64,000 nucleotides of DNA from Convolutriloba macropyga (Eukaryota), in contig NC_134477.1 of NCBI RefSeq assembly GCF_964194025.1, positions 35,898,001 through 35,962,000 of the forward strand. The letters are read 5' to 3'. The notes below the pieces were generated by a model that had not been told where the DNA came from, did not search any database, and saw nothing but the letters and a program-made list of their open reading frames with translations. Below are positions 1 to 64,000 of this stretch, in pieces. Position 1 is the stretch's first letter; each line of letters opens with the position of its first letter. A program made the translations under genes and the position numbers.

Positions 1-29
1 TTTCTAGCTGATTTGAAGTGGCGCCAACA

Positions 30-490
30 TCGCCGGCCCTGTTTTCGATCTCGGAAACACCATCGTAGAATACTGGCGCTAACTTCACGACTGGCCGGTT
101 TAGCTCTCCATGTGCCATTTTGACTCTCGCTGATCTCACAACTCCGTCGTTGCCAGTGAAAATCTCAATGATTCGTCCAAGTTTGTATTCACAGCGTTTC
201 ACAGAGTCATCTACTAGCCACACTAACTCGCCTTCTTTCAGGTTTCGCACATGTTCTTTTGACCACTTCGACCTCTGGTTCCATTGTGGAAGATATTCGC
301 GAGTCCATCTTTTCCAAATCATGTCGGCATATGCTTGAGCCGTTTTGAATGATCTTCTCAGGTCGTGGTAGCGCTCACTGGATGGCATGAATGGTGCACT
401 CGCGTTCTCTCGTCCTAGCAAGAAATGATTAGGTGTGAGTGCTGTCAAATCTTCAGGGTCGTCACTTACTGCCGTCAGGGGTCTTGCGTT
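30..490 (-). pseudogene. Out-of-frame C-terminal integrase/DUF5641-like segment of the BEL pol
   Basis: After EQT a shifted frame reads NARPLTAVSDDPEDLTALTPNHFLLGR...WKRWTREYLPQW...GNDGVVRSARVK...RPVVKLAP, typical of BEL integrase C-termini. This implies a 2-nt loss near 491-494. Confidence 0.88.
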
Positions 491-3400
491 GAGTCTGCTC
501 CACAAGACACATTGTTGTGCTGAATACCTCGTCGGTGAGGCTTCTGTTGTCCAAGATTGCAATCATGACCTTCTTGCAACTTTGAACTAGTCTTTCCCAG
601 ATTCCACCAAAGTGAGGAGCTCCGGGGGGGTTGAATTTCCAAACAATCTTTTTCTGTGCTAAGTCACTCTCAATCTTAGCTTTATCCCACTCGTTCATGA
701 ATGCTTTCAGCTCATTCGCTGCTCCCACAAAGTTTGTTCCGTTTTCACTGATGATGGTATTCGGGTAGCCACGTCTTGCAATGAATCTTGTCACCGCAGC
801 TAGACATGACTCGGTGTCCAATGACTGAGCAACTTCGATGTGTACTGCTCTCGTTGTCAGGCAAGTGAAGAGGCAGCACCATCTCTTCAAGGTACGTCGT
901 AGGAACTTGACTTCAAAGGGTCCGAAGTAGTCAACTCCGGTATGGGTGAATGGGAACACATGTTCATCAAGTCGTTCTCGTGGTAGATCCGCCATCGGTG
1001 GGTGAATTGGATTGGCGTTTCTGTGTCTGCATTTGATGCATCTTGACTTGATTTTTCTTAATGCATTTCTCAGCCCGATGATCCAGTATTCTTGTTGGAG
1101 CATGTTTCTCACATATTCTGTGCCCTCATGTAGGTTGTCTCGATGTGCTTTCTCCAACAGAAGTTGTACAACTGGATGTTTTGCTGTTAACAATATTGGG
1201 TGTTTTGCATTGTAATCAAGGTTTGAATGCTTCAGTCGGCCTTTCACTCTGATTGTTCCATCTTCCTCTATGAAGGGTGACAATTTGGCAATGTTTAATG
1301 TTTTGGAGATTTCTTTGCTGTTTGCTATAGACTTCGAAACATTCGGAAAGCTCTCGTTTTGAACAAATGGAAACAGTATTTGCTCTGCTTGATGAATTTC
1401 GTCTGCTTTGAGGGGACCCTTCTGTTTCGTCCTGAACCTCATGCAGTAGGCAATGAAATTTCTAATTCGATTGAAGGAACTGTATCGTCTCCAGTCAAAT
1501 AGTTGTTCTAGTTTTGTTTCTGTTGCTACAGTACTCGTAACTTGCTCAGGTTCGAGTTCATTCACTTGGCACCACGGCTTTGGCCACTTTTCTTCATCTG
1601 CCTGAAGCCATGCCGGCCCGTTTAGCCATGCGGACTCCTTGAGGCCTTCGATGGACATTCCTCGGGTTCCGATGTCGGCAGGGTTTTCAACACCTTTGAC
1701 GTGTCTCCATTGATCCATCGATGAGTTTTCCAGTATTTCAGCTGCTCTGTTTGCAACGAATACTTGTTGTTTCTTGTGCGCTGCCTGTAACCACTGTAGC
1801 ACTGTTGATGAGTCGGTCCAATGATAGATTTTGTCAATTTTGACATCATGTTCATTGAGTATCTGCTTTCTGAGACGAACTCCGTAGACTGCGGCTTGAA
1901 GTTCTAATTTCGGTACCGTCATATGTCTGATGGGTGCCACACGGCATTTCCCTATTACATATGTCAGTTTTAGCGTTGCTTCATCTTGCAGATATGCCAC
2001 AATGCACATTGCTTCCTCTGATGCATCTGTAAAGATGTGAAGTCTCAGGTTTGTGCAACCATTTTCAAAATAAAGTCGATTTATCGACATCGTCCTTATT
2101 TCTCTCAACTCAGAGCACCAATCACTGAACAGTTTTGAGTGTTCTGCTGACAACTCTTTGTCCCATGCTTGTCCCATTGCTGCCCAAATGCTTTTGAGTA
2201 GAAATCGCATTCGTATAGTAAAGGGTGAACATATCCCAAGTGGGTCGAACACTGCTGAGACAAAGGATAGGACAATTCTCTGAGTTATTTTTGCTGGAAC
2301 TTCTTGCTCAGTTCCACGACAGACTATGAGACTATCTGTGTCCACATTCCAGTTGAGTCCTAGGATTGAAGACGATTGTGGTTCTGCTTCGAAAGTTTTC
2401 ACAACTTTCGTTGATCTGTCTGTCTCTGGAATGTGTGACTTGACTTCTTCGTCACTTGCTATCCATTTCGTCAACTTGAATCCACCTTTGATGAGGATGT
2501 CTCTGACTTTCTGGTAGATTTCGATTGCTTCTTGAGGGGTTCTGACTGACTTTAGGAAGTCGTCCATATAGAAGTTTCGCTGGACAGCTCTGACAAGATT
2601 TTCGTCGTTGACTGCATTATCTTTCGCCACTTGGTGCAAGGCGTAATTTGCACAAGTCGGCGAGCTTTTCGCCCCAAAAACGTGTCGTGTGTACTCGTAG
2701 ACTTCTATTCTCAGCTCTGGATCTTCTCTCCAGAGGAATCGTAAACATCGGCTGTCATCTTTTGGGACAGCTACTTGAAGAAACATCGCTTCTATGTCGG
2801 CTGATAAGGCTATTTGGTGTTCTCGGAAGCGAAATATAATTCCGATCAAACTCTGCAGCAGGTCTGGCCCAGGTAGAAGTTTGTCGTTTAGGGCTACACC
2901 TTGATACTTTGCTGCTGCGTTGCACACTCTTCTGACTTTTTCGGGTTTGTGCGGGTTTATGACGGGATGATGTGGTAAATACCATTGCAGTTTGTCTTTG
3001 GTTTCATTCAGTTCAGCTTGATCTACTTTCCGAACGTATCCAGCGTTGACATCTGTGTCGATGGTTTTTTGGTAGCGCTTCTTTAGCGCCTCGTCTTTCT
3101 GCAGGCGTCGTTCTAAGGACTTGAGTTGCCCCATTGCAGAGTAGAAGTTGTTTGGTAACTTCACTTCGTCCTCTCGCCACAGAAGTCCAACTTCGTATCT
3201 TTCACCGTTGAAACGGGTTGTTTGTTCCAACGTCTTGATTGCTCGTTGTTCTTCTTTCCAATGTCCAGTGACATCGCAGTTTGAAGCGTAGGACTCGATA
3301 TCCCACCACTTACTCAACTGGTTCGCTAATTTATCGTCTGCAATTGATGTTGCTGTGGTCGCAAGAGTTGCTGCTTGCTTCGCTGGTAGGGGTCCACTTA

Positions 3401-6400
3401 AAGCCCAACCAATCTTTGATTTCACTGCCCATGGTGCAGCTTTGTCTTCTGACTTCTTGAATTCAAAAGGGTGATGAATGTCGTAGCAATCTTGTCCAAG
3501 AATCACTTGAACGTCGTTTAGATTGTAGCTCTGATCTGGCAAATTCCTCAGATGTGGGTAACGGTCTTTCAATTCTTGCAGCTCCACAATCTGGTCCCCC
3601 AATTTCAGTTTTTCGTGTACGTAGAACTGCACTGTCGTCAATGGTCGAGACTTCTCATGTGCTGAAACAGCTATCGGCACTATTTCAGTCTTTACATCCT
3701 GTGATCCATGGATCCCTGCTACTGATAGAGATGCTTTTCGGCCTTGGAGATGGAGTTTTGACACCACTGATTTGTCTACAAATGAGATTGAGGATCCCGA
3801 ATCACACATTGCTAGTACATTTAGGCTTAAGTCTCTGTTGGTCAGCTTGATTCGTACCACTGGAAGTCCTCCTTGGGTGATGTTAGTTGCTACTGCCGTT
3901 GTAGCATCTGAGACATTCTTTGTAGTCTCCTTCTTCGTTAGTTCGCTGTGCAAAAGCCTGTTGTGCCGCCTTCCACAGCTGGGTTCACTGCAGGTCCTGC
4001 TTCTGCAGTCCTTTGACATGTGACCTGGTTTCAAACAATTGAAACACAGTCGGAACTTCTGGACATGCTCTCGTCGTTCATTTACTTTCAGTGATTTAAA
4101 CTTTTCACACGTCCAAATAGGATGTTGCCCGTCTTTGAAGGGACATTCGAAATTCTTGGGTTTGCTTGACTCTTCAGCGTTTGAAGCAAAGGTACTCGTC
4201 TTCGGTTTATCACGGCTTTGAAATTTATTTCTGTCAAACGACGAGTTTGTCTGTGCTAACAAGTTCTCATGAATTGCAGCTTTGGAGGCAAGCCACTCCT
4301 TGAAAATAATCAGGTTACCTCTCAGTAGTCGACGATCTTGCATGTACTGTAACCACTGTTCTCTCAGTCGCGGAGAAAGTTTTCTGGTTGTTGAACTAAG
4401 CCCTGCTTCTGCTTCTAGATCTGATGTGTATCCAAGTTGAGTCAAGGTGTTCACCACATTTGTAACCACATTTGAGAATTTGACAATGCTCGTAGAATCG
4501 TCATGCCGAACTGGAGGATGAGTATATATTTTCTTGAATTGCGCGTTGACTATGAAATCTGATCTGCCGTACTTCTCACAGAGTATATCCCAAGCGTGAT
4601 AGTATGATTGTGAGCTGAATCCCATTCCCGATATTGCTGCCCTTGCTTGACCCGTGAGACTGGTCTTGAGGTATTGCATCTTTTCTGTATCGCTGATTGG
4701 CTTTTGATGAACAACAACATCAAAAAGACCTGACCACTCTGGCCACTCCAGAGGATCTCCTGAAAACTCAGTCAGTTTTAGTTTTGGCAAGCCATTGGCA
4801 CCACTGCTTGGTACTGGTTGGTAAATTACTTGGGGAGTGGTGTGATTCATTGTGCTCTTGATTCTGCTCTCGGCAGACCTGTTCCGAAAGTTGTTATTTG
4901 GACTCTGACTCCTGTTTCTGTCTTGAACTGCTGACGTTCGCTGCTGTTGAAACGTCGTCCTTGTCAACGGCGGTGCTGGTGGGTCCGTTACTCTAATTGG
5001 TTTACGGACTTCTGGTTTCTTGAGAATGCTCGGTTCAGTCAGTTGCGTTGAGAAAAGGCCTTCGCCCGGTTGGAACAGTGGGGTAACTTTCGGGTAGTTG
5101 CTGAAACGTTTGTCAGCTCTGTCCTTAGTGACATTCGTTGGAGGGTCGATAACAACATTTGGAGATGGGGGTCGTTGAGGGACAGACTGTTGAGCCCCTG
5201 CTTCTGCCCACCTCTCTATTCTTTCTTGATTTCGTTTTGATGCGACACTTTCTATCTCATCTGCCACTGATCCAGACGCTCGTGAGCTTCCTTTGGTGAG
5301 CTCAAGTTTCATACGTCTTTGTTCTTCTTCTTCCTCTGCTTTCCTTCTTTCGTTTTCCAGAGCTCGCTCATGCTGTCGAAAACGCAGTTCGTCTTCTTGT
5401 TGTTGCATCTTTAGACGTAACTCCTGTTCTTGTTGTTGCTGTTGTAAGCGTAACTCTTGTTCTCGTTGTTGTTGTTGTTGTTGCTGTTGTTGTTGTAAAC
5501 GTAACTCTTCTTGCTGGCGACGAAGTTCTATTTCTTCACGCTCCTGCTCTAACTCCAACTGACGCTCTCTCAGTCGTTGTTCTGTTTCTTTCTTTGCTCT
5601 CAGGTTTTCGAGCTCCATTTCTTCGATCTGTCGCCTTCTCGATGATCGCGAGTTGGCGATACTGGGTTGTTTTCTGCTTCCATGTGTAGCAGAATGCTTG
5701 GAAGGGACCTCGGCGTTCTCCTTAGCGTTTTCTATGGCTCCATTTTCTGTATCAATTACAGTTTCGTCGTTTGGGTCTTTGTCACCAGCCGATGTAGTGG
5801 ACACTAAAGATGTTTGATTTCCACAATCCTTGCTGAACCTATACTGTTTCAGCAAGTCTTCATAGTGACTCCTAAGATTACTGAAATTCGCCAACCCTTG
5901 GTGACAGTGTTCGGTCTTCATCATTGGAAAAGCTTTTGCGCAAATTTCATCTAACTTTTCTTTTAACCGTTCCACCTGATCACACAGTATCTGTCTTTCG
6001 GAGTCGCTTAAATTTTCTGCTTTCAATTTCTTTTCGAGTTCTAACCTTTCGTCCTCGATTTGATCAGAATCTTCCCATAATTGGTACAATCGCAATGTGT
6101 CTTTCCGGTAGTCGACAACTACTGCGCGAAAATCTTCAATATCTTGGAGATCTGGTATTTTGTCAACTACCCATCGCAAAACCTTTCTCTTTTCTTCTAA
6201 CATACGCTTGGTGTCATTATCAAAGCTTTCAAAATACTTTGGTTTTAAAAGTAACCTTTGCTGTTGTCGGTTGTCTTCCAAGTTGTCGTACGTCTCGAAG
6301 AAACATCGATAAGCACCTTTGGCTGTCATTGTTTTGTTTTGTGTCAGGTAGCCTTCCAGCTCGTTGAGGTGTCTGGAAAAGGACTTGAGTAGGTCAGCTT

Positions 6401-6482
6401 GCTCTTTCTCTAACGTCTTGAGTTGACCACTCGCCTTCCAATCAGCTGTCTTCCAGTGTCTGTTGGGACTTTTGCTGGCCAT
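462..6482 (-). CDS. BEL/Pao gag-pol polyprotein, frameshifted near its C-terminus
   Basis: 2006-aa ORF: DUF1759-like gag (LPKLKLTEFSGDPLEW), three Cys/His knuckles (CPFKDGQHPIWTC, CFNCLKPGHMSKDC, CSEPSCGRRHNRLLH), protease AMCDSGS, RT YMDD, RNase H/Peptidase_A17 HIFTDASEEA, integrase HHCC zinc finger and core (GVDYFGP, GGIWERLV). Confidence 0.95.
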   Translation of the reverse strand: MASKSPNRHWKTADWKASGQLKTLEKEQADLLKSFSRHLNELEGYLTQNKTMTAKGAYRCFFETYDNLEDNRQQQRLLLKPKYFESFDNDTKRMLEEKRKVLRWVVDKIPDLQDIEDFRAVVVDYRKDTLRLYQLWEDSDQIEDERLELEKKLKAENLSDSERQILCDQVERLKEKLDEICAKAFPMMKTEHCHQGLANFSNLRSHYEDLLKQYRFSKDCGNQTSLVSTTSAGDKDPNDETVIDTENGAIENAKENAEVPSKHSATHGSRKQPSIANSRSSRRRQIEEMELENLRAKKETEQRLRERQLELEQEREEIELRRQQEELRLQQQQQQQQQQREQELRLQQQQQEQELRLKMQQQEDELRFRQHERALENERRKAEEEEEQRRMKLELTKGSSRASGSVADEIESVASKRNQERIERWAEAGAQQSVPQRPPSPNVVIDPPTNVTKDRADKRFSNYPKVTPLFQPGEGLFSTQLTEPSILKKPEVRKPIRVTDPPAPPLTRTTFQQQRTSAVQDRNRSQSPNNNFRNRSAESRIKSTMNHTTPQVIYQPVPSSGANGLPKLKLTEFSGDPLEWPEWSGLFDVVVHQKPISDTEKMQYLKTSLTGQARAAISGMGFSSQSYYHAWDILCEKYGRSDFIVNAQFKKIYTHPPVRHDDSTSIVKFSNVVTNVVNTLTQLGYTSDLEAEAGLSSTTRKLSPRLREQWLQYMQDRRLLRGNLIIFKEWLASKAAIHENLLAQTNSSFDRNKFQSRDKPKTSTFASNAEESSKPKNFECPFKDGQHPIWTCEKFKSLKVNERREHVQKFRLCFNCLKPGHMSKDCRSRTCSEPSCGRRHNRLLHSELTKKETTKNVSDATTAVATNITQGGLPVVRIKLTNRDLSLNVLAMCDSGSSISFVDKSVVSKLHLQGRKASLSVAGIHGSQDVKTEIVPIAVSAHEKSRPLTTVQFYVHEKLKLGDQIVELQELKDRYPHLRNLPDQSYNLNDVQVILGQDCYDIHHPFEFKKSEDKAAPWAVKSKIGWALSGPLPAKQAATLATTATSIADDKLANQLSKWWDIESYASNCDVTGHWKEEQRAIKTLEQTTRFNGERYEVGLLWREDEVKLPNNFYSAMGQLKSLERRLQKDEALKKRYQKTIDTDVNAGYVRKVDQAELNETKDKLQWYLPHHPVINPHKPEKVRRVCNAAAKYQGVALNDKLLPGPDLLQSLIGIIFRFREHQIALSADIEAMFLQVAVPKDDSRCLRFLWREDPELRIEVYEYTRHVFGAKSSPTCANYALHQVAKDNAVNDENLVRAVQRNFYMDDFLKSVRTPQEAIEIYQKVRDILIKGGFKLTKWIASDEEVKSHIPETDRSTKVVKTFEAEPQSSSILGLNWNVDTDSLIVCRGTEQEVPAKITQRIVLSFVSAVFDPLGICSPFTIRMRFLLKSIWAAMGQAWDKELSAEHSKLFSDWCSELREIRTMSINRLYFENGCTNLRLHIFTDASEEAMCIVAYLQDEATLKLTYVIGKCRVAPIRHMTVPKLELQAAVYGVRLRKQILNEHDVKIDKIYHWTDSSTVLQWLQAAHKKQQVFVANRAAEILENSSMDQWRHVKGVENPADIGTRGMSIEGLKESAWLNGPAWLQADEEKWPKPWCQVNELEPEQVTSTVATETKLEQLFDWRRYSSFNRIRNFIAYCMRFRTKQKGPLKADEIHQAEQILFPFVQNESFPNVSKSIANSKEISKTLNIAKLSPFIEEDGTIRVKGRLKHSNLDYNAKHPILLTAKHPVVQLLLEKAHRDNLHEGTEYVRNMLQQEYWIIGLRNALRKIKSRCIKCRHRNANPIHPPMADLPRERLDEHVFPFTHTGVDYFGPFEVKFLRRTLKRWCCLFTCLTTRAVHIEVAQSLDTESCLAAVTRFIARRGYPNTIISENGTNFVGAANELKAFMNEWDKAKIESDLAQKKIVWKFNPPGAPHFGGIWERLVQSCKKVMIAILDNRSLTDEVFSTTMCLVEQTQRKTPDGSK

Positions 6483-6557
6483 CGTTGCAGGTTGTGTTTT
6501 GGTCCACCAGGTTGAATCGAAGATTCGTTTCTGTTCGTGTCACTGCTGTTGATGTTG

Positions 6558-6574
6558 TCCGGGTCGGTGGACCA
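6558..6574 (-). promoter_or_regulatory. Primer-binding site, tRNA-Tyr-like
   Basis: TGGTCCACCGACCCGGA 2 nt after the LTR; matches 14/17 with the complement of the eukaryotic tRNA-Tyr 3' end as recalled (TGGTCCTTCGAGCCGGA). Confidence 0.8.
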
Positions 6575-6576
6575 AA

Positions 6577-7570
6577 TGTTGCGGCTGCTCAAGAATCTCA
6601 GCGGAACCGATATATCACAGCCTGGTTCTCGAGTTTTACGCCGGCCTGGTTCTTCACTGGGTTCGATTGACTAACGATCTCACAGAAATAATTAGTCGCT
6701 CGGACGTATTAAAGGACTGTAACTTTAATTTTGTTGATTGAAGTTAAGAAAATCCTTAGTGACAATCTATGTTCAATCTGGTGCTGAAGTTTGTAAGGCT
6801 TCAACCAGTAGCTAGTATTGTTGCAAACTTCTCGTTAAGTAAGCTCAACTAACTTATAACCCGCAAGATCTTAAGATCTACCAAAACTTAACAAGAAAGA
6901 CTAAAGTTGTTAAAGAATCAAATTTTAGTCTATCTGAGAGCCAACTGCTCTTGGTAACAGTTTCTAATGGTTCTAAATACAATACGGTTTCACTATTCAA
7001 ACAATTGGGTTAAAGTAAATAATCAAATATTTATCATTTATAACATCATCATTACTTGTTTCTGATTGGTTAATCAAGAAAATGATTTATGTCATTGTTT
7101 ACATAGTAAATGTCAAATTACTGCAATATTTACTTTTGTTGACATAAGCACGGATGGTTATTACGTGGCTCTAAATGCCTCAAATGTACGGTATTTGACC
7201 TTTAATGATCATCTAAAGTATCATAAAATAAACAACTTAAGAAATTTAACAATAAATAACAAAATATCGAAAAATGCCAATTTTGCACCATTTAAGTGCT
7301 AATAGCCACACTTGTGGGTATGATGCAATAATGTTCGTTGGGTCCATGAATAGCTTAGAGGTAACCCTAACCGTCTGCCATAACCTCGGTTTGCTCGGGT
7401 TTTGCCTTCCCAAAATCGGGGGGGGGGGTGTACAGATTTTCGGTCCCAACTTGTAAAATTTTTCAGTTTTGACCATTTTTGAGTTTTGACAAATTCTAAG
7501 TTTTTTCAGTTTCAAAAGTTATTTCTTGCTGTCTGATGGCTTTTCTAGCTGATTTGAAGTGGCGCCAACA
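6577..7570 (-). repeat. 5' LTR (994 bp)
   Basis: Minus strand starts TGTTGGCGCCACTTCAAATCAGCTAGAAA (identical to 1-29) and ends GCCGCAACA just before the PBS. Confidence 0.9.
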
Positions 7571-8564
7571 GATTTTCTGTCTGACCGAACAATTTTTTGT
7601 ATCTTTCGTCTTGAAAAACTCGTAAAGGTCAAGGGCTTCATCAAATCGCTGAGCAGTAGTTGTCTTAAAGGCTAACTAGTCACTGAGTATTTGACGAGAA
7701 CTTTTGGGCGAAACCTCTATTGACCTAGACCGCTTTCTTATGATATTTTGACCTCATCCAGCCCTCCATGAAACCTACTGTTTACGCGTCAATTTTGGGT
7801 GGTTTGGATACCCACTAAACCGTCCCGTTTCAGCCACTAAGTTTTTGTATTCTTTGAGGCCGTTCTCTCCTTGCGCTCCCCTAATTCGAATTATTCGACG
7901 CCTGTAGAAATTCATATTTTTAAAAATTCTTTCCTCAAAATTTAAATGTTTGCAAACAACAATCCTGAAGCCAGGATGCTAGTTTTTTGACCGATCTCTA
8001 GACTAGTCGATTATGAGCAAATCGACGGTGACAAAAGACTCCTAGCTCTCCTGCATTTCTGCAATTTCAAAACAAAATTGAGAGCAATTAGCCCGACGTT
8101 AGACGGTTGTTTTACAATTTTACAAACATTTGAAAGCGCAACGTTCGGAGGGCAATTTCCAAAAGCATTAATGTATTGTATTCTCTTCGAGCGAAAAGAA
8201 ATTGGGGCTCATTGTATTGCTATAAAAGATCCAAGCGAAAAACAAAAAGTAGAAAGTTTATCTCTTCATTGCTTGATATCGTTACTAAGTACAACATATC
8301 ACACAACGTCACTGCTTAGGTCTGTCATAACTTACAGAAGCATTTTAAATACACAGAAAAAATAGAATATTTGTCACTTCCAATAAAGTTTGTCGTTAAA
8401 CACTCGTTTTTAAAATACTCTCGAATGAGAAGCAATTATTGTAAACTTGCGTGTCTTTCTACGACTCGAAGAGTAGTATTGAGGCTCTACGAGTTTTTAC
8501 GACTCCAAAACGAGTACTGGTATTTTGCAGGTTTTTTAGCTAGAGTAAGTTTGTTACCGACTTG

Positions 8565-9505
8565 AATTTTGACTTCTATCGTTTCGAACATTTACCTCTG
8601 TTTTTGATTGTTTACTTCTGTTTTCGAACATTCGATTTTAACACAGTTGCTTATTTTGTAATGCATAGTAATCGGAACTGCTGATAATATTCAAGGCCAA
8701 GAGGTCATTTTGAGATTTTTGATCCTATATAAGTGACCCCTACTTATCTAAACCACAGACCCCCCACCTACCTACCTACCTACCAGCCCTCCACTTATCT
8801 ATCCACCTCCATCCCCCACTACCGGACCTAACGCCCCAAACCTCAACCTAACCCCCAACTTATCCCCCATCTACCCCCGCCCCTTCCCTTATACCCCCAA
8901 CCCTTCCCCGCCTATCCCAGCACTTACCCACACCTCTGAACTGAAAAATTGGGCCTGCATTTTTTGAAATACTTGTTTTATTGTGCTACTTTTTTGTTTT
9001 TCCCAGTGTCTATTTTGATGTTCCGATTGATAAAGTTAGTTTCTGATTTCGGTACCGGCTATGTTTTTTGAAGCTGAAGTCGTGACTTGAAATTTGACTT
9101 CTGTTTTCGAAAGTTCACTTCTGTTATAGAACGTTGACTTCTGTTTTCAAACAATAGAATTTAAGATTTGTTTGGTTTGTAATGTACAGTAATTTAGAAC
9201 TGATTGTAATTTTCAAGGTGAAAGAGTCATTTTAAGAGTTTTCGGTCCTATATAAGTCACTCAAATCTATCTAACCTACCCACTCCCCCCCCCAACTATC
9301 CCCCTACACCTAACCCCCTCCACTACAAACACAACTAGCCCCCACCACCTCACCTCCACTACCGTCTCTCTTACCTACCCAAATTTCTCACTTTGAAAAT
9401 AGATTTCTCACTTTTTGCTTTTTTATTTCTGAAATTTGTAAGTCTGGATAGTCTTTATTGCACGACTCTTCGAATCGTTTCCAGTATTCTACGGCTATGT
9501 TTTTA
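8565..9505 (+). repeat. Diverged tandem duplication (units start about 525 bp apart) with C-rich tracts and HINE-like 3' ends
   Basis: The block TTGACTTCT..TTTCGAA...CCTATATAAGT.AC plus a C-rich run occurs at about 8568 and 9095. Both units end in CGGCTATGTTTTT, like the 3' end of the HINE-A copies. Confidence 0.6.
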
Positions 9506-9658
9506 ATGAAAATTTTTCACTTAAAAGTTTTGCTCTTTTGTTCTAGAATAATCTTCGACTGCTCACCCACTTTTGTTTTTTGAGTGATTTCAATTGCGCT
9601 CACCCCGAAATAAAGTTTGTGGTTCAAACAAAACCGATTGTTAGACAGTTGTTGACAA

Positions 9659-9744
9659 GGCCCCAATTGTCGACTGGTTAATACCTCCGTTGATTTGGCG
9701 GAATCGGGCTCAGGAGGTTGGGATTTGAATCCTACCTTCGGCTG
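9659..9744 (+). pseudogene. Degenerate tRNA-like sequence or SINE head
   Basis: A-box-like TGTCGACTGGTTAATAC and B-box-like GGATTTGAATCC at long-variable-arm spacing; no convincing acceptor stem. Confidence 0.35.
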
Positions 9745-10330
9745 ATGTTTTTGCAGCCATAAAGAAAAAATTTATCTAGGCTACAGCCCCTGAATTAAAT
9801 TGCGCCGCCTATCATTCGTGAGCAATTTTGTCCGACGTTTGTCGGTTTATGTCTTTCAGATGATAGACTGAAAATAGCAACGGTTCTGCTGTGACTTCGC
9901 GTATTTATATCTGATGTGCTCACTTTCAAAAATGGATTCAACTTTTTACGAGGTAAAACTAATAGTACATTATTTGAATTCTGTATCAAAACTTTCTCTT
10001 TTTGTTTGTTCTCACCAATAATGAAATTTTTATCCTGTCTATGTAGTTGCTATTACTGTTACCTTAATAAAAACCACCATTTTGTTGCCACCTTTGTGAG
10101 GTCAAAATTGCAAAGAATTCATTTTTCGAAACGATGATTATATGTTAAACTACTATTTTAAACTTTGTCTATTAAAAACTCTATTTAGTTAGCAATTATC
10201 AGTTACAACAGAATTGACATCCTTTATTCTCGCTTGAAATCAAAGTTAAATTTTAAATGTTAAATTTGTAATTGTATCTTTTGCAGAGTAGTTGTATGGT
10301 GTTGGAGTTGATAGATCGGAAAAGAGAACA

Positions 10331-13300
10331 ATGAGTGATGGAGAGAAGAGAGTTCCATTTCAACTGCAATTTGTGAATGGTAAACCCAAAAGCTTTCAGA
10401 AACGAAGTGGGTCAGTATTTCCGTAAACACGTCATTTGGAATGTTTTCCGTCTGTTAAGCCCCCGCCGTTACCGAGCACGTACCATTACATGGCAAATCA
10501 TGATGTAATTACATAGCTCGTGATATTCCAGGTTGTAAATTGTATTGCCGGGGGGGGGGGGGGGGGGGGGGGGCAGAAACGCAAAATATCTCGTATTTGA
10601 TGCGATTAATCACTGCAAAAAATTTATGTCTTTCATTTAGCTTGAGTTCTTGTTAGAAGAACCACAACCAAATTTGTGCAGACCATTCGCTTGTTAATTG
10701 TTTCGACATCCTTTGTTGATGTATTAAGTGGTAATGCATTGAATGGATTTGAGCCCCCCTCTGGTTCTGAGAAATTTTTGGCTTGAACTTTTTGATTTTC
10801 TAATTGGTTTATGCTTGATCTATATCTTAACTGATTTTTCGACCTTTGCTTACCTGAACCTAACTACGAGCGCTATTTTGTTTTCTATGTATTTCATTCT
10901 GATTTTTGTGATGCATAACTTAAAGTTTTTCGAAGCGAGAGCGCTTCGGTCTTTTTTTCAATTCCCCTCAAATGAAGTTTGAAGCGATTCTTTTCTTTGT
11001 GTCATTTTAAATCAAAATGTTTGCTTGACTCTCTATTCTAGAATGTTAATTCGCTCACTTGAGCAGTTTGACTATCCGCGAAAAGAAACTGGCGCAGTCG
11101 AGAGCATTAAGTGTTTGTAGCTCCCTTCGAGCGTGCGAAGGTTCTAATTGTACGGTTCGCCGAAGCTGCTCAGGAAGTAAAACGTAATGGCTTGATCGGC
11201 AATATTAGATAGGTTTATTACCTCACCCCTTTTACTCTGTGTGACTGGTCTCGGTAGGCTCAAGATCGGTTCAAGCCATCCATCGTGGTTGCTGTTTAGT
11301 TGCTCAAAAACGAAGTTTATAGCAATTACAATAGTTCTGCTGGTCTTATACACTAGTTCGGCTGGTCTTCTTTATTAGTTGTGCTGGTCTGGTTTTTCTC
11401 ACTACCGACTTTCCGTCTGATAGTTTTTTTATTGAAAATTTGACTTTTCGTCCGCAAAAATTGCTTCTTAGTACGCAATTCACAAAACTGTTGATCAAAT
11501 ATAAATCCAAGGCGCGAAGGGCGGTTGTTAAGAGATTGGCCCCCAAAATTATACCGAATGTTTTAAACAGTGATCTGGTGGTAGTAGAAGAAACATTTTT
11601 AAGTTATAAATTGGGTTATTGAGCTGGGTGACTGTCAGAAGTTCTAATTTTACTGGATAAAATTCTTGATCAATCAGAAAGTTAAAAATTTTTACGACCT
11701 CCGTGCTTCAAGAAAAATTTATCTCAACTGGTTTTGCATGAAGGAAGTATGAGTTTTCCTGTAATTGATTTCGTAGTGTTTAAATTACATTCTTTCTTCG
11801 AAATATAATTATAAAATTGTGAGAGGGTTATAATTTTCGGATACGTCTCAAAGAGAATTTTTCCATCAATGTTTGCTCTCCCAATTTTAGAAGAAAATCA
11901 GCCGAAATATTCTTGTTGCGTATGTTTTGAAATTCATTTTTAGAATTTTTTTATGGCATGTAGTTTCATCTGTTGGCTAGTTTTCAAAATCCTTGGGCGA
12001 TACTGGCGATATTTAGGAGTAAGCTGTTCTCGTTAGAGGCAGAGCTATGCAAAACCGTGCCTGAGTTACCCTTAACATATGAATTCTGCAATACGGCAGT
12101 GCAGTTCGAATCAGCTCTCAAAATTCTCAATGTCCCCTTTTTCATTGATGAGAACCTTCTTTACACGGCTCTGAAATCTGCAAAGGATTTCATCACAACG
12201 GGAAGCAAACTGGACAGAGACTTGAATCTGGCGGAAACTAAGTTCTCATACGCCAACCATTGTTTCAAGATTTTTGCAGACACCAGTGACATGACTAGAA
12301 GAACGAAGTTCGTGGTGTTTCAACACGAGGTGGGCGCAACTGAATGCTTGAGGTTTCTAAAAAGTGTTGGAAATTCATGTACGAACCATTTAACGTTTAA
12401 TGAAAGGGAACTTGAAGGCGTCAACTTTTATTGTAATCAATATATGGAACAGTTCCCAACAGATCCCGCGAGTTTGAACCGAGAGGTCTCAAATTGGTTG
12501 CAGAAGTTCGCACAGGAGGAAGAAGAGGAGAAGTTAGGCAAGAAGGACGAGGTAATAGAATTGTTCTGAGGTTTATGAATATGTACTTATAGTGTTGACT
12601 GTATTATGATGCCTCCATGTCATAAATTTTTGTCAAGGTTCCACTTAGTCGACGGTAATGGTGAAAAATTGTCATAATAAAGAATTTTTCGTTTCAAGGG
12701 GTCTTGGCTATGACTTCTTTGCAGTAATTTCGTGTCTCTTTTTGGCCGAAATCTATTTTTTTGTTAACATTTTTTGAGCTGCAAATGTTTTTTACATCTG
12801 CAGCGTTTTCAGAGAGCAATCAATACGGAAGTTTTTTCTCCAGGTGAATAGAATGCGGGAGGGTGTGAACAAGCCAGTTGGAGATGGAGAAAAGGATGAT
12901 GACGGCGATGGGTGGACTGTTGTGAGTCGGCATGGCAAGCGCAAGATCAAACAAGGTGGCCTTGCATTCACACAGGAAAACCAAATCAAAGCTCTGAAAA
13001 TGGTAATCATGTCTCATTTTAGTTTTCCTTCTTTTGTTGATAAATTTGATCTCATTTGGGGTTTTTTTTACCGCTCCATGGATCAGAGAATAAAGCGAAT
13101 CCATCTAAAAGAGCTGAATAAGTTTATCGGGTCAAACCTCTTGAAACCGATGATATAATATATACAAGGAACTGCGTTTCTTTAACTATCTTTCATTTCT
13201 AGATAGTATTTATTGAGGCACAAAACTTCGGACATTTTTCTTTGCTTAAAATAATATTGTTTATCTTTATACTATGAGACTAATTAATAGCCGCACAGCA

Positions 13301-16061
13301 ATAGCTGGGTCCATTATTGGCCTTCTCTTGGTTTTTTTACAATTCAAGAATTTGAATTGTATTGGGGCGCTTTTTTTTAAGATCTGTTCACACATTTTCA
13401 TGAGTTTTGAAGTCAAATTTGAGTAGTGATTTGGGTCACGCCGAAACAGGAAGTGGAGCGAAAAAGCGAGTGGTTTTGCGACGTGAATTTTTTTGGCGCT
13501 AATTTAAAAGTAGAGAGATAACGGAGATTGAACAAAAATTCGCTTTCTCGTTTGTGGTTTTTCGTTCACATGCGGCAATTTCACAATGATTTTTACTGTT
13601 TTTTTTTTCGATTTTTTTTGGATCGTATTTTTTTTCTAAGTGGTTTCCCAATCCATTCATAGTTCATTCTAGGTCCATTTTTGTTTAGTCAATGAAAATT
13701 CTGTGAATTGTACGTAGGACTTTTCCTGCTATGTTTTTTATGTCGTCATCGCGATTTTTGTTAAGACCATATGACGTCACAACCACTTTAAATCTGCTTT
13801 TTGTTCCATTCGTTCATGCAATTTCAACTGAAGTGCGTGCGTGACGTCATTTTTCGCTCTTAGTGGAGCGAGTTTTTTTTGTTCATTTGCGTGATAAAAT
13901 TTTTGGTCCCACTTGACTTACCTCATTCACAAAAAGACTTCCTCACTTTGAAATTGACTTTTATTTTACTTTAATTAAGGTCAAATGGTTGTGTGTCACT
14001 CTAAATGGAGGTTATTAGAGAGCAGCTAATAGAGGCAGCAAAAACTTATACAGATTTTTAATCAAAATATAACATATCAGCCTTCAATGAAAAGACTAAT
14101 TTTTTTGGTCTGTCATTTTTACTGTTTTCTGAGACTTCAGATCTTCAAAGCTATTGCGGCTATTTTCTGGCAATCTGCCTTCAGCTATGTTAATATTTTT
14201 TCGCGCTGCCACCCCGTCATTTTTGCTTGAATTTTCATCACTTTTGCTTAAAAAAATATGTTAGGGTACTGGTTTTCTATTCAAAGATAGTGGAAGGTGG
14301 CTGAACTATTTGATCCGCCTTCTTGGCTAAAATTTGGGAAAGCGTTTGGAAGTACAGACCTAAAAACTGCTGACCCAATCTTCATTCACTCATGGGGGGC
14401 TAATAAACGAAGTTGGTAGCCGTTATATTAGTCCTGTGACATTTTATGTTTCAATTGACTTTTCGTCCTTAAAAACGGGATAAACGGTAGAGCTCGCAGG
14501 GCATTAAGTGCCCGAGCAGCTCTACTAGAGCCTTACGCCTTACAAGTCTTAAAATATACCATATGCCCAGCTGAATAATAATGCCCAGCTGAAAACCACC
14601 AAAGCCAACCATTGGCCTGGCTTTTGAAAGTTTTTCATCCGACGTTAGTCGGTTATATTTTCCTTCTGCTTCCCATGAAAGTGTTCGTATATTAAAAATT
14701 ATCTGGCCTTTCGCTATTTTAAATCGACTTTTATTCAAAATGCATCATTTTATTTTCATCTATTAAGATTTTACTTAGCCAAATTCTTATATGCGAATAA
14801 CTACGTGTTTTTTTAAGATGCGCAGTGATAGTAAGACCAGTTTTTGGACTCATCGTAGATTTTTACAATCGAAATGAGTTCAGATTGTATTGGGGCGCTG
14901 TCTTCTTTAAAAATTGTTTTGCTCCTCGTTTTGTTTTTGCAATTATAGACAAGTCTCCTTTGATATGGAGGTTCATTTTTGCCTTTATTGGTAGTTCGTT
15001 TTTTTTTATTACATAGTCTCAATCAAAGGTCCAATTGAAATCTAAAAAGGTATTAAGGAAACTATTCAATGCTTTCAGTTGATAAGTAATGGCTCTTGTT
15101 ACTTTGAATGTTCGTTTATTATTTTTTCAATCTTATTTAAATCAACTTTTAGTTTTGTGTCAACCTTAACAGGTTCTATACTTGAATTAATCAACAATTA
15201 TTTTGTTCAGTGGTTTTATGGTTTTGATACACATGCCATAGTCTCGCTAAGGACAGGTCCTGTTGGCTTTCTAAATAATTTTTATAACCTATATGATATC
15301 TTAGTTGAAAGCTGATGGTTGTTATGGCTTTTAAAGTTTTTTGGTTTCAAAAACTTAATGAATTTTCGGAATTTGCCTCTTTTTTTTCTTTTCTGTAGAC
15401 TTTTTAACATAGTGCAATGGAAGACAGGTAGCATCTACTTTGCGGTGAAGTACAAGTTGGTGTGTTAATTTGAAGTATTATCTGATGCTTATTGAATTTT
15501 GTTGGTGTTTTTTTCAATAGATATTGAGTTTTGCCCGTAATTAATGTTTTCTTGATTGGTTTGCCAAAAATGGTTTTATAGCATTGTTTTTAACTCAGAA
15601 GCCAATTGTTTTCAAAGTATGTGATTTTTTGAAAGTTTCCTATTACGTGAAAATGTGGAGGAGCGGGGTCAGAATTTAATGTGCAAATGCAGTTTACCGA
15701 ACCTCCTTGTTGTTGTTGTTTTGATAGTCTCATAGATTTTTATGTGAATCGTAATGGCTTGTGGCACCTCCAATTAGTATGTAAAGACATTAATATGTTA
15801 ACACTAAAAATTAGGATGTTTCTAATGTAAAGTGAAAAAGCTCAAGTTAGAACATCATAAAATTAAGCTGTTGCTCATTGTTCTGTGTTGCAGAGGGAGC
15901 GAAGAAGTAATGAAAAACAAGTCCTAAACTTCTACGCACATCATCTTCAGACTAAAAAGCAAAAAGCAGAGAAAGAATTGCGAGAGAGGTTCGAGCGAGA
16001 TAAACTCATCGTTGCCAGAATGAAATCTTCCAACCGCAAATTCAACCCTGGTCCAAAGTAG
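10331..16061 (+). CDS. RRP7A: Ribosomal RNA-processing protein 7 homolog A; 4 coding exons, about 313 aa
   Basis: Exons 10331-10410, 12017-12551, 12844-13002, 15894-16061 are GT-AG and phase-compatible; the exon 1/2 junction is provisional. Motifs ILNVPFF, FVVFQ, DPASLNREV, DGDGWTVVSR and LNFYAHH...LRERFERDK...MKSSNRKFNP match the RRP7 RRM and C-terminal domain. Confidence 0.88.
13286..14191 (+). mobile_element. Non-autonomous Helentron/DINE-1-like element (HINE family A) in RRP7A intron 3
   Basis: 5' subTIR AATAGCCGCA, 3' subTIR TGCGGCTATT (14155-14164), then a GGCA-ATC-TGCC hairpin and CTATGTT; body homologous to 22103-23185. Confidence 0.75.
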
Positions 16062-17844
16062 CCAAGGCCACTCATGTTGGCAATGATTGCGCCCAGACTA
16101 AATGAGGATGCAAACACTCCTGCTGAGGAATCCAGGGGTAAGATGTATCTGTTCGAGAGGAAAGCATTCGAATACATTATGGTTCAATGAAACGTAATAG
16201 AACTGACATTACCTTATTTGCTGAACATTGCATTTACAGAAGTGTGAACTGAAGCAGGAAGAATATTATCACACGGTTGTTATCGCCATCGAGAAGTTAT
16301 CCAACTCTGATGTGAATCCTAGTTGTTTAATAACTTCGAGAAGGCAATAACAATCGTGTGGCAATGTTTTTAAATCATCTCTCGTTGCGATTACAGTGGT
16401 TGCATAACTTGTGCCACACTGCAGTTGATTAGACTATCCCCTGCCTCTTTATATAGCGAGCGACAGTTGTGGAAAAAGATAATCTAATACCAAAAGCAGA
16501 ATTTTGCCTTTTTCAGATGTTTTTAGTATTCATCGGGCGCTAACAGGTTATTTCATCGGTTATGTAAACCATTTTTTTTTGCAAGAATCTTGCAAGATAC
16601 GCGTCTGGTCTCGACTAGGGATGTTACTGTTGTTATTGCAACGAGAATTGATTAATAGTCTATTGGAGTGTTTGTGATATTGATAGTTTGACGAATTCAA
16701 TTTTTGATTCTAAAAAAGAGTGAAGTTATAAACATTTGTATGTGACAAAAAAGGTTGGGTAAATGATCGGGCTAAAAGCCCATTGTTGTTTGGCATATTC
16801 GTGGAGATCTTTATCAGTAGTTGAGACTTGACTTTTTTTCGCAGCTTTTTTATATCGTAGTTTGCAGTCAGTATAGAGATATGTGGAGGTTTTATGTTCC
16901 CAGAATTATCCCAGAATTATTTTTTGCATTCCATGTGCATTCAATATTTGAGGAGGGTTGGCAGGGTCTACTTGTTACATAACAGCCATTCAATCGGATG
17001 ATACTTGAATGGTCTGTTATCTGTGTAAGATCTCAATTCTCAGCTTGCCAATACGAAACAAAATTAATGTCAGTACACAGATGAATACCTCAACTTATGA
17101 AAATACTCCAAAAGTCTAGATAAGTTTGCCTTTTTTGACTGAAATTAGACAGTCGAGCTTCCAGGAATGGTATTTTTTGTTTTGTGTGAAATTTTTTCCA
17201 TGGGAGCTTTGGGTCGAGCATGACGTCATTTATGGTATTATTGAGCATAAAATACAACAGATGGTTTTGCCATTAGGTCAGATTAATTGAACAGAACTAA
17301 TGGAATAGAAATTCGAAATACCAGTTAGGAGGTTACGTTGGCAACGCTATTTGCGCGTTGAGAAAAATTTGAAGGCGGTTTCATTTATTGCTTTTTGTAA
17401 CTCACGAATTCGCACTCAAATATATTTCCGAAGTTGACCCCACTTAGCACATCATGAACTCATCTTAACCCTCTTCTGCTATAGATGAGTTATATGACGA
17501 CTTGTCAAAATCCTTCATCAGCCCACTGCTGTAACCAGCAGACCGTGGACTTAGAGGACCAGTGAGTTATAACTAAAAACTTAACGCTCCACTTCGATTT
17601 AATATCCGCCACTTTACCACCTATATCCACACAGACCGCTTTATTAACTGAGATCAGACGCTCAATATAATCATAAACTAGACAGAACTTCCAGGTAGTT
17701 GCGATAGACGGCTCTATCTGTTAATTTTTATTTAGTAATTTTCACAGTCAATAGACATTCTGAACTGGTAAGTTCAGGGACAATTGATAGACTCAACCGA
17801 TCTGATTTCTGATTATTGACTCATTTTTCATTTTTTATTGCCAG

Positions 17845-17897
17845 TGCGATTGAAGAAGGCGATTTCATAGAAGGTAATCTCAAAGTCACGCAACTAA
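17845..17897 (+). other. Candidate orphan exon (AIEEGDFIEGNLKVTQL)
   Basis: T-rich tract plus CCAG acceptor, GTAAGT donor and one clean frame; host gene not identified. Confidence 0.25.
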
Positions 17898-19879
17898 GTA
17901 AGTTTCAGTAAGTCAATCCCTTACACTTTTCGACTACTTCCGAAATGAGGCAACAACAGTACTTATTTTTATAAAAACAACTTTCTTGTAAATTGGTTTT
18001 TTTCCGCGAACTTATAAAGTAATATCTTAAACGTCGATCGATGATCATAGCCTTTTTTCGTCACCTCGTACTGACCATTCTTTTTCTTTACTATCAAGGG
18101 TCTAGTCCAGATCTATCTAAAATATTTACTGTTTCAGTACAATATCAATCGACATACTACCTGAAAATAGCCCTGCCATTTTGCCTGCAAAATCCCACTT
18201 TAAAATTTTGGAATAAACAAGATTTGGTAACGTGTCAGCACGAAGCTTTGATTTTCATTAAGCTCAACCAGGGTGCATCGACGGTTTGAAACTCTTAAAA
18301 CAACCGAGAGGCATTGGAAAACATTAAAAAAATTGCATGTTTAGATGTCATCGGAAATAGAAATTTCGACCCATTTTTAGACAAAGGCACCACTTTTCCT
18401 AATTTTGCACTTTCAGAAACTGGTTGTTAATTTTTGAAAGTGAAAAATTGAAACTCTAGGTCGTGAAATGAATGAAGTGGCCCATCCTTCTTTTTCCGGA
18501 TGCGAATTAATATCCAAATTTGCGTTCTTGACTGACACATGAATTTGGGAAAATTTTGAGAGTACCACGTAACGTACTAAGACATGACATTTTTTAAATT
18601 TTACAGCCGCTTTTTGAACACTAGTTTATGCAAGTGAACCAAGTCTAGCAAACTAATAAATCAGAACATACTCCATTCTGAAGTTTTTTTAATGTGAAGT
18701 GAGCAGATTTTTATTGAAAAATCAGAATTAACCCAACACATTCGACTATTTTGAAACAGTTACCGAAAACTCACAATCGTAAAATTGAAATGGTCGAAAT
18801 CACACGAAATGAAAAATGACAGTAACCACTCTGTGAATCAACGGATCTCATTTCAACAGAAAATATTTAACAAGAGAGTTGGTAATTTGTATTGGAAATT
18901 AAAATCATTCTTGCACCTTTGAAAACATCACAGAGCACAAAAATTATATTCTCTTTAGTTTTAGTTTTTCGATAAAGACTCGTTGGTAATCAAACAACCA
19001 CTGCGATCAAATCAAGTTTAAAAATGTTTGTGTTATGGTGAATAGTCTGCCATAAAGTGCAAAACTTGTGGTTAGGTCTCGATTGCCACAAGATTTTTAA
19101 AAAAAATCGCAATTGCAACCAGGTTTCGTGTGCAGAGCACATGTATTTTCAACAGAGACCACTACTGTTCAAATTTGAGAGTTTTAAATTTCAGCTACTG
19201 TTTTTTCACAAAAATTATTTCAGGGAACAAACTTGATTCAGACAAAACTTGTTTAAAAAAAGACAGCAATCAGAAGGTTATAAAACAATTTATTCAAAGA
19301 CTGCTCACAAAACAACAGTTAACTACTGTTAGACAAAAACTGCGGGCCCTTATATTAAATTGCATGAAACACTCTTTGAGCAGCTAGCTTATTAAAGAAA
19401 CACAAAGCTCTTGTACCTCTTAACCAACAATCGCTTTTCAATAGTAAAACAAAAAGACAAGAGAAGACTTGTAGGAAAATGTTGTCAAGCCTTCAAATAT
19501 CACTTCCTTTTTCTATGTGTTTCTGCATAAATCTTTAGTGGTTATTGTCTGTTTGATTGCATTTCATATTTGAAAAACTTCAAAAGGAAACGACGGTAAT
19601 TAACTGCCCTCAAACGGAGTTTGTAGTAATTATGTTATGCCTCTTCGTTTTTTAATGCGGTTTTTCGTCTGTTGTATTTGATTTTGCGTCTGACGTATTT
19701 GACTATTTGAGTTTTCGTCCTCAAAAACGGGATAAACAGGTATCGCCCAGTGGGCACTATGTAATATTAGCGCCTTTCACCTCACTAGTCTCCAAGTATG
19801 CAATTCACAGAAACTGTTTTGGAGACCTATACTTATTGTGCAAAGGGCGGTGCTCGGAGGATCTTATAGGTAGCAGCTT

Positions 19880-21360
19880 CCCAGAATGTTACACATTTTC
19901 AACACTTGTGAAAATTTCAAATTCAACGTATTCAGCACCTTTCGTAAATAGTTTTAACACTTCTCTTGCAATACTTCTGCAGCTTCTCAGCACCTTTCTG
20001 ACATAATTTCATCACATGTGAAAATTTCAAAATCAGCGGATTCAACGCCTTTTCATGTAGTTTCAACGTTACTCTTGCAAAACTTTGGTAGCTTCTCAGC
20101 GCCTCTCTAACATAACTTCAGCAATTGCCAAAATTTCAAAACCAGCGGATTAAGCGCCTTTCCTACATAATTTCAGCATTTGTGTATTAGTAAAAATCAG
20201 CGGAGTCAGCGCCTTTCTTACTTTATTTCAAAACTTCTCTTTCAAAACTTCAGCAGCTTCTCATCATCTCTCTAACATAACTTCAGCACTTGCCAAAAAT
20301 TCAGAACCAGCGGATTCAGCGCCTTTCTTAAATAATTTGATCACTTCTCTTGTAAAACTTCAGCAACTTCTCAGCGCCTTTCTTACATAGTTTTAGCACT
20401 TGCGAGAATGTCAAAATCAGCGGGTTGTCTTACATAATTTCTACACTTGCCAAAATTACAAAATCAGACGATTCAGCGACTTTCCTGCATAAGTTCGACA
20501 CTTCTCTTGCAAAACTTCAGCAGCTTTTTGGTACCTTTCTTACATAATGTCACCACTTGTGAATAATTCAAGACTAGCGGATTCACCACCTTTCTTACAT
20601 AAGTTCAGCACATGTTATAATTTTAATTTCAGTGGATTCAGCGCCTTTCTTATACATTCAACACCTCTCTTGCAAAACTTAAGCAGCTTCTCAGCATCTT
20701 TCTTACATAATTTCAGCAATTGTGAAAGTATCAAAAATAGCGGGTTCACCACTTTTTTTTAACTTAGTTTCAGCACTTGTGAGAATTCCAAAATCAGGGA
20801 TTGAAAGCTTTTCTTTCAAAAATCTAACACTTCTCTTGCTAAACTTCCGGCATTTCTCAGCATACTCTCAATACGTACCAGGTTGAGGTGAGCGTTAATG
20901 ATCAGATCCATCGAGACCATAGTCAGCCATGATCAGACTTTAGCTCGTTAATGATCAATCAGACTTTAGCTCGTTTTCAAAGTGTTTGCTCGTTTTAAAA
21001 TGTGCAAGAAACGTGCTGATAAGGTCAGAATTTATGTAATTAAAGTTCAGAATGGTGTGGAAAATGTGCAAGAAACGTGCTGATAAAAGTGGACCTTTTG
21101 TAAAAAAAATAAGTGCTGAATTATGTACAAATTATGTAAGAAAAGCGCGGAAATTATGTACAAAAAGTGCTGAATCTTTTTTACAAATATGCTGAGAAGT
21201 GTGGTAATTATGTAAGAAATGCTCTGAAAGTCGATGAAAAAATTGTGCTGAAAAGTGCTGAATGTATGAATGAAAAATGCTGAACATTCAGCAGATTAAG
21301 CGGATTATTATGTAAGATTTATCAGCTGAGAAATATTTTCTTTTCAGCGATTGTCAGCAA
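19880..21360. repeat. Degenerate foldback/minisatellite element with opposed subterminal repeats
   Basis: Many TTCAGCAC / CTTACATAAT motifs at 19.9-20.85 kb, with their reverse complements (GTGCTGAA, ATTATGTAAG) at 21.0-21.35 kb. Confidence 0.55.
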
Positions 21361-22102
21361 ATTTATTACAAAAATTTTGACGACGAAATCCTCGTTTTCA
21401 AAGTGTTTGCTCGTTTTAAAATGTGCAAGAAACGTGCTGATAAGATCAGAATTTATGTAATTAAAGTTCAGAATGGTGTGGAAAATGGAGCGAAATCCTC
21501 AGGAAATGGAGCGAAAAAGCGGATGGTTTTGTGGCGTGAAATTGTTTCACTCTAATTTTAAAGTAGAGTGAGAAAACGGTGTTTGAACAAAAATTTGCTT
21601 CCTCGCTAGTAGTTTTTTGTTCACACGCGGCAATTTCATTTTGATTTTTTTTTGTTTTTTCAATTTTTGGGATCTGATTTTTTGTTAAGGGTTTCCCAAT
21701 CCATTCATAGTTAATTCTAGGCCTAACTACTCGGGAGTAAGTTACTTTTTTAATTTTTGAGAAATAGTTTTTATATTTAGTTTCTTGAATTATTTTCTTT
21801 TAACCATTGTATCAAGAAAACACGATTGTTAACAAACTCTAATACCAGGCGGGTGTTTTCAGACAGCCACTGAAGTCTGGAAACAAGTACTTATGTTAAG
21901 CCTTGTTCTGAAGCAATACTGGTATTAGTCTTGCAATAAAACCCGCCCGTAATTGCACTGACTTGGCAGTAACTCAGGTATTCGATCAGTTCAATAGAAT
22001 AACCAAAAGAATTCACCACCATACAATCCGGTTTTGTTGTGATCTTGTTTGAAATCTCATTACAAAATATCGAATATTTCGAAGCCCCAAGATGCTTATA
22101 TT

Positions 22103-23185
22103 AACAGCCGCGAAGCGATAGCGGCTTTTATTGGGGAAATCGTGTTTTTTACAAGTCAAAGAATTTGAATTGTATTGGGGCGCTCTATTTTTGAGATCTG
22201 TTCACTCAATTTCATGATTTTTTGAAGTCAAATTGGAGTACTGTTTTTGGCCACGCTGAAACAGGAAATGGAGCGAAAAAGCGGATGGTTTTGTGGCGTG
22301 AAATTGTTTCACTCTAATTTTAAAGTAGAGTGAGAAAACGGTGTTTGAACAAAAATTTGCTTCCTCGCTAGTAGTTTTTTGTTCACACGCGGCAATTTCA
22401 TTTTGATTTTTTTTTGTTTTTTCAATTTTTGGGATCTGATTTTTTGTTAAGGGTTTCCCAATCCATTCATAGTTAATTCTAGGCCTAACTTTGTTAGAAT
22501 CAAAGTTACGTTTCTCGCTAGCTGTTTGTTGTTGTTGCTAGCGGCATTTTGACATTTATTTTCTATTTTTTTTTGTTTTTATCTGATTTTTTAGAAAAGG
22601 TTTTCTGAATTCACTTGTAGTCTGTTCTAGGTCTAGTCTTTTGTTTAGTCAATGAAAATTCTTTGAATTGTACGTCTACGTCAGGACTTGACCTATGTTT
22701 TTTAATTCGTCGTCTCCATCGATGATTCTTACGACCTGACTTCTTGGAATTGACTTTTTCAATGATTTCAGTGACTCCTACTAATTTGCAGTTTAAAATT
22801 GTGTGAAAGACGTCATATCTGCTTTTAGGTCAATTGCGTGACTTACCTCAATTAAAAAATTGACTTCTGAACTCACTTATGGAACTTTAAACTTTATGAA
22901 CATTTACTAGTTAAAGATCAATAGCATCTAAGTAGCGCCAAACTTATAAGCCCTACTTCTTTAGTAAATCTCGAATATCAATTTTGATAAAAATTTTTTG
23001 GGGCTTTTTCTTTTTAGACCGTATGTGTCATAAAATTGACAGTCCGAGTCTAACCCAAAAAGTCTAGTTGTCTATTAAAGGACTGGTGGTTGATCTGTCT
23101 ATCTTACTTTTTTAGTTGTTTCATTTCATGGAAGGCCAGAAGCGTCTATCGCGGCTGTTTTCCGGCAATCTGCCGGCTATGTTTG
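22103..23185 (+). mobile_element. Non-autonomous Helentron/DINE-1-like element (HINE family A)
   Basis: 5' subTIR AACAGCCGCGA (22103-22113) with an adjacent short IR AGCGGCT; perfect 3' subTIR TCGCGGCTGTT (23149-23159); stem-loop CCGGCA-ATC-TGCCGG (23162-23176); T-rich flanks and no TSD. Confidence 0.8.
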
Positions 23186-24515
23186 TTTATTTTTTAAATT
23201 TCAACTCTTTCATCGCCTCATGATAAAAACGTCTACTTTTTCGGACAAAAGGCCTACTGCAAAATTATCATTAATATTCCACGGTGCTTTCAGGTCTCTC
23301 TTGTTTTATTGCTCTTTTGCATAAAACTTTTGGATAAGTTGTTTTTATTCCCACGACATATAAGCCCTGATTGGGACTGCATTTTTAAAATTGATACTGC
23401 AGAGCATATTGATTATATACTTGCTCCTCTAGGGTATAATGTGACTACAAACATAAACCTGTACACCTTAAAAAGGAGTAAAACCTAAAATATTATAACT
23501 GATCGTAGCCCTGATGTCTATGATGTAATAGCCCACAGTTCTCAATTATCCGTTATCGACTTTTCTCTTCTATTTGTTGTTTAAGAATATATTTTTTAAT
23601 CTAGCACGTTGAATTATATATTATCCTGTTCATTATAGACTGAACTTAAACTCATTCGATGTACTGACACAGTTAGACCAAGCTTTCACAAATCTAGCGG
23701 TCGGGTCTAAGACAAAAATAACGAAGTTCTAGGTCAATTTTGTGGTCTTTTTCCCTGTCAGGAAGTGCTTTATTTGCTCCAGCTCAAATTGGCTAAAGTG
23801 AAGTTAATAGTGTTCGCCATACTTAAATGAATCGGCCGCCAGAACAAAAATCTGGTTCTTTCGGTTAAGACTCAACATCATGGAAGCAAGTCATAAACCG
23901 GAAGTAAAAGGCGCCTTGCAAGTGGTAGCGTGACAACAGTTTTATTCAAGCTTACCCCTCGAGAGACTTAAATTAATCACCTGGACCGTTCCTTCCGCCC
24001 AGCCAAAGAACAAACGATTTGTTTGCGCTCTATTGTTCCACTTCGATTGCTCCAGACGTTATAAAACCAACAATGATAATAAAAAGCAACAAAGTCTGAT
24101 TCCAGATTACGAACTTTCCTTTCTTGTCCAACAGTCATAAATTTTTTCCTCCTTTATTTAAACCCTTATTTGTTGACAACTAAGAAGCTCTATAAGCTCA
24201 TCGAAGAATAGTTCAGTATAGGAACTTAGATAAATAAAAAGAATATCAAAAACAACAGTTTTAATTGGACAAAAACTATGATTGAAAAACTATGATTGAG
24301 TTGTCAAAAAGTTGTAATTGAATTGATACGAGAAACTGTAACAGGGTTCACGTGACGGAGCATTTTAGCGCTGAACCGGAATATTTTAGTACTATAAACC
24401 AAATTCAGGTCGAAAACATTGCATCTCAAGAGTATTATAAGACTATATAAGTAAGTAGTATATAGAGGGACGGAGCTGCCCGGGGGGGGGGGGGGGGTGG
24501 CGACCCACATGTTTT

Positions 24516-24777
24516 AAGATAGGCTAGAGCGATTTCAAATCATTTTGGTTGCCATCGAATTTTCGCAGCAATGTCTAAAGATAGGTATTCGAATTTACAT
24601 GCATTAATATTACAGTTATGGGAACAACGTATAAAGATAGGTAATAGATTTTACATGTATTAAGATTTGATTTTTGACAACAATGTATAAAGATAGGTAA
24701 TAGATTTTACACGTATTAAGATTTGAATTAGGAGAGCAGCGCATTAAGATAGGTAATAGGTCTTATGTATAAGATTT
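24516..24777 (+). repeat. Tandem minisatellite, about 56-bp unit, 4-5 copies
   Basis: AAGATAGGTAATAGATTTTACA.GTATTAAGATTTGA is repeated with divergence. Confidence 0.8.
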
Positions 24778-25841
24778 CTCATTAAATTTTTAATCACAAA
24801 ATAAGAAAAAAGCTAACAGATAGCCAGTTGGAAAATGAAGCTGTGTTACATCTTTTTCACGATGAGTCATCATTTTGATGCTGATGTTTTGAGGTACTTG
24901 ATAGCAAACAAGGCTCAATAAGACTAAGTACGAGACCGAAAATTCTACCGTGCTAATACATTTTTGATTATTCTGAATAACATCAGAATAACCTAATTCT
25001 ATGTAATGAGTTTTCTATAAAACGTTTTTCGACCAATATCATGATTTTTGTAATTTATAATTTATGAATCACATATTTATCATGAATGATGTCACAGCAA
25101 ACTATTGCTAATTTCGATCTTCAGAGGCTGTGCAGGTAGAAAAGAACATCTCAAACAACTGAAACGATCAATTAACTAAAAACGAAATGAAATAACCAAC
25201 TTAGCTAAGGGTTGACTCGAATAAAAATGGATAAAATTATACCTCTGATGATCAAGTAAGTTTATAACGTCGTCTTGGTCTCCTTAGATGGATGTTTACA
25301 CTGATACACTAAACAAATACTATTGATAGCCATGGATTCAATCAGATCTGCTAGAACAAAAGGAATTTCAAGAGTTTCCAGGTGATTTTTTATATCAGTA
25401 CAGTAAACCTTGCTCAATTTTTTCATCCAGGGTTGTCTACAGATCTGATTAACACTTGCGAAATGAGTTAGAAAACTTTTAAATGCTCAGCTGGAACTTC
25501 AAAAACCGGGCCAGGTTTCCTTTTAAGACTGATTACTTTAGTGAACTCATCAACTCGACAAAACTTAATTACAATAACATTACAAGTTCACAAGCGTACA
25601 ATTAATTTAAATGGATAAAATGTAAGAAAAAGGAAAAGACAGTTTAGATAATAAAAGGTGTCGTATGAATTCCATATGCATTCACAATTCCTTTTGGATA
25701 GAAAAACGAGAGTCCATTTTCAGTTTGCTAGTAGGTAAGAATTTAGTGATGTATAGTTCTGAATCCTCTATTAGTTAAGGCTGTATTCACTGCATCATCC
25801 AAGACTCGTCTGTACTTCTGTAGTAAAGGTCCATCACTGTT

Positions 25842-26041
25842 NNNNNNNNNNNNNNNNNNNNNNNNNNNNNNNNNNNNNNNNNNNNNNNNNNNNNNNNNNN
25901 NNNNNNNNNNNNNNNNNNNNNNNNNNNNNNNNNNNNNNNNNNNNNNNNNNNNNNNNNNNNNNNNNNNNNNNNNNNNNNNNNNNNNNNNNNNNNNNNNNNN
26001 NNNNNNNNNNNNNNNNNNNNNNNNNNNNNNNNNNNNNNNNN
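25842..26041. other. Assembly/scaffold gap (200 N)
   Basis: Run of exactly 200 N, probably an arbitrary-length scaffolding join. Confidence 0.99.
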
Positions 26042-28999
26042 AACCTTGCCCGCACTTTTGTACTAAAAAAAATTTATGCAACTTATTTTCCGAACGCTCA
26101 TTTCTGCTTCTCCCGTCTGATCCTATCAGCATAAAATTGTGATTTTGGTCTATTTCAGATAAGCATTAGGTACGATTTGTAAATCAGATTCAGAACAACG
26201 ATTGCTAAACGATTGAATTGTAAAACAATTCAGAACATCGATTGCTCTTAGCAAATGTTTTGATTGTCCGTGCAAAACTGGACTCCTCAAAGAAATTTCA
26301 GGTCGTTTTATACTTCTTAACCGTTTTATTTAGGGCCACACCAAAAAATTGGCCAGACAAAGAATAGGGCCAGACTTTGAAAAAATTATTTTAGTTTACT
26401 TTGTTGCCATTGACGAATCTTCTTTTGAACCATTTTCTACGGCGCATTTAAACCTCAAATACTTTGCTGATTGGACATTTTTTTTTGCTTGGTAATAGTT
26501 TTTGATATTTAGATAGTTAAATCTTGAGGTGAAATTTATTGTTTTTGAAATATCTGTGAGTGATTTCAAATTGGATATTGAGAAGGAAAAGCTTTAAGTT
26601 TGATTTGAAACATTTGGCCAAGTGACAACTCCGCCACTCAGTACAAAAGTATCAATGCAATTAAGCCCATTTTGGCCTCTTTGATTTTTTCTCATAATGC
26701 GATTGCAAATTAGCAGAAGCGATTACAAGCATTTCTTATCATACTTAAACGGCAATATTTGGTTTCAACTTTTGTGGTGGTAGTTCCATCGGCTTCTCAG
26801 GCATGATTATGAAATTAAAAAGGTTTTTTTGAGTTTCGTTTTTTTTTCAGGGAGTTTTTGAACTTTTTCACAATTTTTCTCTTATTTTGGTCAACTTTTA
26901 ACTAAGTGTCACCAAAAGAAAGAAGACTTCTTCTTTATACTGAATTAAAATTTAATCTTTCTTACGGTTTTACGCATTAAGTTTTGATTTTCTGGCCTTG
27001 ATACTAACAGATTTCACAAATTTTTTTGACTTTTAGACAATGACCCATTTTTTCGGCAATTCTCTCGTTTTTTCACATTGTGACATTATAGATAATTCAC
27101 ATAAAACTTTACTGGCGATCAAGATAGGGCGCAACTGAACAAATCAGAATCGCTAAACAGATTATGGCTTTGACGGCTTCGACACCACTTTCTCGAAGTA
27201 TCTAATTGAGTTATTTTTTTTTACTTTTTTATCTTTAACTGTCGTTTTCACTTTGTCTTTTGTCGTATGAATTTGTCTGAGCCTATATTCGCATTTGAGT
27301 AGATGGCTGATGGGTTTCATGACTTTGAAATCAATTATTTAAAAAAATCACAAACTAATTTCGATTTTTTGTTCTTTTTTGTATGTTTTTGAAACCTAGT
27401 CTCGTTAATTGAAGATCATACATGACATTATTGGCGTCCAGAGAACGGGCAGTTGTACAATTTCTAAAATTTTTTAAGGAACTCGTTATGACAATACTGG
27501 CTTCGACATGGGTTTTTCGCAAAAAAAAAGTAAATTAGTTTTGGTTTTTGTCTATGTTTGACGTTGTTTTTGGTAAACGTCGGACATTTTGTGAATAATT
27601 ACAGATCTCCAGGACTTCCTTCAGACGAATAAAGGAACCAAGTTATTTTTTCGTTTTTTAGCTACTGGCTTTCATAACTTTGAAAAGAATTGTTTTCGAA
27701 AACCACAAGTGTTTCTTAATTTACCCCTTTTCCGCTTTTTGTCAATTTTTTACCGAGTCCCAATAATGAGAAGTCGGGATCACATGGCACTTTTTTTTCG
27801 ACGGAGATGTAACCGGACAATTTTGAGGGGCAGTAAATGGTTTTACGGCTTCGACAGCGTTTCCTCACAAGTTTCATTTGAATTTTTGTTTATTGTTCTT
27901 TTTGTAACCGCTAGAAAAATTAAATAAAGACAGGTCCTACAGCGCTTCTAAGCAGGCTGCGGTTATAATAAAGTTTTTGGACAGTTTCAGTTGATATCTG
28001 ATGGTTTTCCTCACTTTGAAATTAATTATTTTTGAAAAATTAGCAAATTTATTAACTTTGCTCTTCTTTTTCTTTTCTGTCTAATTGTAACCGAGCCTTA
28101 TTATGGACTGGTCGCATATGTTTTCTCGTAAAGTACAAATTGATTTGCTCAGTTTCAGTTTTATCTGACGCTATCTTGACTTTGTTATTATTTTTTTATT
28201 GAAAAAAATGGACATAAAGTTTTGGATATAATTGATGTTTGTTGTTGTTTGATTTTGCTGTTCGTCTTGCCTCGCTTTCTTAATAATGGCAGATCTCATC
28301 AGTCTAAATTGGCATTTTTTACTTCACTGAAGTATTTGCGTTGGAGGCAATAATTTTGTTCATACACAAATTTTGTTTAGAGTTTTTGCGATTTTCTGAT
28401 CTTGAATCATTGCGGTTTTCTATCTGATGTCACGTGGATGAGCGGGGTCGGAATCTTGTGTGCAAACGCACATTACAGAGCCTCCCTGTATATTATATGA
28501 TCTCACTTAGGCATTTTTATTATTTTAAATAAGTTTTCTAATAATTTTAACAAAAGGGTAAAATATTGCATGGTTCTATCTGTGTATTTTGCACATTGTG
28601 TATTTTGACATTTGACATGGGACCACAAATAACTTTTAATGAATTCTTCGAAAATTTGGTTAAAAATATTCACAACTGTACAGTAAAATATTCAATTACG
28701 CCCGAGTCATTTGTGAAAATATGCATAAAGTTTAATAGATCAATTTTCGTATTTTTTTTTTCAAAAAATCATCATGCTTTTTTTGAGAAGAAAATGATGA
28801 AAATTGATTTATATTTAGGCACATTTTCACCTCACCTGACCCGTCTTCGTAAAGTAGTTCATAATTTTAGTTATTAAATATCTTTATTTACCAGCTCTAG
28901 CCATTTACATTTAGAGCTTGCTGGCAGATTGAGAGTGATTATTGAGATTCGGATTTGCAGTAATCAAATCTTTATCGCGAATTTGCGGTTTGTTTAAAG

Positions 29000-31719
29000 A
29001 TGAAAATTACTCAGTTGTTTGCTACCTTCATATATATCATCATCCAGCTAACACAAGACGTGGAAAATGAGAAAGTATACCAATCTGCAGAAAATGTCCT
29101 TCAAAGGACTCTAATAGAAGGATACAATCGCCGTGCACGACCAGTCAAAAATTACGACTCGACTGTCAATATGACGTTCAGCGCTTCGTTGTACCAACTT
29201 GTGGAATTCAACGCCAAGGCTGAGACCATGACCACTCTAATCTGGCAACGGATCCAGTGGAAAGATGAAATGCTCTCCTGGAATCCAGAAGATCACGGCG
29301 GAATCGATGTGCTGAGGTATTCTCTGAGCGACCTTTGGGTTCCGGACATTTTACCCTACAATGAAGTGGGAGTTTTTGATCCAACAAAGTACCATAAGGT
29401 GGAATTGTTTCCTTTTCATGGTCATTTAGAGGTTGATATTTTCAGACTTTAAAATAAGTTTTTTTTTTCAGACAAGATATTTTCAGACAAATAAGTTTTT
29501 TTTTGTGATTGAACCTTAAATAATTTTGTCTGGGTTAACTTCAGCCTAGTTTATTAATTAAATCAAATAACCTTGATGAATCATATTGACCAGACATTGA
29601 TTGCAAAATCGCCTCCTTTTGATTGAATGCAATAAATCAGGTTTGTATTTTAATATGGTGGTATATAAAAAAGAATATATAATAGTATATAATGTATATA
29701 TAGATTTTATTGGCTAGTCTCGTCTCGTATCTTATCAGAGTATATAGACCCCTGGACCCTTTTTGTTCAAACTTTTGTTCAAAGTTGAATTACAACATGA
29801 CACAAAACAGATAGTGCAAAACGGAAAAGCAAAAAAAAATGTTTGCAACAGGAAACGAAACAGTTCCCATAAGGTAATACCTGTGCGAGTTGAGTATGAT
29901 GGCTCCGTTCACTGGACCAGTCCCCTAAGCATGACTACAACTTGCACAATGGACGTGACCAACTTCCCCTTCGACTCCCAGACTTGTGCAATTAGTCTGG
30001 GATCATGGCAGTACACAGCAGACCAGCTGGATATCCATTGCAGTGACCCGACTTTCGATTTGTCATCCTATGCTCATCACACTCAGTGGGAACTTCAAGG
30101 TCAGTAATGGTTTGGATCATTCCATAGTTTTGAATTTCATCATCAAGTTAGGTTTTGAGTGTACAGTCGGAGTACCACAGTGTGATGTTTGAATATGAAA
30201 TACGGCACTGTTACTGTGTCACACAAACAAAAAACCAAATGAATTGGTTCAAAATTTGTAAATAGTGGAAAAAATCTTTTGATAACCAAAAAGCTTATTG
30301 ACCCGGCTTTCCTGTGACATCTCATCTTCACTTATTTGTGACTGTGTTTTAACTGTTTTTCTTAACTGGTTTTTGACTAGTATTTTCAGTTGGTTTATCA
30401 CTGGGTTTTTGATTGACTTTTTGACTGGATTTAAGATTGAATTTTCATTGGAATTTTCACTGAGTTTTTGACTGGGTTTTTGATTGGGTTATTGATTGGG
30501 TTTTTTATTGGGTTTTTTATTGGGTTTTTGACTGCATTTTTGACTGGGTTTGATAGGATATACCCAAGATTTGTACTCTATTCATGCCTCCAGAATTGTA
30601 GTTCTATAGCACAGTTGGTTACTAGTGGAAAAATTCTTCCAATATTTCCCTTGTTTTTTGTCTCCTGCGCAAATATAAACCTGGTTCAAAAATGGCCAAT
30701 TCAACTCTGAAGACATAAATGAAGAACGAACAAGCTGGACCATTTATAACAAATCACCAAAACCATCTATCTGTATGGCTTTCAACAGTTTAGTCCCCTA
30801 TATACATGCAACCTCAACAACAGAATTCAAATATACTAAAGCATCAAAGCAGTTTCAGTCTTTGTCTTTTTTTATTTGTTTAGAACGAGTTTCAAATTGC
30901 GGGGTTTCACAAATTTGCCAGCATATCTTGTGATAAAGTTTAAAAGAAATGAGAAGACATTGCTTCGCTTGATTTAGACCTACAATCAAAAATTTTGAAC
31001 CCAATAGAAATTAACTACGGCACATTTTGGTTCCAATTACGTGTCTTTTTAATTGTTTAGAATCCTCATGCGAACGTCGCGAGATAGTGAGCAAAGGACA
31101 CAGATTCAGCTATCTCACATTCTCCGCCAGCTTCAAAAGACTCAGCGACTTCTACATTCGCAATCTCCTACTGCCAAACGCTGGACTTCTCGCTCTAAGC
31201 AGCCTGATATTCATTCTACCAGCTGATGGAGGTGACCGAATCGGGTTCGGGGTTACCTTGACTCTGTCTCTTTGTGTGAACTTGATGATTGTCACCGACT
31301 TCATCCCGGAAACATCCAAAACCATCCCGGAAATCTGCAATTATTTCCTCATCAACATTTTCCTCTCATCTCTTTCTATTGCACTGGCTACCTTGTCTAT
31401 TAACATGCATTTGTGGCTCAACAAGCGACAAGAGCGCAGAAAGCAGAAGGCAGCTGCAAGAATTTCGGCTAAGAAACCATCGATGGGAAGTCGCGAAGAC
31501 ACTGTGAGTAACAATTTGGCAGACCACGTCATCAATGGTCATGGGGGGAGTGTCGCGAAGGACGTTGAACAACTTCTGATTCAAGCAACCGAAATTGAAG
31601 AGAAGAGCAAAGCGTCGAAAATAATGGTGAAAATTGACGCTGCTCTTGGAATTCTGTATTTCGTGGGCACCACAAGCTATTCTACCGTATTTTTCATCAG
31701 AATAATCTACCACTATTAA
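29000..31719 (+). CDS. Cys-loop ligand-gated cation channel subunit (nAChR non-alpha / 5-HT3-like), 3 exons, 427 aa
   Basis: Exons 29000-29398, 29874-30099, 31061-31719 (phases 0 and 1). Signal peptide, YNRRARPV, WVPDILPYN (loop A), Cys loop CTMDVTNFPFDSQTC, GSWQY (loop B), M1-M4 with LPADGGDRIGFGVT, IPETSKTIP linker; no vicinal Cys in loop C. Confidence 0.93.
29401..29867. mobile_element. Degenerate TIR element forming intron 1 of the receptor gene (Introner-like)
   Basis: 8-bp direct repeat CATAAGGT at 29393-29400 and 29868-29875. Inside it, inverted ends GGAATTGTTTCCTTT and (reverse complement) GGAACTGTTTCGTTT match 13/15. Confidence 0.7.
30340..30552 (+). repeat. 12-bp tandem repeat (ACTGGGTTTTTG-like) in receptor intron 2
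   Basis: Repeated A(C/T)TGGGTTTTT(G/T) units. Confidence 0.8.
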
Positions 31720-32133
31720 ATAAATGCATTGGTCTGAACCAGCACATAACTTTCTGGATTAAAAAAAAACTCACTTTTGAAATAATTTTAGTTACCCCAA
31801 GCAAGAAAAAACGCATTTTTATAATCGCATTTAAATTATGATAGATGGACGCTGTTAGATTTGCTATGCTTAAATTACCGCACCAATAGATACGTCAATT
31901 TTGGTCATTTCAGCAGGCTGAAACTTATTGCATTGTATTCATTTAATATGCATCGTTAAATTGTATCTCTCTAGCTGTTTATTTAACGCAAAGCTATTGG
32001 CATGTATTAGATGAATGAAAACAATTCAATTGAAATTTTTGCCAATTGAAGAATTGCAGAATATAGACATAGCCGTAGGAATACAGTAAAGGAACCGGGA
32101 CCGAATTAAAAATAAATCAAACGGATTTTGTTC

Positions 32134-32576
32134 GGATCTTTTCAACAATTGCCCCCCCCCCTTTTGCAAAAGGGGGGCTATTCTTGAATAGAATTTAAGC
32201 GAGCTATTTATTAACCAATCAGAGACGACTAATAACTTTCCACGCATGCACATACTATTAAATTGAATAGAATGAAATACACCGTGGTATAGCAATTAGC
32301 CGAACCGGAATACAAAGCGAAAAGAATTTCCGACTGGCGGGTCGGTGGGCGCGCTTCGCGCGCGTCGCGGCTTCGCCGCGATAACCGACCCGCGATTTCC
32401 GGATTACATCCCACAGCGCATGAGAGGCATGGCCATGAACAGCGGTCCGCAATTGCGCTTAAACTAATATTCGGCTATCTAAAGTGTAGGCCAAGTAATA
32501 TTGTGGTAAAGTATAGCACAAAAGGGGAGGCGATTCTCTACTAGGTACCAAAGGGGGGCAATTGTTGAAAAGATCC
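32134..32576. mobile_element. MITE with 24-bp TIRs, GG termini and 8-bp TSD (Merlin-like)
   Basis: TIR GGATCTTTTCAACAATTGCCCCCC at both ends; TSD TTTTGTTC at 32126-32133 and 32577-32584; CpG-rich core. Confidence 0.9.
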
Positions 32577-32722
32577 TTTTGTTCAAAACTCAAAATACTT
32601 TGCGCAAGGGTAGACTCAGTGTTGTGAAACAGTCATGCTTGTCTAGGCTTTTCGGCTGTTTGTTGACCTGCAGAACAGACAAAAATCAAGATTATTGGCT
32701 TCGAATCATTACAGACTATAAT

Positions 32723-33210
32723 GTAAAGAGTGTAAAAATAATATTTTTACACCGTTAGTGCCCCCCTAATTAAGGGTTTAATAACGGGGAAAAGAGTGTA
32801 AAGAGTGTAAAAATAATATTTTTACACCGTTAGTGCCCTCCTTATTAAGGGTGGAATTACATATTAAAGTGTAATTTACGGGTGTAAATTATAGAAAAAG
32901 AGTGTAAAAAAGAGTGTAACAATAAGTTTTAACGGTGTAACAAAGAGTGTAACAATAAGTTTTAACGGTGTAATAAAGAGTGTAAAAATAACTTTTAACG
33001 GTGTAATAAAGAGTGTAAATATAAGTTTCAACAGTGTAATCAAAAGAGTGTAAAAATAAGTTATTCCACTCTTTTTCCACCGTTAAATCTTAAAATTACA
33101 CCGCTAAAATTACACTCTAACAGGGAATTCCACCCTTAATAAGGGGGGCACTAACGGTGTAAAAATATTATTTTTACACTCTTTACACTCTTTTCCCCGT
33201 TATTTTTGGG
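32723..33210. mobile_element. Foldback-type TIR element (about 80-bp TIRs, internal 33-bp tandem repeats)
   Basis: 32780-32858 is a near-perfect inverted copy of 33126-33203; an extra partial TIR copy lies at 32723-32776; AAAGAGTGTAA tandem repeats lie inside. Confidence 0.8.
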
Positions 33211-35150
33211 CAAAATCCTCGGCCCGGGTAGCGCCCCTACCAAATGGAACTTGCACTAGATTAACACAAACTCCGCAAAATGGCCTCTCTTATAGAATAT
33301 GTGGGGAGACAAAAATTGTCATCAAATTCCACAATTAAGCACGTGAGCATGTTTTTTGAAAATTAAATATATCTCTTTGGCGTTGATTTTGCTATAGTGG
33401 CACTAATTCATCTTTAAAGCTAATTCTAACTGCCGTCAAAATCTGATAATCAAAATTCAGATGAAACAATTGTTTTCATATTTGCTGTTGTAAATTTCAC
33501 AAATTTATCAAATTAAGAAAGTTTTTCATCATAATTCTTTAATACAAACAGTCCAATAATCCATGATCACTTTTCATGCAGAGGGATTTTTCATAAATTT
33601 ATAATAACTGATCATTTTTCAAACAGAGTTTTTTTTTCAAAAGCTTTCAATTACTGATCATGTTTTTATACAAACGGGTTCTTCAGAAATTAATAAAGCA
33701 ATCACTCATTCTTCCACAGAGTATAGCCCAGCATACCTTAGCCTAGATTGATCTGACTAATTCCAGCTTTACGAGATGGCCAGAGTTGGCTCTGAAAAAA
33801 TTTAAATTTTTTGTAGCAAATATATCTAAATATTATAAATGAACTCTTTCAAATTTGTAATTTATTTTAAAACTATAACTCATAATATCAAAACTTGTTT
33901 GAATTATCTGCATGTGTTTGCCCTCTTTAAAAAAGCGAATTTTGAAAATAATGCACTATAGAATTTGAATATTCTCGAGCTCGGCTCTCCAATTTGTGCG
34001 TCAAGCGTATCTGAAGTCGGACTAGTAGCTAATTAAAAGAACATTAATTACTTGACTATAGTTGAATTCTAAGTAACCTAGTATGTGAAAATTGAACATC
34101 GCAAACTGTGGATTATCAAGGACAAATTTTACTTAAATTTTAAAAATTGGCCAAAATGGCAATTTTGCCAAATTTGCTGACAACAATTTGAAGCAATTTC
34201 CCATCAATTATTTCACATTTTAACCAATATCACATGTTTTTGGATAACTTTTTGTGGAAAAGGATGGGCGAAATGGACCTGATCGTCCGTGCCAAGTGCT
34301 AAGAGCGGTAGTCTGTAATCAATTCTTGAAAAATTAGATAATTTCGAGGATAATTGATACAACTAATGTTGCCATTTAAAATCAATACTTAACTTTTCAT
34401 ATCACATGGAATAAAACTCATAAAGCCTCCAATATCTCTTTCTAAGAGAATATAGGTTTAAATCATTGTAATAGATGTGGCTTCAAAATTTGAATAAAAA
34501 AAGTTAAAAATTTGTTAACCTGACTTCAATTGGAAATATATCTGATTTTGGAGTGTTTCTTTTTATATAAGGAACTTTAGGTTAACGTATTTTAAGCACT
34601 TGCAAGAATTTGAAGTATACTTGCTTCTAAATTTAGTGAAATTTAAGTACTTGCAGAACTAATTTTTTTTTGAACTATAACGTTTCATTCAATTTAGCGT
34701 CGTAATGTCAAAATCAAAAATTTCGTTTCTAAATGTTGAGATACTCATTTGCATAATCAACAGCTGCACAGCTATTATATCTGAATGCACGAGAAGCTGA
34801 CGTGATCCGTCCAATATGTTCTCAGGAAGCAAAAGTATATTACTGAACCCCGTTTTCAACTGCAACTGAGATTCTAAAAATGACTTTACTAAAAACTAAA
34901 CGATAAAAATCAAATTAGTGACCTGAACAGCATCTAGCTGCGAGCAGTACCCGATGTCGTAAAAGTAAATTGATTGAATCAGTACAGCCATATTATAAAG
35001 AAATTTGATCAATTCAATGTGAATGTTTAAATTTGAATTGATGATGAATTGTTAATAGCTGCATTTGTGTTCGTATTTTATTAATCACTTTCGTGAATAA
35101 TCTCTCTAAAGCGGTTGCTCCTCTGTAGAAGAAATTGAGATCGTAATTTT

Positions 35151-38100
35151 TGTTCCGACCCCACTTGTACTGTGTTCCGAACTATGTTTTTTTTGTGTTG
35201 TTTATTGGGTTTTTTTTGTGCAGTCAATTTTGGTCGATCGATATATTCATCGCAGAGAAATATGAGTGGTATCATTGAAAAGCTGGTCCAGCGCAGAATT
35301 GAAAATTCAAAAGATTTTTTTTGATTTTTGTTTTTTTAGGAGTTATAGAGGATTGAAGTTTTGTGTGAAAACGGGATATTTGCTCACTTTTAGTGTGATT
35401 TTTCTTCAAATTATATTTTCTATAAAAATAGTATTTCAAACTAAAATTTCTTGCCAAAAAATGAACCAATTTTGTGTTCTTAAAAGACTAAAGGCGTTAA
35501 AAAAGACTAGTTCTGGTCTCATAGGGTGGTTCAATTTCAAAAAAAAGTCGAATTCTATTTGAGAGCTCTTTTTTATAAAATATTTTTACATTTTTTCCCC
35601 ATTTTTAAGTCATCTAGAGACAAGTGACTTTTCATATCGAAGCTCCGTTATGAAAAACCTCTTTTACTGTCAAATGAAGCCCAGTGAACAAAAAAATCGT
35701 TTTCAAGGAATTGCTCATGTTTTTTTGGCGTAGACTCTGAGTTTTCTTAATTTTAAAAGAAATTTTGAATTTCTTTTTGAGGTTTCACTAATTTTTTGGA
35801 GTTTTATGGCATGAACTCTTTGACCGACATTGCAATACGTTCCGTTTATGAGATTTAAGTGAACATATCTGGTGCTTGAGAGGACAGCTAATAGCTGTTA
35901 AGACTCTAGAAATAATTTTTCGAAAAATTTTTTCGAACATTAACCCATCGTAAACTTATTATCGTGAACTTTAAGTCAGTCTCTGCGATGACAGCACCCT
36001 CTTCCGTCCTATTGTAACCACATCTTATCTGACTAGCAATTTTATCTTCTAATTTTGAGTTATATGACTTCAATGACACAAGGTTTCAAAAAATATTAAT
36101 AATTTTTTAGATATTTCCGTATTATTCGTTAATTTTGAAATTGTATCACATTATTCTAAAAATGACATCTCCTATGGGCTTAAAAAACCTTCAGTGGATC
36201 ACAGATAAAATTTTCAGAGAAAAGCCTACGGTTTAAATGGCTTCGACTTTTTCTTCTTACACTTTTTTACTGATTTTTTGGTTTTTGCCTGTTTTTGTTG
36301 TTGTTGTTCTCGTAGTTATAAGACTTGTTGTGATGTCATATTGATCACCTATGTTTGACAAACATCCCTATACTCCCATTGGAGCCTTTTTATTGAGGGT
36401 GTTTTTTGTTTTCCGTCAAAATCTATTGAATTTAATGGCTGTTAAGAACTTAAAGATAATTTTTTCGAAAATTCTCCTTAACATTAACCAATCTTAAAGT
36501 TTTCGTGAGCTGTTAGTCAGTCTCAGTTTAAAAAGGTTTTGCTTTCTATTGCAAATAAAATTAATCTCGTTAGCACTTTTATCTTCTAACTTTTGGTTTA
36601 ATAAGTTCAGTGACAAAAGAATTCAAAATTTTAAAAAAAAACTTTGACATTTTCGTATTATTGGTTACTTTTGAACTCTTATCATATTAACTAAATTTTA
36701 TACACATTATCCAAATAATATTATATTCCCATTGGCTTAAAGAAAACACAGATAAAGTTTTCAGAGAAAAGCTAATACCTTAAATTTTCTCACACTTTTC
36801 TACTGAATTTTGGTTTTCGCCTGTTTTTGTTGTTGTTTTCATAGTCTTAAGACTTATTGTGATGTTTTATTGATTATCTATGCAAGAAAACCTTTTTCCC
36901 CGCCATCGTGTTTTTTTTTACTGTAGTTATTGAACTCCGTTGAAAGCTTTTGAGTTTAAAGGCTGTTAAGACTTTGAAAATAGTTTTTTGAATTTTTTTT
37001 TGTATATTAACCAATCCTAAACTTTTTTTCGTGAACTGTTAGTTAGCCGTAGTAGTTACAGGATTCTTTTTTTTCTAGCCAAGCCAAAAATAATCTGTTT
37101 AGCGGCTTTATTTTCTACCTATTGTTCTTAAAACTTCAATGCCACTAGTTTTTAAATTTTTTTTAAATTTTCGGGTACTTTTTACTAATTTTGGATCCTT
37201 TGAAATCTTACTTTGAAATCACTTTATCCTATTACTGATAGTTACCATTGGTTTAGTCAAGACGTTCAACGGATCATTGATTAAGTTTTCAGAGAAGAGC
37301 TAATGAATATAAAGTTTTCAGAGAAAAGCTTAAGAATATAAAATTTCTACGACACTTTCTTCTGTCAGTTTTCTTGTGAACTTTTAGTTTTTTCCTGTCT
37401 TTGTTGTTGATTTCATCGTCAATAACTTGTTGTAAGGTCCTGTTAATGAAATATGAATGACAATCAGTTTTATGGTCCATTGGAGGCATAATTTCTCGTA
37501 TCTAGTGGATTCCGTTGAAAGCCTATGAATTTAATGGCGTTGATACTACGAGTTTTGCGTTGATAAAATTTCGTGGCTCTAATGTAATTGTTCATATTTG
37601 ATTTTTTGAATTTATATTGATAAAAGAGAGGATTCCCATTACTGTTAAAAGATTATATGAACAAAGTAAACTTTTTAGTGAAAAGTTTTTTTAATGCCTT
37701 CACTACCCTGACACTTTTCTCGCTCACTTTTTTTCATGAAATTGCTGTTTATGCCTGTTTTTCTTCTTTAGGTGGCCGTAAATTGCTGACAAGTCTGTTC
37801 GGCTTGTAAATGAGGATTGAATCAATGATGTTACCCGAAGCAGTCAGTTCGTAGCCTTTAGTCTTAAAGCTTATGATATACATTTTCAAATATTTTTCAA
37901 ACTTTTCAGTTTTTGTTGTTCTTCTCGTCAAATTGTATTTTACTTTTATCGATGAGAGGTCACATCCAATATCTTGTGTTTCAAAAATCAACATATCTAC
38001 TGATATTATTTGTCACCGATGCTTTGTTTTTTGGAGAATATGCGTTTTTATAAACGTTTTTGAGTGGTCATTTTTTCTTTTTCTCTCCTTTTTCTCTTCT

Positions 38101-38877
38101 TTCAGAACAATCGCGTAAAAACAGATCCCAATGGTTTTCAAATGTGGCTCAAATCAACTTATTGAATATCTCAGTATAATTTCTGCAACTGAATTATTAG
38201 AAATAAAAGTTCAATTAAGAATACATAATATTCAGATAATAGCTAATGATTTTAATGGTTGCAATATTTTGTGTATTCGCAAATCGTTTGTAATTTTCTA
38301 AGTTTTTTAGTTCGTTTCTATCGCTTAGTCTACCCAAAGACAGTTCCTTTTGGTTTTGTAATAACTTTTTAGTAATTTATCAAAGATTATTTATTTAAAA
38401 GCTAATGATTTGAATGACTTTTGAAATTTCTTGGTTTCAAAAATGTTGATTAATGTTTGAATTCTGCCTCATTGATCGTTGTCTTTGTTGACCTGCTACC
38501 TAGTCTCATTAGGAAAACTTTCCATCCACAGTTAGGAGAAAGTAAATTTGAGTAGTTAAGGTTTTATCTGACTGCATTTTGACGTTTTTACTATGTGCTT
38601 TTTTAAATTTAGATTTTCAGTTTTTGCCGTGAATTTTTTGTTTTTGCTAATTTTGTTGTTTGTTTTTTTTGTATTGTAGTCTGTTTAATGTTAGATATCA
38701 TTGGCGCTGTAATGAGGCATGGCATTGTGTAATTCAATTTGTAGAAAGGTTGTGTAACAATTGTATCAAACATCTATTTTTGTTATCTCTTCATTTTGTT
38801 GACAATTATGTCAAAAATGTAGATGAGCTGGGGTCGGAACATCATGTACGAACGCACATTAACGAGTCGCCTTGTTT
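35151..38877 (+). mobile_element. HINE family B element with an internal tandem triplication (about 530-bp unit)
   Basis: 12-bp subTIR TGTTCCGACCCC (35151-35162) / GGGGTCGGAACA (38830-38841), then an ATGT.CG-AA-CG.ACAT hairpin; internal units are anchored by GCTGTTAAGA at about 35894, 36438 and 36962. Confidence 0.65.
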
Positions 38878-39680
38878 GCTTTCATTCTCAATACTTATTG
38901 TTTCTAGCGTGATTCCGTTTTTTCAAGATTTTCAATGAGCTGCTTATCAGCTCAACGATCTGTTTATGCTGAAAATTGTTTTAATTGATAAACTGAAATA
39001 TGACCACTTTTTATATTTTTTAAAGTGATTAATATGCTACTAAAAAGCAATAGTGCCTAAAAGAGTTTTTGGGAAATGCCAACAATTACGTTTTGCAATT
39101 GAAAAATTTTTTCCATTCAGTTTACCGGGCTGTTTTCTACCTACTAGAATAATCTTTTGCAATGTTTTTGGAATCTCTGAGAAACAACTGCTTTTCACAT
39201 TTTTCAGAATTATGTGTTGTGATACTGAATTGAGGATTTTTTCATTATCAATGAATGCCGATTTCTCCTGATTGTTATTTTTGTTATACAAAAGTTCACT
39301 CAAAATTACAGCATCTCTGGAAAATTTTGTTTCTGAAACTTTAAAATTGTTTCTTATTGAGATTTTGGTTGATAAAATTTTCTTACTTGATTCAGGAGGA
39401 GGCGGTCAAAGAGTTTTGCTCACAGTGCTGCTACTGAAATCGGCCGATTGATTTCATTTAATCTGCTCTTTCGTTGCTCGGTCTTTCAAAAGCGACTTTT
39501 GTAGTATATGGATTTTTTAAAATTATGCACGTGTTGAAGACGATTTGTAGGCTAATTTTAAATTAGTCACTATTGCCCGGATTTGAAATTTATAAAATGC
39601 TTTGAAGACCCTTTGACAAAACTTAATTACAAAACATTTTGATTCCGAAAGCTTTAATGTTTGATTACATAATATTTTAA

Positions 39681-39682
<2 letters not shown>

Positions 39683-39753
<71 letters not shown>
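39683..39753. repeat. (TA)n microsatellite
   Basis: Interrupted TA run. Confidence 0.95.
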
Positions 39754-39756
<3 letters not shown>

Positions 39757-41414
39757 ATAGAAAAGAGTGAAATCAAATGTTAATTAGTGGTATCAAATAC
39801 AAAATCAAGTTTTAATTTATAATTTTCGATATCCTACGAACACTCACATACAGAGTTTGAGAATTGTCCGTACTTTTTTTCGGAAAATGGACATCTACTT
39901 TAGCTCTCAATTATTAGTGTATCTTGTAACAAAAATTTTTTACAGATAACGTTCTGGTTTGACGACCACAATCATACAAACCTTGTTAGTGAGATCTTGA
40001 TGGTGCGTTTTTAAAAGAAAATTTTCAATTTGACTTAAATTAAGTGAAAGGATCATTTACGGAAATCTTTAATAAGACTATAGACAAAACGGGAGCTTTT
40101 AGTTACGAAAAATTTAACAAACTTTAATTCAGACATTTTCATTATTTGGTGATGTAAACACAGAAAGGAAAGAAGTTTCTTGTTTGGTTTGATGTAAATC
40201 GTAAAATCCTTCTGAAATATCGAATTTTCCGAGTGCAGGACACGTAATGCATGCTTTATTAATATCTTAAAATAAACTTCTAGCCAAAGTGACAAAACTT
40301 GACATGACCTTCAACTCATTTTGTAATGATTTCTTTCTATTCGGTAATAGTTTTTGGAAAAATTTTCAACTGTCTCTTGGGTAAAACTGGTTAGAAAATT
40401 TTTTATCTGTTCGGCGTATTTGAAACCCGAAAAGATAGAAAAGTGAAAATAATTTACTGAATGATGTGATCTAACTTTTTAATTTCTCTTTTGTGGCCGT
40501 TGATTTAATCGTGGCCAGTCTTTTGTTGTTTGCTACTTCTAGTGAGTCAACTGATCGCAGAAATTCGTTTTGCGAATTACTGTCAGCTTTTGTTGAAGTC
40601 AAATTTTCAGTGCAACTGATTTCCCTCGTTCGACTTTGAGTTTCTGTGATAGGCTGTTTTATTTTGAAAAATAAGTTACAATCCTTTTTTTACATCTCGT
40701 AAAATTACATCAAAATATAGATTTCCAGTTTCCTTATTTAAGGAGGTCGTACTCAATGATGCTCAGGCAAATTGCTGCAAATTAAGTTTTGCAAAACTTA
40801 AAGGCACTTTTCTTCCCAGAGGATAGAAAACTTTTTGACAGACTTGAGACGTATATTCTAACATTCTCTGTTACATACAGTCTCGCACGAGTCGTCTTGT
40901 TTTAAAATTTAATTAGCAGTAATAAATAAGCGTCTATTATATGCTAAAATTGGAAATGAAACAGCGTCATAATTAATCATTTTCGTCATAATTCGACGGG
41001 ATAGACGATAATAATAATATGAACAGTACAATACTGTATCATGAAGTTTAAACCCTACTATAATCCGCTTATTACTGAGTTTAAGAGGTGTTACATTGTT
41101 CCAACCGTGCTTTGATTGCTACTTAGATCAGCGAATTCGTTCAAAAAACAAAATCTCCAAGACATTTGTTTGTATTGTTAGCTGCTACTGTTCTTTTTCA
41201 AAAGCCATGCTTACAATTCAAAACACACCAACTTCAAAATCAATTCTTTTAATATTCAAAAACTATAAAACTTTATTTACCATTTGTTCATATTTTATGA
41301 AAACTTCTTGTGCTTAACATGGTCAATTTGTATTAACAACATTGTAATGAAAATCAGCACAAGAATAATGAATTTTATTGAGTTGTAGTTATTATTGTTG
41401 GCATAATTTATAAC

Positions 41415-41611
41415 ATGGTTAACATGGTGGTTAGTACTGGTGGTGGTTGTGATGGTGTGAAGAACAGAACCCAGGCATATGTTCACGAAGCGGCCAGAGG
41501 CGGACTGGAAAAGGGGATTCTGTGCAATTTGGGAACTCTGAAGGTGGGTCAGGTACCAGCTGGATAACATATACGGAGTTAATAACTAAAGCTTTTGTTC
41601 CGACCCCCCTT

Positions 41612-41656
<45 letters not shown>

Positions 41657-42566
41657 CCGGACCGAATTCCAAGTCTATATCAGTACCAGGCAAGTCTAAA
41701 TCCAAGTCTTATTTAGTTTCCCAGTACTGGGCAAGTCTAAATACAAGTCTTACAAGTCTGGCAAGTCTTAACCAAGACTTGGATAACACTTGGAAGTTGA
41801 TTCCCAAGTCAAAACCAACTTTGCAAAAAATTTCGAGTGAAATTTTCGAAATCAAAAAATTTCGCAACGTGGCACGATTTTGGCATTACTTTTTGGACAC
41901 TTTCCCGGGGTGCTAGAGAATGATGCCGGGGCATACAAAATTGTATATTAGCACTCGGGGGGAATATTGAGGGTATTTATGCACTATTTCAGGCGTTCTG
42001 GGCCGTTTTCAGCCATTTTTCAGCCGTTTGCACCCGTTTTAAGCCGTTTTCAGCCGAACATTAGCCAAAAATCGACAATTACTTTTTCATTTTTGGCAAA
42101 TTCGAATACTTCTCAAGGAAAAGTCCTTAAAAAAGGAAACACCGCCGTGAGGGTGCCAATGCTAAACCGAGGCCCTCTCGTTCAACTCAATGTTGATGCA
42201 CTGCAGAACCTTTCAAATCGACGTTTCCCCGGCTATTTTTGACATTTTGTTCGGCTATTTTTGACGTTTGCTCGGCTATTTTTGACGTTTTTTACGGCTA
42301 TTTTTGACGTTTCCCCGACTGTTTTAGACGTTTTTTTTTCGGCTATTTCTGACATTTTTTCGTTTATTTTAGACGTTTTTTTCGGCTGTTTTTGACGTTT
42401 TTTTTTCGGCTAGCCGAGACTTGGATTTAGAATTGCCGAGTTTTAAATCAGACTTGGATTTAGAATTGCCAAGCCTTAAATCAGACTTGGATTTAGAATT
42501 GCCAAGTCTTAAATCAGACTTGGATTTAGACTTGCCCAGTACTGAAATTGACTTGGCGTTAGGTCC

Positions 42567-42614
<48 letters not shown>

Positions 42615-45600
42615 AGGGGGGGGGGGGGGTAAATGCTCAACTGGGTTCTTTTATTCAGTCAGTTTTGGCCGATCGATATATTGGAATATATCGATCGGCC
42701 AAAACTGACTGAATAAAAGAAAATGATCATTTATTTTAGGGAGTTGTGAGTGGCAATTATATTTACCACCAATTATATATACCATTTATATATATTGGCT
42801 AACTTGAAAAGTGGAACTGATTTTATTTAATTTTTTTTTCATTTGATACCCTATTGCTCCTATGTTTCCGAATATTTTCATCAGTAATTTTTATCAGTGA
42901 ATTTTTGAATTTTAGAACTTAACCTTATATCTGACAATTTGTAGTTAAGTCCCATTAATGACTGGTACCATTCTCGTTCAAATGAAGCAAAAGCAATCTT
43001 TAGAGCCACTCTGTTTAAACTAATGGCTCTGTTGACGTAAAAACTTTGAGCTTTATTTTTAAAAAAATGTTGATTTGTGGATATTTTCCCAGATGTAAGG
43101 TTCTTTTTTGACCTCTTGCATATTATCACATTAAAGAAAGATCACATTGATATTATAAGGAAGCCCATGCGAACATATAAAACATTTTTGATGATTAGCA
43201 TACGTTTTATTGGATTCGAGAGTTGCCTCGCAAGTTTCCATTGATTATTCGACGTTTTTTGTAATTGATCTTATTTTTGTAGTCCATGCGACAATAACAA
43301 CGCCAGTATAAGTGAAAATATTTAAAAAGTTTGTCAACCTAGTGTCAATTGTCAACCTATTGTCATTCATGTCAGGTCCGTCAACTTTCCTCACAAGCAA
43401 TCACTTTGCCCACTGATTTTGTGTTTTGCTTGTTTTTGCTTGCATTTCGTGTTTTATCGTCTTATGACTTAGTCTCACTAACTACGGGTTCCATTGGTTT
43501 TCCCAAGAGCTGCATGCAAATCATTCTAGCACTTTTGTGCTGAAGAACTGAGGATTGTTACGGTTATTAAAGTTATTTATTGTGCAGAAAGCTCAACGGA
43601 TTTTTGGGCTTTGCCCATTCTTGTTTTTCTTTTTTATCTCGACTTCATAACTAGTCTTATTAAGCAAAGATCCCATATACATTGTAGTGAGATACAAGAT
43701 TATTTGTTTAGTTTAGCTTTTATCAGATAATATTTCGATTTTATTGATAAGCGTTTAGAAAATTAAATTGTTGATTTTGCCATTAGTTATTTTTTGGTAT
43801 TTTTTTGCTGTTTGTCTTGTCTCGTAGTCTCCTCAATGACAGGTCTCATCGATCATCTAATGCCGCCATAATTTTTTAAAAATCAATTTATTGGTTTAAA
43901 TTTCTAATTATTACAATTTTTATTGCTCTTGCACCGATTGTTTTCGAACAGTATATGAGTTTATGAAAGTTTGCTTCCTTCTTCCCAATCGGTTTACAGT
44001 TATGTCAACATGTGTATCAGCGGGGTCGGAACATTATGTTCGCCATGGCCCAACCTCTTTGTATGAAATAAATGCTTGGTAGTTTTGAGTTTGGACGCTC
44101 TGATAAGTAGTTACGTATGACTTAATTCTTTAGGAGTCTTTTTGAAGCTCATATTAACAATCATATTTTCAAAATAAAGTAGGAAAAGTAAGAGATGAAT
44201 TTAAGATCAAGAGAAACATTTTGTTGAAAATGTTTTAAAAATTGCGGCTAATAGCTGAAACTTAAAACAGCGGCCAGGTTAACATTAAAAATTAGGGGAG
44301 ATATATTCATGACCTTATTGGAGTCGACGTAAATTGTTCAATTTAATCTAAATACCTAACTGCGTAAATTTTAAATGTCACTGATGATGTCAAATCGAGC
44401 AGATTCAATCTTCCAAGAGTAGTTTGAGTCCTTCCAGACTTTTGTCTACGATAATAAAAACAATTTTTCTCAATTACCGCCTGATAAGACCATTTTCTAG
44501 ATATTTTATGCCCACAAAGATGGGGGGGGGGCACAATGAATTCTAATTAATTTTACACTAGACAAATAAATTTGTGTCAACTTTATTAGCCCGTGCAGAT
44601 TTAAGATATTCTGAGCAGATCGCAAAGTCTAGAAAACTTCAGCTCGGTTTTCTTTCATCATTTTTTCCATCATTTCAAGCCTCATCATTTTTTGCAGATG
44701 GAAGGTTGTTTTAGATTAAAATCATTTAAACTTTATTCAAAGCTAATTGATGAGCAAGGTGGTAGTCTTGTTTGAAGGGTTTAAGACGTCAAGTGCAAAT
44801 ATATAACCAACGCGCACCTAAACCTGGGCGTCCTTCGATTTTTTACCGAATGTTTGTTTTTCCTTTGTTCAGAAGTTCACGCCTGAAGAGGAGCAGTCTT
44901 TTGCAGCCAAGAAGATGCCAGATGAGAACCAGCAGCTGGTCAGTTACTACGTGTTTGCACCCAGGGCACCTCCTAACACGACTAAACCGATGCTGCAGTA
45001 CAAAAGGTACTCTCATCTTAATAATAATAAGGTACTCTCTTAGTAATAATTTTTCCAAATACATATCGAGTAATTCACTTAATGATTACACAAATAATTG
45101 ACAATCAGGAAGTTATCTGTATTTGGGGAGAACATCAAATATGTCAATGGACCTGTCAGAGTGATGTCTCCTCAGGACAAATGTGAGCTTTATCAGTTTT
45201 TGTTCTATCATCGACAAACTCACCATGTAAATGGCTTTTCCCCAAGAACATCAAGTTAGTCAGTGATTATAATAAAAAGAGTATATTTTAAAAAGATCAT
45301 GAGAAAACCACCAACTACCAAAAAACAATTACCAAGTCGCTGCCACCTAGAATAAAGTTATTTTCGTTCGGTAGACTATTATTTATCTTGTATTCTTCAA
45401 AATTATTTTTTTTGGAGAAATAAGGTACTTGTGACAGTTTTCACGTGTCTTAGATAGTTATGACAAACCTTTTTATTTGCTAGTTGATGACCAATGTCCA
45501 CAAAAAATCATTGATTTGATCACAAGATAACAAACTACTTCTGTTTTCCATCTGGTCGTTCTTAATGTCTTTAGCTAAGTGGAATAAAGTCCGGGAACTA

Positions 45601-48600
45601 TGTTTATAAGGGTCCTTTTTTTCATAGTGTTCAGTTTTAGTCAACCTGCAGAGAGACTTCAGCCCGTTATTTACTACTCTGTACTTCACTTGGTCTTCCT
45701 CAAGCTTGCTTCTAAGATAATAGTTCCATAAAACGTGTTTTTTCTGCGACAAGTTTTTAATTTTATTGGTAAACCATTTTTTTATAACCACTTCTATTGA
45801 AAATAGTTTTTTGGTAGATAAATTTCCATGGCCTCTACAATCAATTCCTGAATGACAGTAAATTCATCATTTAACTCTAAAAATTTGATGAAGCTTTTAT
45901 TTTCCTGAAACTTTTTGTAAAGCCAACAATTAATAGCAAGACATAAGTTCTCATCTTTAAGCTTATGTAGTTGTTTGATCAACTTCGGTCAGGGGGAACA
46001 TTATTTTTTGTTGCAATGTCTAGTTCTAAAAAAATTGGATAATGATCTGAAATTTTGGTTTTCTCTAAATAGAACTTTCAATTGTGATTAGCAAAAAAGG
46101 TCAATTGCTTTTTGGCTATTTACAGTTTTTCGTGTACAATCATAGCTGTTTTTTAAATCATATTCAAATAACTTGAGAAATTATTTTAGCTTTATGCTAT
46201 TTTTATTCAATTTTTTAACATCTGTGTTGAAATCATCGCACAGTATACGTGTGTCGACATCGCTTTTAGTTTTTTCGAAGTGTTCAATCAGATCATCTGT
46301 AAAATTGTCGGTTGAGTAAACTGGCGCTTTGTATAAAACAGATACTAAGCACTTGCTTTCGCCTGATTCTATTTCAACAGTGAGGATTTGTTGGAGCTTT
46401 TTAGTTGTTATTTGAATTATTCTTATGGAGGGTTCATTACTGACAAAAAACACGACACCACCACCTCTACTCTCTCTGTCACAAGTTATCAAATTGGAGT
46501 AACCTGTAAGCTGAAGTGATCCTTTTAATATTTTTTGGATGTCCAAGTTTCAGTCAGAGCAATAATGTGAGGCTTTGTATCAAGATGATGTAAAAGAATT
46601 TCATGCTCATCAAAGTTTTTTTTGAATTGAACGAATGTTTTGAAGCAAAACTTTAAATCTCATATGTTAAACAAAAGTTAACGTCATGCGTTTCTATAGT
46701 TTTTTTAGAAACAAACACCTTTTTTAATAAATTATCTATTCAAGAAATTGCTCAGTATTCTATTTAACACAAAAAAATAAATAAAAAACTTTATTTAGCG
46801 CTCGAAATTCGTAGAAGTCGCAAATTAAAAGTAGTCAACATATAATTTTTATCGAATAAAATTTTATTTGGTATCAGGAATTGCGGAAGTTGCAATCCTG
46901 TTTGGTTATGAAAATCTTAAGAGTCTGAGAATCGCGGAAGTTGCAATTCTGTTTTTTTTTGTTGAACCTTGAGTCAGATTCGCAAGAAAGAGAACGTCTA
47001 GGATCCAAATTTGGACACATCACAATCGAATCGCGGATGTCGCAGATTAACTGGTGTTTGTTATATAATTTTGTAAGTAATTGTCTCAATGAGATCAAAA
47101 GCTGTACCTTATTGGAATAAAAACCCTTAGCCGAAAAAAGTAAAATAAACTCAAAGTTCTTAATTAGAAAGTTGAATTTAGAATGAAAACCGGCAAAGCC
47201 CAAAAATGACTCGTTACGTACTTGTTATGCACTGAGAACTGAAAGTTTTGTTTGTTCAATCAATCTAATTGAACGCACTCTGTATTAGACAAAAGAGTGA
47301 TCATTGTGTTTCACAATGTTTCAGTTTTTCTCCCATCAGCCGTTTTTGATCTGGCGACATTGAGGCATGAGATCTCATAGCTTTGTCGAATCATGAGGTC
47401 ATTTGAAGGCATTTCTTGTGTTATTTGGGAATGTTTTAGAAGTGCCAACGTTTCTTAAAACCGGATTTCTCAAGTTGTCCATATCAGAGGCATTGTTTAC
47501 TTTCACGTACACATTGTTATCGCTATTGTTTTTGCACATCACCGAGACTCTGCAGTTATTGCTGACCGTATTTTGTTCTTATTTTCAGCACGCTTTTTGA
47601 CAAACGCCTCTAATGGAGGGAGTCTTTCTTTCATCCAAATATTTTTGTTGTTGATTTCGTTTTTCATCGATTTAAGCATTCTACGATTTTTGTATATCAC
47701 TGTTTTATCGTTGAAGTGAACAAATTTGACAATGATTGAAGGAATTATTTTATCTTGCAGGGGTACGGGTTCAGGAAGTATATGGTATGCTTTTAATCTC
47801 GATTACAAAATCGTAATATCAGTTCTCTTGTACATTTTATTGGGAAAATCAGGAAGCTGAGTTAGAAAAGTTTCCTCATGTCGAGAATCACAGAGCGGGT
47901 TATCGACAATTATAGAATTTTCACTTGTGTACCTTTCTTGCTCACTTAAACTGTTGTCGAGACTTAATACAAAGTCCCATAATTCAGCAAAACTCTGAGT
48001 GGTCTTGATGCTCTTGGTCTTGATGCTCCTTTAGTTGTTGTACAACAGCCAGCACAGCTGCTTTTGTAGCCTCATCAGTGATTCCAGCAATAAGAGCATC
48101 AATAGATTCCATTGATAATTAAGAAGTTGCAAAAACTGAGTTTAAAAGAGCAAATATGTCTATAAATTGAACAATCAATAGTGTTTTGTTCAGCAATTGA
48201 TATATTTGAACGCAATCGGTAACTTCAAAGTTAAGCTAGAGCGCAGACGACCTCTAAAAACGCAAACATTTCTCTCAACTTGATAAGCTCCCTAATCATT
48301 ATAGGATTCTGTTCATTCTAATTACGCATTTTTTGCACAGCTTAGTCAACTTTCTTGCAACTTTTTAGTCAGTCATTCTGAAATACAAACGTGAGCGATC
48401 CTAATTGTTTCGGGATTTATGACCAAAGATAGGACATGAAAAACGACTGAATGGTTGAGATTCGACTAGCAATGTCTTTGCTATCCTGGTTACCTCCAAA
48501 TTTTTTGGTATTCCAGCCCTGAAATCAAATAAGGAAAATTCGAACACGAAGCGATGGCTTAAACATTTTCCGGTGCGGCGGATTTGGAGATAGGCACCCT

Positions 48601-51600
48601 CAAACATATGACCAAAAAAATTGCTTTCTATCAAAAGAGGGATCTAGGTAGCAAAAACGTATATACAAATCGCATATTTTTAAACAACGCACGTTTAACA
48701 TGACCAAGGTTTTTTTTGCATTTGCAACATGTGGCGTCTGCTTTTACTCAAATTTTTACTCAAAAAAATTTCCAGCTATTATTTGAAAAATTTCTGCAAA
48801 ATCAATTGATTGATAATATCAACAAAACTGTTAAGCGAAAGAGCATTTGGTTATCGAAGCAAGAGATCAGGTGTTATCTCACAGAAATTTTAATTGATTA
48901 AAAAAAGAGAACTGGCATCCTTTTGGCCTGGAGAAATCTTTAAAGAAACTTTAGAGGAAGCAGATTGTTTAAATAACTGATGGCTTCTCAATTCTCCAGA
49001 AAAGTGTTCAATTGACTCTGATACACAGCGTCATTGCTGTGTTCATTGGGCATACTTTCGACGCTTCCATAGACTAGGGTTTTGAGGGTTTTATGGGGTT
49101 TTGAAATCAAGTTTCATCAATATAAAACATCGCACAAAAAAACTATAAAATAATATCTACAAAAATAACATATAACAAACAAAAAAATCAACCGACGTAC
49201 GATGCTGAACATATAAAAATCCCACTTTTACTATTGGGAACAAAAAAAATGATTTTCTTAGTGAAGATTTAAAATTTTGCGAACAAAATCAGTAGTAAGT
49301 GACTCCTTGAAATACTGACTGCATTGATTACCTTAATGCTCACAACTTACAATACTCTATAAATTGAGAATTATTATCCAATAATCTATTTTACCTTTGT
49401 TTTTGGGGAATTAATCTATGTCTACAGAGTTCAAAGTACTAGACGGATGTCAAACTCGAGTCGAATGGTATTTAAATAGACCAAAATTGCAGGGTCTGGA
49501 AATTTGTTCGAGCAAACAAGTCTGGACAATGATCTGATTTTGATCTGATCAGCTGTCACTTCTGTCTGATCAGAGATGGATTCAAGCGCATATTAGTCTG
49601 ATCGGATGCTATTTCGAGTGCATTTTGTCTTTTCCTTGAAATGCTTTCCACTGAGAGATGTTGGATCTGCCAATAGGCAATGATAAAGCATCCTTATAAT
49701 CAGAGACTGATCTAGAGTCTGATGTGGCTGATGAGAAGCAAAGGTTCCAGCTGGTAGCAAACACCGGTCACCTTTAAAAGTAATTTTGAATAACTGCAGG
49801 TCGAGACATTTTCTATGGAAAGCTATCGGAGTTAGTCTACTGATTCAAGAACATGCAGCAATGGCGTAGTAAACAAATTATTTTTCAACACCTTGGTTTT
49901 GTTGTTCTTGCTTGCTTGAGAATATTATTGCAAACATCAACTTTTATAGAAAGAACTTATTAAAGTGATATAAAAAGATATTTGTTCTAAATTAGAATAA
50001 TTATCTGTCCAGACTATTTCGGGCGCACGTCAGTTTGATAAGAGTGTTTTGAGAGCTCGCTAGTACGCTCAGAAAAAGATTCGAGCGCATACTAGTTCAA
50101 TCAAGGTTGACTTTTGAGCGCACAATAGTGTGATCAGAGGTATTTTCGAGCTCAGGAACGTCAGGACAATCGTCTGAGGATAATCTGAGTATGACGATGT
50201 ATCAAATGGTCTCGTCAGTCGCAACTTTGGTCGGGGATAATCTGAGTAGTGGCCATTGCCAGCGTGAACACGTCTTATCGGAAGATCGGGTCAACGTCGA
50301 GCGCAGTTTTAGAGCACACGAGGGTTCAAACGCACATCAGTCTGATCAGAGGTTACTCCGATCTAGGATGATCTGATCAGAGGCCACTTCCGTCTGGCGC
50401 CTGAAACTAGCTGTCGATGTTCATTGTTGCTCAGAAACTCTGAGAAAAGTTTTTCAAACCACCTCAAGCAGTCTTGGAAAATTGAAAATTTTTTAAATAC
50501 TGGTGGCCTCTTTTTCTTGAGATATTTAGGCCTTCATTAGGTTTTTGTAAACAGTAGGCTCAAACTATTGTCTTTTTCATTTTGCTAGAACTGGGAAGTC
50601 ATAAACAATAAGGGACTGCGCTAATTGCGTATTTACTTTTAAGCAAAAGATTTTTTTCGATTTCTGCATCTGATTTGTTTTTCGGTAGTTCTTTCAAATT
50701 TGATTAGTTGAAATTGGGATTGTTTTTATAGAGATGTGAAGACGGCTCCATACAAAGCACTGATGCCTCGTGCCAAGAACATGAATGATATTCCTCAGAA
50801 GGTAGAGACACTGCTTTCAATTATCGAAAATTTTGAAGTACCCCAGAAATGTTCTACTGAAAAACCAACGTAAACATGGGAAAATTTTGAATTAATTATT
50901 TTGGCAATTCATGTCTACTCAAAAACGGAATGCAAAATTGCAATTTTGGTAAATTGCTATAAGTCAAGATGAATTTCATTAAAAGAACAGAAAGCGCATT
51001 TTTCATTCTCGAATGTACGGATTGGTAAATATAAACAAAGCACAGCTTCAAAATCATCTTTCGCATTTCTCAATCTATCAGTCTGCAATTCGCCGCTCCA
51101 AGTTTATGCAATCCACAATATTTGGTCATTAAATTTTGAAAACAACCTTCCATCCTTTTTCAATCTGTTTAAATGGTCCCTGTATTATGACGCAATAGTT
51201 GACGATTGGGTGGCGCAATCGTATCAGGAGCCAAGTGGGTCACACAAACAGGTGGAGACTGTCTACGTGGTTGGGCACAGATCTACTGGGCACTTCTCAG
51301 GCGGTCAGGGCCACCGTTCAAATACCCCCTGATGACGTCATCAACAAAGTGGACTTATTTGGTAAATATATTGTCAAGTGTGATCGGTGATCTCAATTTG
51401 ATCAATTGAATTGAATATTCGGGATATAGAAAATATAGACCAGATATGTCCTCTTACGACAAATATATCACGTGTAAAACGGCTGAAAAGTTTACATCAT
51501 TGGAATATTTTTGCTGCAGGAATAGGTATGGCGAGCAATGCCATTCAATTAGAGGGCTGTTAAGTTATTATTAAAAGTGATATTATTTAGCCGGTTGAAA

Positions 51601-54600
51601 AGAAGGAAATGGTTTTTTTCACGCGTTCCCCTGAAACGACTAAAGCTTGACAGTGGTGCAGAATCGTTTGATAATCAATGTTTACCCCCGTAGATCTTAA
51701 AAGTCAGTTCATAAGTCGAGGTCCAGATTAGGGGGAAGACCTTATATAGGGTACAGTGGTGATAAGTCAGTAGCAGATCACAATGGGGAAGTATACAGTG
51801 ATGCTGGATCGGAGGCAGATCTATACGGAGTTGTAGACGATGACGGAATCTCAGACATAGACGGGGGTGAGGGGGGAGTGGGGAGTCAAGGTGGGGAGGG
51901 AGAGGCAGAACCTGAGCTGGATTTTAGTGGAGACGGGGGAGTGACCACCAAACCACCCACAGCAGATTCGCCCGGTTCCACACTTCCGCCTATCTCACAA
52001 CAGAGTAAAGTGAGAAGGACTGCCGATAGAACTATAAGGTGATCTGCTCTCTTTCAATCTCTCAACAAACTACAAACCGAACCATGTTGTAGATTAAACC
52101 AAAAATGCCAAATATATGAATCAATATATCTAGGCCGAATAGAAATAGCAACAATGTGTCGTGAAAAGCTTGCGATTCTTCAAAATAATGATCAAAAGTG
52201 GATTGTATAAAAATTTTATTTTTTTTGAAGAGTACAGAAATTTCTGTCGAAAATTTTTCATTACTCTGAAAATTTGAGAGGAAATTGTGGATTCTGACCC
52301 GATTTAACAAGTTTGTATTTCAGAAAGCATTGAAAAAAGATGCTCCAGTGAAAAGCTTGTATGATATTACTGCTTCAATTGTTACAGGTACGGCGTGAAA
52401 AATGCTTTGAAAGAATTATCGCTGAAATAAAAACGTTCTACGTGAAAATAGAGCACTGCAACTTTGAATTGAAAGTGTTTGTAAAAATTGCGATTGATTT
52501 GTAGGGTTCTGACTGGAGTGGAAAGGGATCCAAAGCCAGTGACTGTGAGGTCATTCACCCCAATGCCATCCATCAGTCCAGATGACATCATGCAACCAGG
52601 TACGCACTCCTATACAACCACTTCCTGATTCATCTACGACCTACAGTGGAGTGAAAAGTTCCTATTGTTAACAACAAAAAGTTTGACCTTATGGTAACAC
52701 GTAACTCAGGTATCACGTTAAAATCAGGTAGCATAGGGCATCTTAATAATTCGAGGGCATATGCAAGCTGTATTCGTTATTTCACGAAAAAATTTTATCG
52801 TATAATAACAAACTTGAAAACCTAGACTTTTATTGGCGTTCTTTTATCAGAGTGTGGTACAGGAGTTAATTAAAAACATATACTATTTATCGGTCTTAAA
52901 GACTGGTTATGCAGATTTTATCTTTGTTTTTGACAGTAATCATTCAAGGGTAGCCATCATTTTATCATTGTAAATATTTACTCAAAATCTTATTCGGAGC
53001 TGCAAGTTTGAAATGTTCCGTTTTCAGAGTTGTTCCTTTGCTGCTTTGGATACGAGTTTGAGCTGAACTACTCTGTCTTAGTCAGATCCAAACTGCTCTA
53101 CCGCCTCATCCTCTCTGGGAGTCGAACCCCTGCCGCCTCAATCAGCACTGCTCCCAAAAATACGCAACTAACCAAACGACAGTCCATGCTGTTAGCACTG
53201 TTTTAATTGTTATTTTTTTATGATTGTGTTATCAGCTTCATTTCTAATTTTCTCCACATTGACTGAACTTGAAAAAGTTGCATAGGCCGTAGTATGGCAC
53301 CTTAAGAGTCTTAGATGAAAACCTTAGTTGTCAGCCATGACCATCCGGAGGGACCTTTTAGAACAAATAATTGAATCAATTGACTTCAAGTGGTGTTAAA
53401 AGTCATCCAATTTGGTAAAACAGCTCTTAGATTCAACTGAAAAGAAATACGTGCGTCAACGATAAATGTCCTAATTTAAGGTTACTTTTTTAATCATTTC
53501 CATTTTTTCCTATTTGTGTCTTTGAAAAATGCTCACCGGTGTTTAAGGTATTTGAATATGCCAAAAATTTTTATCGTATAATATCAATTTTGAAAGCCTG
53601 TAGACTTTTATTGGAAATATATAAGTATATATTAAAAACAATACAATCGAAAACTTGGAAAACTTGATACGGACTTATACGGTGACGTACTAACTTTTGT
53701 AACTTTTTCATAGCTGTGAATATATTAGGCATTGACTAAAACGCTGTGAACGAAAAAAAATAACTTCAAGGAGATTTGTAAATTCAAAATCATTTCTAAT
53801 GGGGGCAGAGTCGAGTTCTCGTTAAGTACATCTTATGAATACGATGCGTCAAAAAACTTTATACAGGGCCGTATTAAGTTTTGTACGTTTTCTAAGGCAC
53901 CCTATATGTCTTAGTACTTTTCGATTTTTTGTCTAAGGTGGGCAACATGGATCTTTTCAATCTTGATTTGTTGATAATCGGGTTGATTGAATCTCTTTGA
54001 TTGAAGTTCTTGAAAAGGAGAATTTTGCCTGTAAAGTTCCGCATGACAAATTCTACTGATTGAGCCATTTTGTCAACTATTGAAAAACAATTTGACAAAA
54101 TTAAATTCAAAAAAGTCAGTAGATAAAAGGAGTCTCAAGAACCTGAACAGGATTTGGCAAATATATAATACAAGCAGGAAAAATCAAAAATCATCTCCGA
54201 TGGCTTTTTTTGTATAGCATAGACAGCAGGTTTCTAGAGAAATGGAAGTTAGAAATAATAATTTCTGATTTACTCCAATATATTGTTTGCAACACACTGA
54301 TAATACACACAAATTTTGATACTGGTGCAGTCGAGAAGTTGTTCATTCCTGAAAAAAAATCAAATGCAGAAAGGTTTTTATGAGATTTTTCCGTTGTTCA
54401 GACTTGCGCATGGGATGACCCGAGAAATTGTGCGTGTGACCAATCTGCCAGAGATAGGAGTGGGCGGAGGAGGGGGAGGGAGAGATGTTCACAGTATGGG
54501 TAAGGAGATATCTGCAGTGGTAGCAGAGTCACTTCCCAAGTACAATCTCTCAATCCCAGATACTCTTCACTACAAACTCACACCCAATGGTAACAATAAA

Positions 54601-57600
54601 GCCAATGTAAAATGACTTATACAGAATTATGATAAATAGAGGTGTATTAGTTCTCATTTCAAGTAACGATTCTGAAAATAATTCTTCAAATAAATTTTAC
54701 TTTGCATACAGAGTGAAGTTTATTCTTTTTAATCGGAAGCCGCAACTCGAACGCTACAGCTTTAGCGCTGATGAGTTCATTGTAACGTAAAATATCAAAT
54801 GATGATTAATGTCATTTTAATGCCAAGATTTTCAGGGCTTTGTAATCTTTTTAGGACAATTTCTTTGGTCATTTCAAATCTATCGTTAACTATTTCGTGT
54901 AAAGACCATAACCAAATCATTCGAAAAGTTAATGGTTTCTCAAAAAAATAAAGGTGACTTTGAGTTTGTACAATTTGTATACGATACTAGTCTTTTATGC
55001 CGATATGAACTACGGGAAAAAAATTGGAGACTGAGAAATATTTTATTGGAGACAGAGAGGTACTTCAAGGAAAATCAGATGAGTTTGAATTTTGATACAA
55101 AACACCTACTTTATTTTTCGGCCCCGGATAAAGTAGAACCAACAGTTACAATTGAAAGGAATTTATTGGAGTCCGCTGAGAGTTGCCGTTAATTAGGAAT
55201 ACGCCTTGAACCAAAATTGTCATTTGAAGTGAATCTGAATAAAGGTTTACGGAAAATGGCGGCTGCCATTCACTCACTATATATAGTAAGAAATCATATA
55301 TCTTTGGAAGTAGGCCTTCAAGTTTTCAAACCTTTATTCCTCTCTTGTTTGTCATTCAGTGGAGTTTTCACAATTATTATCAGCAAAAAACATACTGCGT
55401 ATACATCCACAGATTGACTGGGGCATTAAAGTGTGTTATATGCGTCGTAAATTTGATCATTGTCGTGATCTTCTTCTTAAGTCACCTCTCTTACCAGCTG
55501 CTATGAATATTTCAAAGTTTAGTCTGTTGAAACTTCGCACAGACTTAAACCAGAGTATAGCATCAGAAAATGTTGGAGAATGTGCAGACCTTCCACAGTT
55601 ATAGACAAAACAACTGATAATAAGAATTCAAAAGTATACTGAGCGGAGTGAAAGGTCTTTGATTTTGAAGAACATATAAAGGTGTAAAAAGTTGCCTTTT
55701 AATGTATGAGCGACGGGAAAAAATTCTTTTCAAAAAAAACTTGAACAGGGTCCTTGCAATGTCGGCATGAAAATATACCAATGGACAGACAATCAGGATC
55801 ATTCGGATCTGAGCTTTATATTTAGAAGAACGAACAACTCAATGGGTACCAATAAATAACCACAAATTTTTTTATAATATCCATTATTTCAATATATATA
55901 TATATATTCTGAAGGCGTTAACTTTAGCCTTTCGGTTATACTATTAATGTACATTAATGTAAATTAATGTACAAAGAAAAACGTCTAGTAGTACGCTAGA
56001 GGAATAAAAATTTAAAGCACGCATCAGTAGTGTTGACCCCTAGTTGATGAAAAATTATTAACCATAGAACTAGGAAGAGCAGCACCCAATTTCATTCAGA
56101 CCAACTTTTAAGCTGTCTGCTATCATATAACTGACTTAATTTTCCTTTTTTGCCAATACCTTAGGGCTTCTTTGGAATAGGAAGCCAAATATAAAATCAA
56201 ATATATTTTCAACCCAAAGAACATTTTTTTGATATATGAGTTCAGCGAAGGTGTGATCAGAAAATCGACAAACCTGGGCGATCATCCATTGATATTGTGA
56301 TCCTTCCTTGACTATTTGATGTATGTTTTGGATCAGGTATGGCGATAGCCCTGGCCAACTTGTACCGTGATTGCATGTCAGTGAGTGTGAGTGAGGCACC
56401 AGAAGTATTCCAGGCTGCGAAGTTCCTCGAGTTCAGACACCTCAAATACATGTAAGAGATTTATTCAACCAAATCCGATGTCTGAAATACGATAGCAAAA
56501 ACCAACTGCAAGTATGAATTTTTAAGGAACACGTTCTTCACCATTCCTAGAGCGATAATTGATTAGCGATATGCTGTTTATGGAGTGAAAAGCAAATTTC
56601 GTTCAAAATTGCAATTCCTAAGGGATCCGTAATAATTTTATCAGTATTGTAAAAATCTGTGGCTTATAATTATCTTATAAAATAATGTGAGGTGCGATGA
56701 AAACGTTGAAAATCAAGTTCGTACCTATAAAATCTGAGAATGTTGTTCAAATGTTTTTCAAAAGTGGTTGTGGTTTCTTTGTGCTCAAATGACACGTACA
56801 AAGTGTAACGCCAGTTACAAACACTCAGAACAAGCTTCTCAGCTGAGGTTTTAGAGGTAGTTCTGGTTAGGGAGAAAGATTAGAGAAAATTAGTGCTGAG
56901 CCCATGATGTTAATGTTTTTCCTTTATTTTTTATCAAGTTGTTTCTTGTTTTGACGTAGCAAACTTTTTGTAATACTAAGTTTTGTCATATAATCCTTCT
57001 TGTTCAATTTGTTTTCCTTGTGCGACGTGAACAGGTGTATAGAAGTGATGATGTCCAATCTGTCAGTGGATACAATTGGTCCCTTTTGCCAGTTGAGTGA
57101 ACAACATAGACTGTCTCTGCTCAAGAGTGCTTGTATCAGATGGCTGGCTTACAATCTCACCTCCACTCAAATGACTGAGAGCATACAATTGGGAAAGATC
57201 TCTCTCAAACTCATGCTTGCCGTTCTCTCACATAAACAGTTAGAGACTTAACAATTATTTAAATACTTTAATGATTACCACTAGTTTAAGTTTTCTCAAG
57301 TTTTGTATCTATTGATTTATTTTATCGAGAGCACGACGCGAATTTTTACTGTGGATCCAGACTATCGGTTCTCCGAAAACATCCACGCGATATTTGGAAA
57401 AAAAGATCACTTTTCCGAAAATCAGTTGCTAACTTAATTTCTTGAAAATGTATAATCTTGTCCACAGTTCATCTTTTTCGTTCAAACAGTTTGAAATCTG
57501 AGAAAAGTGTATTGCACTAGAATGCTTTAAAGCTTAGGCTTGAAAATTGGGTAATAAATATCATCCAATTTTTAAATCTGAGCTCCGCAGAAAAGAATGA

Positions 57601-60600
57601 AAATCCCCTTTTTTTCTTAAGGTTTGCAGAAGCTATCCTAAGAAAAGAACAACCTTTTTGTCCGTAATATCGTTCTGTAGCCGTGAACGTGCTTTTACTA
57701 TAGTTATCTGTTGTATTTTGAGTTTCCCGTTTCAGCTTGTTTGTGAGCCATGAGTTCAGTTTGTACAGGACATTGTGCACGTGGTTGTATCTTCAGGCCA
57801 ACAGAGTCCAACAGTCGCCCCCTTTCGGAACTATTGTTACATACTTTAACAGGTATGTATCCTCAGACACATTCTATTCACGATGTTTATCTCTTATTCT
57901 TCCGACTCCCATCGATTATTTTGCACTTTGGTCTGAAAACGAGCATTTTAGGGGTTTGACCCAATTTTCACCACCAGTAGGTGGGGATTCAATTTTGACT
58001 AAACATGCGCGGTCAAACATCATAGTTAAAATAGCTAAATTTCTTTCGAGTCGCAAAAACGTTATTCTTTGGTCGATCGTTGTCTTTTCATGTCATTTAA
58101 TTTCATGTCGGAGATGGTATTTTCATAAGTCGAGGAGATGATCTTGAATGGGTCTTAAGAAAAGGGAGTGAAAATAAAATACAGCTTCTCTCTTATGTTG
58201 AGCTAGTTTCTTGTCCTTCCACGAGCACTCATCGTTGAACATAGTCTCTGCATGAGCCTGAAAAAATATATATGTACAGAAATAAGCACGGATAACAAAC
58301 AGAAATGGACTGCAAAATGTTAATGGTCATGAGCGCTATTAGCACAATTTTGTTTTCGGAACTGTTATTTTCACTGTTTTTGATAGAAGGGCAGTTGTTG
58401 AATATTATTGCAGAGTACTCCGGTTTTAAATTACTATCGGAATCTGGTGAAACTGAGTTCAATGATATCTATTTTTATAAACATTTTCTTTTAATTTAAC
58501 GTGCATACGTTGTTCGCCAACACAAAATGTGAATTTTGAAACAAAAAATCAGAATAGTTCTCTAAAAGTTGGTTGAATTAGAGAATATATGGCAGATTTT
58601 AAACAAAACCGAGAAAAAATGATAAAAAACAAAAAGTTTTTTTGTATGCCTCTCACAGTGCTCTTGTACTTTCTTATGTATGATTAAACAGTTATCAAGT
58701 CCTGATTATATTTAGATGGGCCGTCGTCAACTCAACCACAATTGAATGAGTCGTAAAAAATTTTTTTTGCAATGACGCATTTATCAAATGGTACAGAAAA
58801 ACAAAATCAAGATTAAAAAGTCAGACTTTAAATTGGGAACGTTTTCAGTGAGGGGGGGGGGGGGTCACATGAGCGGCTGGGGTGATGGGGTAAGTAGGGA
58901 GTCACTGAGGGCGTTGTTAAACTTTCAAGATTAAGATCCACCCTTCACAACATAAAATTGTTTCCTGAAATCAGTTTTTGTGATTGGCAGTTTTAGAGTC
59001 TGGTAAGAACTTAGAAGAACTTAGTTTTACCTGAAATTGGGTCAAGTTTTAATAAAATATGATAACGTTTTTATAGTGGCCCAGTTGATTTTAGGTTTAC
59101 AGATCGAAGAGTTGGTGAACTGTTTGAAGTCACTTGTTTGTCAAAATTTTTAGCTGAAATTTGAAAATTCAGCCAATTTTCTTTTTTTTTTGGTTAAAAA
59201 AATACATCCTACTTGCCCAGTTTAACTGGTGGTCCAGACAAAAAAATTTACTGAGCAAATCGTTTTTTGCTCTGTATGAGCTAATTTTACTTTTGGTTCC
59301 TTAGAAACATTTCAGGAAATGAAATATTTGCTGTCTTTATAAAGATAAAACGATTTTATTAAGGAAAATGCATAATTTTTTTATATACATTTTTTGACAA
59401 AAACCTATGGAGAAAAATTTTAGAAATAGTGCACTTTTAAAGCTGAGCAGCGATAGCAAGGCAAGTTTTGGTCTCATTGTTGAGTTTTGTAAAAGGATGG
59501 AAAAGGATTCGGATTGTATTAGGGTCTGTCTTTTTGAAAAAGCTTTGTTACAATTTTTTCATACAAATCTCTAGAAGCTATTTTCTCATTTAATAATGCT
59601 ATTATAAAGAGGCCCCATAACATTCCATTAAGCTCTAATGAAACAATATGACGTTTGGTGGGTAAAGCTCATGATTTTTATGGCTCCGTCAAATTGTTTT
59701 TGTATATTTTTGATGAAATTTTAAGATTTTCAACCATTTGATGTTCTTTTTGTAACCCTATGACTGAGACTCATTAATGGAAATTCCAAATAGGGTATTA
59801 GAGAGCTAATAAAAAATATCTAATGCTTTCACATGACAGATAATGCTTTTTTGACAATGTAACTCGATAAGTATTCAAAATTCATCATTTATTTTTTATG
59901 AAATGACTTTTTGGTCAAAATAATTTTTCGGTAAAATTTGATACACCTTTTTTGTTAAAAGAAAAACAGCAGGAAAGAGATCAACTTTGGTCTTGTTGAG
60001 GTTTTTTATAGTTCAAAGATTTTTCAAATTTTAATGGGTCGCTGTATACGTTTTTTTAAAATACTTTTGCCTTTTATGTTTTTTTTAAGTTTCAAATCAA
60101 ACCCTATTGTTGACAGCTCAATTTTACAAGCATAAAAGATGCCAACGAAAATACAATAAAAATCAGCGAAGAGCATTGGGTATTTTGCTTCAACATCGTT
60201 TGCATAAGAAGGTTTGCAAAATTTTGAGTTCTATTTCGTTTTAATTTTTAATGTGTAACCTTTTGAGTTTGTCTCACTAATGACATGTAAAGGTGTCTTC
60301 CTAATCGGTAGCAAGATAAACTACTTAGATTTTTTTCAGTTGAGAACTTACCGTCGTTATGTCTTATGGTTTTAAACATTTGATTTCAAAAGAAAATAAT
60401 GGTTTTTTGAGATTTGTCAATTTCTATCTTATTTTCGCAAACTTTAAGCGTAGTCTCCAGAAAGAGAGAAGTCATTTTTTTCATTCTAATCAAAAAGTGG
60501 TTTTGTTTTTAAACTAAAAAATTGTTTTTTTGTCGTTGATACTTTGAGTTTTCATTAATTTTTATTTCTTTTGTTTTAATTTTTTCCAATTTTATAGGTT

Positions 60601-62229
60601 CTCTTTTGCTGTCTTGTCTCATCGTCATATTAATTGCATATGAATGATAAGGCTTACATCACTTTCATGGCGTTGAGATGAGGCACAGTTGTTTATATTT
60701 AAAATTTTTAGTGAATAACTTTTTATCTTATAGGCTTCGACATCGTTTCCTCGCAAAATTGAAATCGCTTCTTGTTGTTTGTCTTTATTTGTTGTTTTTG
60801 GAGTCATTTGACATTCTGGCTAATGACAGGTACCAATAATTTTGCATGATTTTAAGTTGTAAATGAAGCCATTGAATGATTTCAGATGATAGCTAATTGC
60901 TAATGATGATAACTAATGTCAAACGACTTTGAATTTATTCGTTTCGAAATTGTTGTCAACTTTTACTCTTTTAAGCCAGTTTGAGTAGATTACTAGATAT
61001 GTGCATGACGAACAAACCTAAGCATACCGAGCCTTTAATAACTTTTGAGATGCTAGGTTATAATTTCTTTAATCAATATTTTCTATTGAATTGTTTTTTT
61101 TCGAACAGACGATCAATTTCTGATTTCCTCTCTTTCACGCAAAAATTCCAAAATCTCAAAATCCAACATTGAAACGAGCATCAGCAGTGGGAAAATTCTG
61201 GAAGTATTTCAAACGGGCTTCCCGATACTTGTTAAATTATAGTGAGGAACTGAGTAACAATTTGCTTAGTCCCAAAATTTGATTCAAAAGCTAAGAAGTC
61301 TAAGACATGATGATGAGGGCCTTGATACAGGTGTGCATTTTCTCTCAATCGGCATTCATTAAGACTTGCCATTCAATTATGTTTCTTTTATCTTAAAATT
61401 ATACATTGCAAAATTGAGACGGTCTAGGTCAGAGGCTGTTTCACTGGGTCTCCTTTTTCATTTGTCCTGATTGTTGCAGTCTTCCAAAGTGGGTGTCGTT
61501 CCTGGGGAGAGACGAGACAGCCTCCCAGTACATGCCCCTGTTCTCCCTCTTGAGACTACATGCCCTGACTGACCCCAGTCATCTGGAGTGTCTGCAGAAG
61601 ATGAATGTCCTCCCCCACAACTGGGTCCTCAACCTTGTCACCATGAGCTACAGATCTGTTAGTTACAGAACTTTTAATCACAATTTGTCTACACACTTAC
61701 ACACACAAATGACTAAATCATTCCATCACTTGAGCATGAGGTCAAGATGTGTTCATGTAAAACTTGATTACAAGTCAAATCATAAATGAAAAACTTTCAT
61801 TTTAGTTTAGGGAAGAAAAATTGTTCGATTTATTTTAAGTAAGCGATGAACATTTTCAAAACTTCCAGGCTGTTTGAAGCAAACACTTAATTAAGGTTAT
61901 ATTCATTTTGAAAACATCTTCAAATCGAGAAGCTTCATATTTCACATTTAATACCAAGACTGCGTCTTAGATTAATAAACTCATGGTTATATTTTCAAAC
62001 AAGTGACCTGTTTAAACACCTCTGGTTTAACAATTTGGAGTTCCTTTTATGCATACTTGTTGTGTCTGGTTACTTACAGGTGTACCTATGGAAGAGTTTT
62101 ATGTGTGTTCCAGCTGCAAATAGGAGGAGACATGTCCCTGGTCATGGCATTCGAGTCCTCAGCTGCCAGATACGGCATGGAGGTCACACACGCAAACGGA
62201 AGACAAGTCGAAGTCATCAACCTACACGG
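41415..62229 (+). CDS. BTBD16: BTB/POZ-BACK domain protein, BTBD16 (germ cell-less family); partial, continues past the window end
   Basis: Well-supported exons: 51199-51361 (RIRSQVGHTNRWRL...DLLGTSQA), 52505-52599, 53028-53190 (LFLCCFGYEFEL), 54402-54589, 56337-56451 (AIALANLY...FQAAKFLEF), 57035-57238 (CIEVM...ACIRWLAYNL), 57736-57852 (LFVSHEFSL...WLYLQ), 61480-61657 (PLFSLLRLH), 62114-62229 (GGDM...AARYG); these resemble human BTBD16 as recalled. Upstream exons 41415-41543, 44873-45006, 45109-45182, 50732-50801 and about 51694/51708-52038 are provisional. Confidence 0.82.
41596..44063 (+). mobile_element. HINE family B element carrying a nested MITE
   Basis: subTIR TGTTCCGACCCC (41596-41607) / GGGGTCGGAACA (44022-44033); shares CAGTCA.TTTTGG.CGATCGATATATT with the 35151 copy. 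Confidence 0.6.
41656..42569. mobile_element. Non-autonomous CACTA/EnSpm-like TIR element inserted in (TG)n
   Basis: 54-bp TIRs starting CCCGGACC (7 mismatches), subterminal CCAAGTCT / 33-bp repeats, TG arrays on both sides. Confidence 0.85.
45430..48250 (-). mobile_element. Decayed CR1/L2-type LINE, 5' part (ORF1 plus APE endonuclease), antisense in a BTBD16 intron
   Basis: Minus-strand fragments PHIIALTETW, RESRGGGVVFFV and ILCDDFNTD (APE motifs); ORF1-like EQERYTSENSIIVDN and PSIIVKFVHF; many stops and frameshifts. Confidence 0.85.
54860..55860 (+). mobile_element. 5'-truncated CR1/L2-type LINE (RT 3' end)
   Basis: Broken frames VQFVYDTSLL (decayed F/YADD), YFKENQMSLN, CR*LGIRLEPKLSF. 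Confidence 0.75.
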
Positions 62230-64000
62230 GTAAAAGCACTAACACACAACTAGTTGAGACCGCGGCACATGAAAACACCGTCCGAGATTGAAACGAGCCC
62301 TGAGAAGATATTAATCAATCAATATTGCCAAGGAAAGCACTTTGTCTCAAATTTAAAGACAAATTTGATGTCTCGAACAGTAGCATCCAACACGATAAAA
62401 CATGAATAATCCGTAGCAAATGGAATCAAGCAAGCTTTGACTAAAAAAATTTGCAAAATATTTAATCGACTCTTGTTGCAATGGCATTAGGTGCATAACT
62501 TATCGGTGAAATAATTTCGGTATCGCGCATTGCTCCGAAACCGTGGCAAAACTCTGCTTCTAGATAAAGCTACTTTATCGATCAATTCCTTCTGGCCACT
62601 GATGAAATATGAAGAGGGGCTATACGAGAAATATAATGCGGAAAACAATGCGTAGTCGTCTAGAAAGTGGCAAAAAAGGCAGCTGTTGTAATCAGTACGC
62701 CAGTTGGTTACCTTAGGGTTGGTTACCATTGTTATTACTGGTAATATTGAGTGAGTTCCGTTAGCAATCTGATTACATTCGTAAATATCGCATAACAATG
62801 TTCGTATTTATTATGAACAAAAATTACAGGGATGGAGGACTTAAGGCATTTTTAAGAGGTAATTAACAAAATTTTGGTTAAAAAAATTGGTATCCTTAAA
62901 TCCACAACTGTCCGCAATTAAAGAACAAAATCACATTATTTTTACAGCCCGTTTATCTTGATGATTTTCAAAAACAAGGCTTCGGCTTGGAATTTAATTG
63001 CTTTGTATTGCTGATAAATGCTTTGTCCTCTGCGGCATTAATCAATCATGTTCACAGAAACGTCCAATCAAGGTTCGAAAGATTTTTTGTGCCTCTCCAA
63101 CAAGAAGCGCTCAAAACTTCATATCCAAAAAGCAAAGGGTTGTGCTAAAGTTTTGCATAGAAATTATGTCAAATTGAAAACAGTGAGAGAAGAAATTCAA
63201 ATTTTTGCGGGTGTCTTAGGTGAGTGATCCGTCGATAACCCCCGTTGAGCACCAATCAATCAATCAATAATTAGTTAGTCTAGGTTAATATGTTAATCTG
63301 GGTTGTTTTTGAGTTTGACATGAGAATAATTCAATTTGATAGATTGTATCACTACTCACCACATGAACGAGATGTGGGTTTGATTATTTTGATTTTTCGT
63401 GCTTGGGTTGTCAGACCAAATTGGGTCACAAACGAAACCAAAAGTTTTATAATTGTTTTGGCTATTGAATTTTCAAATACTATTCAGTTGAGTATTCAAT
63501 TTCTCTCTTGAGCTCCTCATTTTTTTGTTTTTGATATCCTCGTCGGTAACGTTTATTTCCTCACAAATAATGCTGTTCCACGCAACTTGTTATACTTTGC
63601 ATAGTTTATACTTCCTTTTATCTAAATTAGGGCAATGTTTTTCAATAAACAGTTTATTAATATTAAAAGTTTCTGCAGTCTCCTTTAGAAATAAATCATT
63701 GCATTGGAATCTTGCCGTCAAAACTGCCCGGTACCGATTTAAAAATATTGGGTTATGGACTTTCGCAAGCGGAATAAAAAGCGTTTTTAACTAAGTAAAA
63801 GAATTAATTTCTCAAAAAATGAGAGAATAACAAAATGATATTTTTACAGAAGAATTTAGAGATTTACAGGAGAGATCTGATTATTAGATCAAGATGGTGA
63901 TTTGAATTTGGGGATGAAAAAGGACTCAAAAATCAGCTGTATATATACCCATTATCAGTGTGAAAAAGTCAAGTTACAAAACTAATCTTAGCACCGTGAT

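Follow-up and report, generated by a model that had tools for sequence, protein, structure and literature searches.

How new spliceosomal introns originate is a long-standing question. Most well-documented transposon-born introns come from algae, fungi and protists, and a 2022 survey found them in two animal groups only (PMC9860276). A Cys-loop receptor gene of the acoel Convolutriloba macropyga raises this question in an animal: was the intron that splits its ligand-binding domain created by a transposon? The gene spans positions 29000-31719 of the window, the 64-kb stretch of forward-strand DNA analysed here (GCF_964194025.1, NC_134477.1, 35,898,001-35,962,000), and all positions below are window coordinates.

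Organization of the receptor gene

The gene model comprises three exons, which after the predicted splicing encode an intact 427-aa protein. Besides the interval between exons 1 and 2, it is composed as follows:

29000-29398, plus strand: exon 1, an open reading frame with the start codon, the signal peptide and the first half of the ligand-binding domain (Pfam Neur_chan_LBD, E=1.8e-23)
29874-30099, plus strand: exon 2, the second half of the ligand-binding domain including the Cys-loop (Pfam, E=7.9e-21)
30100-31060, plus strand: intron 2, GT-AG, without inverted ends
31061-31719, plus strand: exon 3, from the transmembrane region to the stop codon (Pfam Neur_chan_memb, E=1.3e-13)

Intron 2 starts at the place where at least the three closest paralogues also stop their ligand-binding exon.

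A transposon with an intact target-site duplication

The interval between exons 1 and 2 is occupied by a short transposon with terminal inverted repeats (TIRs), bracketed by an exact target-site duplication (TSD):

29393-29400, plus strand: left TSD copy, 8 bp, CATAAGGT; its last two bases, 29399-29400, are the GT of the predicted donor
29401-29867, no strand assigned: non-autonomous TIR element, a Merlin-type MITE of 467 bp with 29% GC and a longest open frame of 51 aa
29401-29415, plus strand: left TIR, 15 bp, GGAATTGTTTCCTTT
29761-29784, plus strand: two tandem subterminal TTTTGTTCAAA motifs, the reverse complement of which, TGAACAAA, adjoins the ends of family copies L004, L024 and L027
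29853-29867, minus strand: right TIR, GGAACTGTTTCGTTT, which pairs with the left end in the minimum free energy (MFE) and centroid folds
29868-29875, plus strand: right TSD copy, CATAAGGT; bases 29872-29873 are the AG of the predicted acceptor

Both ends of the element start with 5'-GG and read GGAA. The two TIRs match at 13 of 15 positions as DNA and form 14 of 15 pairs as RNA, where one mismatch becomes a G-U pair. The first-pass annotation had described an exact 8-bp direct repeat and GG-type inverted ends with 13/15 matches, and both were found again at the same positions; a 9-bp TSD (CCATAAGGT) can be read only by counting the last C of the right inverted end twice. A scan for exact 8-bp repeats enclosing ends with at least 13/15 matches, at a spacing of 100-2000 bp, returned three structures in the 64-kb window, all of which begin with GG. 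The same scan returned none in 20 shuffled windows and none in 93 kb of unrelated loci.

Predicted excision restores the reading frame

The predicted intron (29399-29873) lies in phase 0, with GT at 29399-29400 and AG at 29872-29873. It equals, to the base, the element plus one copy of the TSD, and its removal restores the reading frame. At the predicted junction (29398/29874), ...CATAAG is joined to GTAATACC, giving the reading ...KYHK/VIPVRVEYDG, which matches the continuous paralogue L033. The donor reads GTGGAA. The acceptor is weak (AAG, with about 8 pyrimidines in the preceding 18 bases), and in a second Convolutriloba assembly base 29871 is changed from A to T, turning AAG into TAG. An alternative acceptor, CAG at 29851, was rejected, as it shifts the frame by 22 nt. 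Apart from the GT...AG pair supplied by the duplicated AGGT, no other such pair restores the frame, which bears out the earlier proposal that the left TSD copy provides the GT and the right copy the AG. From these features we infer that 29399-29873 is spliced as an intron.

Insertion of a Merlin-type MITE thus probably created the receptor intron, with splicing predicted from the DNA. The non-autonomous MITE would have entered a formerly single ligand-binding-domain exon and duplicated its 8-bp target. Because this target held AGGT, it would have supplied both splice sites, the left copy serving as an AG/GT donor and the right copy as an AG/GT acceptor. Excision from 29399 to 29873 would drop the element together with exactly one TSD copy and recreate the original codons. 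In the RNA, the inverted ends may pair and draw the two splice sites together, possibly aiding the weak acceptor with no pyrimidine tract before it; consistent with such a role, the stem formed by the two TIRs encloses the intron whether the MFE or the centroid structure is taken (z=-2.6).

Absence from paralogues and selection after insertion

An intron at this position is missing from the closest paralogues. The closest paralogue, L033 (81% amino acid identity), encodes KYHKVIP on continuous DNA with the site unbroken, and L034, L036, L038, L039, L043, L046, L047, L051 and L053-55 are likewise continuous; with the closest one counted, the site is uninterrupted in eleven or more paralogues. 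The nearest match from another assembly, P0002 (54% identity), is continuous as well. These comparisons support a gain of the intron. An intron does lie 4 to 7 codons downstream in some more distant paralogues, at the R137-aligned codon in L056, ahead of V139 in L035, and within E140 in both L040 and L037, as might be expected if an old intron had been lost in the other paralogues, or had later been entered by a MITE that was not its creator. However, none of these nearby introns matches the insertion-site intron in position or phase, and inverted ends are absent from those of L040 and L056, the two compared. Moreover, the TSD abuts both exon edges, leaving an intron composed of exactly the element and one TSD copy. 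Together with the many continuous paralogues, this makes an old intron hardly credible.

The second assembly, which carries the same insertion, allowed selection on the gene to be assessed. Between the two assemblies, the exons differ by nine synonymous and three non-synonymous changes without indels, and substitutions are 0.3 times as dense in the exons as in non-coding DNA (P=6e-6). Downstream of the insertion, in exons 2 and 3, there are nine synonymous changes and one non-synonymous change, again without indels (dN/dS 0.03, binomial P=1.2e-5), a test that presupposes that the assemblies split after the insertion; the same comparison of intron 2 gave 54 substitutions and 56 indel columns. 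These patterns indicate that purifying selection on the gene continued after the insertion. With the element in place, the selection signal in exons 2 and 3 therefore argues that the gene kept working, which would imply splicing. It also makes very improbable a gene in which the element stays unspliced, where the receptor would be truncated after residue 133 and survive only as a pseudogene or a 150-aa fragment. Such a truncation would agree with the weak splice signals, with public protein sets that hold only a 150-aa read-through ORF for the gene (P0044), and with indexed runs holding the gene that are four of DNA type and none of RNA. However, these database entries are ORF predictions, which also cut short the paralogue without the interruption when they reach its next intron (P0001, with a read-through end), and because of this they are silent on splicing.

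As to age, the insertion is carried by all four DNA-type sequencing runs, which come from one study; no empty-site contig was found among them and no polymorphism was seen. To be set against the order of events that the selection test presupposes, the element itself differs between the two assemblies by 1.5% plus three indel events, less than the flanking non-coding DNA (2.6-5.6%). An insertion present in every DNA run and in an assembly that is 2.5-5.6% diverged in the surrounding non-coding DNA does not support the description of the intron as recently gained.

The transposon family and its superfamily

When the whole 467-bp element was searched against the genome, it matched only itself, so that the BLAST check proposed in the first-pass annotation returned no second copy. 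As this search skips very common words, the ends were counted by pattern instead. The terminal 14-mer occurs 334 times in the genome, compared to 40 for a reversed-pattern control, and the terminal 15-mer 198 times, compared to 12 in its control, corroborating that the element is a TIR/TSD transposon. The copies share about 30 nt inside their ends, and their flanks outside the GG are unrelated. Other complete copies measure 165-535 bp and have decayed 8-bp TSDs (7/8 in L024, 6/8 in L018).

Merlin transposons are defined by GG termini and TSDs of 8-9 bp (PMC8101967). The element fits a Merlin-type MITE in its GG start, 8-bp TSD, multiple copies and lack of coding capacity, and the genome contains 19 DDE_Tnp_IS1595 matches. 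Four Merlin elements whose boundaries were determined, L063, L067, L069 and L070, are autonomous and about 1.2-1.3 kb long. Their ends read GGGTCTTTCC or GGATCTTTTC and their 8-bp TSDs are exact; GG is complete on at least one end of each, and in two of the four the other end has AG. The right end of a further Merlin element, L066 (TGAACTGTTCCCTTT), matches the family consensus at 13/15 positions, and 2.3 kb downstream the same window holds another MITE, this one definitely derived from Merlin. The earlier suggestion of Merlin stands as the best-fitting one.

Another superfamily with 8-bp TSDs (hAT, P or MULE) is quite unlikely in view of these resident elements. The ends of hAT elements begin with YARNG, unlike the GG seen here. 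In favor of such a superfamily, an autonomous partner with identical termini was not recovered: none of the Merlin loci, as bounded, has exactly this TIR (GGAAYTGTTTCC ends), and no transposase was found in 30 sampled family loci by tblastn with Merlin ORFs.

Further exonic copies of the family

Of eight complete copies sampled, three (the receptor element, L003 and L018) break into coding sequence that is supported by homology, and exact excision repairs the frame in each. L018 lies at C2:5859041-5859452, L003 from C1:4897053 onward and the RPE case described below at C8:16468646-16469153. Among other ORFs beside family copies, those flanking L007, L028, L030 and L018 gave no Pfam match. For frame restoration, L018 needs GG-AG removal and L003 GA-AG removal; no canonical GT-AG pair restores the frame in either. 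The single-copy RPE gene is split by a related GGAACT-ended intron with predicted GG-AG boundaries, which is absent from two other acoel assemblies. A canonical GT-AG alternative for RPE was judged unlikely, as it adds 10 residues found in no acoel orthologue. Across the family, AG directly precedes the TIR in 43 of the 334 copies, an enrichment of 2.4-2.7 times (P about 1e-7). These observations suggest that several family copies may survive in exons through removal in a register ending in AG.

We tentatively extend this to a possible genome-wide intron-generating system in C. macropyga, in which exonic Merlin-type MITEs would be removed in a register ending in AG and the 5' dinucleotide would be set by that register: GT in the receptor gene, GG in L018 and RPE, and GA in L003. 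The paired inverted ends may hold the two cut sites together.

Weighed against such a system is a lucky one-off, in which the element is an ordinary MITE repeat, L003 and L018 lie in dead genes, and the family is not Introner-like. The whole element being single in the genome fits this reading, as does the need of L003 and L018 for non-canonical removal. The open frames beside 30 sampled copies do not exceed background in length overall. AGGT-containing TSDs, which the first-pass annotation had proposed to count, proved not to be preferred: there are 10 AGGT-flanked TIR matches, among which only the receptor copy is a complete element within an ORF. Even so, we regard a one-off as unlikely, given the three coding interruptions among eight complete copies, the enrichment of AG before the TIR, and the related RPE intron. 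The Introner-like family proposed earlier gains support from the frame-repairing exonic copies, in a small sample, but not from whole-element multiplicity or an AGGT preference.

Comparison with known intron-generating transposons

A close parallel is offered by Introners whose splice sites are both furnished by the insertion site or TSD, as in Florenciella sp. (Gozashti et al. 2022, PMC9860276, Fig. 2E). Like these, the receptor element is a short, non-autonomous, exonic DNA transposon that carries neither splice site, and the mRNA is unchanged by splicing, which here is predicted. It also fits two Introner features, in that the insertion is exactly the predicted intron, with excision restoring the coding sequence, and that the intron is missing at the homologous site in relatives, here in paralogues. 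However, Introner families consist of many near-identical introns, whereas the receptor element shares only its ends of about 30 nt with other copies and has a unique interior. Its host is an animal, a setting in which that survey found Introners in two groups only, and its superfamily is Merlin-like, Merlin being unnamed in the Introner literature searched. The introner elements of Micromonas and Aureococcus (PMC11282704) likewise originate with TIRs and TSDs, and the duplication builds a splice site; these elements carry one splice site themselves, with 3-bp TSDs in Micromonas, whereas the receptor element carries neither of the used sites and has an 8-bp TSD. Compared to the Merlin superfamily (Feschotte 2004; survey PMC8101967), the element shares the GG termini and the 8-bp TSD, and same-architecture elements in the genome encode DDE_Tnp_IS1595 transposases, but it is itself non-autonomous.

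Within the literature searched in full text, no acoel is described as having introns that are non-canonical or born from transposons. Among animals, the tunicate Fritillaria borealis has species-specific MITE-derived introns (Henriet et al. 2019, as related in PMC11282704). In that account the Fritillaria introns are non-canonical, as the sister copies L018, L003 and RPE would be with their non-GT 5' ends, whereas the predicted receptor intron is canonical GT-AG. The sister introns would end in AG and begin with G (GG or GA), whereas those of Fritillaria are, by the same account, mostly AG-AC and AG-AT. If the register rule is true, acoels would join the animal lineages that have active Introners, and their spliceosome would tolerate GN 5' ends, comparable to Fritillaria.

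The receptor locus itself is a clean animal case, combining an empty paralogue site, an intact TSD, both transposon ends and a gene that apparently kept working. It ties a predicted intron with canonical GT-AG ends to sister copies for which removal would have to be GG-AG or GA-AG, and this acoel could therefore be a tractable system for studying how tolerance of transposon insertions arises in a spliceosome.

Structure of the receptor element and its predicted splice sites

The predicted intron 1 (29399-29873) of the receptor gene carries a 467-bp transposon, 29401-29867, bounded by terminal inverted repeats (TIRs) and flanked by a target-site duplication (TSD). The sequence and a repeat finder gave the following features:

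29393-29400, left copy of the TSD, CATAAGGT
29401-29415, left TIR, GGAATTGTTTCCTTT, directly inside the left TSD copy
29853-29867, opposite strand, right TIR, GGAACTGTTTCGTTT, directly inside the right TSD copy
29868-29875, right copy of the TSD, CATAAGGT
29000-29398, 29874-30099 and 31061-31719, the three receptor exons

The 8-bp direct repeat, the GG-led inverted ends matching at 13 of 15 positions, and the location of the GT (29399-29400) and AG (29872-29873) within the duplication, all proposed in the first-pass annotation, were thus confirmed; the repeat finder's figure of 9 bp includes the final C of the right end two times. Splicing 29398 onto 29874 would give ...KYHK/VIPVRVEYDG, with the intron in phase 0. 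Exact 8-bp repeats around inverted ends with at least 13/15 matches were found three times in the window, each time with a GG start, but never in 20 shuffled windows or in 93 kb of unrelated loci, which excludes a chance origin of the TSD and TIR structure. In silico folding of the intron RNA pairs the two ends into the closing stem of both the minimum-energy and the centroid structures (z=-2.6).

Translation across the three exons gives an intact Cys-loop receptor subunit of 427 aa, in which a signal peptide, the Cys-loop and four membrane segments are present. The public protein models of this family cannot be used to judge splicing in the genome of the acoel Convolutriloba macropyga, because they are simple ORF predictions that continue into the following intron and terminate there: the database protein P0001 has read-through sequence at its end, and P0044 is a 150-aa read-through from exon 1. 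One such ORF call for acoel receptor genes bears an NCBI product name. Within intron 2, at 30370-30560, short tandem repeats resembling TTGACTGGGTTTTTGATTGG form a run.

Gain of intron 1

Comparison with the receptor paralogues supports well the proposed gain of intron 1. The closest paralogue, L033, which shares 81% amino-acid and ~75% nucleotide identity, encodes KYHKVIP on unbroken DNA, reading TACCACAAGGTTATACCC at the site where the receptor gene has TACCATAAG and GTAATACCT on the two sides of the intron; at least ten more paralogues are likewise uninterrupted across this site. The ligand-binding exon ends after WELQ not only in the receptor gene but also, at least, in its three closest paralogues, L033, L034 and L036; an ancestral origin is therefore probable for intron 2, with intron 1 as the addition. 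In the distant paralogues L035, L037, L040 and L056, on contigs C7 and C6, introns lie 4 to 7 codons further 3' and differ from intron 1 in position or phase: within R137 (phase 2), ahead of V139 and within E140 (phase 2). Of these, the introns of L040 and L056 were compared and showed no inverted ends. Among the receptor paralogues, this short part of the ligand-binding exon has been interrupted on several occasions.

The same receptor locus, with the element present, was found in a second Convolutriloba assembly (ENA ERZ25071359; L086), which is probably the other haplotype because its variants agree with those in two of four DNA runs. The insertion is present in all four runs and both assemblies, and the element itself differs between the two assemblies. 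The insertion is therefore not very recent, and the recent gain first suggested is not supported.

Probable removal of the element from the receptor transcript

Divergence between the window and the second assembly
Region; substitutions; indel columns
Upstream DNA; 2.6%; 9
Element / intron 1; 7 (1.5%); 9
Intron 2; 5.6%; 56
Exons; 12 (9 synonymous, 3 non-synonymous), 0.9%; 0

The exons 3' of the insertion differ by nine synonymous and one non-synonymous substitutions (dN/dS 0.03; binomial P 1.2e-5 against neutrality). Removal of the element in frame from the receptor transcript is thereby supported strongly, though indirectly, since exons 2 and 3 of an unspliced, truncated gene would not stay so constrained. 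The only GT...AG pair giving in-frame removal is the one in the duplication. Position 29871 is A in the window and T in L086, so that the predicted acceptor, AAG in the window, has the more common form TAG in L086.

The transposon family and its superfamily

A BLAST-type genome search with the whole 467 bp returned only the element itself, whereas its ends are repeated genome-wide: GGAAYTGTTTCSTTT occurs 198 times compared to 12 for the reversed control, and the 14-mer family end 334 times compared to 40. The 30 fetched copies have unrelated sequence outside the GG, but share ~30 nt inside the ends with recurring TGAACAAA motifs, which also lie within the receptor element at 29761-29784. Several short copies (165-535 bp) are complete and have decayed 8-bp duplications, matching at 7/8 in L024 and 6/8 in L018. 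Judging from these ends, the element belongs to a genuine transposon family, and the transposon origin of intron 1 is well supported.

The Merlin/IS1595 transposase domain has 19 matches in the genome. Four bounded Merlin elements of ~1.2-1.3 kb possess exact 8-bp duplications and ends of GGGTCTTTCCC or GGATCTTTTC, and the right end of the Merlin at L066, TGAACTGTTCCCTTT, matches the family consensus at 13/15 positions. By the published definition, Merlin elements have GG termini and 8- or 9-bp duplications (PMC8101967); Merlin is accordingly the superfamily that best suits the receptor element, in agreement with the initial reading. An exact autonomous partner was not found by the transposase search or among the 30 family loci.

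Sister copies in coding sequence

Three further segments interrupt coding sequence:

L085 1730-2237 (G000:C8:16468646-16469153), RPE intron, 508 bp, CAAG/GGAACT...TTAAAG/AT, GG-AG
G000:C2:5859041-5859452, L018 copy, 412 bp, both TIRs exact, TSD GCCGAAAG/GTTGAAAG
L003 1501-2043 (G000:C1:4897053 onward), L003 copy, ~535 bp, same TIR family

A segment with GGAACT at its start and weak inverted ends (10/12) splits the single-copy gene RPE. The RPE ORFs of two other acoel assemblies (L088 and L089) are intronless, with EKW(V/I)(Q/N)DM uninterrupted, and in C. macropyga the one canonical alternative would insert ten unconserved residues. The ends of this intron are conserved in the second Convolutriloba assembly (L087), with an interior that is 12.6% different. 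The L018 copy sits in a coding exon, and the two parts of the 172-codon ORF that its removal would restore match the database protein P0045 in the right order; exact removal of this copy is GG-AG (AG/GG...AG/GT), and an alternative GT at TIR positions 7-8 would add two codons. A PHM/DBH-like gene for a copper type II monooxygenase is interrupted by the L003 copy (...KPFAF / RTHAHSLG), and the frame of this gene is restored by GA-AG excision only; the right TSD copy of L003 is mutated to CTCTTTTA, a pyrimidine run before AG.

In all four cases, including receptor intron 1, the piece predicted to be excised starts with G and ends with AG, which suggests, from these four loci, a rule in which the second base is set by the position of AG relative to the duplication. 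Of 334 copies, 43 (12.9%) have AG immediately 5' of the family TIR, compared to a background of 4.8-5.4% (P about 1e-7); this excess could reflect a target preference or the survival of copies at exon ends. Genome pattern counts of the family ends revealed no preference for AGGT targets.

Both putative splice sites of receptor intron 1 come from the insertion site, as in the Introners of Florenciella (PMC9860276); in Micromonas the TSD is used for one splice site (PMC11282704). Structurally intron 1 corresponds to an Introner, whereas the many similar intron copies of an Introner family were found only in part. The case for an Introner-like family, with the L018 and L003 copies and the RPE intron interrupting coding sequence, is suggestive. 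PMC11282704 also covers MITE-derived non-canonical introns of an animal, Fritillaria. Merlin is not mentioned in the main text of either of two Introner papers (one of them PMC9860276), "acoel" had no match in one of the two, and no relevant report on non-canonical introns of acoels turned up in a literature search. A wider pattern in the C. macropyga genome, if true, would be considerably more interesting than a single locus.

Other transposon insertions in the window

32126-32577, Merlin-derived MITE, 443 bp, TSD TTTTGTTC, TIR GGATCTTTTCAACAATTGCCCC
41722-42537, 807-bp TIR element, exact 8-bp TSD CAGTACTG, ends GGCAAGTCTAAATAC (14/15)

The MITE lies ~400 bp beyond the receptor stop codon, and its TIR is identical to the autonomous Merlin ends in L070; its derivation from Merlin is definite. 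L086 has an empty site at this position, and Merlin elements have therefore been mobile recently in C. macropyga. The 807-bp element, the ends of which are composed of repeated CAAGTCT motifs, appears to represent another GG-ended family. L086 also lacks a ~510-bp segment at 32718-33229, pointing to another indel or insertion polymorphism.
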